NCBI GenBank assembly: GCA_000146045.2 | Contig: BK006949.2 | Span: forward strand, 884,067 to 948,066 | Length of the DNA stretch: 64,000 bases | Reading direction: 5' to 3' | From: TPA_inf: Saccharomyces | Taxonomy: Eukaryota | Shown: piece after piece, positions 1-64,000 of the stretch | Numbering within the stretch: the first letter of the stretch is position 1 | Layout: each line of letters opens with the position of its first letter | Translations under genes and position numbers: made by a program | Notes under the pieces: model-generated | What the model was told of the DNA's origin: nothing | The model's database searches: none | The model's input: only the letters and a program-made list of their open reading frames with translations

Positions 1-1
1 A

Positions 2-1492
2 AAGAAGACTCATTACTCATTAAGTGAGCTGAATCTCGAACGAATAACGCCAAGGCCGGATTTGGAGGGAAGTGCCTCTCAAAAAGAAAAAAAATTTTTA
101 ATTTCTGAAGAAGATTATTTATTATTGCAGAAATTGAAAGCCTCTCAAACATATAATGATTCCAATGCTGACAAAAATTTGCCTTCCTTTGAAAAAGGTC
201 CTCGTATGCCCAGTCGGGGTCGACCCAGACCGAGAGAGAAGGAAATAATCACCATCCAATATGATTTTGAATTACCAGGAAGAGCCGATATACCCTCCTC
301 CTCCTCTTCTTCATCACCACCGCCTTTGCCCACAAGGCGTGATCATATCAAAATCACAGATGGGAATGAAGAGAAACCGCTTCTTCCAACAAGGCCTAAC
401 AAAGCAGAAGTTACAGAAAGTCCGTCATCAAGGTCAATAAAACCGGATGCTGTGGTACCTGAGCGCGTTAAGCCTGCTCCACCTGTCTCACGCTCTACAA
501 AACCGGCGAGCTTTTTAAGTTCTTTGGAAGATAACAAATTGACAAAGGCGAAGAGTTATAATTCGGAAATGGAAACTCCCAAAACAACTGTAAAAAGTTC
601 TCATATCGATTACTTGGATTCCATACAACTAAAACCAACCACCTTATCTCCTACAATGAAAAATAAACCTAAACCAACCCCTCCTTCTCCACCTGCGAAA
701 AGAATTCCAAGATCTGAAAGTTTTATCAAGTCTATGCTAAACTCGAATCTCACGACAACTTCCAAGCCTTCTTTGCCTGAAAAACCTCAAAAGCTACGGA
801 ATGCAAATTTGGCCGCCCATAAGACCAAACCAAGCATACCGCCAAAGAAAGTGGAGTTGAATATAGTATTACCTGAGCTACGTCCCGTAGAAACTTCTCC
901 AACAAAGCAGAACTTCGAAAACTCAATCGATTTGCCCAAGTTACGATCCAGCAACCGTAACATTAAAAAAGAAGAGGAGGACAGTATTCCAGAAGCAATA
1001 AAAGGTATACAAAATCTGAAGAAAACCAAACAGCAGAAGCCTGCAATCCCTCAGAAAAAATCATTTCTAACAAATAATTCGAAAAATACTACACTCAAAA
1101 ATGGTGATGATATTAACAAGTTAAATGACGAAATTGAAGCTCTATCATTGCGGAATAACCTGAAGAAACGGCCACCAACGGCGCCACAACGTAAAATTTC
1201 TTTGCCAGAGGCATTGCGAAAAGTCGAATTGATGAAAAAATCTAAAACCGAGCCTGTTTTAGAGTCCTCAAACGAACTGAGCATAAACGCAAAATTAGAC
1301 GCAATAATTGCCTCTAGAAACTTAAGAGCATCTAATACTCTACCAGAACTTAGCGGTGTTAACACTAATATTGCAACTTCTGACAAGTATACTACTTCTA
1401 GAGATGAAACAGTGAAGGAAACTAAACCATTAGTTCACCCGAATAAAAATAGGACTCGTGGTCCCAGAAGAAAACTTCCAACACGCGTGTAA
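2..1492 (+). CDS. BSP1: BSP1 (YPR171W), 3' ~5/6 of the gene; 5' end lies outside the window. Pro/Ser/Lys-rich adapter linking synaptojanins to the cortical actin cytoskeleton
   Basis: Reading frame is open from the first codon at position 2 (KKTHYSLSELNLERITPRPDLEGSASQ...), so the ATG at 62 is internal. Low-complexity S/P/K-rich protein with an SSSSSS run; identified by its position immediately upstream of YPR172W/VPS4 and by recollection of the sequence. Confidence 0.8.
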   Translation, partial: KKTHYSLSELNLERITPRPDLEGSASQKEKKFLISEEDYLLLQKLKASQTYNDSNADKNLPSFEKGPRMPSRGRPRPREKEIITIQYDFELPGRADIPSSSSSSSPPPLPTRRDHIKITDGNEEKPLLPTRPNKAEVTESPSSRSIKPDAVVPERVKPAPPVSRSTKPASFLSSLEDNKLTKAKSYNSEMETPKTTVKSSHIDYLDSIQLKPTTLSPTMKNKPKPTPPSPPAKRIPRSESFIKSMLNSNLTTTSKPSLPEKPQKLRNANLAAHKTKPSIPPKKVELNIVLPELRPVETSPTKQNFENSIDLPKLRSSNRNIKKEEEDSIPEAIKGIQNLKKTKQQKPAIPQKKSFLTNNSKNTTLKNGDDINKLNDEIEALSLRNNLKKRPPTAPQRKISLPEALRKVELMKKSKTEPVLESSNELSINAKLDAIIASRNLRASNTLPELSGVNTNIATSDKYTTSRDETVKETKPLVHPNKNRTRGPRRKLPTRV

Positions 1493-1729
1493 CTACAGAG
1501 TAGACCTCCGTATTTTACACATGTATGTACGTACATATGATGTAACAATAATATGATAATTTAATGGGATACATGTATTATCGTCACTTCCCACGTTTGC
1601 GCTTTGACATTTGCTCCCCTTATGAACCTGAAGGAATATAAATCATCGATCTTTTTGCTACACTTTTCCTCCCTTATTAGAAAATAGCAGTAAAATTACA
1701 GGCTATTCAAACCCTGAAACATCTCAATT

Positions 1730-2332
1730 ATGGCTTGGACTAGTACATTACCAGCGCATCTACTGAACCTGATCAAAAACTCCAAATATGTTCACGTGGC
1801 CACCTGTTCTAAAGACTGCATCCCTTCAGTGGCATTGATGAACTATATCTATGTGCCAGGTGAAAAACTGTTCGGTCAAACAGATAATAAGAATGACTAC
1901 ATTATATTTGTTTCTCCTCAGGACACACAAAAGTTTTACAACATCAAGGAGAACCCTAAGGTCGCCCTGTTGTTTCACGATTGGATCATCGCGAATAATT
2001 TGTCAGTGGGCAAGGAAAGCATCTCTGGGACTCCGACGCCGACTTCTATTCCTCATGAAGAGCAACGTCAAAGCGAGCTTTTAAATTTGTTACAGGAGTT
2101 AAATCAAGCCGAATTGAACCAAATGAGCGCATCTATTGGTGGCGAAACCGAAATTGTCAATCCTGAAAGTGAAGAATCCAAGTACTATAAAGATTTAATA
2201 CTAAAGGCTAATCCTGATGCGAAAGCTTTTATATTTGAAAAGAACACCGCCGTTGTTAAAGTTAGAATTGATAATGCTAGGGTATCCAATAATGAGAACA
2301 GAACAATGTTTCTAAGTAAAGGGAAGAGTTAA
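1730..2332 (+). CDS. YPR172W, 200 aa; pyridoxamine-5'-phosphate-oxidase-like FMN-binding split-barrel protein of unknown function
   Basis: 200-aa ORF exactly matching the known length; conserved position between BSP1 and VPS4. Confidence 0.8.
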   Translation: MAWTSTLPAHLLNLIKNSKYVHVATCSKDCIPSVALMNYIYVPGEKLFGQTDNKNDYIIFVSPQDTQKFYNIKENPKVALLFHDWIIANNLSVGKESISGTPTPTSIPHEEQRQSELLNLLQELNQAELNQMSASIGGETEIVNPESEESKYYKDLILKANPDAKAFIFEKNTAVVKVRIDNARVSNNENRTMFLSKGKS

Positions 2333-2457
2333 CTGTCCTCTGCTTTTCTTTATCTATTTTGCATACGATTCTGTATTTAATTATTCTGTTTTTTTTTTTT
2401 TTTTATTTTTTATTTTCATGTACACAAGAAATCTACATTAGCACGTTAATCAATTGA

Positions 2458-3771
2458 CTAGTTACCTTCTTGACCAAAATCTCTAGTGAACTGTTCTTGC
2501 TTCAGCAAGTCATCCTCATTCACGGTAGGTCTCGTCGATTTGATAGCCTTTAAGAAATCCTTTATGGTGAGATCTGGTTCTTTTAATTCATCAGCTTCAA
2601 TATCCGTCCAACTCATCTCGATGGCGCCATCATCACCTGGAGAGCATGGTGTTAGTTTTCTTGTTTCGTCGTCCTCCGTAGAGACATCTTTGAAATGTGT
2701 CGCGCTTTGAATTTTTCTTATCGGTTGCATTAGCGCATCTTTCACCACTACAGCAATATCACTCCCGGAATAACCTTCAGTCATTGCACCTAAAGTTCTA
2801 TAATCTTCCTTGGTCAATACGCATGGAGTGTCGCCGACGTTAATCTCGAACATGGTGGTTCTTGCCGCCAAATCTGGTAATGGTATATATATTCTTCTTT
2901 CAAATCTTCTCCTGATGGCACTGTCCAGTTGCCATGGGATATTTGTTGCGCCAAGGACCAAAACACCTTGGGAGTCATTCCCAACACCATTCATTTGTAC
3001 CAATAATTCTGTTTTAATTCTTCTACTTGCTTCGCTCTCTCCTTCTCCTCTGGTACCTGTTAGCGCATCCACTTCATCTATAAAAATAATAGAAGGTTTA
3101 TTTTCTCTTGCCATCGCAAATAACTGTTTGACAAGTTTTTCAGATTCACCCATCCACTTAGAAACCAAATCACTGGAACTAACACTGAAAAAGGTAGAAT
3201 TGGCCTCGGTGGCCACTGCTTTTGCCAAATATGATTTACCTGTACCTGGTGGTCCGTACAATAAGATTCCCGAAGTGGGCTTACGGTTACCTTTGAACAA
3301 ATGTGGGAACTTGACAGGTAAAATAACGGCTTCTTTAAGGGCCTCTTTGGCTCCTTCCAGTCCAGCCACGTCTTCCCACTTAACATTGGGCTTCTCAGAC
3401 AAAATAGCACTCGATAAGGCACCTCTTAGCTTTTTGTTGTCTTCTCCACCATTATCCTCACCCTCTTCCTGAGAGATTTTCTTATTACCACCGTTGGAAC
3501 CACTACCAGCGCTAGGAGATTTCTTTGCCGCGTTTGCCTCTTCACTTTCCAAGTGCTTTTTCAACTGCTCTGCACGGTTTAGATACTCTGTAAACTTCGC
3601 TCTTATCAAATCCTTCGACTTAGGGTTTTTCTCGTATTTCAAAGCCAACATCAAATAATCTAATCCGTTATAGTATGCTGTATACGCCTCCTCATACTGC
3701 GTGGCTGTGTCCAGGTCAATGGCCTTTTGAACCAGTTCTATTCCCTTAGTTAAAAAATCTCCCGTGCTCAT
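2458..3771 (-). CDS. VPS4: VPS4 (YPR173C), AAA-ATPase that disassembles ESCRT-III, 437 aa
   Basis: The ORF-track entry (457 aa) has a 20-codon in-frame extension. The true N-terminus [21 protein letters not shown] (MIT domain) begins at 3771. Walker A motif GPPGTGKS, Walker B IIFIDEVD, and an AAA C-terminal helix are present. Confidence 0.92.
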
Positions 3772-3976
3772 TTGTACCCCATCTACTATAGGCACTCTAT
3801 GCTGCTTTATTTTTGTCTTCCATGTCCTCAACCCACGATTAAATCGTTCGATATCATGAAGTTCTTATTTTTTTTTTTTTTTCACCCAGCGGGGGTACCC
3901 GTAAAGCAATACAATAAATATCATCAAGCAAGAATAAATAGATGTACAGAAAGAACAACCATGACGTGTTGTGTTT

Positions 3977-4642
3977 CTATTCAGCGTGCGGAACCGAATC
4001 CTCAGTCGGAGATTCTCTGAGAATGTTCGTTTGAGGAAGCTTAGGATACTTGGCGTAGAAGTTGGGGCCCTTTGGGGGCTGTAGGGAAGAAACTGGTCGT
4101 TGGCGCGACTGGAGTGGCGACATGTGAATCGGACTTGAAGTCACTAACGGGTTTACTGCTCTTACTGGCGAAGGTGGTAAATTTTCTGTCGGTTTGAGGT
4201 TGTCTCGCTCAATATTTTTCATGTCTCGACGAGACTCCAGGTATCTTTGATCGATGTTTGCGTCGTCCAACACCGACTGCAACAGATGACACTTTTCCTT
4301 GACAAATTGTAGTTCCTTTTGTGTAGAGTGCAGCTGCTGCCGCAATTGCGCAAACTTTGCTTGCCATTGTAGAGGCACACAATCCTGAGAATTTTTAGAC
4401 AATGGGACAACGCTTTCTTCTTCCTCATCTGCGGGAGACCCCCATACAAACGCTTGGATCTTGGCAAGAGTCTTAGCAATATTGAATCCAAACGCGTGTT
4501 GTTGAGCCCTCTTTTTGGAGATATTCTTGTAGTTTTTAGAACGTGTCCTTTGTGAAGCGTGTCTAACATGATTTCTTTCGCGAGGCACAACCACCAATTT
4601 GCGCTCTTTTCGTATCCCCAATGTCTTTTCCTGAATTCCCAT
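3977..4642 (-). CDS. YPR174C, 221 aa; nuclear-periphery / spindle-pole-associated protein, NBP1 paralog
   Basis: ORF-track 227 aa. Starting at the second Met (MGIQEKTLGIRKE...) gives the 221 aa I recall for YPR174C. Basic coiled-coil protein. Confidence 0.7.
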   Translation of the reverse strand: MGIQEKTLGIRKERKLVVVPRERNHVRHASQRTRSKNYKNISKKRAQQHAFGFNIAKTLAKIQAFVWGSPADEEEESVVPLSKNSQDCVPLQWQAKFAQLRQQLHSTQKELQFVKEKCHLLQSVLDDANIDQRYLESRRDMKNIERDNLKPTENLPPSPVRAVNPLVTSSPIHMSPLQSRQRPVSSLQPPKGPNFYAKYPKLPQTNILRESPTEDSVPHAE

Positions 4643-4907
4643 TGTGATCTTCAATGCCAACCCAACCTTCTTTTTACTTTGTTGGGTCTAAATTATGTTA
4701 CTTTGTCCATTTCATCTCTTTTCAAGATGGAATCTAAAAGAAGAAAAACGACAAAAGGAACAAAAGTGATGTGACGCGTTATTTTTCGCGTGACATAATA
4801 GAAAAATATTTCAACTGGGCATCTTTAACACATGTTACAATAAAGTTGAGATGACTTGTTTATGCCTTTAAAGTTTGTAAGTGGAACTAGAAGCGTCTAT
4901 GTGTGAA

Positions 4908-6977
4908 ATGTTTGGCTCTGGGAATGTTCTGCCTGTTAAAATTCAGCCTCCGCTGCTTAGGCCACTGGCGTATAGAGTTTTATCAAGAAAATATGGTTTA
5001 TCAATTAAATCTGATGGACTGTCTGCTCTTGCAGAATTCGTTGGCACTAATATAGGTGCTAACTGGAGACAAGGGCCTGCTACAATAAAATTTCTCGAGC
5101 AATTTGCTGCAGTATGGAAACAACAAGAAAGAGGCCTTTTCATCGACCAGAGCGGGGTTAAAGAAGTTATACAGGAGATGAAAGAACGTGAGAAAGTCGA
5201 ATGGAGTCATGAACACCCTATTCAACATGAGGAGAATATCTTGGGACGGACAGATGACGATGAGAACAACAGTGACGATGAAATGCCGATCGCTGCTGAT
5301 TCATCCTTACAAAATGTTTCATTATCTTCACCCATGCGACAGCCCACCGAAAGAGATGAATATAAACAGCCTTTCAAGCCAGAAAGCTCCAAGGCGTTGG
5401 ACTGGAGGGACTACTTCAAAGTTATCAATGCTTCTCAGCAACAAAGATTCTCATACAATCCGCACAAAATGCAATTTATTTTCGTCCCCAATAAAAAGCA
5501 GAATGGGCTAGGAGGCATTGCGGGTTTTCTACCAGATATAGAGGACAAAGTTCAAATGTTCTTGACAAGATATTACCTCACGAACGACAGAGTCATGAGA
5601 AATGAAAACTTCCAAAACAGTGACATGTTTAATCCATTATCATCTATGGTGTCTTTACAAAATGAACTGTCCAATACTAACCGACAGCAGCAATCCAGCA
5701 GTATGAGTATCACCCCAATAAAAAACCTACTAGGTAGGGATGCTCAAAACTTTCTACTATTGGGGCTCTTAAATAAGAACTTTAAGGGCAATTGGTCACT
5801 GGAAGATCCGTCTGGATCTGTCGAAATTGACATTTCCCAAACTATCCCTACACAAGGCCATTACTACGTGCCAGGTTGCATGGTTCTTGTGGAAGGAATA
5901 TACTATTCTGTAGGAAATAAATTCCATGTTACCTCCATGACTTTACCCCCTGGTGAGAGAAGAGAAATTACATTAGAAACGATAGGTAATCTCGATCTCT
6001 TAGGAATACATGGCATTTCTAATAACAATTTCATTGCTCGTTTGGATAAAGATTTGAAGATTAGATTACACCTTTTGGAGAAAGAATTAACAGATCATAA
6101 ATTTGTAATTCTCGGCGCAAATTTGTTCCTAGATGATTTGAAAATTATGACTGCACTCAGCAAAATTTTGCAAAAATTAAATGATGACCCACCGACCCTA
6201 TTAATTTGGCAAGGTTCTTTCACTTCAGTTCCCGTTTTCGCATCAATGAGTAGCCGGAATATAAGTAGTTCCACTCAATTTAAGAATAATTTCGATGCCT
6301 TGGCGACGCTTCTGTCAAGATTTGACAATTTGACCGAAAATACCACAATGATATTTATTCCAGGTCCTAACGATTTATGGGGGTCGATGGTGTCATTGGG
6401 GGCAAGTGGGACATTACCGCAAGATCCAATTCCTAGTGCGTTTACCAAAAAAATCAACAAGGTCTGTAAAAACGTTGTATGGAGCTCAAATCCAACTAGA
6501 ATAGCATACTTATCCCAAGAAATAGTCATTTTCAGGGACGATTTATCCGGAAGATTCAAAAGACACCGTTTGGAATTCCCATTCAACGAGAGCGAAGATG
6601 TTTATACTGAAAACGATAACATGATGTCTAAAGACACCGATATTGTACCAATCGATGAATTAGTTAAAGAACCAGACCAGTTACCACAAAAGGTTCAAGA
6701 AACAAGAAAACTCGTTAAAACAATACTAGACCAGGGTCATTTATCGCCATTTCTTGATTCCTTGCGCCCAATTTCATGGGATTTGGACCACACTTTGACA
6801 CTTTGCCCAATACCATCGACAATGGTTCTTTGCGACACTACTTCTGCACAATTTGATTTGACATACAACGGTTGTAAAGTAATTAACCCTGGAAGTTTCA
6901 TTCATAATAGACGTGCTAGGTATATGGAGTACGTTCCATCCTCAAAGAAAACTATACAAGAAGAGATATATATCTAA
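4908..6977 (+). CDS. DPB2: DPB2 (YPR175W), DNA polymerase epsilon subunit B, 689 aa
   Basis: ORF-track 698 aa. The N-terminus MFGSGNVLPVKIQPPLLRPLAYRVL begins at the Met at codon 10 and gives 689 aa. Pol epsilon B-subunit family with an inactive calcineurin-like phosphoesterase fold. Confidence 0.85.
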   Translation: MFGSGNVLPVKIQPPLLRPLAYRVLSRKYGLSIKSDGLSALAEFVGTNIGANWRQGPATIKFLEQFAAVWKQQERGLFIDQSGVKEVIQEMKEREKVEWSHEHPIQHEENILGRTDDDENNSDDEMPIAADSSLQNVSLSSPMRQPTERDEYKQPFKPESSKALDWRDYFKVINASQQQRFSYNPHKMQFIFVPNKKQNGLGGIAGFLPDIEDKVQMFLTRYYLTNDRVMRNENFQNSDMFNPLSSMVSLQNELSNTNRQQQSSSMSITPIKNLLGRDAQNFLLLGLLNKNFKGNWSLEDPSGSVEIDISQTIPTQGHYYVPGCMVLVEGIYYSVGNKFHVTSMTLPPGERREITLETIGNLDLLGIHGISNNNFIARLDKDLKIRLHLLEKELTDHKFVILGANLFLDDLKIMTALSKILQKLNDDPPTLLIWQGSFTSVPVFASMSSRNISSSTQFKNNFDALATLLSRFDNLTENTTMIFIPGPNDLWGSMVSLGASGTLPQDPIPSAFTKKINKVCKNVVWSSNPTRIAYLSQEIVIFRDDLSGRFKRHRLEFPFNESEDVYTENDNMMSKDTDIVPIDELVKEPDQLPQKVQETRKLVKTILDQGHLSPFLDSLRPISWDLDHTLTLCPIPSTMVLCDTTSAQFDLTYNGCKVINPGSFIHNRRARYMEYVPSSKKTIQEEIYI

Positions 6978-7034
6978 ATAATGCATCAAAATAAGAACAC
7001 TTAAACAAGCACGGTAGTGTTGGTACTCTGCCAT

Positions 7035-8012
7035 CTATTTGTATGGATACTTTTTGAATTTTGATGTAACGGATTTCGGCATACAATATATGGGATCTAT
7101 GGGGACTAAATTGTCGTATCCCATTAAACTTAAACCAGCAACACCAAAAACTGTATGGAAGACATCCACTTCATTTTCAGGCCTGTCGCTTATTCCACCC
7201 TTCTTCTCATCTTGACATTTGAGTATAAACTCAGTTAGCTTCTCATAATTTATCCAATCTAGTCTACCAATAATAGCTAATGAAGATAAAACCCACCAAC
7301 TATAGCAAACATCGGGCAGTTTACTTGGCCTACCGTTTAGTCCACCTTCTGGTAATTGTCGTTCGCAAAGCCACCACCCAATTTCTTCTAGTTGGTCGTC
7401 ACTAAGCATATCCAATTTGTTAGCAATTGCCAAAGCGCCAAGACAGGTAAAAGCTTGAGCTGCATGGGATTCAGCATTAGGACATAATCCAAAGCCACCA
7501 TCAAAATTATAACACTTGAGTACAAAGTCTACAGCAGGGTCAACAACTTCAGACGTTAATTCACCCAAAATTGATAGTGCACTCAAGGCTGTATAAACAA
7601 ACCTTGTATCTACCTCCCCAAACCTGTCACCCTGGAACGAACCATCTTCCAATTGATTCCCACGGATGAAGGAAATCAAGCGAACCTTACGATCTTTTCC
7701 AAGAACATCCAAAGCATCATAAGTGGCCAAGATCTGTACGGCGGACAATGTAGTTAATAAATGTGCATCATGTCTTGGAAATGGTGCGAAAGCGCCGTAT
7801 TTGTCGTCCCAACAGCTCAGAACAAATGATATAACCTCTTCTTTCACAAATGTCTCTGGAGAATCAAGCACACACAAGGCAGTAAGTCCCCAATATATCC
7901 CATTCAAACGAAGATGCTCGGTAAGCCAGTATTCAAAATTATGCTTCTTTGTATCCAATGATTCAATATAACGTATATGCTTTTCCTTAAGTAGCGTAAG
8001 AGATCCTGACAT
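7035..8012 (-). CDS. BET2: BET2 (YPR176C), Rab geranylgeranyltransferase (type II) beta subunit, 325 aa
   Basis: N-terminus MSGSLTLLKEKHIRYIESLD (the ORF-track entry adds MN). Prenyltransferase beta-subunit repeats (GGF/GG-containing repeats, YWGL) run throughout. Confidence 0.9.
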   Translation of the reverse strand: MSGSLTLLKEKHIRYIESLDTKKHNFEYWLTEHLRLNGIYWGLTALCVLDSPETFVKEEVISFVLSCWDDKYGAFAPFPRHDAHLLTTLSAVQILATYDALDVLGKDRKVRLISFIRGNQLEDGSFQGDRFGEVDTRFVYTALSALSILGELTSEVVDPAVDFVLKCYNFDGGFGLCPNAESHAAQAFTCLGALAIANKLDMLSDDQLEEIGWWLCERQLPEGGLNGRPSKLPDVCYSWWVLSSLAIIGRLDWINYEKLTEFILKCQDEKKGGISDRPENEVDVFHTVFGVAGLSLMGYDNLVPIDPIYCMPKSVTSKFKKYPYK

Positions 8013-8265
8013 GTTCACAATTTTCTAGTGGAGAAAACAGAATCATTAGTAACAGTAGTGGTATCTGAAATATATATATACACAGTTTCTTAAATTGTTG
8101 TCTTTACTACTGGTATTACTATCGCTATTACAAGCGAAGTCATTAAGTACGGAAATGTTTAAACGTAGAGAGCTAGTAAAGGAAAGGCTGTTACATGATC
8201 ACTAATCGTAACTTTGCAACGAGCCTGAGGGAAATGACTAGTACTATTACCTTGTTGAACGGAAT

Positions 8266-9663
8266 ATGAGTAAATATATTGCACTTGAAAATCTTCCGGT
8301 AGATTTGCAACATAAAGGAGCTACACAAAATGAAAGCACCGCTGATATACTGAAACAGTTGCCACATGAACGATTACAAGCTGTCCTGGAGAAGATACCA
8401 GAAGAAGATCTTGAGGTGAGACGATTGCTTTCAATTTTAAAGAAGCCGGAAGTAGTGGAGAATGAAGATGTACAACAAAGAAGAATACGGTTGGCTGAAA
8501 TTTTAATGGTTGATGAAATTGATCTTGAGAACATTAATAACATGGAAAACATAAATGGGGAAGAAGTAGACGAAGAGGACGATGAGGACTTCTTCACTCC
8601 AGCAACATCTGAGCTCATTTTTGCGAGAAGATTTTTGATAAATTATTCACTTGAAAGATCTCGAAAGAGGCTACAGAAAGAGATGGAAAGACATCAAAAG
8701 TTCAATACAAGACAGGAATTACTCAGTCGGCGTACAGAATTACAGCGTATGGCTAATTTAGAGCTTGCTGGCTCTCAATTAGTATCTACGAAGCCTATTT
8801 CCGCAGTTTCTTTATCTACCGATGACATGGTTGTCGCAACGGGAAGCTGGGCAGGTGATCTTCAGGTATTAAATTCTCAAACACTGCAGCCATTGACACA
8901 AAAACTCGACTCTCATGTAGGGAAAATCGGAGCTATAGATTGGCATCCTGATTCAAACAATCAAATGATTTCATGCGCAGAAGACGGGCTCATCAAAAAC
9001 TTTCAATACTCAAACGAAGAGGGCGGCCTTCGATTATTGGGAGATCTTGTGGGACATGAAAGACGTATTTCTGATGTGAAATACCACCCTAGTGGCAAAT
9101 TTATAGGTAGTGCCTCTCATGATATGACTTGGAGACTTTGGGATGCGTCAACACATCAAGAACTGCTGCTACAAGAAGGCCATGATAAGGGAGTGTTTAG
9201 TCTGTCTTTTCAATGCGATGGATCTCTTGTTTGTAGCGGTGGCATGGACTCGCTTTCAATGCTATGGGATATAAGATCCGGAAGTAAGGTGATGACACTC
9301 GCAGGACACTCAAAGCCTATTTACACCGTAGCTTGGTCACCAAACGGGTATCAAGTAGCCACTGGTGGTGGTGATGGAATCATTAATGTTTGGGACATCA
9401 GAAAACGGGATGAAGGCCAACTAAATCAAATATTGGCGCATCGTAACATCGTTACGCAGGTAAGGTTTTCAAAGGAAGACGGCGGAAAGAAACTTGTCTC
9501 TTGTGGCTATGATAATTTGATCAATGTGTATAGTAGTGATACGTGGTTAAAAATGGGAAGTTTAGCAGGCCACACTGATAAAATTATTAGCTTGGATATT
9601 TCGAATAATTCTCATTTTTTAGTGAGCGGCGGATGGGATAGGTCTATCAAGCTCTGGAATTGA
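8266..9663 (+). CDS. PRP4: PRP4 (YPR178W), U4/U6 snRNP WD40 splicing factor, 465 aa
   Basis: 465-aa ORF with an acidic N-terminal region and several C-terminal WD repeats (…LWD, …MLWD, …VWD, …KLWN at the end). Confidence 0.9.
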   Translation: MSKYIALENLPVDLQHKGATQNESTADILKQLPHERLQAVLEKIPEEDLEVRRLLSILKKPEVVENEDVQQRRIRLAEILMVDEIDLENINNMENINGEEVDEEDDEDFFTPATSELIFARRFLINYSLERSRKRLQKEMERHQKFNTRQELLSRRTELQRMANLELAGSQLVSTKPISAVSLSTDDMVVATGSWAGDLQVLNSQTLQPLTQKLDSHVGKIGAIDWHPDSNNQMISCAEDGLIKNFQYSNEEGGLRLLGDLVGHERRISDVKYHPSGKFIGSASHDMTWRLWDASTHQELLLQEGHDKGVFSLSFQCDGSLVCSGGMDSLSMLWDIRSGSKVMTLAGHSKPIYTVAWSPNGYQVATGGGDGIINVWDIRKRDEGQLNQILAHRNIVTQVRFSKEDGGKKLVSCGYDNLINVYSSDTWLKMGSLAGHTDKIISLDISNNSHFLVSGGWDRSIKLWN

Positions 9664-9730
9664 TTGTGTAAAGAAATGTATTTAGTATTTTTGAAACTAA
9701 CGTTTTATTAACACTGCATTATTTATTTAA

Positions 9731-11698
9731 TTATACATTTCCTGGTTTTTTTGCCCTGGATTTTTTTTTTGTGTTACCATTTTGAGTACGAACTCGTGGA
9801 ATTGTTAAGTTTTCCAAGTTGTCCATCGTCTTCGATAACTGTCCCACTAACTCCTCGTTTAGATCATTCTCAAGCTTTAATTCCTTTTTCAAAAAGCCAA
9901 TTTTCTCATTCAATTCTTTTGTAGAGATTTCAGACTTTTCGAATTTCAATTTCAACTCACTTTCTAATCCATTTTGTTTCTCATTAAGTTTGTGTGTCTC
10001 CTCCTCATTTTCCCTTATAGCATCAACGGCTCTTTTGATTTCTTGTTCCATATATTTCTTCTCAGTATCCCTTGATACACTTACCCTTTCTTCTTTCTCG
10101 ATCTCGTCTTGTACATTGTCTGTTTTAACGAAAGCGTCTTTTAACTTTGATAATGTTTCACCTTGGGCCATCAAACTTCCCTTTAAAGTTTCAATGTCTT
10201 TTTCCAGTGTTTCGATTTGGGAAAACTTCAAATTGTTTTCAACTTCTAGTTCATGCGACCTATTTAAGTTTTCATTATTGGTTCGCAATACGGTTTCATA
10301 TTCTTTTATAATTTTCTCATCTTCATTTGAGAAAAATTTCAGATGATCATTTTGCAAATCATCAAGGCAAGAATAATCATCCAGCTCCTGTTTCTGAACG
10401 CAAATATCCATATACACTTCTCCCATTGATTGAATCAGTTTGTGTGTTATGATTCCACTTGATAAGTGGTAATTTACATTCGAGGAGTTGTCAGCTGTAG
10501 TAATACCTGTTAGTTGTGTCATGTCTTGTTTTAAAGGATTTGTATAATAATCGTTCTTTAATCTTTTGGTAGAGTAAAAACTTGGAGTAATATTATCCTC
10601 AATTCCGGCAACAGTTGAAGATGCTGCCTTATTAGCACCATGGCGTCCTCTTTTTTTGGAACAGTTGGAAAAAGCATCCTCTAGTTGATCATCTGACTTT
10701 TTGAAATGTACTTCCGTTAACAAAGACCTTTCTACATCCATGGAAGTATATTGTTTTAAAGGGTAAATATCTGGTAATGGCCACGGTACTGTTGGGTTTT
10801 CCAACCATTCTACTAAATAATGCAGCTTTTGTGAATAAATGGGCCTCAAATCAGGTGGAAGTGTGCCCAGTCGATCTCTTAAAATTACCATAGCTGCGGT
10901 AACGTTCTCCAAGTATTCTCTACTGTTCTTGTCAAATTTTTTACCAAAGAATAACCTACAATGATCAATTGAATTAATGGCCACTAGCCTAACAATTGGA
11001 GCATATCTTTCTAAACCCTTCCTCTCCCTCTTATATTGCAACAAATATTGAATATCTTTTTGACTTGTATCCACTGTAGTATCTAAGCAGATCAGCATGT
11101 CGAATCGAGCCTTGGATTTTATCGGATATTTTGTGAAATTAATTCCTTCAGAAGAAAACAAATGAACTGTACACGAGAAGTCATTTGCCTTTTGTTTTGA
11201 CTTGATAGAATGACCGTCATATCTTTTGATATGCACCTTATTTCCCAATAGTAAGGCTTCCAGTAAGTCCATTGTTCTCCCAGGTCTACAAACAATGGCC
11301 GTTTCAGTTTCATATTCTTGAACAAGATTTATGAGATCTCTCAAAACGCTGAACTTTCCACTATTTTCCGCTAAATGTGCAGGAACATCACGAGTTATTA
11401 ACGATTTAGGCATATAATGATCTATTAGTAGGTATGGATGGGTTGCTACCAGTGAACCATTTAAACACATGGTCTTCATAGATTCGAGAATGACGTCCTC
11501 TTTGTAGTGTGACGTTTCGAAGTATCTCAAGATATCTGAGTAGTGTAATGATACTATTTGATCCGTGAGTTCTTTTTGATAAAGCGACATTGTAGTTGGC
11601 AGCCAATAATCACCGGAAGTATTTCCTGAGATTCCCAGAGTAGTAGCATCAACAATTGTAGGTATTGGTTTCGTGTCTAAAATGCGTAGTAAATCCAT
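9731..11698 (-). CDS. HDA3: HDA3 (YPR179C), subunit of the Hda1 class II histone deacetylase complex, 655 aa
   Basis: ORF-track 659 aa. Starting at MDLLRILDTKPIPTIV gives 655 aa. A C-terminal coiled-coil (heptad-rich LE/KE region) fits Hda3. Confidence 0.85.
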   Translation of the reverse strand: MDLLRILDTKPIPTIVDATTLGISGNTSGDYWLPTTMSLYQKELTDQIVSLHYSDILRYFETSHYKEDVILESMKTMCLNGSLVATHPYLLIDHYMPKSLITRDVPAHLAENSGKFSVLRDLINLVQEYETETAIVCRPGRTMDLLEALLLGNKVHIKRYDGHSIKSKQKANDFSCTVHLFSSEGINFTKYPIKSKARFDMLICLDTTVDTSQKDIQYLLQYKRERKGLERYAPIVRLVAINSIDHCRLFFGKKFDKNSREYLENVTAAMVILRDRLGTLPPDLRPIYSQKLHYLVEWLENPTVPWPLPDIYPLKQYTSMDVERSLLTEVHFKKSDDQLEDAFSNCSKKRGRHGANKAASSTVAGIEDNITPSFYSTKRLKNDYYTNPLKQDMTQLTGITTADNSSNVNYHLSSGIITHKLIQSMGEVYMDICVQKQELDDYSCLDDLQNDHLKFFSNEDEKIIKEYETVLRTNNENLNRSHELEVENNLKFSQIETLEKDIETLKGSLMAQGETLSKLKDAFVKTDNVQDEIEKEERVSVSRDTEKKYMEQEIKRAVDAIRENEEETHKLNEKQNGLESELKLKFEKSEISTKELNEKIGFLKKELKLENDLNEELVGQLSKTMDNLENLTIPRVRTQNGNTKKKSRAKKPGNV

Positions 11699-11894
11699 AC
11701 TAAAGGGCAATTAGTTTGTGCTTCTAACTTTCCTTTTTATCATTTTTATAGTCTAAAGTATTTCTTCTCTCTATTGTCTTTAATTGAAACTTTGGAAAAC
11801 CGCGGTGTTATGGATACTAGAACACTAATGTTATTTTTTGCAGTTATCAATTAAAGTAAAAGAAGAACAAACTGAGTGGATTAAATCAGTAACT

Positions 11895-12938
11895 ATGGAT
11901 ATGAAAGTAGAAAAATTAAGTGAAGATGAAATTGCACTGTATGATAGACAGATTCGTCTATGGGGAATGACAGCACAGGCCAATATGAGATCAGCAAAAG
12001 TATTGCTGATCAATCTTGGAGCAATTGGTTCTGAAATTACCAAAAGTATCGTCCTTAGTGGTATAGGGCATTTAACCATATTGGATGGACACATGGTGAC
12101 TGAAGAAGATTTAGGATCCCAGTTCTTCATAGGCTCTGAAGATGTTGGCCAATGGAAGATTGATGCAACAAAAGAGAGAATTCAAGACTTGAACCCCCGT
12201 ATAGAGTTGAACTTTGATAAGCAGGATTTGCAAGAAAAGGACGAAGAGTTCTTTCAGCAGTTTGATTTAGTCGTGGCTACAGAAATGCAGATTGATGAAG
12301 CAATCAAAATTAACACATTAACTCGAAAACTAAACATTCCATTATATGTTGCTGGTTCTAATGGATTGTTCGCTTATGTTTTTATTGATTTGATTGAATT
12401 CATTTCAGAGGATGAAAAATTGCAAAGTGTAAGACCTACCACCGTTGGTCCCATTTCAAGCAATAGGAGCATTATAGAAGTTACTACTAGAAAAGATGAA
12501 GAAGATGAAAAAAAAACATATGAACGAATCAAGACCAAGAACTGCTATAGGCCACTGAACGAAGTTTTAAGCACAGCAACATTAAAGGAAAAAATGACGC
12601 AAAGACAGTTAAAAAGAGTCACTAGTATCTTGCCGTTAACCCTGTCCTTATTGCAATATGGTCTCAACCAAAAGGGCAAGGCCATAAGCTTTGAACAAAT
12701 GAAAAGAGATGCGGCCGTATGGTGTGAAAATCTGGGTGTACCAGCAACAGTGGTAAAGGACGATTACATACAACAGTTTATCAAACAGAAAGGTATCGAG
12801 TTTGCTCCTGTCGCGGCCATTATAGGGGGTGCTGTAGCGCAGGATGTCATTAACATTCTAGGTAAAAGGCTATCTCCATTAAATAATTTCATTGTTTTTG
12901 ATGGTATTACATTAGACATGCCACTTTTTGAGTTTTAG
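11895..12938 (+). CDS. AOS1: AOS1 (YPR180W), SUMO-activating enzyme E1 subunit (ThiF/MoeB fold), 347 aa
   Basis: True start MDMKVEKLSEDEIALYDRQIRLWGM (ORF-track adds 19 codons upstream). Nucleotide-binding GAIGSEITKSIVLSGIG motif of E1-like enzymes. Confidence 0.88.
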   Translation: MDMKVEKLSEDEIALYDRQIRLWGMTAQANMRSAKVLLINLGAIGSEITKSIVLSGIGHLTILDGHMVTEEDLGSQFFIGSEDVGQWKIDATKERIQDLNPRIELNFDKQDLQEKDEEFFQQFDLVVATEMQIDEAIKINTLTRKLNIPLYVAGSNGLFAYVFIDLIEFISEDEKLQSVRPTTVGPISSNRSIIEVTTRKDEEDEKKTYERIKTKNCYRPLNEVLSTATLKEKMTQRQLKRVTSILPLTLSLLQYGLNQKGKAISFEQMKRDAAVWCENLGVPATVVKDDYIQQFIKQKGIEFAPVAAIIGGAVAQDVINILGKRLSPLNNFIVFDGITLDMPLFEF

Positions 12939-13028
12939 ATATATACATACCTACTATACTGTAGTTTCAGCCAAAAAAAATAATAAAAAAAGCATAATTG
13001 GAGGCAGTAAAGCATTATAGTCATACAC

Positions 13029-13030
<2 letters not shown>

Positions 13031-13068
<38 letters not shown>

Positions 13069-13080
13069 GTAGTAGTAGTA
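13031..13080. repeat. Trinucleotide microsatellite (TAA)12 followed by (GTA)~5 in the AOS1-SEC23 convergent intergenic region
   Basis: Directly visible: taataataataataataataataataataataataatagtagtagtagta. Confidence 0.95.
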
Positions 13081-13294
13081 ATGGTAATAAAAAAGTTAGA
13101 AAAGAAATTAGATACAGATATTCGTAGTAAAGGCCACGCAGTACAAAAAAGACGGAGAATATATTATATAAAATCCTCTACTCTTTTCGTTCAGGTCCAA
13201 AGGAAAATTCTTGCACGCGCAATGGACTGAACAGGCCTTATATTATACAAAAAGCCTAATAACGATCAAATAAAACAAAAGAAAGCCGTTGCTC

Positions 13295-15601
13295 CTATGC
13301 CTGACCAGAGACGGCTACTTGTTGTAAGTGAGTCATGAAATTTTGTAAGGAAACATCATCTGTTAAGACAATTGTAGATCCTCCGCGCGCCATGTCTTGA
13401 TAGTTATCGGAAGGATTCAATTTAGATAACAAGAATCTGGCTTGAGAACCACCGGCTTCAGTATCAATGAATCTTGGTAGCGGGAACCTATCTACTAACA
13501 ATTCTGCGGCTTCTAATTTTGGCTCTTCAAGAAGAGCTTTGAAATCTGCGTACTGTGGATCGTCTTGGTAACCGGCTTTTCTCCATTGAGCGATTTGCTC
13601 ACCGTGGTATATTAAGATGAAGAAAAATGTATCTAATAATAGAATGGTATTGGGTTTGACGGAGATAGAGTCTAATAATACCGGTTGTGGATCGTCCTCC
13701 ATTGAGAAAGAAGTTAGAGTTGGTTGAATCATGATTAAAGAATTAGTCGTATCCTCTCTTGTGAAAATATGTCTATAAAATGCAGTTTCATCCGGAGAAT
13801 TGTTAAAGACACTTAAGAATTGGGATCTTCTTAAATAATAGGTAAATTGAGGATACAGTGAGAAATTTGGAGCCAACCTGAAAGATTGAGGATCATCTTT
13901 ATTATAGTCGGCGTACTTTTGACATAGCTTAATCAAAGTTCTGTCTAACCATCTAATAACATCTGCACCATCATCGGTTTCAGCCTTGTGAACAGCAATA
14001 CGAGCCATCAAAACGGCAGCAGCTTCTTGATCGAAAGAAGCTGCAATGGCAGGAGTACCGAAGGGCAAAAGCTGGTTTGCGACCGTGGTGACTCTGATAC
14101 GGTTGGTACCAGAGGAGTGTTGATAAGTAGTGATGAATTGAGTATATGCTAGATGAGGTCTATCTGCTGAACCAGGGGCAGACATCATTGGGTTAGAATT
14201 AGCCGCAGTGTTTGCAATTTCAAAGAAAATCGCATACGAGTGATAAGGCGATAAGGAAGCCATCTTCCAGGTGGACGTTGCACCTATACCGATTTCAGAT
14301 TCACTGATGTTGTTAGCGTCTGTCTTCTTTACAGCAGAAGCATGCCCAATCAAACCTTGTACCTTCAAGTCTTTACTTGTCTTGACTGCCATATTACCAT
14401 TGAAAGCCATCTTCAAATACCCTTCTTCATCCTTGGCAAACAATCTCAAGTATGATTGCTTAAAAATCGCGGTAGAGAAGGCATCGGTTAGCAACAACAC
14501 ACCTCCAGTAGAGTCGGTCAACTGTTTCATTTCAGACATACCGATTTGATCGTAACAACCGGCAAAAATATCAACAGTGTGTCCATTGGCGGCAACTCTT
14601 TGTGCAATCTGGTTGTAAAACTTACAGGCCTTCTTGTAATGTTGCGCGTGATCAGAATCGATGTCGTGGTGGGATCTTAAGGGATCTTTTAACTCTGAGT
14701 TAACAATCAAACCTGGGGCCACGGTGCCTGGACCGGAGGCGAAAAGAATGATTCTTGCTGGGATGTTCTTATAGCAGCCCTGTAAAAGCAAAGATGCAAT
14801 GTTCAAAGCGGAACCTGTGGCCCTTAATGGCCTATGACCCGCTGGAACAGACCATTGGTCTGGAGACAGATTTTCCAGTAATTGATTCAGTTTGAACTCG
14901 ACCTGTTCCAAGGGCAGGAAGAACCTATTCAAAGAGAAGGGCGTAACTTTGTTCATGGCGTTCGGTAGATGAGATGCAGCACCGCCGGGGCCGGTAGGCT
15001 TTTGGCCGGTCAACATTTCCGTCAACGCTTCGAGCTGGTACTCCCTGTCTCCTCTGAACACGTTGCACCTGTCAATAGTTTCGCTGGACAGATCGTGCAA
15101 TTGAACAACGTTTCCGTAAGTGATCAACCCAATCAGCGCGTTGGGAGGTAATAGAGACAAAGAAGTGATGATAGACTCCTTTAGCGAATCGAGGTTCTCG
15201 GTTTCCGAAGTCAAATCCACAACAAAGAAGAAAATGGGAGGAACGGTAACGGGCTTATTGGTGATGTACTCAATGGTGGTGGACTGTAACTCTAGCGGCA
15301 TATTCTCCTGTGACAAGTTGGTGTACTGTGGAGGTAAATGGTTCCTGGAGTTACAGATGGGACAACTCCAGGACGAATTGCGCGGATCAATCACACAGTA
15401 AGGATTTAGAATCGACTTACAGTGTGGACCGGAACACACAACTGGATTGTATGGGGCAACGTTCAATTCGTCATACTCCTTCAAAGGTGTGTACAAACAG
15501 CCCACAGGGACGACGTTGCTGTTAGCGTCGCTTCTAGTAGAGGGAAACACGTTCCAGGTGAAACGGACCCCGTTGATGTCTTCATTAGTCTCGAAGTCCA
15601 T
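13295..15601 (-). CDS. SEC23: SEC23 (YPR181C), COPII coat GTPase-activating subunit, 768 aa
   Basis: N-terminus [27 protein letters not shown] (ORF-track adds 15 codons). Zn-finger cysteines CSGPHC…CPIC, trunk/beta-barrel/helical/gelsolin layout, 768 aa. Confidence 0.92.
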
Positions 15602-16127
15602 GGCTAGAAAAGAGGAAGGGGAGGCAGGCGACAGACAGATAAACACTGGCTTCAGTTAATTGTGTGTCTTGCTGAACGTGGAAAGATCACAACAAGTATC
15701 TTTTTTTCTTTTTTCAAACGTGTTTTTCTTTTATTCTTGCTAGAACTTTCCTCCTTTGTAACAAACGAGAGGCGGCGGGCTAGTCGTCGCAAGCGACAAA
15801 TCTCAACTGACAGTAAATAACGGTGATAAAACAAAATTAGCGCAATCTCTCAAACTACTGAGGACAACCAACTTGAATTGCACTCTTCCAAGTTGTAGCA
15901 TGGCTTGGGGGGTGTGTGATCCCATCCTGTATTATGGCAAAGCAGGCAAAACAACCGCTCTGCCGTCCGGGTAACTTTTCTTGTTCCACCTCTTTTCCCC
16001 AACATATATGAACATGAGATGGTAAGAGCAAGAAACAACGGTTCTATGAGCAACGCAAAAACAGCACAGCACACACAGCACCGCGTACTATACCACACCA
16101 CACACTACGTCACAACACAACAAGACA

Positions 16128-16388
16128 ATGAGCGAGAGCAGTGATATCAGCGCGATGCAGCCGGTGAACCCGAAGCCGTTCCTCAAAGGCCTGGTCAACC
16201 ATCGTGTAGGCGTCAAGCTTAAGTTCAACAGCACCGAATATAGAGGTACGCTCGTGTCCACGGACAACTACTTTAACCTGCAGCTGAACGAAGCAGAAGA
16301 GTTTGTTGCGGGTGTCTCGCACGGCACCCTGGGCGAGATATTCATCCGCTGCAATAACGTGCTGTACATCAGGGAGCTGCCGAACTAA
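16128..16388 (+). CDS. SMX3: SMX3 (YPR182W), Sm F core snRNP protein, 86 aa
   Basis: 86-aa ORF with Sm1/Sm2 motifs ([27 protein letters not shown] … [11 protein letters not shown]). A CA-rich leader lies upstream. Confidence 0.9.
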
Positions 16389-16688
16389 GACGACTGTGCT
16401 CATCTCCCTTACATACCAGTATATTTACATACGCCCTCTACTGTAATACAATATCATTCTATAGCACTCGCATCGCGTATTTTTTTTTTATTTTCTTGCT
16501 TTATATTGTTCTATTTTTCTTCCTTATTCCTGCCTCTGGATTTCCCTCGCATGACAAATAGCGTGGAAAAATAAAGGATTTCCAGTATTTGAAAAATTTT
16601 CAGTATTCTTACGTGTTCCTAACTCATATAGACCGCTATTGTAATAACGCTATCGCTTCAATTACACACAAACATACACGCACCCACA

Positions 16689-17492
16689 ATGAGCATCGAA
16701 TACTCTGTTATCGTTCCCGCTTACCATGAAAAGCTGAACATCAAACCCTTAACAACCAGATTGTTTGCCGGCATGAGCCCTGAAATGGCCAAGAAGACCG
16801 AGTTGATCTTTGTCGATGACAACTCACAGGATGGCTCCGTTGAGGAGGTGGACGCCCTAGCTCACCAAGGCTACAACGTCCGCATCATCGTCAGGACAAA
16901 TGAACGTGGTCTATCCTCCGCCGTGCTTAAGGGTTTCTACGAGGCCAAGGGTCAGTACCTGGTATGCATGGACGCAGACCTACAACACCCTCCAGAGACC
17001 GTGCCCAAGTTGTTCGAGTCTTTGCACGATCACGCCTTTACTCTGGGCACCAGATATGCCCCAGGTGTCGGCATTGACAAGGACTGGCCTATGTACAGAC
17101 GCGTCATTTCCTCCACTGCTAGAATGATGGCCAGACCTTTGACCATCGCCTCCGACCCCATGAGCGGGTTCTTCGGTCTACAAAAGAAGTACCTCGAAAA
17201 CTGCAACCCTAGGGACATCAACTCGCAAGGTTTCAAGATTGCCCTCGAGCTTCTCGCCAAGCTTCCTCTTCCAAGAGACCCTAGAGTGGCGATCGGCGAA
17301 GTGCCATTCACTTTCGGCGTGAGAACGGAAGGTGAATCCAAACTGTCAGGTAAAGTCATTATCCAATACTTGCAACAACTTAAGGAGCTCTACGTCTTCA
17401 AGTTTGGCGCCAATAACCTTATCCTTTTCATTACTTTCTGGTCCATTCTGTTCTTCTACGTTTGCTACCAGCTATACCATTTGGTCTTTTAA
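16689..17492 (+). CDS. DPM1: DPM1 (YPR183W), dolichol-phosphate mannose synthase (GT2 family), 267 aa
   Basis: N-terminus MSIEYSVIVPAYHEKLNI. GT2 motifs (DDNSQDGS, DADLQH) and a C-terminal hydrophobic membrane anchor. Confidence 0.92.
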   Translation: MSIEYSVIVPAYHEKLNIKPLTTRLFAGMSPEMAKKTELIFVDDNSQDGSVEEVDALAHQGYNVRIIVRTNERGLSSAVLKGFYEAKGQYLVCMDADLQHPPETVPKLFESLHDHAFTLGTRYAPGVGIDKDWPMYRRVISSTARMMARPLTIASDPMSGFFGLQKKYLENCNPRDINSQGFKIALELLAKLPLPRDPRVAIGEVPFTFGVRTEGESKLSGKVIIQYLQQLKELYVFKFGANNLILFITFWSILFFYVCYQLYHLVF

Positions 17493-17977
17493 AGGAAGTG
17501 AATGGTAACGAAAAAAAAAAATCTTTCTTTATATGTCTCTTTAAGTACTCCCTTTCAGTTATATGCCTTTTATTGTCTGTCCCTATTCTAATCCTCTACT
17601 CGGGCCATCATTGTTAACGTAATATTTGCCCTAGGGTAAAAACATTAGGTTGATTAGGCCATAACTCATTCTGCCCCACCCCCACACATAGGGTTCAGGA
17701 ACTTGGTTTTCAACCCTACTGCATTGTTTCCCACGCGGCGCTACCAAAATATATCCAATTTTCTTTTTTGTCACAACAGCAGCAACCCCTTGAAATGGCC
17801 AATTCTTCTCGAGACTTTGCTCCCTTAATCTTTTCTTCCCCCCCGGTTTCTTGATGATTATATATACTAACCTCGTATATTACACACTGTACTTGAAGTC
17901 ACTCATATCCGAATACTACTTCTCTTAACTTCCAGTCAACCCGACACCCACAATCGTCCTTAGTATATAACTGCTTT

Positions 17978-20900
17978 ATGAATAGATCATTACTGCTACG
18001 TTTGTCGGATACCGGTGAACCCATTACAAGCTGCTCTTACGGAAAAGGTGTCTTGACGCTACCACCAATTCCGCTCCCTAAGGACGCCCCAAAGGACCAA
18101 CCGCTCTATACGGTCAAGCTACTGGTATCTGCAGGTTCCCCTGTCGCTAGGGATGGGCTAGTTTGGACTAATTGCCCACCAGATCACAACACGCCCTTCA
18201 AGAGGGACAAATTTTACAAAAAAATCATTCATTCCAGCTTTCACGAGGATGACTGCATTGACCTGAATGTCTACGCTCCAGGCTCGTACTGCTTTTATCT
18301 ATCTTTCAGGAACGATAACGAAAAACTTGAGACAACAAGGAAATACTACTTTGTTGCCTTGCCCATGCTTTATATAAACGATCAGTTCCTACCTTTGAAT
18401 TCCATCGCTTTACAAAGTGTTGTATCGAAATGGCTGGGCTCTGACTGGGAGCCCATCCTATCGAAAATTGCCGCTAAAAACTACAATATGGTACATTTCA
18501 CCCCTCTACAGGAAAGAGGCGAGTCTAACTCGCCTTACTCTATATACGACCAATTGCAGTTCGACCAGGAACACTTTAAGTCTCCTGAAGACGTGAAAAA
18601 TTTAGTTGAGCATATACATCGCGATTTAAACATGCTTTCATTAACAGATATTGTTTTTAACCACACAGCTAATAATTCTCCTTGGTTAGTTGAGCACCCG
18701 GAGGCTGGGTATAACCACATCACTGCGCCACATCTAATCAGCGCCATAGAGCTCGACCAAGAATTGCTCAATTTTAGTAGGAATTTGAAATCCTGGGGCT
18801 ATCCTACCGAACTGAAAAATATAGAAGATCTCTTCAAGATCATGGACGGTATTAAAGTGCATGTTTTAGGGTCGTTGAAACTGTGGGAATATTATGCGGT
18901 AAACGTGCAAACAGCTCTTCGGGATATCAAAGCCCATTGGAATGACGAATCTAACGAAAGTTACAGTTTTCCCGAGAATATTAAAGACATCTCGTCCGAT
19001 TTCGTAAAACTAGCTTCCTTTGTGAAGGACAACGTCACTGAGCCTAACTTCGGCACTCTTGGTGAAAGAAACTCAAACAGGATTAACGTGCCAAAATTTA
19101 TTCAACTACTGAAGCTCATTAACGATGGTGGTAGTGATGACAGTGAATCTTCGTTGGCCACGGCTCAAAACATCTTGAACGAGGTCAACTTACCCTTATA
19201 TAGAGAATACGACGATGATGTCAGTGAGATACTCGAGCAACTGTTCAATCGTATCAAATATTTGAGATTAGATGACGGTGGGCCCAAGCAAGGTCCAGTG
19301 ACCGTTGACGTGCCCTTAACAGAGCCTTATTTTACGAGGTTCAAAGGAAAAGATGGTACTGATTATGCCCTCGCCAACAATGGCTGGATATGGAATGGTA
19401 ACCCACTAGTGGATTTTGCATCGCAGAATTCAAGAGCTTATTTACGTAGAGAAGTTATCGTGTGGGGGGACTGTGTCAAGTTAAGATACGGTAAAAGCCC
19501 TGAAGACTCTCCGTATCTGTGGGAAAGAATGTCCAAGTATATAGAAATGAACGCCAAGATATTTGACGGGTTCAGAATTGACAACTGCCATTCTACTCCA
19601 ATACATGTTGGCGAATATTTCCTAGATTTGGCAAGAAAATACAACCCGAACCTATATGTCGTTGCAGAGCTGTTTTCTGGTTCCGAAACACTAGATTGTC
19701 TGTTTGTTGAACGGTTGGGTATCTCCTCTTTAATCAGAGAGGCAATGCAAGCCTGGTCCGAAGAAGAGTTGTCTAGATTAGTCCATAAGCATGGCGGGAG
19801 GCCCATTGGCTCCTATAAGTTTGTTCCTATGGATGACTTCTCATATCCTGCGGATATTAATTTAAACGAGGAGCATTGTTTCAACGACTCCAACGATAAC
19901 TCCATAAGATGTGTATCAGAGATCATGATTCCAAAGATTTTAACCGCCACTCCGCCACACGCTTTATTCATGGACTGTACCCATGATAATGAAACTCCCT
20001 TTGAAAAAAGAACAGTGGAGGATACTTTGCCCAATGCTGCATTGGTGGCTCTTTGCTCGTCCGCCATTGGATCTGTTTATGGCTACGACGAAATTTTTCC
20101 ACATTTACTGAATTTGGTCACTGAAAAAAGACATTATGACATTTCTACGCCTACTGGTAGCCCCTCGATAGGAATAACCAAAGTCAAGGCCACTTTGAAT
20201 TCGATTAGAACGAGTATAGGAGAAAAGGCGTATGACATTGAAGACTCAGAAATGCATGTGCATCACCAGGGCCAGTACATTACTTTTCATCGTATGGATG
20301 TTAAATCCGGAAAAGGTTGGTACTTGATAGCAAGGATGAAATTTTCTGACAATGATGACCCTAACGAGACTTTACCACCAGTGGTGTTAAACCAATCCAC
20401 CTGTTCTCTCAGGTTTTCGTATGCTTTGGAAAGAGTTGGCGATGAAATTCCCAACGACGATAAATTCATTAAAGGTATTCCCACGAAATTAAAGGAGCTT
20501 GAAGGGTTTGACATTTCTTATGATGATTCTAAGAAGATTTCAACGATAAAACTGCCCAATGAATTCCCTCAAGGATCTATTGCCATTTTTGAGACCCAAC
20601 AGAATGGTGTGGACGAATCCTTAGATCATTTTATAAGGTCAGGTGCTTTAAAGGCCACTTCAAGTTTGACTCTAGAGTCAATAAATTCCGTCTTGTATCG
20701 TAGTGAGCCGGAAGAATACGATGTTAGCGCCGGCGAAGGTGGTGCTTATATTATTCCTAATTTTGGAAAGCCTGTGTATTGTGGTCTGCAAGGTTGGGTT
20801 TCCGTATTAAGAAAAATTGTGTTTTACAATGATTTAGCACATCCCCTCAGTGCAAATTTAAGAAATGGACATTGGGCTTTAGACTACACTATCAGTAGAC

Positions 20901-22588
20901 TTAATTACTATAGCGATGAAGCAGGAATCAATGAAGTGCAGAACTGGCTGCGTTCAAGGTTTGATAGAGTGAAAAAGTTACCGAGCTACTTAGTGCCCAG
21001 TTATTTCGCCTTAATTATCGGCATCCTCTATGGTTGTTGTCGCTTAAAAGCAATACAGCTAATGTCCCGTAATATTGGTAAATCTACATTGTTTGTACAA
21101 AGCTTATCTATGACATCAATCCAGATGGTTTCCAGAATGAAGTCAACCTCTATTTTACCAGGCGAAAATGTTCCATCTATGGCTGCAGGGTTGCCACACT
21201 TTAGCGTAAACTACATGAGATGTTGGGGGAGAGATGTATTCATATCGCTAAGAGGTATGCTATTAACAACAGGTAGATTTGATGAAGCTAAAGCTCATAT
21301 ACTAGCCTTTGCAAAGACTTTGAAGCATGGTTTAATTCCAAACTTGCTGGATGCCGGTAGAAACCCGAGATATAATGCTCGTGATGCTGCCTGGTTCTTC
21401 TTGCAAGCTGTACAGGATTATGTTTATATTGTTCCTGATGGCGAAAAAATATTACAAGAGCAAGTAACAAGGAGATTCCCACTGGATGATACTTACATTC
21501 CTGTAGATGATCCAAGGGCATTTAGTTACTCTAGTACCTTGGAGGAGATCATTTATGAAATTTTGAGTAGGCATGCCAAGGGAATTAAATTCAGAGAGGC
21601 TAATGCAGGTCCAAATTTAGATCGTGTTATGACTGATAAAGGGTTTAATGTTGAAATTCATGTCGATTGGTCGACTGGCTTAATTCATGGTGGATCTCAG
21701 TATAACTGTGGTACTTGGATGGATAAGATGGGTGAAAGTGAAAAAGCAGGGTCTGTTGGTATTCCTGGAACACCCAGAGATGGAGCCGCAATAGAAATCA
21801 ATGGGCTTTTAAAAAGTGCTTTAAGGTTTGTTATTGAACTAAAAAACAAGGGATTGTTTAAGTTTTCCGATGTGGAGACGCAGGACGGCGGGAGGATCGA
21901 TTTCACTGAATGGAATCAATTACTTCAAGACAATTTCGAAAAAAGATATTATGTTCCGGAGGATCCATCACAGGATGCAGATTATGACGTGAGCGCTAAA
22001 TTGGGTGTTAATAGACGGGGGATATACAGAGATTTGTACAAATCAGGAAAGCCTTATGAAGATTATCAGTTAAGACCAAATTTTGCTATTGCCATGACTG
22101 TGGCACCAGAGTTATTTGTGCCTGAGCATGCCATAAAAGCAATCACCATTGCAGATGAAGTCTTAAGAGGTCCAGTAGGTATGCGTACTTTAGACCCAAG
22201 CGATTACAATTACCGTCCGTACTACAACAACGGAGAAGATTCGGATGATTTTGCCACCTCAAAGGGTAGAAACTATCACCAAGGCCCTGAGTGGGTCTGG
22301 CTTTACGGCTACTTTTTAAGAGCGTTCCATCATTTCCACTTTAAAACCAGTCCACGTTGTCAGAATGCTGCCAAAGAGAAACCATCCTCTTATTTGTATC
22401 AACAATTATACTACAGATTAAAAGGCCATAGAAAATGGATTTTTGAAAGTGTGTGGGCAGGATTGACAGAGCTAACCAATAAAGATGGTGAAGTATGCAA
22501 TGACTCAAGCCCCACGCAAGCCTGGAGTTCTGCTTGTTTGTTAGATCTATTTTATGATTTATGGGATGCCTACGAAGATGATTCCTGA
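17978..22588 (+). CDS. GDB1: GDB1 (YPR184W), glycogen debranching enzyme (4-alpha-glucanotransferase + amylo-1,6-glucosidase), 1536 aa
   Basis: 1536-aa ORF. N-terminal glucanotransferase catalytic region (DIVFNHTANNSPW, GFRIDNCHSTP) and a C-terminal glucoamylase-like (alpha/alpha)6 domain. Confidence 0.95.
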   Translation: MNRSLLLRLSDTGEPITSCSYGKGVLTLPPIPLPKDAPKDQPLYTVKLLVSAGSPVARDGLVWTNCPPDHNTPFKRDKFYKKIIHSSFHEDDCIDLNVYAPGSYCFYLSFRNDNEKLETTRKYYFVALPMLYINDQFLPLNSIALQSVVSKWLGSDWEPILSKIAAKNYNMVHFTPLQERGESNSPYSIYDQLQFDQEHFKSPEDVKNLVEHIHRDLNMLSLTDIVFNHTANNSPWLVEHPEAGYNHITAPHLISAIELDQELLNFSRNLKSWGYPTELKNIEDLFKIMDGIKVHVLGSLKLWEYYAVNVQTALRDIKAHWNDESNESYSFPENIKDISSDFVKLASFVKDNVTEPNFGTLGERNSNRINVPKFIQLLKLINDGGSDDSESSLATAQNILNEVNLPLYREYDDDVSEILEQLFNRIKYLRLDDGGPKQGPVTVDVPLTEPYFTRFKGKDGTDYALANNGWIWNGNPLVDFASQNSRAYLRREVIVWGDCVKLRYGKSPEDSPYLWERMSKYIEMNAKIFDGFRIDNCHSTPIHVGEYFLDLARKYNPNLYVVAELFSGSETLDCLFVERLGISSLIREAMQAWSEEELSRLVHKHGGRPIGSYKFVPMDDFSYPADINLNEEHCFNDSNDNSIRCVSEIMIPKILTATPPHALFMDCTHDNETPFEKRTVEDTLPNAALVALCSSAIGSVYGYDEIFPHLLNLVTEKRHYDISTPTGSPSIGITKVKATLNSIRTSIGEKAYDIEDSEMHVHHQGQYITFHRMDVKSGKGWYLIARMKFSDNDDPNETLPPVVLNQSTCSLRFSYALERVGDEIPNDDKFIKGIPTKLKELEGFDISYDDSKKISTIKLPNEFPQGSIAIFETQQNGVDESLDHFIRSGALKATSSLTLESINSVLYRSEPEEYDVSAGEGGAYIIPNFGKPVYCGLQGWVSVLRKIVFYNDLAHPLSANLRNGHWALDYTISRLNYYSDEAGINEVQNWLRSRFDRVKKLPSYLVPSYFALIIGILYGCCRLKAIQLMSRNIGKSTLFVQSLSMTSIQMVSRMKSTSILPGENVPSMAAGLPHFSVNYMRCWGRDVFISLRGMLLTTGRFDEAKAHILAFAKTLKHGLIPNLLDAGRNPRYNARDAAWFFLQAVQDYVYIVPDGEKILQEQVTRRFPLDDTYIPVDDPRAFSYSSTLEEIIYEILSRHAKGIKFREANAGPNLDRVMTDKGFNVEIHVDWSTGLIHGGSQYNCGTWMDKMGESEKAGSVGIPGTPRDGAAIEINGLLKSALRFVIELKNKGLFKFSDVETQDGGRIDFTEWNQLLQDNFEKRYYVPEDPSQDADYDVSAKLGVNRRGIYRDLYKSGKPYEDYQLRPNFAIAMTVAPELFVPEHAIKAITIADEVLRGPVGMRTLDPSDYNYRPYYNNGEDSDDFATSKGRNYHQGPEWVWLYGYFLRAFHHFHFKTSPRCQNAAKEKPSSYLYQQLYYRLKGHRKWIFESVWAGLTELTNKDGEVCNDSSPTQAWSSACLLDLFYDLWDAYEDDS

Positions 22589-23151
22589 AAATAGCTAAAG
22601 CATAAATTAATTGAACGGTCCCTTTTTGCCACCCGCTAATACTTTTATTTCTGTTCAACTATATATACATATATATATATTTACATATTTTTACCTCCCT
22701 ATCTCTATTGATAATAAAACAAATAAAAATCGTATATTTTTGTATATGTATTATCGTTTTGAGGAGCGAGAGCGAAAACGAAAATAAAAGAAATAAAGGG
22801 AACACACGTGAAAGTGAAGGACAGCACCAACCAAGGGGGACAAAACGCGTCAGAGCAAGAGGTGAAAGGGTTGCCACGTACGTATTTGAACCGGAGTGAG
22901 CCGTTTGCGTGTTACAATCAATTCGATATCTTTGTTGTTTTGTTTAATTCGCTAAGATCTAAGTTTTTAACTAAGTGAGCAGCGGCAGTTACAGAAAGAG
23001 GCGAGAAGTAGAAACAAGGGTGTATAGATTTTCGTTACCTCACATAGATATAGAACGAATTCATAGGTACCAAATACATTCCACTTACACCTTCCAGGCT
23101 CAAGTCTTGAAAAGAAAGCAGAACATACAGCCCGGTTGAATAGCATGAGTC

Positions 23152-25368
23152 ATGGTTGCCGAAGAGGACATCGAGAAGCAAGTCCTTCAATTGATAGACA
23201 GCTTTTTTCTGAAGACTACACTACTAATATGCTCCACCGAATCAAGTCGATACCAGTCTTCTACAGAAAATATATTCCTATTTGACGACACATGGTTTGA
23301 AGATCACTCAGAATTAGTGAGTGAGCTACCCGAGATAATATCAAAATGGTCTCACTACGATGGTCGAAAAGAGTTGCCACCCTTAGTGGTAGAGACATAT
23401 TTGGATTTAAGACAGTTAAACTCGTCTCATTTAGTTAGATTAAAGGACCACGAAGGCCATTTGTGGAACGTTTGCAAAGGAACTAAGAAGCAGGAAATCG
23501 TGATGGAACGTTGGCTTATCGAATTAGATAATTCATCCCCAACTTTCAAATCATACAGTGAAGATGAGACTGATGTTAATGAACTTTCTAAACAGCTAGT
23601 CCTTCTCTTCCGTTATTTGTTGACTTTAATACAGTTACTACCCACAACAGAATTATACCAATTATTAATAAAGTCTTATAACGGCCCGCAAAATGAAGGA
23701 AGTTCCAATCCAATAACTTCCACGGGCCCACTAGTAAGTATCCGGACGTGTGTCCTTGACGGATCTAAACCAATTTTATCGAAGGGGAGAATAGGGTTGA
23801 GCAAACCGATTATTAATACATATTCCAATGCGCTTAACGAATCAAACCTGCCAGCCCATTTAGATCAAAAGAAGATCACACCTGTATGGACAAAGTTTGG
23901 ACTCTTAAGAGTCTCGGTATCATACAGACGTGATTGGAAGTTTGAAATTAACAATACAAACGACGAATTATTTTCAGCTCGACATGCATCTGTCTCACAT
24001 AACTCACAAGGACCCCAGAATCAGCCAGAACAAGAAGGACAAAGTGATCAAGACATAGGGAAACGCCAACCACAATTTCAACAGCAGCAGCAGCCCCAAC
24101 AGCAGCAGCAGCAGCAGCAACAGCAACAGAGACAACACCAGGTCCAGACACAACAACAAAGACAGATACCTGATAGGAGATCTCTTTCACTTTCTCCTTG
24201 TACAAGAGCCAATTCTTTTGAACCACAATCTTGGCAGAAGAAAGTCTATCCAATATCGAGACCTGTTCAACCATTTAAAGTTGGTTCAATTGGAAGTCAA
24301 AGTGCGAGCAGAAATCCCTCTAATTCATCGTTTTTCAACCAACCACCTGTTCATAGGCCAAGTATGAGCTCCAACTACGGGCCACAAATGAATATTGAAG
24401 GTACCAGTGTTGGAAGCACCTCAAAGTATTCCTCCTCCTTTGGGAACATTCGTCGTCACTCAAGTGTAAAGACGACAGAGAATGCTGAAAAAGTATCAAA
24501 AGCTGTAAAGAGCCCACTACAACCTCAAGAATCACAAGAAGATTTAATGGATTTTGTTAAATTACTCGAAGAAAAACCCGATCTAACTATAAAGAAGACA
24601 AGTGGAAATAATCCACCCAATATCAATATTTCTGATTCTCTAATCAGATATCAGAATTTGAAGCCAAGTAATGACTTATTAAGTGAAGATTTATCCGTAA
24701 GTTTATCCATGGATCCAAATCATACATATCACAGAGGCAGATCAGATTCCCACTCACCATTGCCTTCAATATCCCCTTCGATGCATTATGGATCGTTGAA
24801 CTCGAGAATGTCTCAAGGCGCCAATGCAAGCCATTTGATTGCAAGAGGCGGTGGGAATTCATCTACTAGTGCCTTGAATAGTAGAAGGAATTCTTTAGAT
24901 AAGAGCTCAAACAAGCAGGGTATGTCAGGCTTACCTCCTATTTTTGGTGGAGAGAGTACTTCATATCACCACGACAACAAAATACAAAAGTACAACCAAT
25001 TAGGAGTAGAAGAAGATGATGATGACGAGAATGACCGTTTGCTCAACCAAATGGGAAACAGTGCTACAAAATTCAAAAGTTCAATATCTCCAAGATCAAT
25101 TGATAGCATTTCAAGTTCTTTCATAAAAAGTAGGATACCTATCAGACAACCATACCATTACTCTCAACCAACTACTGCGCCCTTTCAAGCTCAGGCGAAA
25201 TTTCATAAACCTGCAAATAAGTTAATCGATAATGGTAATAGGAGTAATAGTAACAATAACAATCATAATGGGAATGATGCAGTTGGTGTGATGCATAATG
25301 ACGAGGATGATCAAGATGATGATCTAGTATTTTTCATGAGTGATATGAACCTTTCTAAAGAAGGTTAA
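23152..25368 (+). CDS. ATG13: ATG13 (YPR185W), autophagy Atg1-kinase complex regulatory subunit, 738 aa
   Basis: 738-aa ORF with an N-terminal HORMA-like region and a long S/N/Q-rich disordered C-terminus carrying a poly-Q run. Confidence 0.9.
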   Translation: MVAEEDIEKQVLQLIDSFFLKTTLLICSTESSRYQSSTENIFLFDDTWFEDHSELVSELPEIISKWSHYDGRKELPPLVVETYLDLRQLNSSHLVRLKDHEGHLWNVCKGTKKQEIVMERWLIELDNSSPTFKSYSEDETDVNELSKQLVLLFRYLLTLIQLLPTTELYQLLIKSYNGPQNEGSSNPITSTGPLVSIRTCVLDGSKPILSKGRIGLSKPIINTYSNALNESNLPAHLDQKKITPVWTKFGLLRVSVSYRRDWKFEINNTNDELFSARHASVSHNSQGPQNQPEQEGQSDQDIGKRQPQFQQQQQPQQQQQQQQQQQRQHQVQTQQQRQIPDRRSLSLSPCTRANSFEPQSWQKKVYPISRPVQPFKVGSIGSQSASRNPSNSSFFNQPPVHRPSMSSNYGPQMNIEGTSVGSTSKYSSSFGNIRRHSSVKTTENAEKVSKAVKSPLQPQESQEDLMDFVKLLEEKPDLTIKKTSGNNPPNINISDSLIRYQNLKPSNDLLSEDLSVSLSMDPNHTYHRGRSDSHSPLPSISPSMHYGSLNSRMSQGANASHLIARGGGNSSTSALNSRRNSLDKSSNKQGMSGLPPIFGGESTSYHHDNKIQKYNQLGVEEDDDDENDRLLNQMGNSATKFKSSISPRSIDSISSSFIKSRIPIRQPYHYSQPTTAPFQAQAKFHKPANKLIDNGNRSNSNNNNHNGNDAVGVMHNDEDDQDDDLVFFMSDMNLSKEG
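24078..24130 (+). repeat. Imperfect CAG/CAA repeat encoding a poly-glutamine stretch (QQQQQPQQQQQQQQQQRQHQ) inside ATG13
   Basis: Directly visible run: caacagcagcagcagccccaacagcagcagcagcagcagcaacagcaacag. Confidence 0.9.
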
Positions 25369-25666
25369 AAATGGTAAAGTTTTATTTTAAAGGGCACAAC
25401 TAAAGAAAAATAATCAAAAAAAAGGTGAAATAGATATGCAAGAAAAGAAAAAAAAATACAATACTAGTAAACTGAAATAAAAAAGATTAGCCATAATGGA
25501 TTTGTTTCTCTTTGTTATCGATATTCTTACCTCTTGAAGATCCATGTGTCTATCATTTGAATTGAATATATAATTATATACAGTGAGATATACCAATTGC
25601 AGTAACAAAATGGCAAATATGTATATCAGTAATATAATTAGCATATAAAATAAAAAAAAAAAATGC

Positions 25667-26956
25667 TTATTTGTCACCCGCTGACTGCGTTTCCTTTTGA
25701 ATTATAAAAGGTTCCTTATGGTTCTGGTCCACTAGCGTTTTATTTTCTTCCTTTTCCTGTAATATTTTTAACTTTAGCTCATGTACTTTGTGCTTGTCTA
25801 TATGTTTCTCGTATTTTTCCTTTGTCTTGAAAGTCCTAGAACAATTATTGTAAAAGCATCTGTATTTTCTTCCAACGGTATTCAATAAAAGGTTTAGCCC
25901 ATTTTCACCAGACTCAAGTCGCTTTTCTAAATCCACTTCATTCTGTAAAAACTCTACATTATTGTTTTCGGTAAGTTTTCTCCTTTTCCTCAACCTATTG
26001 GAAATCTTCTCTTCATCCTGCTCATTCGAGTGTTTGCTATTCCCCAGTTGAACTCCGTGGTCTTGGACAAGTTGTTGAATATCAGAAATTTTATATTTTA
26101 GTTCCAGTGGGATATCTTCTTCCGTATGAATAGACCCATAATGCGTGAGAAGATCATGTTTTCTAGAAAAAGACATATCAGGACATATATGACACTTCCA
26201 ATTTTTGGTTACTAGTGAGTCGTCATGAATAATCATGTGCATTTGTAAACCATTTTCCCCCACACATGGTTTGCTACAAATAGGACATTTTAATTTAGGA
26301 TGATCATTTTTTATATGCGATTGCAATTGTGACCATATCCGAAACTCTTTGCAACAACCAGCAAAAGTACATTGGTAAGGATTTTCTACCTCAGGATCGT
26401 GATGTTTAGAAATGTGATTTCTTAGCCTATATGGCCTCTGAAAGCTTTTATTGCAGTGTGGACAGGTTAGTTTATGTAAATGAACAGATAAAATATGTGC
26501 CCTTAATTGTGGATGCTTGTAGAATCGGAGGTTGCATCCTTCCTCTGGACAAATGAAAGATTTGGTATGCGTTACTTCGTGTCGCTTCAGTTGCTGGCGA
26601 GTCGTCACTCCTTTTCCACAATAAGAACATTGGAATGGTTTCGTATCAGAATGCGTATACAAGTGTCTCTCTAAGTGACTCTTTTTAACGAAGGATTTTG
26701 CACACTTATCACACTGAAATGCTCTTAAACCCTGATGTACGCTTAATTGGTGTTCAGTCAAAATTGAAGGTCTTGTAAATGCCTTATCACAGCCATCATA
26801 GTCACAGAAATATGTCTTTGGCCTATTGCTCGATGAGCTTCTAGTTGATGTTAAACTGTTCAATGATTCTGAACTCTCTGATCGTGATATGGGAATGGTC
26901 TCCTGTTTAAGTTCGGCCAGTGGCATTCCTTCATTATTTAGAACCTCTCCTCCCAT
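25667..26956 (-). CDS. PZF1: PZF1 (YPR186C), TFIIIA, nine C2H2 zinc fingers, 429 aa
   Basis: Repeated C-x2-4-C … H-x3-4-H fingers (CDYDGCDKAFTRPSILTEHQLSVH, CDKCAKSFVKKSHLERHLYTH, etc.); 429 aa. Confidence 0.92.
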   Translation of the reverse strand: MGGEVLNNEGMPLAELKQETIPISRSESSESLNSLTSTRSSSSNRPKTYFCDYDGCDKAFTRPSILTEHQLSVHQGLRAFQCDKCAKSFVKKSHLERHLYTHSDTKPFQCSYCGKGVTTRQQLKRHEVTHTKSFICPEEGCNLRFYKHPQLRAHILSVHLHKLTCPHCNKSFQRPYRLRNHISKHHDPEVENPYQCTFAGCCKEFRIWSQLQSHIKNDHPKLKCPICSKPCVGENGLQMHMIIHDDSLVTKNWKCHICPDMSFSRKHDLLTHYGSIHTEEDIPLELKYKISDIQQLVQDHGVQLGNSKHSNEQDEEKISNRLRKRRKLTENNNVEFLQNEVDLEKRLESGENGLNLLLNTVGRKYRCFYNNCSRTFKTKEKYEKHIDKHKVHELKLKILQEKEENKTLVDQNHKEPFIIQKETQSAGDK

Positions 26957-27061
26957 TTGACAGCGATTTCAACAGTTACTACTGTGCTTAATGCCCTTAT
27001 TTGATAGTTAGTTCTTCTTATAATAAATAATCATTGTATATTGATTATTCGTATAGTATGA

Positions 27062-27083
27062 TATTTAATTGAAAAAAAAATTT
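27062..27083. promoter_or_regulatory. A9T13 poly(dA:dT) tract in the PZF1-RPO26 divergent promoter, a likely nucleosome-excluding element
   Basis: Sequence gaaaaaaaaattttttttttttt lies ~110 bp upstream of the RPO26 ATG. A T-rich element is a known component of the RPO26 promoter. Confidence 0.6.
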
Positions 27084-27190
27084 TTTTTTTTTTAAGAATA
27101 TCATTCAAAGGCATCAATCACAACCTTGAAGAAAGGCTAAAAAGACACATTTTGCAGGTAACAGTGTAAAGATTAAGGCTACAAGTGATC

Positions 27191-27734
27191 ATGTCAGACT
27201 ACGAGGAGGCGTATGTGCATTCATATTGGAGAAATTGCGTGCTTTAGTTTTAATTATATTTACTAACTTCTATCATTGTGATACAGGTTTAACGACGGTA
27301 ATGAGAACTTCGAAGATTTTGATGTAGAGCATTTTTCTGATGAGGAGACTTATGAGGAAAAACCTCAATTCAAGGATGGTGAAACAACCGATGCCAACGG
27401 TAAGACCATCGTTACTGGTGGTAATGGCCCAGAAGATTTTCAACAGCATGAGCAAATAAGAAGAAAGACACTTAAGGAAAAGGCCATCCCAAAAGACCAA
27501 AGAGCAACTACTCCATACATGACCAAATATGAAAGGGCAAGAATTTTAGGTACAAGAGCCCTACAAATTTCCATGAATGCGCCAGTTTTTGTAGATTTAG
27601 AAGGTGAAACTGATCCATTGCGTATTGCCATGAAGGAGTTGGCTGAAAAGAAAATTCCTTTGGTTATTAGAAGATATTTACCAGATGGTTCCTTTGAGGA
27701 CTGGAGTGTGGAGGAACTCATTGTGGATTTGTGA
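27191..27734 (+). CDS. RPO26: RPO26 (YPR187W), RNA polymerase I/II/III common subunit Rpb6 (ABC23), 155 aa; spliced: join(27191..27210, 27287..27734)
   Basis: Exon 1 is atgtcagactacgaggaggc (MSDYEEA). The 5' splice site GTATGT is at 27211, the branch point TACTAAC at 27261-27267, and the 3' splice site ends at atacAG 27286. The spliced product [27 protein letters not shown]…[10 protein letters not shown] matches Rpb6, with the acidic N-terminus and conserved C-terminal core. Confidence 0.92.
27211..27286 (+). other. RPO26: RPO26 intron (76 nt), canonical GTATGT…TACTAAC…AG
   Basis: Canonical yeast splice signals are visible. Removing the intron restores the known Rpb6 reading frame. Confidence 0.9.
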
Positions 27735-27921
27735 TTACACCTGCATTTTCCTTTATGTGTATTTGCTTTGTTTGTATATTATTATAACTATAAAGAACGA
27801 TTTATTTTGTAATGCAAATAACTGGACGAGAGAACCACGCTATAACCTATTTGGTAATAAAAATGTTTGTATGAATAAAAAAGCTGCTGACTGCTTTCTT
27901 TGATATGTGTATATAGAATAT

Positions 27922-28413
27922 TTAATCGGTGATTGAATCTAAGAAAAGCTTACCTCTGAAAGTTCTCTCTTCGGTCGCTTGCTGATTTGTAGTAAACAAT
28001 TTGAAAAGTTTAGCAAATTCTTCCTCAGGATTTTCAAAACCGGCTTCCTTTAAAGAATCAATGACCTCATTCAAGGGAACGTTTAAATCGTGTCCTCTTC
28101 CAATGGCTTTTAAACTTTCTTCCAATTCTTCACGCTCGGGAAACTGCGATAAGTTCTTCCCCATGATAGATAAGAATATGGGAAAGCTTACACCTTCTTC
28201 TCCAACTTCCGCGGTACTGGTGTCATTGTCAGGTACCATTTTGGACCATTCCTCATCTGTCAATGTCTTCCCCAATGTTGCATATATCTTGGTAAGATCT
28301 CCCCTACTAATCAGACCATCCTCATCCTCATCCAGCATTTGGAAAGCATCTTTGAGTTTATTTATGTAGTCCTGCGTAAGTTGGTTAAACGTTAGCGATT
28401 CACTATGGTCCAT
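27922..28413 (-). CDS. MLC2: MLC2 (YPR188C), regulatory light chain for type II myosin Myo1 (EF-hand), 163 aa
   Basis: N-terminus MDHSESLTFNQLTQDYINKLKDAF (ORF-track adds 7 codons). EF-hand loop DEDEDGLISRGDL. Confidence 0.85.
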   Translation of the reverse strand: MDHSESLTFNQLTQDYINKLKDAFQMLDEDEDGLISRGDLTKIYATLGKTLTDEEWSKMVPDNDTSTAEVGEEGVSFPIFLSIMGKNLSQFPEREELEESLKAIGRGHDLNVPLNEVIDSLKEAGFENPEEEFAKLFKLFTTNQQATEERTFRGKLFLDSITD

Positions 28414-28597
28414 ATCTACTTCAAGTTTGCTCAATAAACGATTCGAAATTACTCTTTTCTTAGCTGTGCATTGTATAGTTTAGAAATACGAGAAATGTAA
28501 AAAAAAAAATAAAGTTGGAAAACAACTAACTAATAAAACTTTCTTGTCAAGAAAGACACTAAGAACACAGAAAAGAAACACGAAGAGCAGAGGAAAT

Positions 28598-31500
28598 ATG
28601 TCGGATATTAAACAGCTATTGAAGGAAGCCAAACAAGAATTGACAAATCGTGACTATGAAGAGACCATCGAAATATCGGAAAAGGTTCTTAAACTAGATC
28701 CCGATAATTATTTCGCACATATTTTTCTAGGGAAAGCACTTTCGAGTCTTCCAGCTAGTAATAATGTCAGTTCAAATCGGAACCTGGAGAGAGCTACTAA
28801 TCATTACGTGTCCGCTGCCAAATTAGTTCCTGATAACCTTTTAGCGTGGAAAGGACTTTTTCTCTTATTTAGAACCACTGAGGTTGTCCCAGACATACTT
28901 TCGTATGATGAATATTTTGACCTGTGTGGCCAATATGCAGACGCACTTTTAAAGCAGGAACAGTCTCAAGTAGAACTAATAAATGACATAAAATTACTAA
29001 AGAAAACGCATCCAGATTGTCAAAAAGCCTTTTATCAGCATTTGAAACCTGGGTCGCTAATGGCGGAAACTATTGGTCGTCATCTATCTACACCCCAGGA
29101 CGCTTTATTAAATCTTATAAAGATACTGTCTAATATTGAAACAACGGAAATAGGTAAGACCCTTAGTCAGAACAGGTTAAAACTAAAAGCTAGTGATCCT
29201 GATTATCAAATTAAACTAAATTCATTCTCCTGGGAAATAATTAAAAATTCAGAAATTGATCAGTTATACAACCAGTTGGTAAATATTCTCGCTGACGATC
29301 AAAAGAGAAGTGAAATTGAGAACCAGTGGTTAGAATATAGAATCAAAGTGCTAAAATCAATGCCGCTGGATGTAAAAAAAGATTTTTTCACGAAAGTTAA
29401 GGAAATGGTCGAGGATATGGTTCTTGTGAATCATCAATCTTTGCTTGCATGGCAAAAGTATTTCGAATGGACAGATTACGAAGATCTGGACAACATGGAT
29501 GCCCCATTGATAATAAAGTACTTTAAGAAATTTCCTAAAGATCCATTGGCCATGATCCTCTATTCCTGGCTTTCCTCAAAACTATCGAAATATGATATTA
29601 AAAGTTTGGAATCGGCTAATAAACCACCTGAAGGCCATAAAAAGACGGAGAAGGAAACAGATATTAAGGATGTAGATGAGACAAATGAAGATGAAGTTAA
29701 AGATCGCGTTGAAGATGAAGTTAAAGATCGTGTTGAAGATGAAGTCAAAGATCAAGATGAGGAGGCAAAGGAAGATGAAGAAGAAGACCTTGATGATATA
29801 GAAATTGGTTTATTAGAGGAAGAGGTTGTCACTGTATTGACGGAGAATATCGTAAAATGTAAAAATAATATCTTAGCGCATCGCATTCTTTGTCAATATT
29901 ACCTACTGACCAAGGAGTATGAGGCAGCTTTACCATACATCAAAAATGGTATTTCTTTAATTGCCTATAATATAAAGGACCTGGGGGTACATTTGCCATT
30001 AACAAAAAGAGAATTTTCTCTGGATTTGGCTACCGTTTATACATATGTCGATGCCCCAAAGGACCACAATGCTGCATTAAAGTTATATGATAACATTTTA
30101 TCCGGTGATTTTAGTAATATACAAGCAAAAATGGGCAAAGGTATAATTTTTATTGAAAGGAAAAATTGGAAGGATGCTATGACATTACTAACACAGGTGC
30201 ATGAACAATCGCCTAATAATCTGGAAGTTTTATCTGAACTGTCATGGAGTAAAGCCCATATGGGTTATATGGACGAGGCATTAGCTGGCTTAGATACTGT
30301 CATCAAGGGTATCAAAGGTATGGATTTACGTTCGATAGATTTCAGAGCATTAAACTTATGGAGGCAAGCCAAAGTTTACATTATGAAGCATGCTTCCATT
30401 AACGATGCTAAACAGGAAAACGTCAAGTGCGCATTCAAATTACTCATTCAGAGTATTAAAATATTGGACACTTTTGCTCCCGGATTTTCGACACTGGGCG
30501 ATATTTATTGCCACTATTATAAAGACCATTTGAGGGCCTTCAAATGTTATTTCAAAGCTTTCGATCTGGATGCGGGGGATTACACAGCAGCGAAGTATAT
30601 TACCGAAACTTATGCAAGCAAGCCCAATTGGCAAGCTGCTTCTTCCATCGCTTCAAGATTAATTAAAGGTGAAAAAGCAAAGGCAGAACTGCGCTCAAAT
30701 AACTGGCCCTTTAGGGTCGTAGGGATTGCTCATTTGGAAAAGCAAGAAGAAAGTGATTCTATTGAGTGGTTTCAATCTGCTTTACGTGTTGATCCAAATG
30801 ATGTAGAGTCATGGGTGGGCCTGGGACAAGCATACCACGCGTGTGGTCGTATAGAAGCATCTATCAAAGTTTTTGACAAGGCAATTCAATTAAGGCCCTC
30901 TCATACTTTTGCCCAATACTTTAAAGCTATTTCTCTATGTGACGTAGGTGAATATCTTGAAAGTTTAGACATTCTGGAAAAGGTATGTCAAGAAGCCGCT
31001 ACAGAAGAGTCATTCCAAATTGGTTTAGTGGAAGTGCTTATGAGATGTTCCTTGGATTTATATTCGCAAGGGTTCTTGCTCAAATCAGTTTCAATTGCAA
31101 AGGACACTATTGAACGGATCAAGATAATTATCAGTGAATTAAAATGTGAGAACCAACAGGTTTGGATCTACCTTTCACAAGTACTGAGATTATTTATTTG
31201 GATAGAGTCAAAGGTTGATACTTTACCTGTTGAATCACTAGTATCAATTTTTGAAAATTCTCAATTTTCTGGTAGTGAAGAAATTGATTCTGTCGACAAT
31301 ATCAAAATCGATACTTTACTCGATAGCACTACTGATGATAATGTGTCCATTGCGTGCAAGTTTTTGATCTTAGCTTCAAAATATAGTGTTTCGGATCAAA
31401 AATTTACAGATATAGCAGGAACGGTCAGGGCCTCATACTGGTATAATATAGGTATCTCAGAGCTTACTGCTTTCATAACATTGAAAGAACCGCAGTATAG

Positions 31501-32896
31501 AGATGCTGCTATTTTTGCTTTTAAGAAATCCATTCAATTACAGTCTAATACAAGTGAAACTTGGATTGGTCTAGGGATAGCCACTATGGACATCAACTTT
31601 CGTGTCTCTCAACATTGCTTTATTAAAGCAACTGCTTTGGAACCGAAGGCGACAAATACATGGTTCAACTTGGCTATGCTAGGTTTAAAGAAAAAGGATA
31701 CTGAATTTGCTCAACAGGTTCTGAATAAATTACAAAGCCTTGCCCCACAAGATTCGTCACCTTGGCTAGGTATGGCCTTGATTCTTGAGGAACAAGGAGA
31801 CATTATCGGAAGTTCTAAACTTTTTGCACACTCCTTCATATTATCTAATGGAAGGTCAAAGGCTGCGCAATTTATGTATGCTAAAAATGTCCTTGAGAAT
31901 CACATTAATAATGGTGACGATGAAAGAGATATTGAGACAGTGGAAAAACTAACCACTGCTTCAATAGCTTTAGAGCAGTTTTTCAAAAAAAGTCCTGATA
32001 GTCAATTTGCTCTTCAATGTGCTCTTCTAACTCTTGAAAGGTTACATCACTATGAAAATGCAAACGAACTGGCTAATCGGTTGATAGGCATTTTGGAAAA
32101 AAAGTTTGAGAAAACTCAAGATGAAAGAGAACTGTTTAATTTTGCGATAATTAAAGGACAATTCGCTCGTATTCACTTAGGTTTAGGAAATTTCGAACTC
32201 TCTATTGAAAACGCTGATCTTTCTCAAGGTATTATATCTGAATCGAGCGACGAAAAATCAATGAAAACCAAAATATCCAATCACATTTGCTTAGGATTAA
32301 GTTATTTCTTCTTAAACGACTTTGATCAGACTTTGAACCAATTCCAAGAACTGCTAAGCATTTCAAAGGATTCTAAGCACCTAGTTGTTTTAATTGCGAA
32401 GGTGCTTTATGATGTAGGTGAATCTGACACAAAGGAAATTGCTTTACAGGAACTAACAGAATATATAGCCACAAGCGGCGCAGACTTGTTAGTAACACTA
32501 ACGATTGCAGCTATGTCAATTCTAGACGATAAGCGTGAAGATTTAAGCATTATTTTAGAAGAATTGAAAGCTTTGCCATTATCCAAACAAATAATAGATA
32601 AGCACAAAGACGCACCATATCTGATAGAAGAAATTACTAAGAGACTTTATCGTAACGATACCGGTAAACAAGTATGGCAAAGGAGTGCGTACTTTTTCCC
32701 TAATAACCTCAAGGTTTGGGAGAGATTAGATAAGAATATTCAACGAAGAATAGCTTCTAATGGACAAAATAAAGTTACTGCGGAGGAGATGAGTAAACTA
32801 TATTGTGAGAGTAAGAATTTGAGAAGCATACAAAGAGGTATGTTTTTGTGCCCTTGGAACGTTACTGCAGTGAAGGCGCTAAACGAATGTTTCTAA
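28598..32896 (+). CDS. SKI3: SKI3 (YPR189W), TPR scaffold of the Ski2-Ski3-Ski8 exosome cofactor complex, 1432 aa
   Basis: N-terminus MSDIKQLLKEAKQELTNRDYEE (ORF-track adds 18 codons). Tetratricopeptide repeats run throughout; length 1432 aa. Confidence 0.92.
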   Translation: MSDIKQLLKEAKQELTNRDYEETIEISEKVLKLDPDNYFAHIFLGKALSSLPASNNVSSNRNLERATNHYVSAAKLVPDNLLAWKGLFLLFRTTEVVPDILSYDEYFDLCGQYADALLKQEQSQVELINDIKLLKKTHPDCQKAFYQHLKPGSLMAETIGRHLSTPQDALLNLIKILSNIETTEIGKTLSQNRLKLKASDPDYQIKLNSFSWEIIKNSEIDQLYNQLVNILADDQKRSEIENQWLEYRIKVLKSMPLDVKKDFFTKVKEMVEDMVLVNHQSLLAWQKYFEWTDYEDLDNMDAPLIIKYFKKFPKDPLAMILYSWLSSKLSKYDIKSLESANKPPEGHKKTEKETDIKDVDETNEDEVKDRVEDEVKDRVEDEVKDQDEEAKEDEEEDLDDIEIGLLEEEVVTVLTENIVKCKNNILAHRILCQYYLLTKEYEAALPYIKNGISLIAYNIKDLGVHLPLTKREFSLDLATVYTYVDAPKDHNAALKLYDNILSGDFSNIQAKMGKGIIFIERKNWKDAMTLLTQVHEQSPNNLEVLSELSWSKAHMGYMDEALAGLDTVIKGIKGMDLRSIDFRALNLWRQAKVYIMKHASINDAKQENVKCAFKLLIQSIKILDTFAPGFSTLGDIYCHYYKDHLRAFKCYFKAFDLDAGDYTAAKYITETYASKPNWQAASSIASRLIKGEKAKAELRSNNWPFRVVGIAHLEKQEESDSIEWFQSALRVDPNDVESWVGLGQAYHACGRIEASIKVFDKAIQLRPSHTFAQYFKAISLCDVGEYLESLDILEKVCQEAATEESFQIGLVEVLMRCSLDLYSQGFLLKSVSIAKDTIERIKIIISELKCENQQVWIYLSQVLRLFIWIESKVDTLPVESLVSIFENSQFSGSEEIDSVDNIKIDTLLDSTTDDNVSIACKFLILASKYSVSDQKFTDIAGTVRASYWYNIGISELTAFITLKEPQYRDAAIFAFKKSIQLQSNTSETWIGLGIATMDINFRVSQHCFIKATALEPKATNTWFNLAMLGLKKKDTEFAQQVLNKLQSLAPQDSSPWLGMALILEEQGDIIGSSKLFAHSFILSNGRSKAAQFMYAKNVLENHINNGDDERDIETVEKLTTASIALEQFFKKSPDSQFALQCALLTLERLHHYENANELANRLIGILEKKFEKTQDERELFNFAIIKGQFARIHLGLGNFELSIENADLSQGIISESSDEKSMKTKISNHICLGLSYFFLNDFDQTLNQFQELLSISKDSKHLVVLIAKVLYDVGESDTKEIALQELTEYIATSGADLLVTLTIAAMSILDDKREDLSIILEELKALPLSKQIIDKHKDAPYLIEEITKRLYRNDTGKQVWQRSAYFFPNNLKVWERLDKNIQRRIASNGQNKVTAEEMSKLYCESKNLRSIQRGMFLCPWNVTAVKALNECF
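29685..29760 (+). repeat. Three tandem copies of a 24-nt unit inside SKI3 encoding (E)DEVKDRV
   Basis: Visible: gaagatgaagttaaagatcgcgtt / gaagatgaagttaaagatcgtgtt / gaagatgaagtcaaagatcaagat. The antisense 62-aa ORF in the track (29560..29748) is an artefact of this repeat. Confidence 0.85.
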
Positions 32897-33010
32897 AAAT
32901 TTGGATTCGAGATAGTCAATCAAACCTTAATGTAACATTAGTAATAAATTTTATCTTTTCTATAGAGTATAAAAGGTTATTAGACAGAGTTTATCAGCTG
33001 TATAGAGTAA

Positions 33011-34975
33011 TCATGCCATTTGGAAAACTTCCCAAAGCGATAGCAACCTCGATAAACGAGCGAAAACATTTAGCTCTCTTTCATTGACCATCTTTAATTG
33101 ATTCAATTCGCTTGGTAATAGTAGTTCGTTCTCTCTTCCTTTAACATCATCTCTATTTGCCTTTTTTAATAATGTAGAGTTTTCTTGCTTTAATTTCTCC
33201 TTTTTAAAAAGTAAATTTGCCATATTCCATTCCAAGTTTTGTCTCATGAAATTATAGGAATGCGTTTCTTTGCATCTAAACAAAAAAACTGCCCTTGATG
33301 CTGATCTATCGGCTGTTCTTGGAACTTCCTGGATTTCCACAGAATTGTATCTAATTAAAGATGCTAATGTAGATCTTATATCCTTTTCCTTCATTAACGC
33401 AGTTGAGTTGATAATTTTCTCAGACACCAGCTTGTTATCACGAATACAACGGCTTAAACGCATTGCTGAGGGTCCCAACGTAGACGCGATAACATACTCA
33501 TAAACAGATGACTTTAATACTGGCATTAGTTTGCTATATGGAACATAGTAAACACCTGGTTTGGTTTCGTTCAAAAAGGGGAAATTTGATGATGCTAGGA
33601 TTTTTAAATGACTATTTATCAAAGAAGCTGAGTGAGGATCCTCAGTGTCTGCATCCAAATCCTCCTCCTCTTCGTCTTCTTCTTGTGTATCTCCACTTTC
33701 TTGAAGAGATTTGGAAACAGCAGCAGGTAGCGCCGGGATCACAAATCCATCTTCGGTTTTTAATTTTTTACTGGGTAATGATGCAGCAGCGTTTGAGCCA
33801 GAACGCTTTTTATTGTCAGAGGGCTTTCTAGATAATAAGCTTCCACGCAAGTCCAATTCTGCGGGGAGATGTCTTGCCAAGTCAATAGCATTAAAGGTAA
33901 GCCCTGGTGTCTTCTCCTCAACAAGTTCGGCTTCGTCTTGAAACGATTTTGCTTCCTCCAAATCTTGTAAAAGCCCAGTTTGAGTTAGTGGATCTCTAAT
34001 TTTAGGAGACTTTTGCTCTGTGAGTCTTAATGCAATTTTGTAAACTTGAGCTGTGACGGAGCCGACTCTTGTCTTGGCCAAGTTAATCAATTGTTTAGAT
34101 CTTCTACCTTTCATAAATCTATCCAAATTAATCGTCAGAGAGACTGTAGGTTTAACAATCCTCAATGAGGTCTTTGGATCAACCGTTAAGATTTGTGAAA
34201 GCTCATTTGGTTTATTTATGATTTTGGCAAAATCAGTTTTCGCATTCATCTTGGCTTGGGATCTTTTCTTCAAATCGGACAACGGGGAGTTTCTGGGAAT
34301 ATTTTTGTAATGTTTTTCATATAAAAATTGCCAGAGATCTTCGATTGGGGTATAATGCAATTTTGATATTTGAATAAGATATCCCATTTCACACAGTTGC
34401 ACGAATAGTGATGAAATGGTGTACTTCATGGAATCTGACGTGACACTACTTAGATAATCTTCCACTGTTAAGGACCCTAATGATATAACGTTTTGTACAA
34501 TTTCAGCCACCAGCTGTTTATGCTCCTCTTCGTCGTTTACACGCATTTGCGTAATAATTTCGTCAATAATCAACCCTGAGTAGAGTAAAATGTGTATCCC
34601 TTCCTCGTTATAGTAATAATAAGTCGTTTTTTTCCCGGATATTGCTGTTTCTTGCAGGTACTTAACACACCTTAATTGAGTTAATGAGACTAGTGTCGTC
34701 TTGACGCTGTCTACATCCATACCATCTATTTTCTCCACTAACTCGCGCACACTCAATCTGCCCAGCGCAACCAACATCCCAATTACAGAAGCTGCTCTTT
34801 CACCCAGATGTGCCTTCACCAACTCTTTGTAAAGAAACAAATCGGGATTCAAGGTTCTCTGTTCCAAGGATGATATGGTCATAACATCTTCGGGGGTGAC
34901 CAACTTCTCAGATTCGACAGTGCTCTCACCTGTTTGGTTCTCTGCACTAAGCGCTTCTCCCAGTAACTCGTCCAT
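33011..34975 (-). CDS. RPC82: RPC82 (YPR190C), RNA polymerase III subunit C82, 654 aa
   Basis: N-terminus MDELLGEALSAENQTGESTVESEK (ORF-track adds 6 codons). Contains an acidic insert EEDEEEEDLDADTED; 654 aa. Confidence 0.9.
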   Translation of the reverse strand: MDELLGEALSAENQTGESTVESEKLVTPEDVMTISSLEQRTLNPDLFLYKELVKAHLGERAASVIGMLVALGRLSVRELVEKIDGMDVDSVKTTLVSLTQLRCVKYLQETAISGKKTTYYYYNEEGIHILLYSGLIIDEIITQMRVNDEEEHKQLVAEIVQNVISLGSLTVEDYLSSVTSDSMKYTISSLFVQLCEMGYLIQISKLHYTPIEDLWQFLYEKHYKNIPRNSPLSDLKKRSQAKMNAKTDFAKIINKPNELSQILTVDPKTSLRIVKPTVSLTINLDRFMKGRRSKQLINLAKTRVGSVTAQVYKIALRLTEQKSPKIRDPLTQTGLLQDLEEAKSFQDEAELVEEKTPGLTFNAIDLARHLPAELDLRGSLLSRKPSDNKKRSGSNAAASLPSKKLKTEDGFVIPALPAAVSKSLQESGDTQEEDEEEEDLDADTEDPHSASLINSHLKILASSNFPFLNETKPGVYYVPYSKLMPVLKSSVYEYVIASTLGPSAMRLSRCIRDNKLVSEKIINSTALMKEKDIRSTLASLIRYNSVEIQEVPRTADRSASRAVFLFRCKETHSYNFMRQNLEWNMANLLFKKEKLKQENSTLLKKANRDDVKGRENELLLPSELNQLKMVNERELNVFARLSRLLSLWEVFQMA

Positions 34976-35128
34976 TTGGATCTTGCTCAACAAAAATTTT
35001 TCCCTATTCCTGTGTCAGCAATTCTCTATTGTTCTCAATATTTCTTCCACTATTATTATTTTGATCCAAAATTATTTTTTTCCTTCAATGCGATGAGCTT
35101 TTGAAAAATTTCTGATCATTCCCAACGA

Positions 35129-35136
35129 ACCAATAG
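35129..35136 (+). promoter_or_regulatory. CCAAT box (ACCAATAG), candidate Hap2/3/4/5 site ~180 bp upstream of QCR2
   Basis: The motif gaACCAATAGaagg is visible. QCR2 is a classic HAP-regulated respiratory gene, which is established knowledge. A single motif match is weak evidence alone. Confidence 0.45.
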
Positions 35137-35314
35137 AAGGCCCGCCCCGTCTTATATCCGTTAGCCTACCAAATATATATATAAAGAACAAGGGCCTTTC
35201 CTCAGAGCGTTTGCTGACGAAGTTTTAGAAGTTAATAAGGTTTTTAACAGCAGTGTGCTCGAACGATTAGGACGGGAGAGTTAAAATTATTAAAAGGAAA
35301 AAAGAAGAACGTTG

Positions 35315-36421
35315 ATGTTGTCAGCAGCTAGATTGCAATTTGCCCAGGGGTCAGTTAGAAGGTTGACCGTTTCCGCTAGAGACGCACCTACTAAAATATC
35401 TACATTGGCTGTTAAGGTCCATGGAGGGTCTCGTTATGCAACCAAGGATGGTGTGGCCCATCTTTTAAACAGATTCAACTTTCAAAACACGAACACTAGA
35501 TCAGCTTTGAAATTAGTCAGAGAATCCGAATTATTAGGGGGAACTTTTAAGTCTACCTTGGATAGGGAATACATCACTTTGAAAGCTACCTTTTTGAAGG
35601 ACGACCTTCCCTACTACGTCAATGCCCTAGCAGACGTGCTATACAAGACTGCCTTCAAACCTCACGAGCTCACCGAATCTGTTTTGCCTGCTGCTAGATA
35701 CGATTATGCGGTCGCTGAACAATGTCCGGTAAAGAGCGCCGAAGACCAATTGTATGCCATTACATTCAGAAAGGGTTTAGGAAACCCATTGTTATACGAT
35801 GGTGTGGAAAGAGTCAGTTTGCAAGATATCAAGGACTTTGCGGACAAAGTCTATACCAAGGAGAACCTTGAAGTTAGCGGTGAAAATGTTGTTGAGGCCG
35901 ATTTGAAAAGATTTGTTGACGAGTCACTGTTAAGCACTTTGCCTGCAGGTAAGTCATTGGTGAGTAAATCCGAACCAAAATTCTTTTTGGGTGAAGAAAA
36001 CAGGGTAAGGTTTATCGGTGACTCCGTTGCCGCCATTGGTATCCCGGTAAACAAAGCCTCCCTAGCTCAATATGAAGTATTGGCCAACTATTTGACCTCT
36101 GCCCTATCCGAGCTTTCCGGTTTAATCAGCTCGGCTAAACTTGATAAATTCACTGACGGCGGCCTATTTACTCTGTTTGTAAGAGACCAGGACAGCGCCG
36201 TGGTATCTTCCAACATCAAGAAAATTGTTGCGGATTTGAAGAAGGGCAAGGACTTATCCCCTGCAATAAATTACACAAAGTTAAAGAATGCCGTCCAAAA
36301 TGAATCTGTTTCCAGCCCAATTGAACTAAATTTTGACGCCGTGAAGGACTTTAAGTTGGGAAAATTCAACTATGTAGCCGTCGGTGATGTTTCCAACTTG
36401 CCATATTTGGACGAATTGTAA
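35315..36421 (+). CDS. QCR2: QCR2 (YPR191W), ubiquinol-cytochrome c reductase core subunit 2 (inactive M16 peptidase-like), 368 aa
   Basis: N-terminus [30 protein letters not shown], a mitochondrial presequence (ORF-track adds one Met). 368 aa. Confidence 0.92.
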
Positions 36422-37793
36422 GAGGAAAGTATTTGTACAAAACGAAAAACTAAAGGCAAATATATATATAGATGTTGCCGCGCACCTTTTTTTTAATGAA
36501 TATTCACACAAATATTGAAAATAAAAACAAACAAAATTCAAATAACAACATGTAAGACCAAAAAAAAATCCCTCATTATTTATTCCTTACCCTTTCCAAA
36601 TTCTTACTATACTAGTAAATATATATTTAATTATCCTTTTTTCTACTTCAGCATACAATCCTTCTTTTGCCGCAGGTTTATAGTTAGACCCCTCAATTCT
36701 GTCAAGTTTCAGTGGTACGTTATTTTATGTCTCATCTCACGATCCTGGCAAAAAAAGAAAGGCATGTAATTTGAGGAGGCGATTCACCCTCATTTTTACG
36801 CAACAACAATGCTGTGTGGCTTACACGCCTCTGCGTACATATCTACATATTTAACGGTCCTGTATTTTCAAGCACGCAAGGCTGAAATAAACGGTTGTTT
36901 GCTTATGCGCGATGCACTCCGCCGAACATCACCGCAAAAGCACCGTAGGCGGAGATCTCCCAGCTAGTATGGGCATGACGGAACCACGATTTCCAGATAT
37001 AGATACTTAAAAGCACTAAAAGGTCTATACATAAAACGCAGACTTACGTAAGATACATAGCAACTGCCGATATGGACGCCGCCATGCCGAATGACAAAGG
37101 GAGAATGTAGTACTAATTGATATCGTCTTATCCTCTCAGGAATGCAAACTTAAAACATACTTTCTCCCGTCCTAACAACGCCGGTTGTCGACGATAAATA
37201 CCCCAAGAAATGCCCGCACAGAATCTCCTCCGTTAGGTGGTCATGCCCCGAGGGTGCGAGGTTGTTTCCTGCACGGTAAATCGGGATGCCATGAAAGCCG
37301 GCCCTCCCCACGCGTCCCCTAATTTTTTTCCAAGTGAATATCTGCATCGGCCACCGTTTTATATTACTTCGATAAGCTTGCCTTAAACTCATTATTGCCG
37401 TCGTTTATCCCTCAAAGCTTAATCTTACAAGAATTAGAAAGAAGAAAAGTTTATTCGTATAGACTTCCTTATGCCTGATGTCCTTCCACCCTCTTACACA
37501 GTAGGATTAGTCTAGAAGTGGTAAATTGCAGGATAGCATATACGCGACAAGGAAAAGAAAGAAGGAAAAATATTTTACGTCGGAAATTGTGTGATATGCC
37601 GTTTGAATTCGAGGTATATTAAGCGCAGTGCTTTTCCCTGCATCGCATTCTGTCTGTTCTTCCGAGTGTCGATTCCCACAATTCGTCTTGTCCTTTTGAT
37701 ATTTTGTTTTTTTTTTCCTTCTCTTTTTTTATTCTTTGTATTTGGTGCTGTCTGTCAATACGGCACATAAAGTAACATGTAATTAACTATAAC

Positions 37794-38711
37794 ATGTCTT
37801 CGAACGATTCGAACGATACCGACAAGCAACATACACGTCTGGATCCTACCGGTGTGGACGACGCCTACATCCCTCCGGAGCAGCCGGAAACAAAGCACCA
37901 TCGCTTTAAAATCTCTAGGGACACCCTGAGAGACCACTTTATCGCTGCGGTCGGTGAGTTCTGCGGCACATTCATGTTTTTATGGTGCGCTTACGTTATC
38001 TGCAATGTCGCTAACCATGATGTCGCACTCGTTGCAGCGCCTGACGGTTCCCATCCGGGTCAATTGATTATGATTGCCATCGGTTTCGGATTTTCCGTCA
38101 TGTTTTCTATCTGGTGTTTTGCCGGTGTCTCTGGTGGGGCTTTGAATCCTGCTATGTCGCTTTCGCTGTGCTTGGCGAGAGCCGTCTCTCCTACAAGATG
38201 TGTCGTTATGTGGGTTTCGCAGATTGTTGCTGGAATGGCCGCTGGAGGCGCTGCAAGCGCCATGACACCTGGTGAAGTCCTCTTTGCCAATTCTTTGGGC
38301 CTGGGCTGCTCTAGGACGAGGGGTCTGTTCCTGGAGATGTTCGGCACCGCTATCCTATGTTTAACAGTCTTAATGACGGCTGTGGAGAAGCGTGAAACCA
38401 ACTTTATGGCTGCGCTGCCCATCGGCATCTCCCTGTTTATCGCACACGTCGCTTTGACTGCATACACAGGCACAGGTGTCAACCCTGCGAGGTCCTTGGG
38501 TGCTGCTGTCGCAGCCAGATACTTCCCTCATTACCACTGGATTTATTGGATTGGCACGCTGTTAGGATCCATTTTAGCATGGTCTGTATGGCAATTATTG
38601 CAAATCTTAGACTACACAACCTACGTTACCGCTGAAAAGGCTGCCAGCACCAAGGAAAAAGCTCAAAAAAAAGGTGAAACCAGCAGTTCCTCTGCTGTGG
38701 CTGAAGTCTAA
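37794..38711 (+). CDS. AQY1: AQY1 (YPR192W), aquaporin, 305 aa; this copy carries the two substitutions (Met121, Thr255) characteristic of the inactive laboratory-strain allele
   Basis: Two NPA boxes (GGALNPAMS and GVNPARS) and six TM segments. Counting residues gives M at 121 (NPAM rather than NPAV) and T at 255 (WIGT). Confidence 0.9.
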
Positions 38712-38842
38712 TTTTTCCCTCCTTTTCTTTATTTCTCGCTCACTAGCACTTAATGTTATAATACTCGGCAAAAACTAGTAAGATTAATTGTTTTTAATTT
38801 TTTTTTTTCTATACATCCATACTACTGAGGTAATTAGTGTTT

Positions 38843-39355
<513 letters not shown>

Positions 39356-40237
39356 CTAAGAGCAATACTTAGCCCTTTTTGCTCTATTTATAGCGTTCCC
39401 TCTCTTAATGATTGCCGCTCCCCTAATATAATTGGTAGTTCTTGCCACCCGTTAGTTCCGTCCATAAAAATGTTCAACCAATAAAAGCAAATCAAGAAGT
39501 GACTGAGAAGTACAATGAACTATGACGTTAAAAGGCTAACCCAATGCAGAAATTAAATAGAAATAAATACATTGTGTAGTCGGCCTGTAACTTGTATTTC
39601 GCAAACGTCTTATAAAGGCAAGAAAATTTCAAATGTTCGAAATCTGACATCAGCCGCATGCTATGTTGTCAATCTCTCTCAATACTCGGCTGGCTTAACC
39701 CTGAATCATCCCAAAAAACGGTGATACTGTATTTGAATATGCTTCAACCGGAGTAATTATCCAGTAGTGCAACGCATCTCATTCCAACTTGAAATATACG
39801 TTTACAAAACTATTTACCACTTGTATTTCTGCAATAATACCAAAATTCATGCAAAATAAACACCATCATTACTTGTAGTTGGAAGCAAAAAATATTCTTG
39901 ATTGATTTTCAATTGCCAGGCTCCTTATCACTTCGTCGATGAGCCAAAAAAAAATGTAGTTCCTATTCTGGTATCAAAGCATTTTTCTTTATTGATAACA
40001 TCCGCATACACAGAGAAAAGGCGAGAAGCATGAAAAGTGTCAAAAATATTGAACTAGAGTGTACTGTTATAGTTTTGGCAGGTATGAAGACAAAATGATG
40101 GCTTTTTACATATCAAAGTAACTCTGTACTATAGATAGAAGAATAAAAACTAAATACATGCAGGTGACTGATAGAAAAGACAAGTGCAGGGGAGAAAAAA
40201 AAATAAAGAAATGATAGCGTTCTAAGAAAAGTTCTAG

Positions 40238-42871
40238 TCATGGATAGTGTCCTGGAGCATAGCCGAAATAGCCATTTGCTGTATCAGTTATGTTCTTTAG
40301 AGGATAGCCAACGCCATCGGCACCAGCATACGGAACTGTATTGCCCCACCAATTAAAAGCTGTGTCTTTATATTGGACAGCAAAGAAAATGATAATAGCT
40401 GATAAAACCAAGCCCGTTGAAAAGCCTGCCGATAAAACATAATTATATTTCTCCCACAGATTTAAATGGTGTCTTTTCATGTAGTACTGGGAAATGTAAC
40501 TAACAATCATACCAGAAGTGTAATACATCAGGTTATATGGAGGGCTCATATTAAGCATTCCACCTACAAATAACATTGGGTCAAAATATCTGGGATAAAA
40601 CTTACCCCAGCGCTTCCAAACACCAAAAAATATGCCAATGCATGCGCCTATCAACCAACACCATTTAAATATTGGATAAATGTAATTGAAAATTCTTTTT
40701 GGCCCAATTGCACCCCAGACAACGGAAGCATTATAGTAGGTCACAGCATCAGGACAGGTGAATTTTGCGTTTTGATGAGGTGTGCAAAAGTCTTTGATAT
40801 TGGAGATTTGCCAATTCAGAACACCTAGATTGACAAATATCTGAATGAAAACTATAACACATTGTCCCCTGAATAGCGCCATTGGCGGAATCTTACAATA
40901 ATGCGCTATTTTTAAGTTAGAAACGTAATTATCTGCTTGGCCGTCGATGTTATAACCAAAAGCCTTCAAAATCATTATGGCGATTGGATTACCTGGTAAA
41001 GCGTACCCCATCACCATTTCAATTAGTAGATTCAAACCAAACGAATAACCAGTGGTTGCTTGAAGGATAGTAGTTGGAATCAAGAAAACAAAATTAAATC
41101 CTAAACAAACAAAAAGACCCCAAACTGGTGTATTTGTTGGGTAGTGCTCTACAACAGCTATTCCAACAACAAGTGAACCTATCAATATGGCAAAATACCA
41201 CCAATCTGGAACTTCTTTATAGTTTTTCATGGCATTAGAATGTGGGTCATCATAATCGTCGAGCGCCCTGTAATCGCTTTTGAACATTGTGACCCAAGAT
41301 TTAAGTTTTCTCATGGCCCACAAATTCAAAGCCCAATCTTTGAAAGCATTGAACAATAACTTTGAGTGTACAATAAACGACCATGTAATCATCAGAGGAT
41401 ATGCGCAAATGAAAGCACCATATGATACCAAATTTCCAGCACTATAGTATGGTGGCGAGTAGCTTTGATATTTTTTCACATCTAGCTTATTGTCACTGTC
41501 TAATACCTCAGTAACTTTAAAGGAATGGCCAGTATTAGTATACAAAGAATTTGTGAATATTGGCAGGTATTGGCAACTCATATAATTACTATAGTATACT
41601 GCAATAACAATTAAAGCTGCTAATATGCAACCAAGATATTGTGTTAAGTATGACCAAAATGGGTAAACTAAAGGAGAATTAAACGAAATAACATTCCAGT
41701 CAAAAGATGAGATAGGATTAATCCCAAGACCAGTGACTCCTCCCGTGATGTTTGCGAGATTAATGTTACTTGGCTTGATCCAGGTCATCCAATTGAAAGT
41801 GTTTAGAATATTAATAATGTAAGTGGGAAACCAGTTATAGATGAACATGATAAAAAAAGTCAAGAAAAAGAATTTATACCTGCTCATTCCAGATTCATGC
41901 TTTTCTTTACCCAATAGTGCCTTGTTGATAGCAATAGTTGGCATGACTGTTGGCCATAGTGCACGGGCTGGATAAACAACGAATTTTCTAAGGATGCCAG
42001 CAAATCCAAATCCAATAAATTGTACGGATAACGAAAGTAAAAATTGGTAGCCAAACGAGAAAGCAGAATGGTAAAAGAGTTTTTGCGTTAGAATATTGTA
42101 ATGAGTATAGAACGCGCCTTGACAAATTGCATATAACAAGGTTGAAAACATTTGCTCTTTTTGGGTCCATGGTTTATCGATATTGATACCATACTTTCTG
42201 CCCCTGATGGTTATAGTCCAACAGGGGATAGTTTTAGCCCAAGCCTTACCACAGATATATAAAAACATTTGGATAATTGGAGTATTCAGTGAAATTGAAA
42301 CCACCCTGTGTGAAAAAAACTCATTAAATCCTGAACCGATGACAGACCAAATTATTGCCAGAAAATATGCTCGGAATGTCTCCACTGGAATGGTGGGATC
42401 ATCTTCTGGATCAACAACAGCTCTAACCTCTTGGTAAGGCGAATGAAATTTAATAGCAGAAGCAAATGCTCTAATGTCAAAGCTATCATATTCATCTATC
42501 CCCTCTTTTGAATCCAAGTCCTCCAAGTCAACCAATCTCTTCCACTCCTCATATTGATCGTGTGGAATGTTCTCATCATCCTTGAAATAGATGATAGAGT
42601 CTTTTAGTATTTTGAAGGAATCCTCAAGTGTCAATTCAGGCATTTTTTTGAGGATATACGCAACGTCTTCCGGAATATCATAAAGAGTGCGATTTTCATA
42701 ACCCAGCTTCTTCATAAAGTGCAGTATCTGTTCATCCGTATACCACTGAGAAAAGTCTGATGAATGATTTGAAAGCCTCTCAGAATACTCAGCACCCTCG
42801 GCGTAATCAACAGTACCTTTTGTGGATACCTTCTCATCAATTATAACTTTATCTTTGACTGTTTCACTCAT
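40238..42871 (-). CDS. OPT2: OPT2 (YPR194C), oligopeptide transporter (OPT family), 877 aa
   Basis: 877-aa polytopic membrane protein with OPT-family signature regions (NPGPF-like, KxxGY). Confidence 0.9.
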   Translation of the reverse strand: MSETVKDKVIIDEKVSTKGTVDYAEGAEYSERLSNHSSDFSQWYTDEQILHFMKKLGYENRTLYDIPEDVAYILKKMPELTLEDSFKILKDSIIYFKDDENIPHDQYEEWKRLVDLEDLDSKEGIDEYDSFDIRAFASAIKFHSPYQEVRAVVDPEDDPTIPVETFRAYFLAIIWSVIGSGFNEFFSHRVVSISLNTPIIQMFLYICGKAWAKTIPCWTITIRGRKYGINIDKPWTQKEQMFSTLLYAICQGAFYTHYNILTQKLFYHSAFSFGYQFLLSLSVQFIGFGFAGILRKFVVYPARALWPTVMPTIAINKALLGKEKHESGMSRYKFFFLTFFIMFIYNWFPTYIINILNTFNWMTWIKPSNINLANITGGVTGLGINPISSFDWNVISFNSPLVYPFWSYLTQYLGCILAALIVIAVYYSNYMSCQYLPIFTNSLYTNTGHSFKVTEVLDSDNKLDVKKYQSYSPPYYSAGNLVSYGAFICAYPLMITWSFIVHSKLLFNAFKDWALNLWAMRKLKSWVTMFKSDYRALDDYDDPHSNAMKNYKEVPDWWYFAILIGSLVVGIAVVEHYPTNTPVWGLFVCLGFNFVFLIPTTILQATTGYSFGLNLLIEMVMGYALPGNPIAIMILKAFGYNIDGQADNYVSNLKIAHYCKIPPMALFRGQCVIVFIQIFVNLGVLNWQISNIKDFCTPHQNAKFTCPDAVTYYNASVVWGAIGPKRIFNYIYPIFKWCWLIGACIGIFFGVWKRWGKFYPRYFDPMLFVGGMLNMSPPYNLMYYTSGMIVSYISQYYMKRHHLNLWEKYNYVLSAGFSTGLVLSAIIIFFAVQYKDTAFNWWGNTVPYAGADGVGYPLKNITDTANGYFGYAPGHYP

Positions 42872-43898
42872 AATTTCTAATAATTCAACAGCAATATTGC
42901 GTATAACAAACCCTACTAGTTGTAGAATAAGCTAATATGTTCGTTTCTGCTATTAAAAAAATGCCGCCGTTGTTTAGACGTTCAATGTATGATTGTAAGT
43001 GTTTCAAATATTATTTTTTGGGATGTTTCGATAGGAATGAATATAAGTAACAACTGACTTGAGACATGACTTAAGTTTACACAGGATAGTGTTCCATTCC
43101 CATTTATAAATTTTTTTGAAGCGAGAAGAAACCTAGCAAGTTGATATCAATATTTTTTTTAATGTTACTTATCTTCATTGCTAATAATTCGTGAAATGAT
43201 TGAAAATTTCCAATCCATGAACATTCAGAAGTAAGATAACAGCGTCCAATTGTAAAAGAACGCTATTATTATTGTAGATAAGAGAATAAACTTAAATAAT
43301 CGAAGGTGTTACGAATCTTCATAAAACCCAATGGGCTGATATTGACAACCGCAATGGCGATTCACGTGTTCGGTAACCACAACAGGGGCCAAGAGGAAAA
43401 CAAACTACATCAATTTTTGCAAAAGGTTAACAACGAAATGTGGGATTATTGAAAATTATAACGAAGAAACTACGTCGGACAGCAACCCCCCGATTTTTGT
43501 CGGTTGCTTTTACTGACACCATGATGTGAACCAAATTTTCTTTTGGTATTCCTCGCATAGTGTTGACTTCTTTTACCATGATAAAAATAATGAGATAAGA
43601 AGTGTTGCAGTAATATTATGTGTCACACCAGCGTGGCTGCCATATTTGAGACGGATTCGTCCGGTGGATGTGATGGATCCGTTTAATGCTGATCTCTCCT
43701 GCATTTTTTGTGAAAAATCAGATATCAATTATTGGTCTATCTGCTTTTGCCTGTTTGTTTTTTTTTCATTATAGAGTTCCTCAGTGAGTGGGATTGATGA
43801 TGCGCACGGCACAATTGAAGCATTTGCTTATCAAAACATAAATATCTCCGTACCCAAATAGGAAAAACGCGTTAATGCAAAGTTGACACGTTCAGTTA

Positions 43899-44228
43899 CT
43901 ATTTCCTGAAATAATAATACAGCCCACAAAAACCCACCAATGACGCTTTTGTTGCTGAATCAGACGTTAAGTGCTGCTGCCTCCTCTGTTCTGCGCCGCC
44001 GGTTGTCTCATTACCTTTTCTGCCTATGATGATTGTATTGCAAGGCCCGAGTGGTTGCGTATGCCACGTACGAAAAGTTGTTACCGTGCCGTCACATCCC
44101 CTGCAAAGAATGTGGTACGGCACACTCCTGCTAGCTTGAGGCCCTATTCCAATGGCAATTGAGATGCTGCTTTCTCCTCTTACAATGTATGTTGATGCTT
44201 CCACTAAAAGAGGGATGAGAGAATTCAT
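43899..44228 (-). CDS. YPR195C, 109-aa ORF of doubtful coding status
   Basis: An ORF of this size and position corresponds to the dubious ORF YPR195C. No recognisable domain, low complexity, and it sits in an otherwise ORF-free AT-rich gap. Confidence 0.2.
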   Translation of the reverse strand: MNSLIPLLVEASTYIVRGESSISIAIGIGPQASRSVPYHILCRGCDGTVTTFRTWHTQPLGPCNTIIIGRKGNETTGGAEQRRQQHLTSDSATKASLVGFCGLYYYFRK

Positions 44229-47200
44229 TTGACTGTGCAGTCAAATCTGTGATCTTTCTATTCTTGCTTATCTATATTCTGCCCTATTTATTTTTAGTAA
44301 AGTTTCGTATTTACATTTTTCATCATAGATCGCACCAGCGCGTGGGGCTCTTTCATTATCATCTCAACTAAATGACATACATTGCAAATACGTGAAATGA
44401 GCTGACTCAAAAAGAAATATTCTGAACTGTGAATACCAAACAAACTTAAAATAGCTGAAATTCACGTGTTGAATTACCGCATCGGTTAAGGAAAGGGAAA
44501 GTTTCTTCTCTAAATAAGGAGGAGCCTTTGCACATATGTAGATTATGTAAATACTATACTCTTTTTTTGCTTTTAGTACTTGGTATCCTACTAAATCTTT
44601 ATTTTCTTTCGTTAGTGAAAAATATGAATTGAAGGATCAGTTCCTTCAAAAAGGTAAGAAAAGAAATGGACCATTCGATTAATGCTGGCACCAACATTCC
44701 ACAGCACGGAATACAATTTTTGGTGTCCTTTACTTCAAGATTTGTTACTACGTGCGGCTTAGAATAACTTCATTATTTATCTAAACGACCCATAATTTTC
44801 GATGCTAAAGTCTAAAGTTGAGCAGGTAAGTTTATTAAAAACGTCTTTTTCATTACTGCTCTAGCGGGTAAAAGTCAATGACAGCAGACGCGGCAAGTTG
44901 TGACGCCTCATCGGATCCAAGAAACATTTATTTTTGCGTGCACGAGTAATCTAGCGAAACAATTTCCAAAAAATAAGTGAAAGAATATCTACTAATGCTT
45001 AGGATTACCAAATTCAAAAATAACCCTTTTAAAGTATAAACTTTGCATTTCAGAGATTCTCTGGCATGGCAAATATTACGAATAAGGAAAGCAAGGTAAG
45101 ATATATTAGAAGGACCAAATTGTTAAAGAGACATCTAACAGGTGAGTTTGAAAAGTAATATATGGAAAGGATGGTAATACAGATTTAGCGCAAATAATAG
45201 TTGTATTATCAAATGAAATGTGAACTTTTTTATATGAAAGTCCATAGGGTAGACTACTGTCGCCATAATTTCGTAGAAGAAGAGAAATTCATGATAGGCG
45301 TCAGCATTATTACAGGCGCGGGTCTTAAATTTATGGAACTATAATTGTTGTAATTAAGATGAGGCCAAGATTAGGTGGGTAATATGTTTCATGCTTTTTA
45401 CTACTACTGCAAGATTTTTTTTTCCACAAAGTTTATTTGTTGGCATTTCTAGTTACGAAACTCTCGTTGCTAACATCATGTTAGTCTGACAAGTTACATA
45501 TTCGTTTCGACGTCGCCATTCTACGCACTTAGGCCAAATAACACATCTCTTTTACATTTGAAATTGCTACCATTTATTCCTGTTCGATCTTAAGATTGAC
45601 TAAACCATAATCCGAGCCTAATATTCACGTTTAGGCGGGGGGTACTAAATCACAAAAAACAAGTGGCGAGCGAAGACCTTTTCAATTCTAATAACTCAGT
45701 TACACCCTCAACTTGTAATCAATGTACAAAACACAGTAAAATCGAAGATAAGAGATGTAAAACCATAGAGACAATTTGAAAACCTATAAACACACGTTTT
45801 ATACTTTATCGTTATTACGAAAAATCAATTTTTGCTCGACCAAAAGCAGCCTTCGGACTGATATATCTAGGTCCGTTAGTTTAGTAGCTGTTGAGGTCAT
45901 TGTAACCTCATGTACACCCTTAGGATCTTGAAGTTGCTGCTCTTTACTTCAGAGCATCTCTCATTTCGATGACTTCGCATTTTTTTGAATACTGCCTTCC
46001 CACTCCCATCTTTTACAGCTTCCTAACGATACTACGATACTACGATGCTACATATTACAGAGATACAAAATAATAACTCTTATAAGAAAGAAAAATAATA
46101 TGTATTGTACAAATTACACTATTAACGAACAAGAAATGGGCTCTAGTGGAAGAGTTAAATCACAGAGAAGGGGTTAAATATCTCTTTGAGTAAAAAGTTT
46201 AAAGAGCAAAGATTATTTGTTTTGTAAGAACCATTGCAGATAACTTTTCCTGTTTCTTACCTCCGAACAAATCCATGTCGCCCATATCACCAAACTTTGA
46301 ACCATGACCATGTTGGAGGTACGCAATTATCTGTATCATTATAGATCAATTTAGTGCTCGGAAGTCAAGTGCACAATGAAAGTCATGCAAAAAGTTTGTG
46401 GCTTAGCATCTCGTGAGGATATGGAAGACTATATGGAAGGCTGCTCTGTTTAGTCACATGATTCTTTCCCAACTCTTTCGCCAGCTTGCGTGTTCTTTTT
46501 TACTCTAGCAAAAAAATCGAGCCGGAGTTAATGACCGGAAATACACGGATTTCATATTAAAGTTTTTTGAGCAACACGTAAGGTAAAAGTCACAATCATG
46601 TTCACCTAAGTGATATCGTACGATAGTTGCGTATCTGTGCTAATACTCGCCGAAACGTAATCCTTTAAAAGTACCTTCGTATCATTGCATCATTAGAGAC
46701 GCCTAATAGGAATGTTATAGGTGTATCCAAATCTCACCTTGAATGTGCTTGGCATAAGTATACAACTGTAGCATAAAGAACCCTCGTTTTACTTTCTCCG
46801 GCTTATGCAAAGTATAAGTTAATCCCTGCCTAGTTTTTTTCTCACCGTTTTTCGTAGTTTAAATCTGCAATGCAGATTTAAAGTTTTTCTTTTCTCTAGC
46901 AGCACTCGTGGAAGTAAAAGATTTTTTCTTTCAAATTGCCTACACCGAAGGATGTGAACGATTGCCTTCTTGAACTCAAACTATGGAAGTCTTCGTATGA
47001 TTTTAGATGATTTGTTTTGGCTAATATCAAAGTATCCACGTATATCCCCATGACACCGCGATACATACTTGCGATGCGGCAATTAAAAGTCGTCATTGTA
47101 TTGTTCACACTTAAAAGGTTCAAACCTGCAATATCGTCCGGATGACTGCTTGCGTTACTATATATTTTTTGCTGTAATTCAGGCCACTCCGGGTTTAATC

Positions 47201-47309
47201 ATCCGTTCCTGTATATTAATACTATATACGGAAAGCAGAGACAGAGCTTCGAGAAGTTTTATATCCTGTGGAAAAAAACTAACAATCAAAATTTCTGCCT
47301 TGAAGGAAT

Positions 47310-48722
47310 ATGAGTATTGTAAGACAGTCATGTGATTGCTGTCGCGTTCGTCGAGTGAAGTGTGATAGGAATAGACCGTGTGATCGTTGCCGTCAGCGCA
47401 ATTTGAGATGCACTTATTTACAACCGTTAAGGAAACGAGGTCCCAAGTCCATCGGAGAAAGCAACCTTGAAAGAGCAGCTGAAATACAGATGGTGACTGT
47501 AAACAATAACATCATGGCGGCCCCAGTAATGTATAAAAAGGTTCCAAAGAAGGTGATTGATCAATGTTTGAGACTATATCACGATCAACTATACGTGATT
47601 TGGCCAATGCTCAGTTACGATGATCTTTACAAGCTTTTGGAGGAAAATTATGAGGACTGCAGCACTTATTGGTTTTTAGTGTCTCTATCTGCAGCAACTC
47701 TTAGTGATCTGCATACAAAAATAGAATACAAGAAGGGATTTTTTTTTGCTGGAGAACAATTGTGTAATCTTTGTATGTCATCGCGACGGTTTTTCGACGA
47801 TCTCAGTAATAGTGATATATTTCGAATTATGACATATTATTGTTTGCATCGTTGTTATGCACAGTTTGCTGATACAAGAACCTCATACAGACTTTCTTGT
47901 GAGGCTATTGGCCTCATAAAAATAGCTGGATTTCATCGGGAAGAAACTTATGAGTTTCTTCCATTTGGTGAGCAACAACTTATAAGAAAGGTTTACTATC
48001 TGCTTCTCATGACAGAGAGGTACTATGCCGTATACATTAAATGTGTAACAAGTTTGGATACCACTATATCTCCACCACAACCCGAAATCGTAACTGATTC
48101 CCGACTTTCTTTGGATAGTTTTCTTGAGGTGATTAAAGTATTCACTGTTCCTGGGAAATACTTTTACGATGCCTTAGCTACCAACAGTGTTAATGGTTCC
48201 TATACTGAAGACTCTCTAAAAAGGATATGGAATGAACTTCACATAAGCTCACTTGATATAGAGCCATACTCTTACGGATACATAGACTATCTCTTTTCTC
48301 GGCACTGGGTCAGGACTCTAGCATGGAAGTTGGTACTAAATAAGAAGGATATGCGGATGAATTTTTTTTCGAATACTAACGCCACACACATTCCAGTCGA
48401 AATAGCCAAGGATATGTTACAGGATACACTTTTAACTCCAATCGACCTATATGATGTGCATGGTCCTGTGATACCAATGAAGGCGCTAGAAATAGCCAAT
48501 GCATTGGTAGACGTCGTAAGTAAGTATGATCACAATATGAAGTTGGAGGCTTGGAATATTTTGTGCGATGTATCTAAGTTCGTTTTCTCCCTGAAACATT
48601 GCAATCATAAAATGTTTCAAAGGTTTTCAACTAAATGTCAGAGTGCTCTAATCGATTTGCCTATCTCTAGACCACTGCGCCTAAATGATGATTCCAAGGA
48701 TGAAGTCGACATTATTCCCTAA
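47310..48722 (+). CDS. YPR196W, Zn(II)2Cys6 binuclear-cluster DNA-binding protein related to MAL activators, 470 aa
   Basis: N-terminal CDCCRVRRVKCDRNRPCDRCRQRNLRC is a Zn2Cys6 cluster. The remainder resembles the fungal-specific transcription-factor middle region; 470 aa. Confidence 0.85.
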   Translation: MSIVRQSCDCCRVRRVKCDRNRPCDRCRQRNLRCTYLQPLRKRGPKSIGESNLERAAEIQMVTVNNNIMAAPVMYKKVPKKVIDQCLRLYHDQLYVIWPMLSYDDLYKLLEENYEDCSTYWFLVSLSAATLSDLHTKIEYKKGFFFAGEQLCNLCMSSRRFFDDLSNSDIFRIMTYYCLHRCYAQFADTRTSYRLSCEAIGLIKIAGFHREETYEFLPFGEQQLIRKVYYLLLMTERYYAVYIKCVTSLDTTISPPQPEIVTDSRLSLDSFLEVIKVFTVPGKYFYDALATNSVNGSYTEDSLKRIWNELHISSLDIEPYSYGYIDYLFSRHWVRTLAWKLVLNKKDMRMNFFSNTNATHIPVEIAKDMLQDTLLTPIDLYDVHGPVIPMKALEIANALVDVVSKYDHNMKLEAWNILCDVSKFVFSLKHCNHKMFQRFSTKCQSALIDLPISRPLRLNDDSKDEVDIIP

Positions 48723-49967
48723 ATGAACTTTATCTTCTTACAGTTTCAACATCTTGTGACCTGATGATTTTCCTCAAATGAACTTTTGCGTTTTCATTGA
48801 GAAAATTTCATTATACTTTATTTTTTTTATAAATGGGTACCAAGGCATTAAATATAGATCTGGTTTACTAATCTGAAGAAATTGTTTTCAACCACATAAT
48901 TTGTGCAATTTGGCGCTATACAAAGCCCATGTTGGCTACATTAGTCTTTGAATCCTTTAGATTGCCTGAATCAATAGCTCATTCAAAATATTTTGGACAA
49001 TCGATAGTTAACTGTAACATGTGCTGCTATATAGTGGCAATCTAGATGCATGTATCTTATATGATTAAGTATAAAAGAACCACAGCAAAGCTAAACGTAA
49101 ATAAGTAGTTTAGAAAGTACTGGATATGAGTTAAGAATCTGTTAATTGAGCATGACATGAAAATTTTGTATTAAAGCAATATGAGTCGTCACATTAAATA
49201 TATGAAACTACGGGAATTACCATCATATTGGTCATGATTAATAATAAACCAATCAGCATGTTTTTACCTCTATTATATTAGTCTTGGACCCGTATTCAAC
49301 CTTCATTAATATTATCTTTTTACCTTTGTTCATAAACACAATACATTGTTTTTGCAAAATATAACAAAAAAGATTAAGGAAGAGGACCATGTACACTACG
49401 ATCTTACTTTTGAAATAGAATTTGTTTATTTTTTCAAGATGTTAAACGAAGATGGTGAGTAATATTCACAAAACATTGTAAAAATATTACTTGCTTCATT
49501 CTGCGAATTGTTCAAACCCGTAAAGAAAATTTCTAGTATATGATATATGCATAATATCAATAGCTTTACAAAAATAGAATCCGAAAACTATCTAGAAGTT
49601 TACTCGTTTCTCAAGTTTTATTTAACAAAACATAGACGAGCTTTATTTCGTGTGAAGAAGTGAAGAAGCTTTAACAAAACTGTATTTCTAAAAGAACGTT
49701 ACTATACAATAAATTATAAAACTGCATTAACCAATGAAAAAAAGCACTATTAATCGAAACTCGAATATGCAATATTGTTAATGTAAATTAAGCTATCGGT
49801 CCGTTTATTTTTCTATCGAAAAGCGGCTTAGTTAGAATGGTTGATAAACGGCTGCGCTTCGTAAAAAGAAATGACATCTTGGAACTACTTTAAATAGAAG
49901 TTTAAATCTCATGATCATGCTCATCTGTTTGTACAACACATAAGCTTCACCGTCAGACATATATGCA

Positions 49968-51599
49968 ATGAAGAGTACTTTGAGTTTAACTTTATGTGTT
50001 ATATCGCTTCTATTAACCCTTTTTCTGGCGGCCTTGGATATTGTTATAGTGGTTACTTTATATGATACAATTGGCATTAAGTTCCATGACTTCGGCAATA
50101 TTGGTTGGTTAGTTACTGGATATGCTCTTTCTAATGCTGTTTTCATGTTATTATGGGGTCGCTTGGCCGAAATACTTGGTACAAAGGAGTGCTTAATGAT
50201 TTCTGTTATTGTATTTGAAATAGGGTCTTTGATTTCTGCTCTTTCGAATTCAATGGCGACTCTGATTAGCGGAAGAGTCGTTGCTGGGTTTGGAGGAAGT
50301 GGAATTGAATCACTTGCTTTTGTAGTTGGAACATCCATTGTCCGAGAAAACCATAGAGGAATTATGATAACGGCACTCGCTATATCGTATGTCATTGCAG
50401 AGGGAGTCGGGCCTTTTATTGGTGGTGCATTTAATGAACATTTGTCTTGGAGATGGTGCTTTTATATAAATCTTCCAATCGGTGCGTTTGCGTTCATAAT
50501 ATTGGCATTTTGTAACACATCTGGAGAACCACATCAAAAAATGTGGCTACCATCAAAAATCAAAAAAATTATGAACTATGACTATGGCGAATTATTGAAA
50601 GCAAGTTTTTGGAAGAATACATTTGAAGTACTTGTATTTAAACTAGACATGGTTGGGATTATTTTATCTTCAGCAGGCTTTACACTACTGATGTTAGGTC
50701 TTTCATTTGGTGGAAACAACTTCCCATGGAATTCGGGTATCATTATTTGCTTTTTTACCGTGGGCCCTATCTTATTGTTACTATTTTGTGCTTACGACTT
50801 TCATTTTCTGTCATTATCGGGGCTTCACTATGACAACAAGCGGATCAAACCGTTACTGACATGGAATATTGCCTCAAATTGTGGCATATTTACAAGCTCC
50901 ATAACAGGATTCCTTTCTTGCTTTGCTTATGAATTACAGTCTGCTTATTTAGTCCAGCTTTATCAACTAGTATTTAAAAAAAAGCCTACATTAGCGAGTA
51001 TACATCTTTGGGAACTATCAATTCCAGCTATGATTGCAACTATGGCCATAGCATATCTAAATTCAAAATATGGCATCATCAAACCGGCAATTGTTTTTGG
51101 TGTGCTTTGTGGGATTGTTGGATCTGGTTTATTTACGCTAATCAATGGCGAACTCTCTCAGTCAATAGGTTATTCAATTCTCCCAGGAATAGCTTTTGGT
51201 AGTATTTTCCAAGCAACGTTATTAAGCTCCCAGGTGCAGATAACATCAGACGATCCAGACTTTCAAAACAAGTTTATTGAAGTCACAGCTTTCAACTCGT
51301 TCGCCAAATCCTTGGGCTTTGCGTTTGGAGGGAATATGGGGGCAATGATATTCACTGCATCACTCAAAAACCAGATGCGCTCTTCCCAATTAAACATACC
51401 ACAATTTACGTCTGTAGAAACACTTTTAGCGTATAGCACAGAACATTATGATGGCCCCCAATCTTCACTATCAAAGTTCATAAACACAGCTATCCATGAC
51501 GTTTTTTACTGCGCCTTAGGATGCTATGCTCTTTCATTCTTCTTTGGAATATTCACTTCGAGTAAGAAAACAACAATATCAGCCAAAAAGCAACAATGA
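49968..51599 (+). CDS. SGE1: SGE1 (YPR198W), MFS drug:H+ antiporter (crystal violet / cationic dye resistance), 543 aa
   Basis: 543-aa protein with ~14 predicted TM helices and an MFS motif region (GRLAEILGTKE). Confidence 0.9.
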   Translation: MKSTLSLTLCVISLLLTLFLAALDIVIVVTLYDTIGIKFHDFGNIGWLVTGYALSNAVFMLLWGRLAEILGTKECLMISVIVFEIGSLISALSNSMATLISGRVVAGFGGSGIESLAFVVGTSIVRENHRGIMITALAISYVIAEGVGPFIGGAFNEHLSWRWCFYINLPIGAFAFIILAFCNTSGEPHQKMWLPSKIKKIMNYDYGELLKASFWKNTFEVLVFKLDMVGIILSSAGFTLLMLGLSFGGNNFPWNSGIIICFFTVGPILLLLFCAYDFHFLSLSGLHYDNKRIKPLLTWNIASNCGIFTSSITGFLSCFAYELQSAYLVQLYQLVFKKKPTLASIHLWELSIPAMIATMAIAYLNSKYGIIKPAIVFGVLCGIVGSGLFTLINGELSQSIGYSILPGIAFGSIFQATLLSSQVQITSDDPDFQNKFIEVTAFNSFAKSLGFAFGGNMGAMIFTASLKNQMRSSQLNIPQFTSVETLLAYSTEHYDGPQSSLSKFINTAIHDVFYCALGCYALSFFFGIFTSSKKTTISAKKQQ

Positions 51600-53809
51600 A
51601 CAATTTTCCAACGTATAAATTAACTTATCGTAGTTCGATAAAACTAGACAGTACTTATATATTATCTAACATCAGATGGTTTGTCTTTCATTATTTATTT
51701 AGTGATTAATGCTAGCTTTAAGCAAGCTTAGTTGCCTCAAGAAAGATTAATATTAAGCTACTGAGGATATAGCATTCGAATATAAAGATATAATCAAAGC
51801 TCATAATTACAAAATACCCTGTGATTAGGATATCATTATTACTAACAACACCGTTCCTAAACTAGCAGAAAGTTGACCAACTGTATAAAAATTAAATTTG
51901 TTCGTAAATACATATACATAAAATCCGCATTAAATGTGGACTTTCAGTTGAGCAAGTGTTAATGAATATCGTAGGATAGCAAATGAAGATTCGAATTTGA
52001 TGAGGTCTCTTGTTCCGAGAACTATTGTTTAAGCCAAACCAGATTCAGTGTCTGTACTAAACAGTTGTCACAGAAAGGTGGTAGCTTTACTTTCCGTACA
52101 TTAAATACAGAAAAATTACCACTTCTGTTGAAAATACTGTTTTGTGGGTTGGGATAATATAATCGTATATAATATCAATAAAACTGTTAATAAACTCTCG
52201 AGGATCTGATGTTGATTTTTCCCGTCATTCCACAAACTCTGATGCCTGAAAAGGTGAAATATAAAAAGCGGGACATTGATAATCCTTGGATTATTCCATC
52301 TCCAATATTGGAACAATAGAGATCGTGAGTCTTGAACTATAGCTAGTAAAGGCATTTTCTTTTTGCCGCCCTTTCAGTGTTACTTTCTTTCAACTAGTTT
52401 ATCGATACTTTTCGGGCTTACAGCTCCTATGTGGATATGTGAATACTCATGCTGACACTGAAGGATTATTGGTATTGGCCGGTTGTGTTTTTTCTATACA
52501 TAGCAATAGTTCAAATGTCAATGACCAAAAGAATAGGAATTTTTTTAAAATACAAGGCTGATGAAGTATCAGTTACTAGATGACCACTCTTATAAAAAAA
52601 CTCAGAAATCTTCCAAACATTGTCTGCTCAAAGAGGTACCTATTCGTTTTCTGTGCAACTTCATCAATTTCTCAAAAAAATCTCATTGATGTTCTCTTAA
52701 TGGATTGCCCCCCTGAGTTGTACGCTGGACCCATTGACTTTGACTGGTAGTGTCAGAACAATCTTGAATGATTAAAAATTGGTAGGTCCCCTTGTTTTTT
52801 GTTTTGTATCCATCCAATGGTATGATTCTTTATATTTTATTAAACTTATACTCGGGAAATCTTAAAAGAGCTGCTTTGACGAACGCTTATAAGTACATAC
52901 AGAAATTGGAAATCATTATCGCTTATGTTCTGTGACCTACTAATTGCATTCTTCCTTACGTAAAAAGACCTGAAACTAACCAATAAACTGCCATGGATAC
53001 GTCCATACGAAGGACGATAAATCAATTTGTAATAGTCCAAAAAAATTCCATCAAATATCAGCTCCAAATTGGCAACTGTTTAACTTGCGTTGCCCGATTA
53101 CTTGATATCCCTTATTGTGAACATCATGACAAAACGAAATGAGAAAAGACCTTTCCTTTCCATTAATCATTAGTAATTAAAAATTTCTTAACTTCTTTTC
53201 GATCAATTACAATATATGTATACTTGCGTGCACATTGCAATTTTACTTAACCATGCATAGCAGAGGCTCTTCTACTTTACTATAATATGTTTACAACAAA
53301 GTTATAAAAAGTTTTCTCAAACCTTTTCCATGGTGAATGGATAACTAAGGGTTCCAATCAATGTTATGAAGAATTCCAAGTTAATCGACGAAAAGCGTTT
53401 GGAAAGGAATTATATAAACGTAAACATGAAAAATATTCATCGAATACTCCACATCGATCGTATTACAGTGTTTTAGTAAATGTTTGTATTTGAATCAAAG
53501 TTTCAGCATTTGTTCTACACTGATAAAATCATGGTTCTAGTATAGTGAAACATACGCCCAAGTTATCCTAGTACAAGACCGCCATATTGTGCTCATAATC
53601 GGGAACAATGAAAATAACACCCTAACAATTGCTGAAACTTGTCGTACGCGATCCCTAATTACATTATCAAGCATTCAGCATTGGTCAATACCTCAATACC
53701 TCGACAAGAAAAAAGAAATAGACACGTGTATGTCAAGGCATTAAGAAGGGTATCAGGCCTAGTGCTCGCCTCTTGCCTTCCCAATTTGTTGAACATCTTT
53801 GACATATAA

Positions 53810-53940
53810 TTTGATTTTGAAATAGTTATTGGACTTCCATTTTAAATAAAGGCTCTATCATTAACTATACAGAATATACTAGTAACGTGAATACTAGTCG
53901 ATAGACGATAAATTAATACTTTTTCCAATAAAATCTAAAC
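53810..53940 (-). mobile_element. Degenerate, internally deleted Ty1/Ty2 delta LTR fragment (solo-LTR relic)
   Basis: The minus-strand sequence aligns by eye with the delta consensus: …ttattggacttccattttaaataaaggctctatcattaactatacagaatatactag | taacgtgaatactagtcgatagacgata… versus …TTGGGATTCCATTGTTGATAAAGGCTATAATATTAGGTATACAGAATATACTAG…ATATACTAGTAATGTAAATACTAGTTAGTAGATGATA. An internal ~150-bp segment is missing. This is from memory of the delta sequence, not a search. Confidence 0.5.
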
Positions 53941-54081
53941 GCATGCAAGTACATAAATAGGCGAAGGTATCTGACCGTAATAATCTTCACGCCATCTATA
54001 TAAATAAATGAAAAATTCGGCTTTTAACTTATATATTAACAATAAGAAAGACAATGTTGCGCTGTGCTTACAGGAAGAATA

Positions 54082-54966
54082 TTATAATTTTGACGAAAAG
54101 ACCTTAATGAAATGCTTGAGGCTAATTAAAATATCAAAATTAGAACACGTAGCACTTTTCTTAAGTTCTGTTCCCAAAATTTCAAGGTCAAATGTGTTAA
54201 CCTTTGGATGCACTTTCATAAAACTCCAAATATCCATCGCACTTAATAGGACGTCCCCTCCAAAAGCATCCACTGTATAATACTGTCTTGGATGGAAACC
54301 CTGCCTAATCACCATGCTCGCTGCCGCTGTTTCTATTGCATTAGTGTTTTCAGTAATGAAATTATTTGGCTCCTTTATTTCAGTCCCACTAAACTCCAAA
54401 AAGGTACTATCAAGTTCCCCATTAAAGTCACCAAACGTATGAATCTCACTCATTGCATCATTTAGAAAAGAATAGCCTGGTATGTCATTTGAGAGATTCG
54501 TACAGCCTATGGGATAGAAGGACCGATCAAAGGAATTCAACGGTGACGGCACTGTACAATTCTTTCCAACACACACTGAGAGCAGTTGCTTGAAAAATAC
54601 GTAGCATTGTTGTATTTCAAGGGAATTATATGTGGAGGAAAGAACCACACTACCATCGAGAGTGTTACATGTGGGCGGTTTTTCTTCACAACAGGCCTTA
54701 CTAATGTTCCGTTCATCAGAAGGCATGTTCCTCTCAGTCAAAAGACTCCTCAACATAAAATGGAGAAGTTCATTTTCCTTCTTTAATATGTGAATTTGAT
54801 CATTTGTTACCGTTAGCTGAGCTTCTTTCTTCTCTAGTTCTTCTAATCTTTCCAACTTTCGTTTTCTAAATGCGTTTTGGGATGCTCTAAGTTGCGCAGC
54901 TCTCTTATTTTTAGGTGGAGTAAGTGAAGGCTTCCTGCCGCCTTTTCTTCCACGCGGTTTTGCCAT
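54082..54966 (-). CDS. ARR1: ARR1 / YAP8 (YPR199C), bZIP transcription factor activating arsenic-resistance genes, 294 aa
   Basis: N-terminus MAKPRGRKGGRKPSLTPPKNKRAAQLRASQNAFRKRKLERLEELEKKE: a Yap-family basic region followed by a leucine zipper (ORF-track adds 4 codons). C-terminal Cys residues are present for arsenite sensing. Confidence 0.9.
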   Translation of the reverse strand: MAKPRGRKGGRKPSLTPPKNKRAAQLRASQNAFRKRKLERLEELEKKEAQLTVTNDQIHILKKENELLHFMLRSLLTERNMPSDERNISKACCEEKPPTCNTLDGSVVLSSTYNSLEIQQCYVFFKQLLSVCVGKNCTVPSPLNSFDRSFYPIGCTNLSNDIPGYSFLNDAMSEIHTFGDFNGELDSTFLEFSGTEIKEPNNFITENTNAIETAAASMVIRQGFHPRQYYTVDAFGGDVLLSAMDIWSFMKVHPKVNTFDLEILGTELKKSATCSNFDILISLKHFIKVFSSKL

Positions 54967-55212
54967 TATCTTGGTCACTTATCTTCCGTTTTGACATGTT
55001 TTTTCAACGGCCGCTCCTTAAAGACCATCCGCATGCTAGAATTATATACTAATATGATTTTGTAAAGATAGGAATATTATAATTATAATTATATTTAATT
55101 TAATAAGAAAAGAAACGAAAAAAAAAAAAAAAATGGAATTAAAAAGTTTTGCCGTACATAAAATATTGAAAAGACTTTTACATTAATGCTGGAACAATAA
55201 AGCTTGAGGAGC

Positions 55213-55605
55213 TCAACCACTAACAATCAATTTAAGGTTACTCTCTCTACAATGGGTCTCCCAAGCGTAAAAACCTCCAACGAGGATGCAACTCTCAAAC
55301 TTACTTGTAATATCTTCTTCTTGTAAGTAGGTTTCGAATTTAGCAGCTACTTTTGGTCCCCTATTCTTGGACCCAGTACAATGAAATATCACTTTGACGA
55401 ATTGAGAACTTGAGAAAGTATCGGATAAACCTTTAATTAATTGATTCAGTTGCTTCTCTGTAATCTGTGCTGTTACTGGAACATGCCAAGCGTTTGTAAT
55501 ATGATCACGTGCAAAATCTTCTCTTCGAAGATCAACAACTTGAAAATCCTTCCTCTGATTTTCAATTAGGCCCTTGAGTTGCCTAGACGTTATGAAACTT
55601 ACCAT
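55213..55605 (-). CDS. ARR2: ARR2 (YPR200C), arsenate reductase of the Cdc25/rhodanese fold, 130 aa
   Basis: 130 aa. Active-site HC(X)5R loop HCTGSKNRGP. Confidence 0.9.
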   Translation of the reverse strand: MVSFITSRQLKGLIENQRKDFQVVDLRREDFARDHITNAWHVPVTAQITEKQLNQLIKGLSDTFSSSQFVKVIFHCTGSKNRGPKVAAKFETYLQEEDITSKFESCILVGGFYAWETHCRESNLKLIVSG

Positions 55606-55682
55606 TACGCTTGCTGGATTGTCAAGTTTTCCTCAATATTAGTTTGTTATACATTAGTTTTTATACCGACTTTTCAAAAGTG

Positions 55683-55697
55683 TTGATTTAAAATCAA
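55683..55697. promoter_or_regulatory. Second perfect palindrome TTGATTTAAAATCAA (7-1-7) sharing the TGATT/AATCA half-sites, 31 bp from the Yap8 element
   Basis: Directly visible. Its function is inferred only from half-site similarity and location. Confidence 0.35.
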
Positions 55698-55727
55698 ATT
55701 TTGAATGCTCTTAATTATCTTTTTGTT

Positions 55728-55740
55728 TGATTAATAATCA
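55728..55740. promoter_or_regulatory. Yap8 response element TGATTAATAATCA (6-1-6 palindrome) in the ARR2-ARR3 divergent promoter
   Basis: Exact match to the published 13-bp Yap8/Arr1 binding site (established knowledge). It lies between ARR2 (minus strand) and ARR3 (plus strand). Confidence 0.8.
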
Positions 55741-55855
55741 ACTTTAGCGGCAACGCTCCTTACATAATTATAATGTAAACGGAAAAGAATATAAATGAAT
55801 GCTCTCGTTGTAATTCAAGAGAACCCAACCAACAAATCATCAGGTTAGTAGAATA

Positions 55856-57070
55856 ATGTCAGAAGATCAAAAAAGTGAAAATTCGGTACCTTCTAAGGTT
55901 AATATGGTGAATCGCACCGATATACTGACTACGATCAAGTCATTGTCATGGCTTGACTTGATGTTGCCATTTACTATAATTCTCTCCATAATCATTGCAG
56001 TAATAATTTCTGTCTATGTGCCTTCTTCCCGTCACACTTTTGACGCTGAAGGTCATCCCAATCTAATGGGAGTGTCCATTCCTTTGACTGTTGGTATGAT
56101 TGTAATGATGATTCCCCCGATCTGCAAAGTTTCCTGGGAGTCTATTCACAAGTACTTCTACAGGAGCTATATAAGGAAGCAACTAGCCCTCTCGTTATTT
56201 TTGAATTGGGTCATCGGTCCTTTGTTGATGACAGCATTGGCGTGGATGGCGCTATTCGATTATAAGGAATACCGTCAAGGCATTATTATGATCGGAGTAG
56301 CTAGATGCATTGCCATGGTGCTAATTTGGAATCAGATTGCTGGAGGAGACAATGATCTCTGCGTCGTGCTTGTTATTACAAACTCGCTTTTACAGATGGT
56401 ATTATATGCACCATTGCAGATATTTTACTGTTATGTTATTTCTCATGACCACCTGAATACTTCAAATAGGGTATTATTCGAAGAGGTTGCAAAGTCTGTC
56501 GGAGTTTTTCTCGGCATACCACTGGGAATTGGCATTATCATACGTTTGGGAAGTCTTACCATAGCTGGTAAAAGTAATTATGAAAAATACATTTTGAGAT
56601 TTATTTCTCCATGGGCAATGATCGGATTTCATTACACTTTATTTGTTATTTTTATTAGTAGAGGTTATCAATTTATCCACGAAATTGGTTCTGCAATATT
56701 GTGCTTTGTCCCATTGGTGCTTTACTTCTTTATTGCATGGTTTTTGACCTTCGCATTAATGAGGTACTTATCAATATCTAGGAGTGATACACAAAGAGAA
56801 TGTAGCTGTGACCAAGAACTACTTTTAAAGAGGGTCTGGGGAAGAAAGTCTTGTGAAGCTAGCTTTTCTATTACGATGACGCAATGTTTCACTATGGCTT
56901 CAAATAATTTTGAACTATCCCTGGCAATTGCTATTTCCTTATATGGTAACAATAGCAAGCAAGCAATAGCTGCAACATTTGGGCCGTTGCTAGAAGTTCC
57001 AATTTTATTGATTTTGGCAATAGTCGCGAGGATCCTTAAACCATATTATATATGGAACAATAGAAATTAA
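55856..57070 (+). CDS. ARR3: ARR3 / ACR3 (YPR201W), plasma-membrane arsenite efflux transporter (ACR3 family), 404 aa
   Basis: 404-aa polytopic membrane protein, N-terminus [35 protein letters not shown]3-family conserved Cys-containing TM region (…[20 protein letters not shown]…). Confidence 0.9.
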
Positions 57071-58357
57071 TTGTTGACTCACCAAAAAATTACTTGGGCA
57101 CCAATGAATAATACCACTTATAACTCTATATTAATCCAAGTTCACCCTAAAAACAGATAAAATTGACAATTTTTTTTGAAGGACAACTGATTGATCTTAG
57201 TGATGGTTAGGATGAAAAAATGGGTTTGTTCACGCCATCCCGCATCATTCAAAAACTCCGCACAGTTTTGGAGTTCAGTAAGAAGGGGACGTAATCTTAC
57301 TATTGCATTTTTGAAAGTCTAATGAACTCAAGTGGCAAACTGTGTTACGTACATCACTTCTAAATACAATGTCTTTGAATTAGAAACTCGCTGAAAAATT
57401 ATTATTGCGTATTGTATGTCATTTTTGAGATTTTCCTGCAAGATTAGTAATGCTTTAAACCCAAGTATTGTAAGCCCGATGGAATAGCACATGGTGATGG
57501 TACAACAATGGCTTCATAGATCATTCGCATAAAAATGGAATTCGTGCATCTAGTGTCTAATTAAAATTAACGTAACGAAATAGGACAAGATAAGCTTATG
57601 TCGTAGTACCCGCATAAGTACGTGTAGCTGCCATTTTATAATGCATGAAGTTGAAGTCATTAGGATGAAGAGGTGACATATAATGTTTCAAAATGGTGCC
57701 AGTATAAGTTTGGGATATCATGGAGCGGCATTCGTTTTAGTAAATGACTGTATTGTATAGTACTGTCTGTATGATTATCAGTTGAGTTGGTGAGATGAAG
57801 TAAAGATATTATAGCATCTGCGTTAATGTGTATTGCTATTATAGTATAGCATAGTGGTGTTATATAGTGGCACCGGGAATGAGTATAGGGAGTAAGAAGA
57901 TCTTGTAGTTGCGTTTGAATAGCGACATGAGGACACGTCTTATGTCGCCATTATTAGGCTGAAATTGCAAGCATAAACTATTCGATATCAAAGATACCAC
58001 AAGACCATGTATGCATAATTATAGAATACCAAGGTGGGGAGAGATTAAAAACGCACCATAGCAGCTGCGCGAGTATATTCTGCTATTAAATTGGAATTCA
58101 CTGAAAGGTGATGAGAATGCAAATAGCTATGATACCTTATAGTGGTTAATTTGTATGAAAACGTTATAAAGCATGAAGTTGAGAGTATTGATATGATAAT
58201 GGAGGTTCTGTGATCAATTTTAGAAAATTAAAATGTGGATGATCATGAATGTTATGGGTAAATGGCACAAGTAATAGACAATTTAATGAATAGGGTGTTA
58301 TGTTTACGATATTTCAATTATGTTAATATTTAGTATGTTTATATCTTCTCATTAATG

Positions 58358-58368
58358 AATGGTTAATT
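58358..58368 (+). promoter_or_regulatory. ARS consensus sequence (TTTTATGTTTA, matching WTTTAYRTTTW) of the X core
   Basis: Exact 11/11 ACS match at the conserved X-core position. Confidence 0.7.
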
Positions 58369-58557
58369 TTTATGTTTAGGTGATTTTGGTGGTGATTTTG
58401 TGGTTATATTGACATAAGTGTGTATAAATTGAGTGGTTAGTATATGGTGCAGTTATACAATATTTGGAACCGCAAAATGAGATGTAGATATTAAAATGTG
58501 GATAATCATGGGCTTTATGGGTGAATGGCACAGGGTATAGACCGCTGAGGCAAGTGC

Positions 58558-58570
58558 CGTGCATAATGAT
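58558..58570 (+). promoter_or_regulatory. Abf1 binding site (CGTGCATAATGAT, matching CGTNNNNNRYGAY) of the X core
   Basis: Consensus match at the conserved X-core location (CCGTGCATAATGATGTGAG). Confidence 0.65.
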
Positions 58571-58965
58571 GTGAGTGCATCTAGTACTGATTTAGTGAGA
58601 ATGGGGCCATGGTGTGGAATATGAAAGTAGGGTAAGTTTGAGATGGTATATACTGTAGCATCCGTGTGCGTATGACATATCAGTAGAAGTGAAGGTGAGT
58701 GTGGCAAGTGGCGGTGGTGGTAGTGGTGGTATAGAGTGGTAGGCTCCTTTACTTCGAAGCGTGAGGTCGTATACCTAATAAGGAAATGTAATTTATAACT
58801 TTTTATTATATTGGTCTTTTCGAGAGCGGAAGAAGTTGTAGGCTAAGCGCAGGCTAAGCGTAGGTCCATGTTTAAAGTATCCAAGAGAATATCCACGAAG
58901 CGGCTGAGCAACGAACAGAATCCTGGTTCTCCTCGACTAAGCAGATAGTTAAGATACTGTGCACC

Positions 58966-59830
58966 ATGGAAATTGAAAACGAACGTACGTACCGACTACT
59001 TTATTTTTGCAGGCCGGAAATCAAGCGATGAATGAGACATCCTTCTGTTTTCTATGTTGTGCTTGAAGGGGACAGACAGTCGCTTATCTTAGTGAGATTG
59101 CTTACTAACTGAATTTACTTTGCTGCTGCTAGAGATTTGCACCTGCATAGCGCAGATTCTGCATCTTCTCAATAGCTTAATTATTACATTCTCAGATGAT
59201 GATAAGACGGAAACTGGACAATCTTTTGTTTATATTGATGGATTTCTTGTCAAAAAGCATAACAATCAACATACTATTGTTAATTTCGAAACTTACAAAA
59301 ATAAAATGAAAGTTTCCGATAGGCGTAAGTTTGAAAAAGCAAACTTTGACGAGTTTGAGTCGGCTCTAAATAACAAAAACGACTTGGTACATTGTCCCTC
59401 AATAACTTTATTTGAATCGATCCCCACGGAAGTGCGGTCATTCTACGAAGACGAAAAGTCTGGCCTAATCAAAGTGGTAAAATTCAGAACTGGTGCAATG
59501 GATAGGAAAAGGTCTTTTGAAAAAATTGTCATTTCCGTCATGGTCGGGAAAAATGTACAAAAGTTCCTGACATTTGTTGAAGACGAACCAGATTTCCAGG
59601 GCGGACCAATCCCTTCAAAGTATCTTATTCCCAAGAAAATCAACTTGATGGTCTACACGTTGTTTCAAGTGCATACTTTGAAATTCAATAGAAAGGATTA
59701 CGATACCCTTTCTCTTTTTTACCTCAACAGAGGATACTATAATGAGTTGAGTTTTCCGTGTCCTGGAACGTTGTCACGAAATAGCGAGTGCCAGGCCGAA
59801 CGACAGCTCTACGATGCGTACTTTCACTGA
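58966..59830 (+). CDS. YPR202W, N-terminal Y' ORF fragment (related to the N-terminus of YRF1 helicases), spliced: join(58966..58984, 59133..59830), 238 aa
   Basis: Exon 1 is atggaaattgaaaacgaac. The 5' splice site GTACGT is at 58985, the branch point TACTAAC at 59103-59109, and the 3' splice site AG ends at 59132. The spliced N-terminus [36 protein letters not shown] matches Y'-encoded proteins. It terminates after a +1 frame shift relative to full-length Y' ORFs. Confidence 0.75.
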
Positions 59831-60122
59831 CTTTGTTTCTGGCGCACCTATTGTAAGGAGTCTTCAGAAAAGCACCATAAGGAAATATGGGTACAATTTG
59901 GCACCCCACATGTTTTTGTTACTACACGTAGATGAGCTATCGATTTTTTCTGCATACCAAGCAAGTTTACCTGGCGAAAAGAAAGTCGACACAGAGCGGC
60001 TGAAGCGTGATCTATGCCCACGTAAACCCATTGAGATAAAGTACTTTTCACAGATATGTAACGATATGATGAACAAAAAGGACCGATTGGGTGATGTTTT
60101 GCATGTGTGCTGCCCAAGTTGA
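59814..60122 (+). CDS. YPR203W, 102-aa Y' ORF fragment (continuation of the Y' ORF in the next frame)
   Basis: [32 protein letters not shown]… continues Y' ORF1 sequence. It is in the same frame as the downstream helicase ORF but separated from it by stop codons at 60120, 60141 and 60162. Confidence 0.6.
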
Positions 60123-60536
60123 GAAGAGATACTAACAAAATGACCGCGGCTCTCAAAAATAATTGACGAGCTTACGGTGATACGCTTACCGTTATCCAGA
60201 GCTACAGCGCAACGTATACGTCGACGATACAACAAGAACGGTTCATCGGAGCCTCGACTAAAGACGCTTGACGGACTCACTTCCGAGCGCTGGATTCAAT
60301 GGTTAGGCCTTGAAAGCGACTACCATTGTTCATTCTCTAGTACTCGGAATGCGGAAGACGTAGTGGCAGGTGAGGCGGCGAGTTCAGATCATCATCAAAA
60401 AATTTCAAGAGTAACGCGAAAAAGGCCCCGAGAGCCCAAGAGTACAAACGATATCCTCGTCGCAGGCCAGAAACTCTTTGGCAGCTCCTTTGAATTCAGG
60501 GACTTGCATCAGTTGCGCTTATGTCATGAAATATAC

Positions 60537-63500
60537 ATGGCAGACACACCCTCTGTGGCAGTACAGGCCCCACCGGGCTATGGTAAGACGGAGTTATTTC
60601 ATCTCCCCTTGATAGCACTGGCGTCTAAGGGCGACGTGAAATATGTGTCGTTTCTGTTTGTACCGTACACAGTGTTGCTTGCTAATTGCATGATCAGGTT
60701 GGGCCGATGCGGTTGCTTGAATGTGGCCCCTGTAAGAAACTTTATTGAAGAAGGTTGCGATGGCGTTACTGATTTATACGTGGGGATCTACGATGATCTT
60801 GCTAGCACTAATTTCACAGACAGGATAGCTGCGTGGGAGAATATTGTTGAGTGCACCTTTAGGACCAACAACGTAAAATTGGGTTACCTCATTGTAGATG
60901 AGTTTCACAACTTTGAAACGGAGGTCTACCGGCAGTCGCAATTTGGGGGCATAACTAACCTTGATTTTGACGCTTTTGAGAAAGCAATCTTTTTGAGCGG
61001 CACAGCACCTGAGGCTGTAGCTGATGCTGCGTTGCAGCGTATTGGGCTTACGGGACTGGCCAAGAAGTCGATGGACATCAACGAGCTCAAACGGTCGGAA
61101 GATCTCAGCAGAGGTCTATCCAGCTATCCAACACGGATGTTTAATCTAATCAAGGAGAAATCCGAGGTGCCTTTAGGGCATGTTCATAAAATTTGGAAGA
61201 AAGTGGAATCACAGCCCGAAGAAGCACTGAAGCTTCTTTTAGCCCTCTTTGAAATTGAACCAGAGTCGAAGGCCATTGTAGTTGCAAGCACAACCAACGA
61301 AGTGGAAGAATTGGCCTGCTCTTGGAGAAAGTATTTTAGGGTGGTATGGATACACGGGAAGCTGGGTGCTGCAGAAAAGGTGTCTCGCACAAAGGAGTTT
61401 GTCACTGACGGTAGCATGCGAGTTCTCATCGGAACGAAATTAGTGACTGAAGGAATTGACATTAAGCAATTGATGATGGTGATCATGCTTGATAATAGAC
61501 TTAATATTATTGAGCTCATTCAAGGCGTAGGGAGACTAAGAGATGGGGGCCTCTGTTATCTATTATCTAGAAAAAACAGTTGGGCGGCAAGGAATCGTAA
61601 GGGTGAATTACCACCGATTAAGGAAGGCTGTATAACCGAACAGGTACGCGAGTTCTATGGACTTGAATCAAAGAAAGGAAAAAAGGGCCAGCATGTTGGA
61701 TGCTGTGGCTCCAGGACAGACCTGTCTGCTGACACAGTGGAACTGATAGAAAGAATGGACAGATTGGCTGAAAAACAGGCGACAGCTTCCATGTCGATCG
61801 TTGCGTTACCGTCTAGCTTCCAGGAGAGCAATAGCAGTGACAGGTGCAGAAAGTATTGCAGCAGTGATGAGGACAGCAACACGTGCATTCATGGTAGTGC
61901 TAATGCCAGTACCAATGCGACTACCAACTCCAGCACTAATGCTACTACCACTGCCAGCACCAACGTCAGGACTAGTGCTACTACCACTGCCAGCATCAAC
62001 GTCAGGACTAGTGCGACTACCACTGAAAGTACCAACTCCAGCACTAATGCTACTACCACTGCCAGCACCAACGTCAGGACTAGTGCTACTACCACTGCCA
62101 GCATCAACGTCAGGACTAGTGCGACTACCACTGAAAGTACCAACTCCAACACTAGTGCTACTACCACCGAAAGTACCGACTCCAACACTAGTGCTACTAC
62201 CACTGAAAGTACCAACTCCAGCACTAATGCTACTACCACTGCCAGCATCAACGTCAGGACTAGTGCGACTACCACTGAAAGTACCAACTCCAACACTAAT
62301 GCTACTACCACTGAAAGTACCAACTCCAGCACTAATGCTACTACCACTGAAGGTACCAACTCCAACACTAGTGCTACTACCACTGCTAGCACCAACTCCA
62401 GCACTAATGCTACTACCACTGAAAGTACCAACGCTAGTGCCAAGGAGGACGCCAATAAAGATGGCAATGCTGAGGATAATAGATTCCATCCAGTCACCGA
62501 CATTAACAAAGAGTCGTATAAGCGGAAAGGGAGTCAAATGGTTTTGCTAGAGAGAAAGAAACTGAAAGCACAATTTCCCAATACTTCCGAGAATATGAAT
62601 GTCTTACAGTTTCTTGGATTTCGGTCTGACGAAATTAAACATCTTTTCCTCTATGGTATTGACGTATACTTCTGCCCAGAGGGAGTATTCACACAATACG
62701 GATTATGCAAGGGCTGTCAAAAGATGTTCGAGCTCTGTGTCTGTTGGGCTGGCCAGAAAGTATCGTATCGGAGGATGGCTTGGGAAGCACTAGCTGTGGA
62801 GAGAATGCTGCGAAATGACGAGGAATACAAAGAATACTTGGAAGACATCGAGCCATATCATGGGGACCCTGTAGGATATTTGAAATATTTTAGCGTAAAA
62901 AGGGGAGAGATCTACTCTCAGATACAGAGAAATTATGCTTGGTACCTGGCCATTACTAGAAGAAGAGAAACAATTAGTGTATTGGATTCGACAAGAGGCA
63001 AGCAAGGGAGCCAAGTTTTCCGCATGTCTGGAAGGCAGATCAAAGAGTTGTATTATAAAGTATGGAGCAACTTGCGTGAATCGAAGACAGAGGTGCTGCA
63101 GTACTTTTTGAACTGGGACGAAAAAAAGTGCCGGGAAGAATGGGAGGCAAAAGACGATACGGTCTTTGTGGAAGCGCTCGAGAAAGTTGGAGTTTTTCAG
63201 CGTTTGCGTTCCATGACGAGCGCTGGACTGCAGGGTCCGCAGTACGTCAAGCTGCAGTTTAGCAGGCATCATCGACAGTTGAGGAGCAGATATGAATTAA
63301 GTCTAGGAATGCACTTGCGAGATCAGCTTGCGCTGGGAGTTACCCCATCTAAAGTGCCGCATTGGACGGCATTCCTGTCGATGCTGATAGGGCTGTTCTG
63401 CAATAAAACATTTCGGCAGAAACTGGAATATCTTTTGGAGCAGATTTCGGAGGTGTGGTTGTTACCACATTGGCTTGATTTGGCAAACGTTGAAGTTCTC

Positions 63501-63635
63501 GCTGCAGATAACACGAGGGTACCGCTGTACATGCTGATGGTAGCGGTTCACAAAGAGCTGGATAGCGATGATGTTCCAGACGGTAGATTTGATATATTAT
63601 TATGTAGAGATTCGAGCAGAGAAGTTGGAGAGTGA
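60537..63635 (+). CDS. YPR204W, Y'-encoded SF2 DNA helicase (YRF1-like), 1032 aa from [21 protein letters not shown]; the reading frame is already open from 60177 (1152 codons)
   Basis: Helicase motif [12 protein letters not shown], motif [11 protein letters not shown] (DExH), motif VI-like QGVGRLRDG, and an S/T/N-rich repeat domain. The 120-codon upstream open extension probably reflects the ancestral fused Y' ORF. Confidence 0.85.
61890..62450 (+). repeat. Array of ~15 imperfect 36-nt tandem repeats inside the Y' helicase ORF, encoding (T/S)-rich dodecapeptides ([12 protein letters not shown] / [12 protein letters not shown])
   Basis: Directly visible periodicity (…actagtgctactaccactgccagcaccaacgtcagg…). 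It generates the long artefactual antisense ORFs 61806..62537 and 61889..62509 in the ORF track. Confidence 0.9.
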
Positions 63636-64000
63636 AGGAAATTGTTGTTACGAAAGTCAGTGATTATGTATTGTGTAGTATAGTATATTGTAAGAAATTT
63701 TTTTTTCTAGGGAATATGCGTTTTGATGTAGTAGTATTTCACTGTTTTGATTTAGTGTTTGTTGCACGGCAGTAGCGAGAGACAAGTGGGAAAGAGTAGG
63801 ATAAAAAGACAATCTATAAAAAGTAAACATAAAATAAAGGTAGTAAGTAGCTTTTGGTTGAACATCCGGGTAAGAGACAACAGGGCTTGGAGGAGACGTA
63901 CATGAGGGCTATTTAGGGCTATTTAGGGCTATGTAGAAGTGTTGTAGGGCTAAAGAACAGGGTTTCATTTTCATTTTTTTTTTTTAATTTCGGTCAGAAA

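Follow-up and report, generated by a model that had tools for sequence, protein, structure and literature searches.

Yap8 is a model for very narrow bZIP specificity and is described as having one 13-bp site and two target genes. To our knowledge, all quantitative work on its binding has used probes that bear this canonical Yap8 response element (Y8RE) alone. The published element, TGATTAATAATCA, lies in the ACR2-ACR3 promoter (PMC7261193, PMC3865217, PMC6545440) and is attributed in these later accounts to Wysocki 2004 and Ilina 2008. As Ilina 2008 is cited there, the TTAATAA core is, besides the flanks, crucial for Yap8 binding (PMC3865217, PMC6545440), and mutation of Y8RE alone abolishes the activation of ACR3 (PMC3865217). 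Extended TGATT half-sites constitute the contact model of Yap8, the N-terminal tail of the protein contacts the A/T-rich 6-bp flanks, and activation by Yap8 is retained when the central base of Y8RE is changed from A to C (MUT3; PMC7261193). According to the same source, the Yap8 of K. lactis accepts several 7-bp cores between TGA flanks (Veide Vilg 2014, in PMC7261193). Groups that work on Yap8 still described a single Yap8-binding element in a research paper of 2022 and a review of 2024.

The window analysed here, a stretch of 64,000 nucleotides, carries the S. cerevisiae arsenic-resistance cluster ARR1(YAP8)-ARR2-ARR3. The divergent ARR2-ARR3 promoter in this cluster is 250 bp long (55606-55855) and contains, in addition to Y8RE, an ARR2-proximal palindrome that we call P1. 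Judging from the comparisons described below, P1 is probably another Yap8-type response element of this bidirectional promoter, and one that evolution has maintained. Of the two divergent target genes, ARR2/ACR2 (ORF at 55213-55605, minus strand) encodes an arsenate reductase of 130 aa with a rhodanese fold, and its orthologues at the Saccharomyces loci are marked PF00581 Rhodanese. ARR3/ACR3 (ORF at 55856-57070, plus strand) encodes an arsenite efflux transporter of 404 aa, the product showing 99% identity to S. cerevisiae Arr3p and PF01758 in the protein search. The bZIP activator gene YAP8/ARR1 is on the minus strand (54082-54966, with the ATG at 54966 and the ORF reaching to 54978); its product of 294 aa gave a 100% match with a PF00170 bZIP domain in the protein search and is presumed to be the activator that binds both dyads.

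Some further features of the cluster were observed. Its distribution is patchy and subtelomeric. An ORF of 90 aa on the plus strand, opposite the 3' end of YAP8 (54008-54280), is most likely spurious. In S. kudriavzevii the first ATG of the 404-aa ARR3 ORF is missing, with GCG or GTC at this place (window 55856-55906; L002 3950-4003; also L004 and L005), and the Arr3 of this species is annotated with 388 aa, its start Met being M17 of S. cerevisiae (55904). DNA conservation in S. kudriavzevii is nevertheless high over the 48 nt between the two start positions.

P1 is a perfect 7-1-7 palindrome of 15 bp, TTGATTTAAAATCAA (55683-55697, no strand assigned), with its 13-bp dyad TGATTTAAAATCA at 55684-55696. 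The 13-bp Y8RE (55728-55740, likewise without strand) extends to a perfect 7-1-7 palindrome as well, TTGATTAATAATCAA, at 55727-55741. Both palindromes had been claimed in the earlier note and were found where it placed them. Their distance was given there as 31 bp, a value that is a difference of coordinates; the true gaps are 30 nt between the 15-mer of P1 and the 13-mer of Y8RE and 29 nt from one 15-mer to the other, for a centre-to-centre distance of 44 bp. P1 and Y8RE are the same 15-mer except for a symmetric A/T swap beside the centre. Their TGATT/AATCA arms are identical, and the two symmetric mismatches lie in the core only (TTTAAAA in P1, in place of the YRE-like TTAATAA of Y8RE), the dyad symmetry being retained despite these differences. 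Together the two sites form a direct repeat of 19 nt with 84% identity in the window. The 6-bp flanks are A/T-rich at P1 (AAGTGT with 4/6 A/T and AATTTT with 6/6) and at Y8RE (TTTGTT and ACTTTA, 5/6 each).

A scan with TATAWAWR places both dyads between two consensus TATA boxes. One of these, TATAAAAA (55658-55665, minus strand), faces ARR2, with 17 bp between it and P1 and the ARR2 ATG about 53 bp downstream, while the other, TATAAATG (55790-55797, plus strand), faces ARR3 and is located 48 bp from Y8RE. The order along the promoter is ARR2, TATA box, P1, a 29-bp linker (55698-55726), Y8RE, TATA box and ARR3. P1 is 85 bp from the ATG of ARR2, a plausible distance for a core-promoter element, and its TTTAAAA core consists of A and T only, so P1 might be taken for a core-promoter or chromatin element of ARR2, such as a nucleosome-excluding tract or a TATA-like box, and not for an activator site. 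This reading appears very improbable to us. P1 fails to match TATAWAWR in the promoter scan, and ARR2 is already served by TATAAAAA, which is unchanged throughout the Saccharomyces alignment; the comparison with more distant yeasts, given further below, weighs against it too. Apart from the TATA boxes and the two dyads, an exact direct repeat of 10 nt, TGAATGCTCT, occurs just past P1 (55702-55711) and just past the ARR3 TATA box (55796-55805). It was considered as a further element and dropped, because conservation of the first copy fails already in S. paradoxus, and the repeat is hence probably due to chance.

The pattern TGATTNNNAATCA, which describes both dyads, has exactly two matches in the 64-kb window, and both are in this promoter (0.32 expected). 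Two or more matches anywhere in the window were obtained in 3 out of 100 shuffles. When the 250-bp intergenic region alone was shuffled 20,000 times, at least one such dyad arose with a probability of 0.0015. Within 1 kb upstream of ARR3, TGA-N7-TCA is matched at only two places, one of them P1. Mere similarity to Y8RE is not evidence, since matches with up to two mismatches occur in the window at chance level (9 against 5.8 expected). What makes P1 distinctive is that its differences from Y8RE are symmetric and confined to the core, with the dyad and both TGATT arms retained. Elsewhere in the window, TGATTAATAATAA (49235-49247) is a copy of Y8RE with one mismatch, in which one TCA arm is broken; it is intergenic, about 730 bp upstream of an ORF of 543 aa (49968-51599), and probably inert because the arms are reported to be essential.

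We aligned the promoter among five Saccharomyces alleles, namely S. cerevisiae, S. paradoxus CBS432 (L001) and three from S. kudriavzevii (IFO1802, L002; ZP591, L004; the VIN7 subgenome, L005). P1 and Y8RE are both present in all five, so that the conservation of both palindromes in other Saccharomyces ARR promoters, named as informative in the earlier note, holds for S. paradoxus and S. kudriavzevii. No column is variable in P1 (0/15) or in Y8RE (0/15), compared with 13/29 in the linker, where variation in the promoter is highest, and 33/178 in the remaining promoter (Fisher test on variable columns: P1 versus linker, p = 0.0013; P1 versus all other columns, p = 0.04). The two sites thus appear as paired, matching footprints in invariant runs at 55681-55698 and 55726-55744. 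In two S. kudriavzevii alleles a 1-bp deletion in the linker changes the spacing of the centres from 44 to 43. Taken alone, the conservation within Saccharomyces is a modest signal (p = 0.04), because the alleles are closely related, with a mean column identity of 93%. Comparison of S. kudriavzevii ZP591 with S. cerevisiae gives nucleotide identities of 88% for the promoter, 84% for YAP8, 90% for ARR2, 92% for ARR3 and 79% for the ARR1-ARR2 spacer; the promoter is therefore about as conserved as the coding regions and more conserved than the spacer.

Two other points concern these species. The Yap8 of S. kudriavzevii is only 74-76% identical to ScYap8, although the Arr3 proteins of both species share one cluster at 90% identity; Yap8 evolves much faster than its targets and binding sites (88% identity in the promoter). 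Moreover, the S. paradoxus allele and the three of S. kudriavzevii share TTACGTAA, a perfect 8-bp palindromic element of the Yap/Pap1 type (YRE-A), and the window reads TTACATAA at the corresponding place (55760-55767). It thus seems that a consensus Yap-family site, placed between Y8RE and the ARR3 TATA box, was lost in S. cerevisiae.

The decisive evidence for P1 is conservation at long range. Outside Saccharomyces, the closest Arr3 in the protein search is that of Lachancea fermentati (77% identity). Upstream of the ACR3 ATG in this species (L008), TGATTTTAAATCA is found at -159 and TGATTGATAATCA at -118, giving a spacing of 41 bp, and no other TGA-N7-TCA exists in the 1 kb upstream of ACR3. 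The former is the exact reverse complement of the P1 13-mer and the latter is a variant of Y8RE. When the S. cerevisiae promoter is compared with 729 bp of upstream DNA from L. fermentati, the longest common word is a 14-mer, TTGATTTAAAATCA, and this word is P1. The L. fermentati promoter is otherwise essentially unalignable (mean column identity 43% in a seven-way alignment, in which 14 columns are invariant and 6 of these are located in P1). The linker between the two L. fermentati dyads contains CTACGTAAT.

In L. fermentati, ACR2 is a decayed pseudogene located between YAP8 and ACR3 (L008 3450-3740; tblastn E = 2e-8). It has 33% identity to ScArr2, contains in-frame stops and a frameshift, and is not called as a gene. 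The tblastn match required a word size of 2, a more permissive cut-off and composition-based statistics switched off, and a search with Arr2 at an E-value cut-off of 0.01 gave no match in L. fermentati. The P1-like dyad beside this pseudogene is intact, which indicates that P1 is not merely an ACR2-specific leftover and also speaks against a core-promoter element of ARR2.

Two dyads also recur in other yeasts. An ENA contig (L015), with YAP8, ACR2 and ACR3 in the same order as in S. cerevisiae, has TTGATTCTAAATCAAATTTGAA in the ACR2-proximal position and TTGATTTTTAATCAA at a spacing of 60 bp, and its ACR2-proximal site shares the right arm and flank of P1, AAATCAAATTT, with S. cerevisiae. Full pairs are therefore found in L. 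fermentati and L015, where the chance of at least one dyad per promoter is 0.0027 and 0.0015, respectively. Two other yeast loci have one full dyad and a partial second copy. In L013, TGATTTTTAATCA is accompanied at a spacing of 34 bp by TGAGTAAAAATCA, which retains TGA-N7-TCA and only one TGATT arm, and in L012 the full dyad TGATTAAAAATCA is accompanied by a degenerate copy, TTATTTCTAATCA, 37 bp away from start to start. Both L012 copies are within a direct repeat of 32 nt with 84% identity (81-149), indicating that this pair arose by duplication; local duplication is thus one way in which Yap8-type sites multiply. Lachancea nothofagi (L010), which has a Yap8 orthologue, possesses TGATTGATAATCA only, as a single site, so at least one lineage can do without a second site. 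Two ACR3 loci lack a neighbouring YAP8, those of L014 and Torulaspora globosa (L011), and no such dyad was found upstream of ACR3 in either.

Orthologue alignment confirms that the genes adjoining ACR3 in L. fermentati, L. nothofagi, L012, L013 and L015 are genuine Yap8 orthologues, which keep the KPRG..GGR N-terminal tail, R22, Q25, R27 and Q30 as well as the arsenic-binding Cys132/137/274. Apart from the Saccharomyces clusters, the protein search with Yap8 returned a single cluster, at 46% identity, which we infer to be the Yap8 of L. fermentati. A metagenome scan with the Yap8 alignment recovered nothing but S. cerevisiae, its promoter being identical. Across these lineages the arms, T-TGATT...AATCA-A, are constant and the three central positions drift. 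All four bases occur beside the dyad centre, and the cores include TTTAAAA, TTTTAAA, TTCTAAA and TTTTTAA. Constant arms around a variable centre are what published work ascribes to Yap8. A core that changes between G/C-containing arms (TGATT/AATCA) that are kept is the opposite of what a TATA box or an A-tract would predict. L015 carries the TGATTT half-site of P1 in both of its dyads, and L012 and L013 carry it in the dyad nearer to ACR3, which suggests that this half-site belongs to the natural repertoire of the family.

These distributions also bear on whether P1 could be a non-functional relic, for instance of an old local duplication of Y8RE, its presence in Saccharomyces being explained by young alleles and the matches elsewhere by coincidence. 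The 84% direct repeat formed by P1 and Y8RE would fit such an origin, as would the L012 repeat with its demonstration that sites arise by duplication, the overall identity of 88-95% among Saccharomyces promoters, and L. nothofagi, which manages with a single dyad. We nevertheless regard a relic as quite unlikely. The exact P1 13-mer persists in L. fermentati despite an unalignable promoter and a decayed ACR2, full TGATT-N3-AATCA pairs are present in both L. fermentati and L015 at the low per-promoter chances given above for one dyad, a partial second copy has been retained in L013 and L012, and within Saccharomyces the neighbouring linker has varied at nearly half of its columns and P1 at none. 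P1 is not a chance look-alike; it is a selectively maintained Yap8-type dyad.

Conservation of this kind demonstrates constraint and names no binder, and P1 may accordingly be a conserved site for a factor other than Yap8, either another Yap bZIP such as Yap1, as the earlier note had put forward, or a dimeric reader of the TGATT dyad, for example a repressor or an architectural factor. The departure of the P1 core from the TTAATAA reported as crucial for Yap8 would agree with this, but its weight is lessened by the exchangeable central base (MUT3), by the other cores that KlYap8 accepts and by the TGATTT half-sites of L012, L013 and L015. As to Yap1, none of its motifs (TTA[C/G]TAA, TGACTAA, TGAGTAA, TGACAAA and TTACGTAA) was found by scanning the 250-bp promoter, and so none of the known Yap1 motifs is in P1; furthermore, Yap1 cannot activate ACR3-lacZ (PMC7261193). 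For these two reasons the suggestion of a Yap1 site is unsupported. For other factors, the parts of P1 that are conserved are exactly the TGATT/AATCA arms that are specific for Yap8, with the core drifting between them; the dyads accompany an adjacent Yap8 orthologue and are missing at ACR3 loci without an adjacent YAP8; and Yap8 was, as of 2022, the only transcription factor known to regulate ACR3 (PMC9041338). A binder other than Yap8 is therefore unlikely in our view, though less so than a relic or a core-promoter element.

As for Yap8 itself, the odds that it is the binder of P1 seem somewhat better than even, and that P1 is functional appears likelier still. The earlier note had proposed P1 as a possible second Yap8 site of lower affinity, which could make arsenite induction cooperative or graded. 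The invariance of P1 in the five Saccharomyces alleles next to a variable linker, together with the recurrence of two dyads beside Yap8 orthologues, supports the proposal as regards a second site, while a lower affinity of Yap8 for P1 and a contribution of P1 to expression would follow from the model below.

With P1 read as a Yap8-type element, a Yap8 homodimer would recognise its two extended TGATT half-sites in the same manner as at Y8RE. The binding is probably weaker than at Y8RE, as we propose from the base beside the centre, which is T instead of A in both halves. P1 and Y8RE may then work together, between the two TATA boxes, as an upstream activating sequence with two sites, from which Yap8 activated by As(III) and bound to both dyads would recruit co-activators to both core promoters. 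P1 would be an auxiliary site and insufficient by itself, because mutation of Y8RE alone is reported to abolish ACR3 activation. From the comparative data, it is most likely that the bidirectional promoter with two sites is ancestral and that P1 has an auxiliary role in it. Among the lineages the centres lie between 34 and 60 bp apart, a variation that speaks against a rigid, phase-dependent cooperativity. About 4 helical turns would fit the 41-44 bp found in Saccharomyces and L. fermentati, but not the 34, 37 and 60 bp of other lineages, and a helical phasing of the two dyads is hence not claimed.

A bolder version of this model seems unlikely, about as much so as a binder other than Yap8. 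It holds that the two dyads form an ancestral switch with non-equivalent sites, in which P1, with a distinct affinity or partner, sets the threshold, the cooperativity or the directionality between ARR2 and ARR3. The partner could in that case be a Yap8 complex that bridges both dyads or a TGATT-dyad-binding protein. If true, such a switch would overturn the textbook view of one Yap8 site for two genes.

Returning to P1 as an auxiliary Yap8-type site, we see it as an incremental refinement and a modest extension of a known regulatory system, with no new mechanism. It has some consequences even so. ChIP signals assigned to the 'ACR3 promoter' may be the sum of two sites, and dose-response as well as the balance of ARR2 and ARR3 output may depend on the two-site architecture. 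From sequence comparison, the natural half-site repertoire of Yap8 would be wider than thought, with TGATT followed by A, T, G or C, and the constant part of Yap8 sites would be the arms and not the YRE-like core.

The literature provides some indication that specialists are aware of a second motif. 'Y8RE1 and Y8RE2 motifs' are named, undefined, in figure legends for a PRACR3 ChIP amplicon (PMC7261193, 2020; bioRxiv 614503). We mapped the primers of this amplicon to 55605-55755, an interval that includes exactly the P1 and Y8RE dyads, and because it spans both, the amplicon cannot resolve P1 from Y8RE. The published EMSA probe ACR3short maps to 55709-55759, with P1 outside. A full-text search turned up no yeast paper with the P1 sequence (TGATTTAAAATCA, TTGATTTAAAATCAA or GATTTAAAATC), and beyond the legend mentions no definition, binding test or mutation of 'Y8RE2' or P1 was found in the searched literature, a set that lies outside the founding Yap8 papers. 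A literature search for Arr1 ChIP-exo gave nothing usable. The view that only the first site had been characterised agrees with the literature examined, and the two legends qualify it. The class of element is known, and P1 adds a new or unpublished member to it.

The closest described system is Y8RE itself. Like Y8RE, P1 is a 13-bp dyad in which TGA and TCA are separated by a 7-bp core, with extended TGATT/AATCA half-sites in both arms, and it is located in the same ARR2-ARR3 promoter adjoining YAP8. It also shares the outer T...A pair that completes a 15-bp palindrome, the central A, the A/T-rich flanks and the invariance in Saccharomyces. P1 differs by its TTTAAAA core, by its ARR2-proximal position and, as far as the cited accounts of the Y8RE mutation go, by being insufficient for activation when Y8RE is mutated. 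The variant Y8REs of KlACR2/KlACR3 in K. lactis, in which the cores vary and the TGA flanks are kept, follow a rule that P1 fits as well (PMC7261193); however, as described there from Veide Vilg 2014, these variants were tested with KlYap8 and not with ScYap8. Another comparable case is TRX2, a stress-gene promoter that likewise has two bZIP dyads a few helical turns apart (two TTACTAA, Yap1; PMC7261193). In TRX2 the motifs are of the 7-bp YRE class and the factor is Yap1, whereas P1 has no YRE core.
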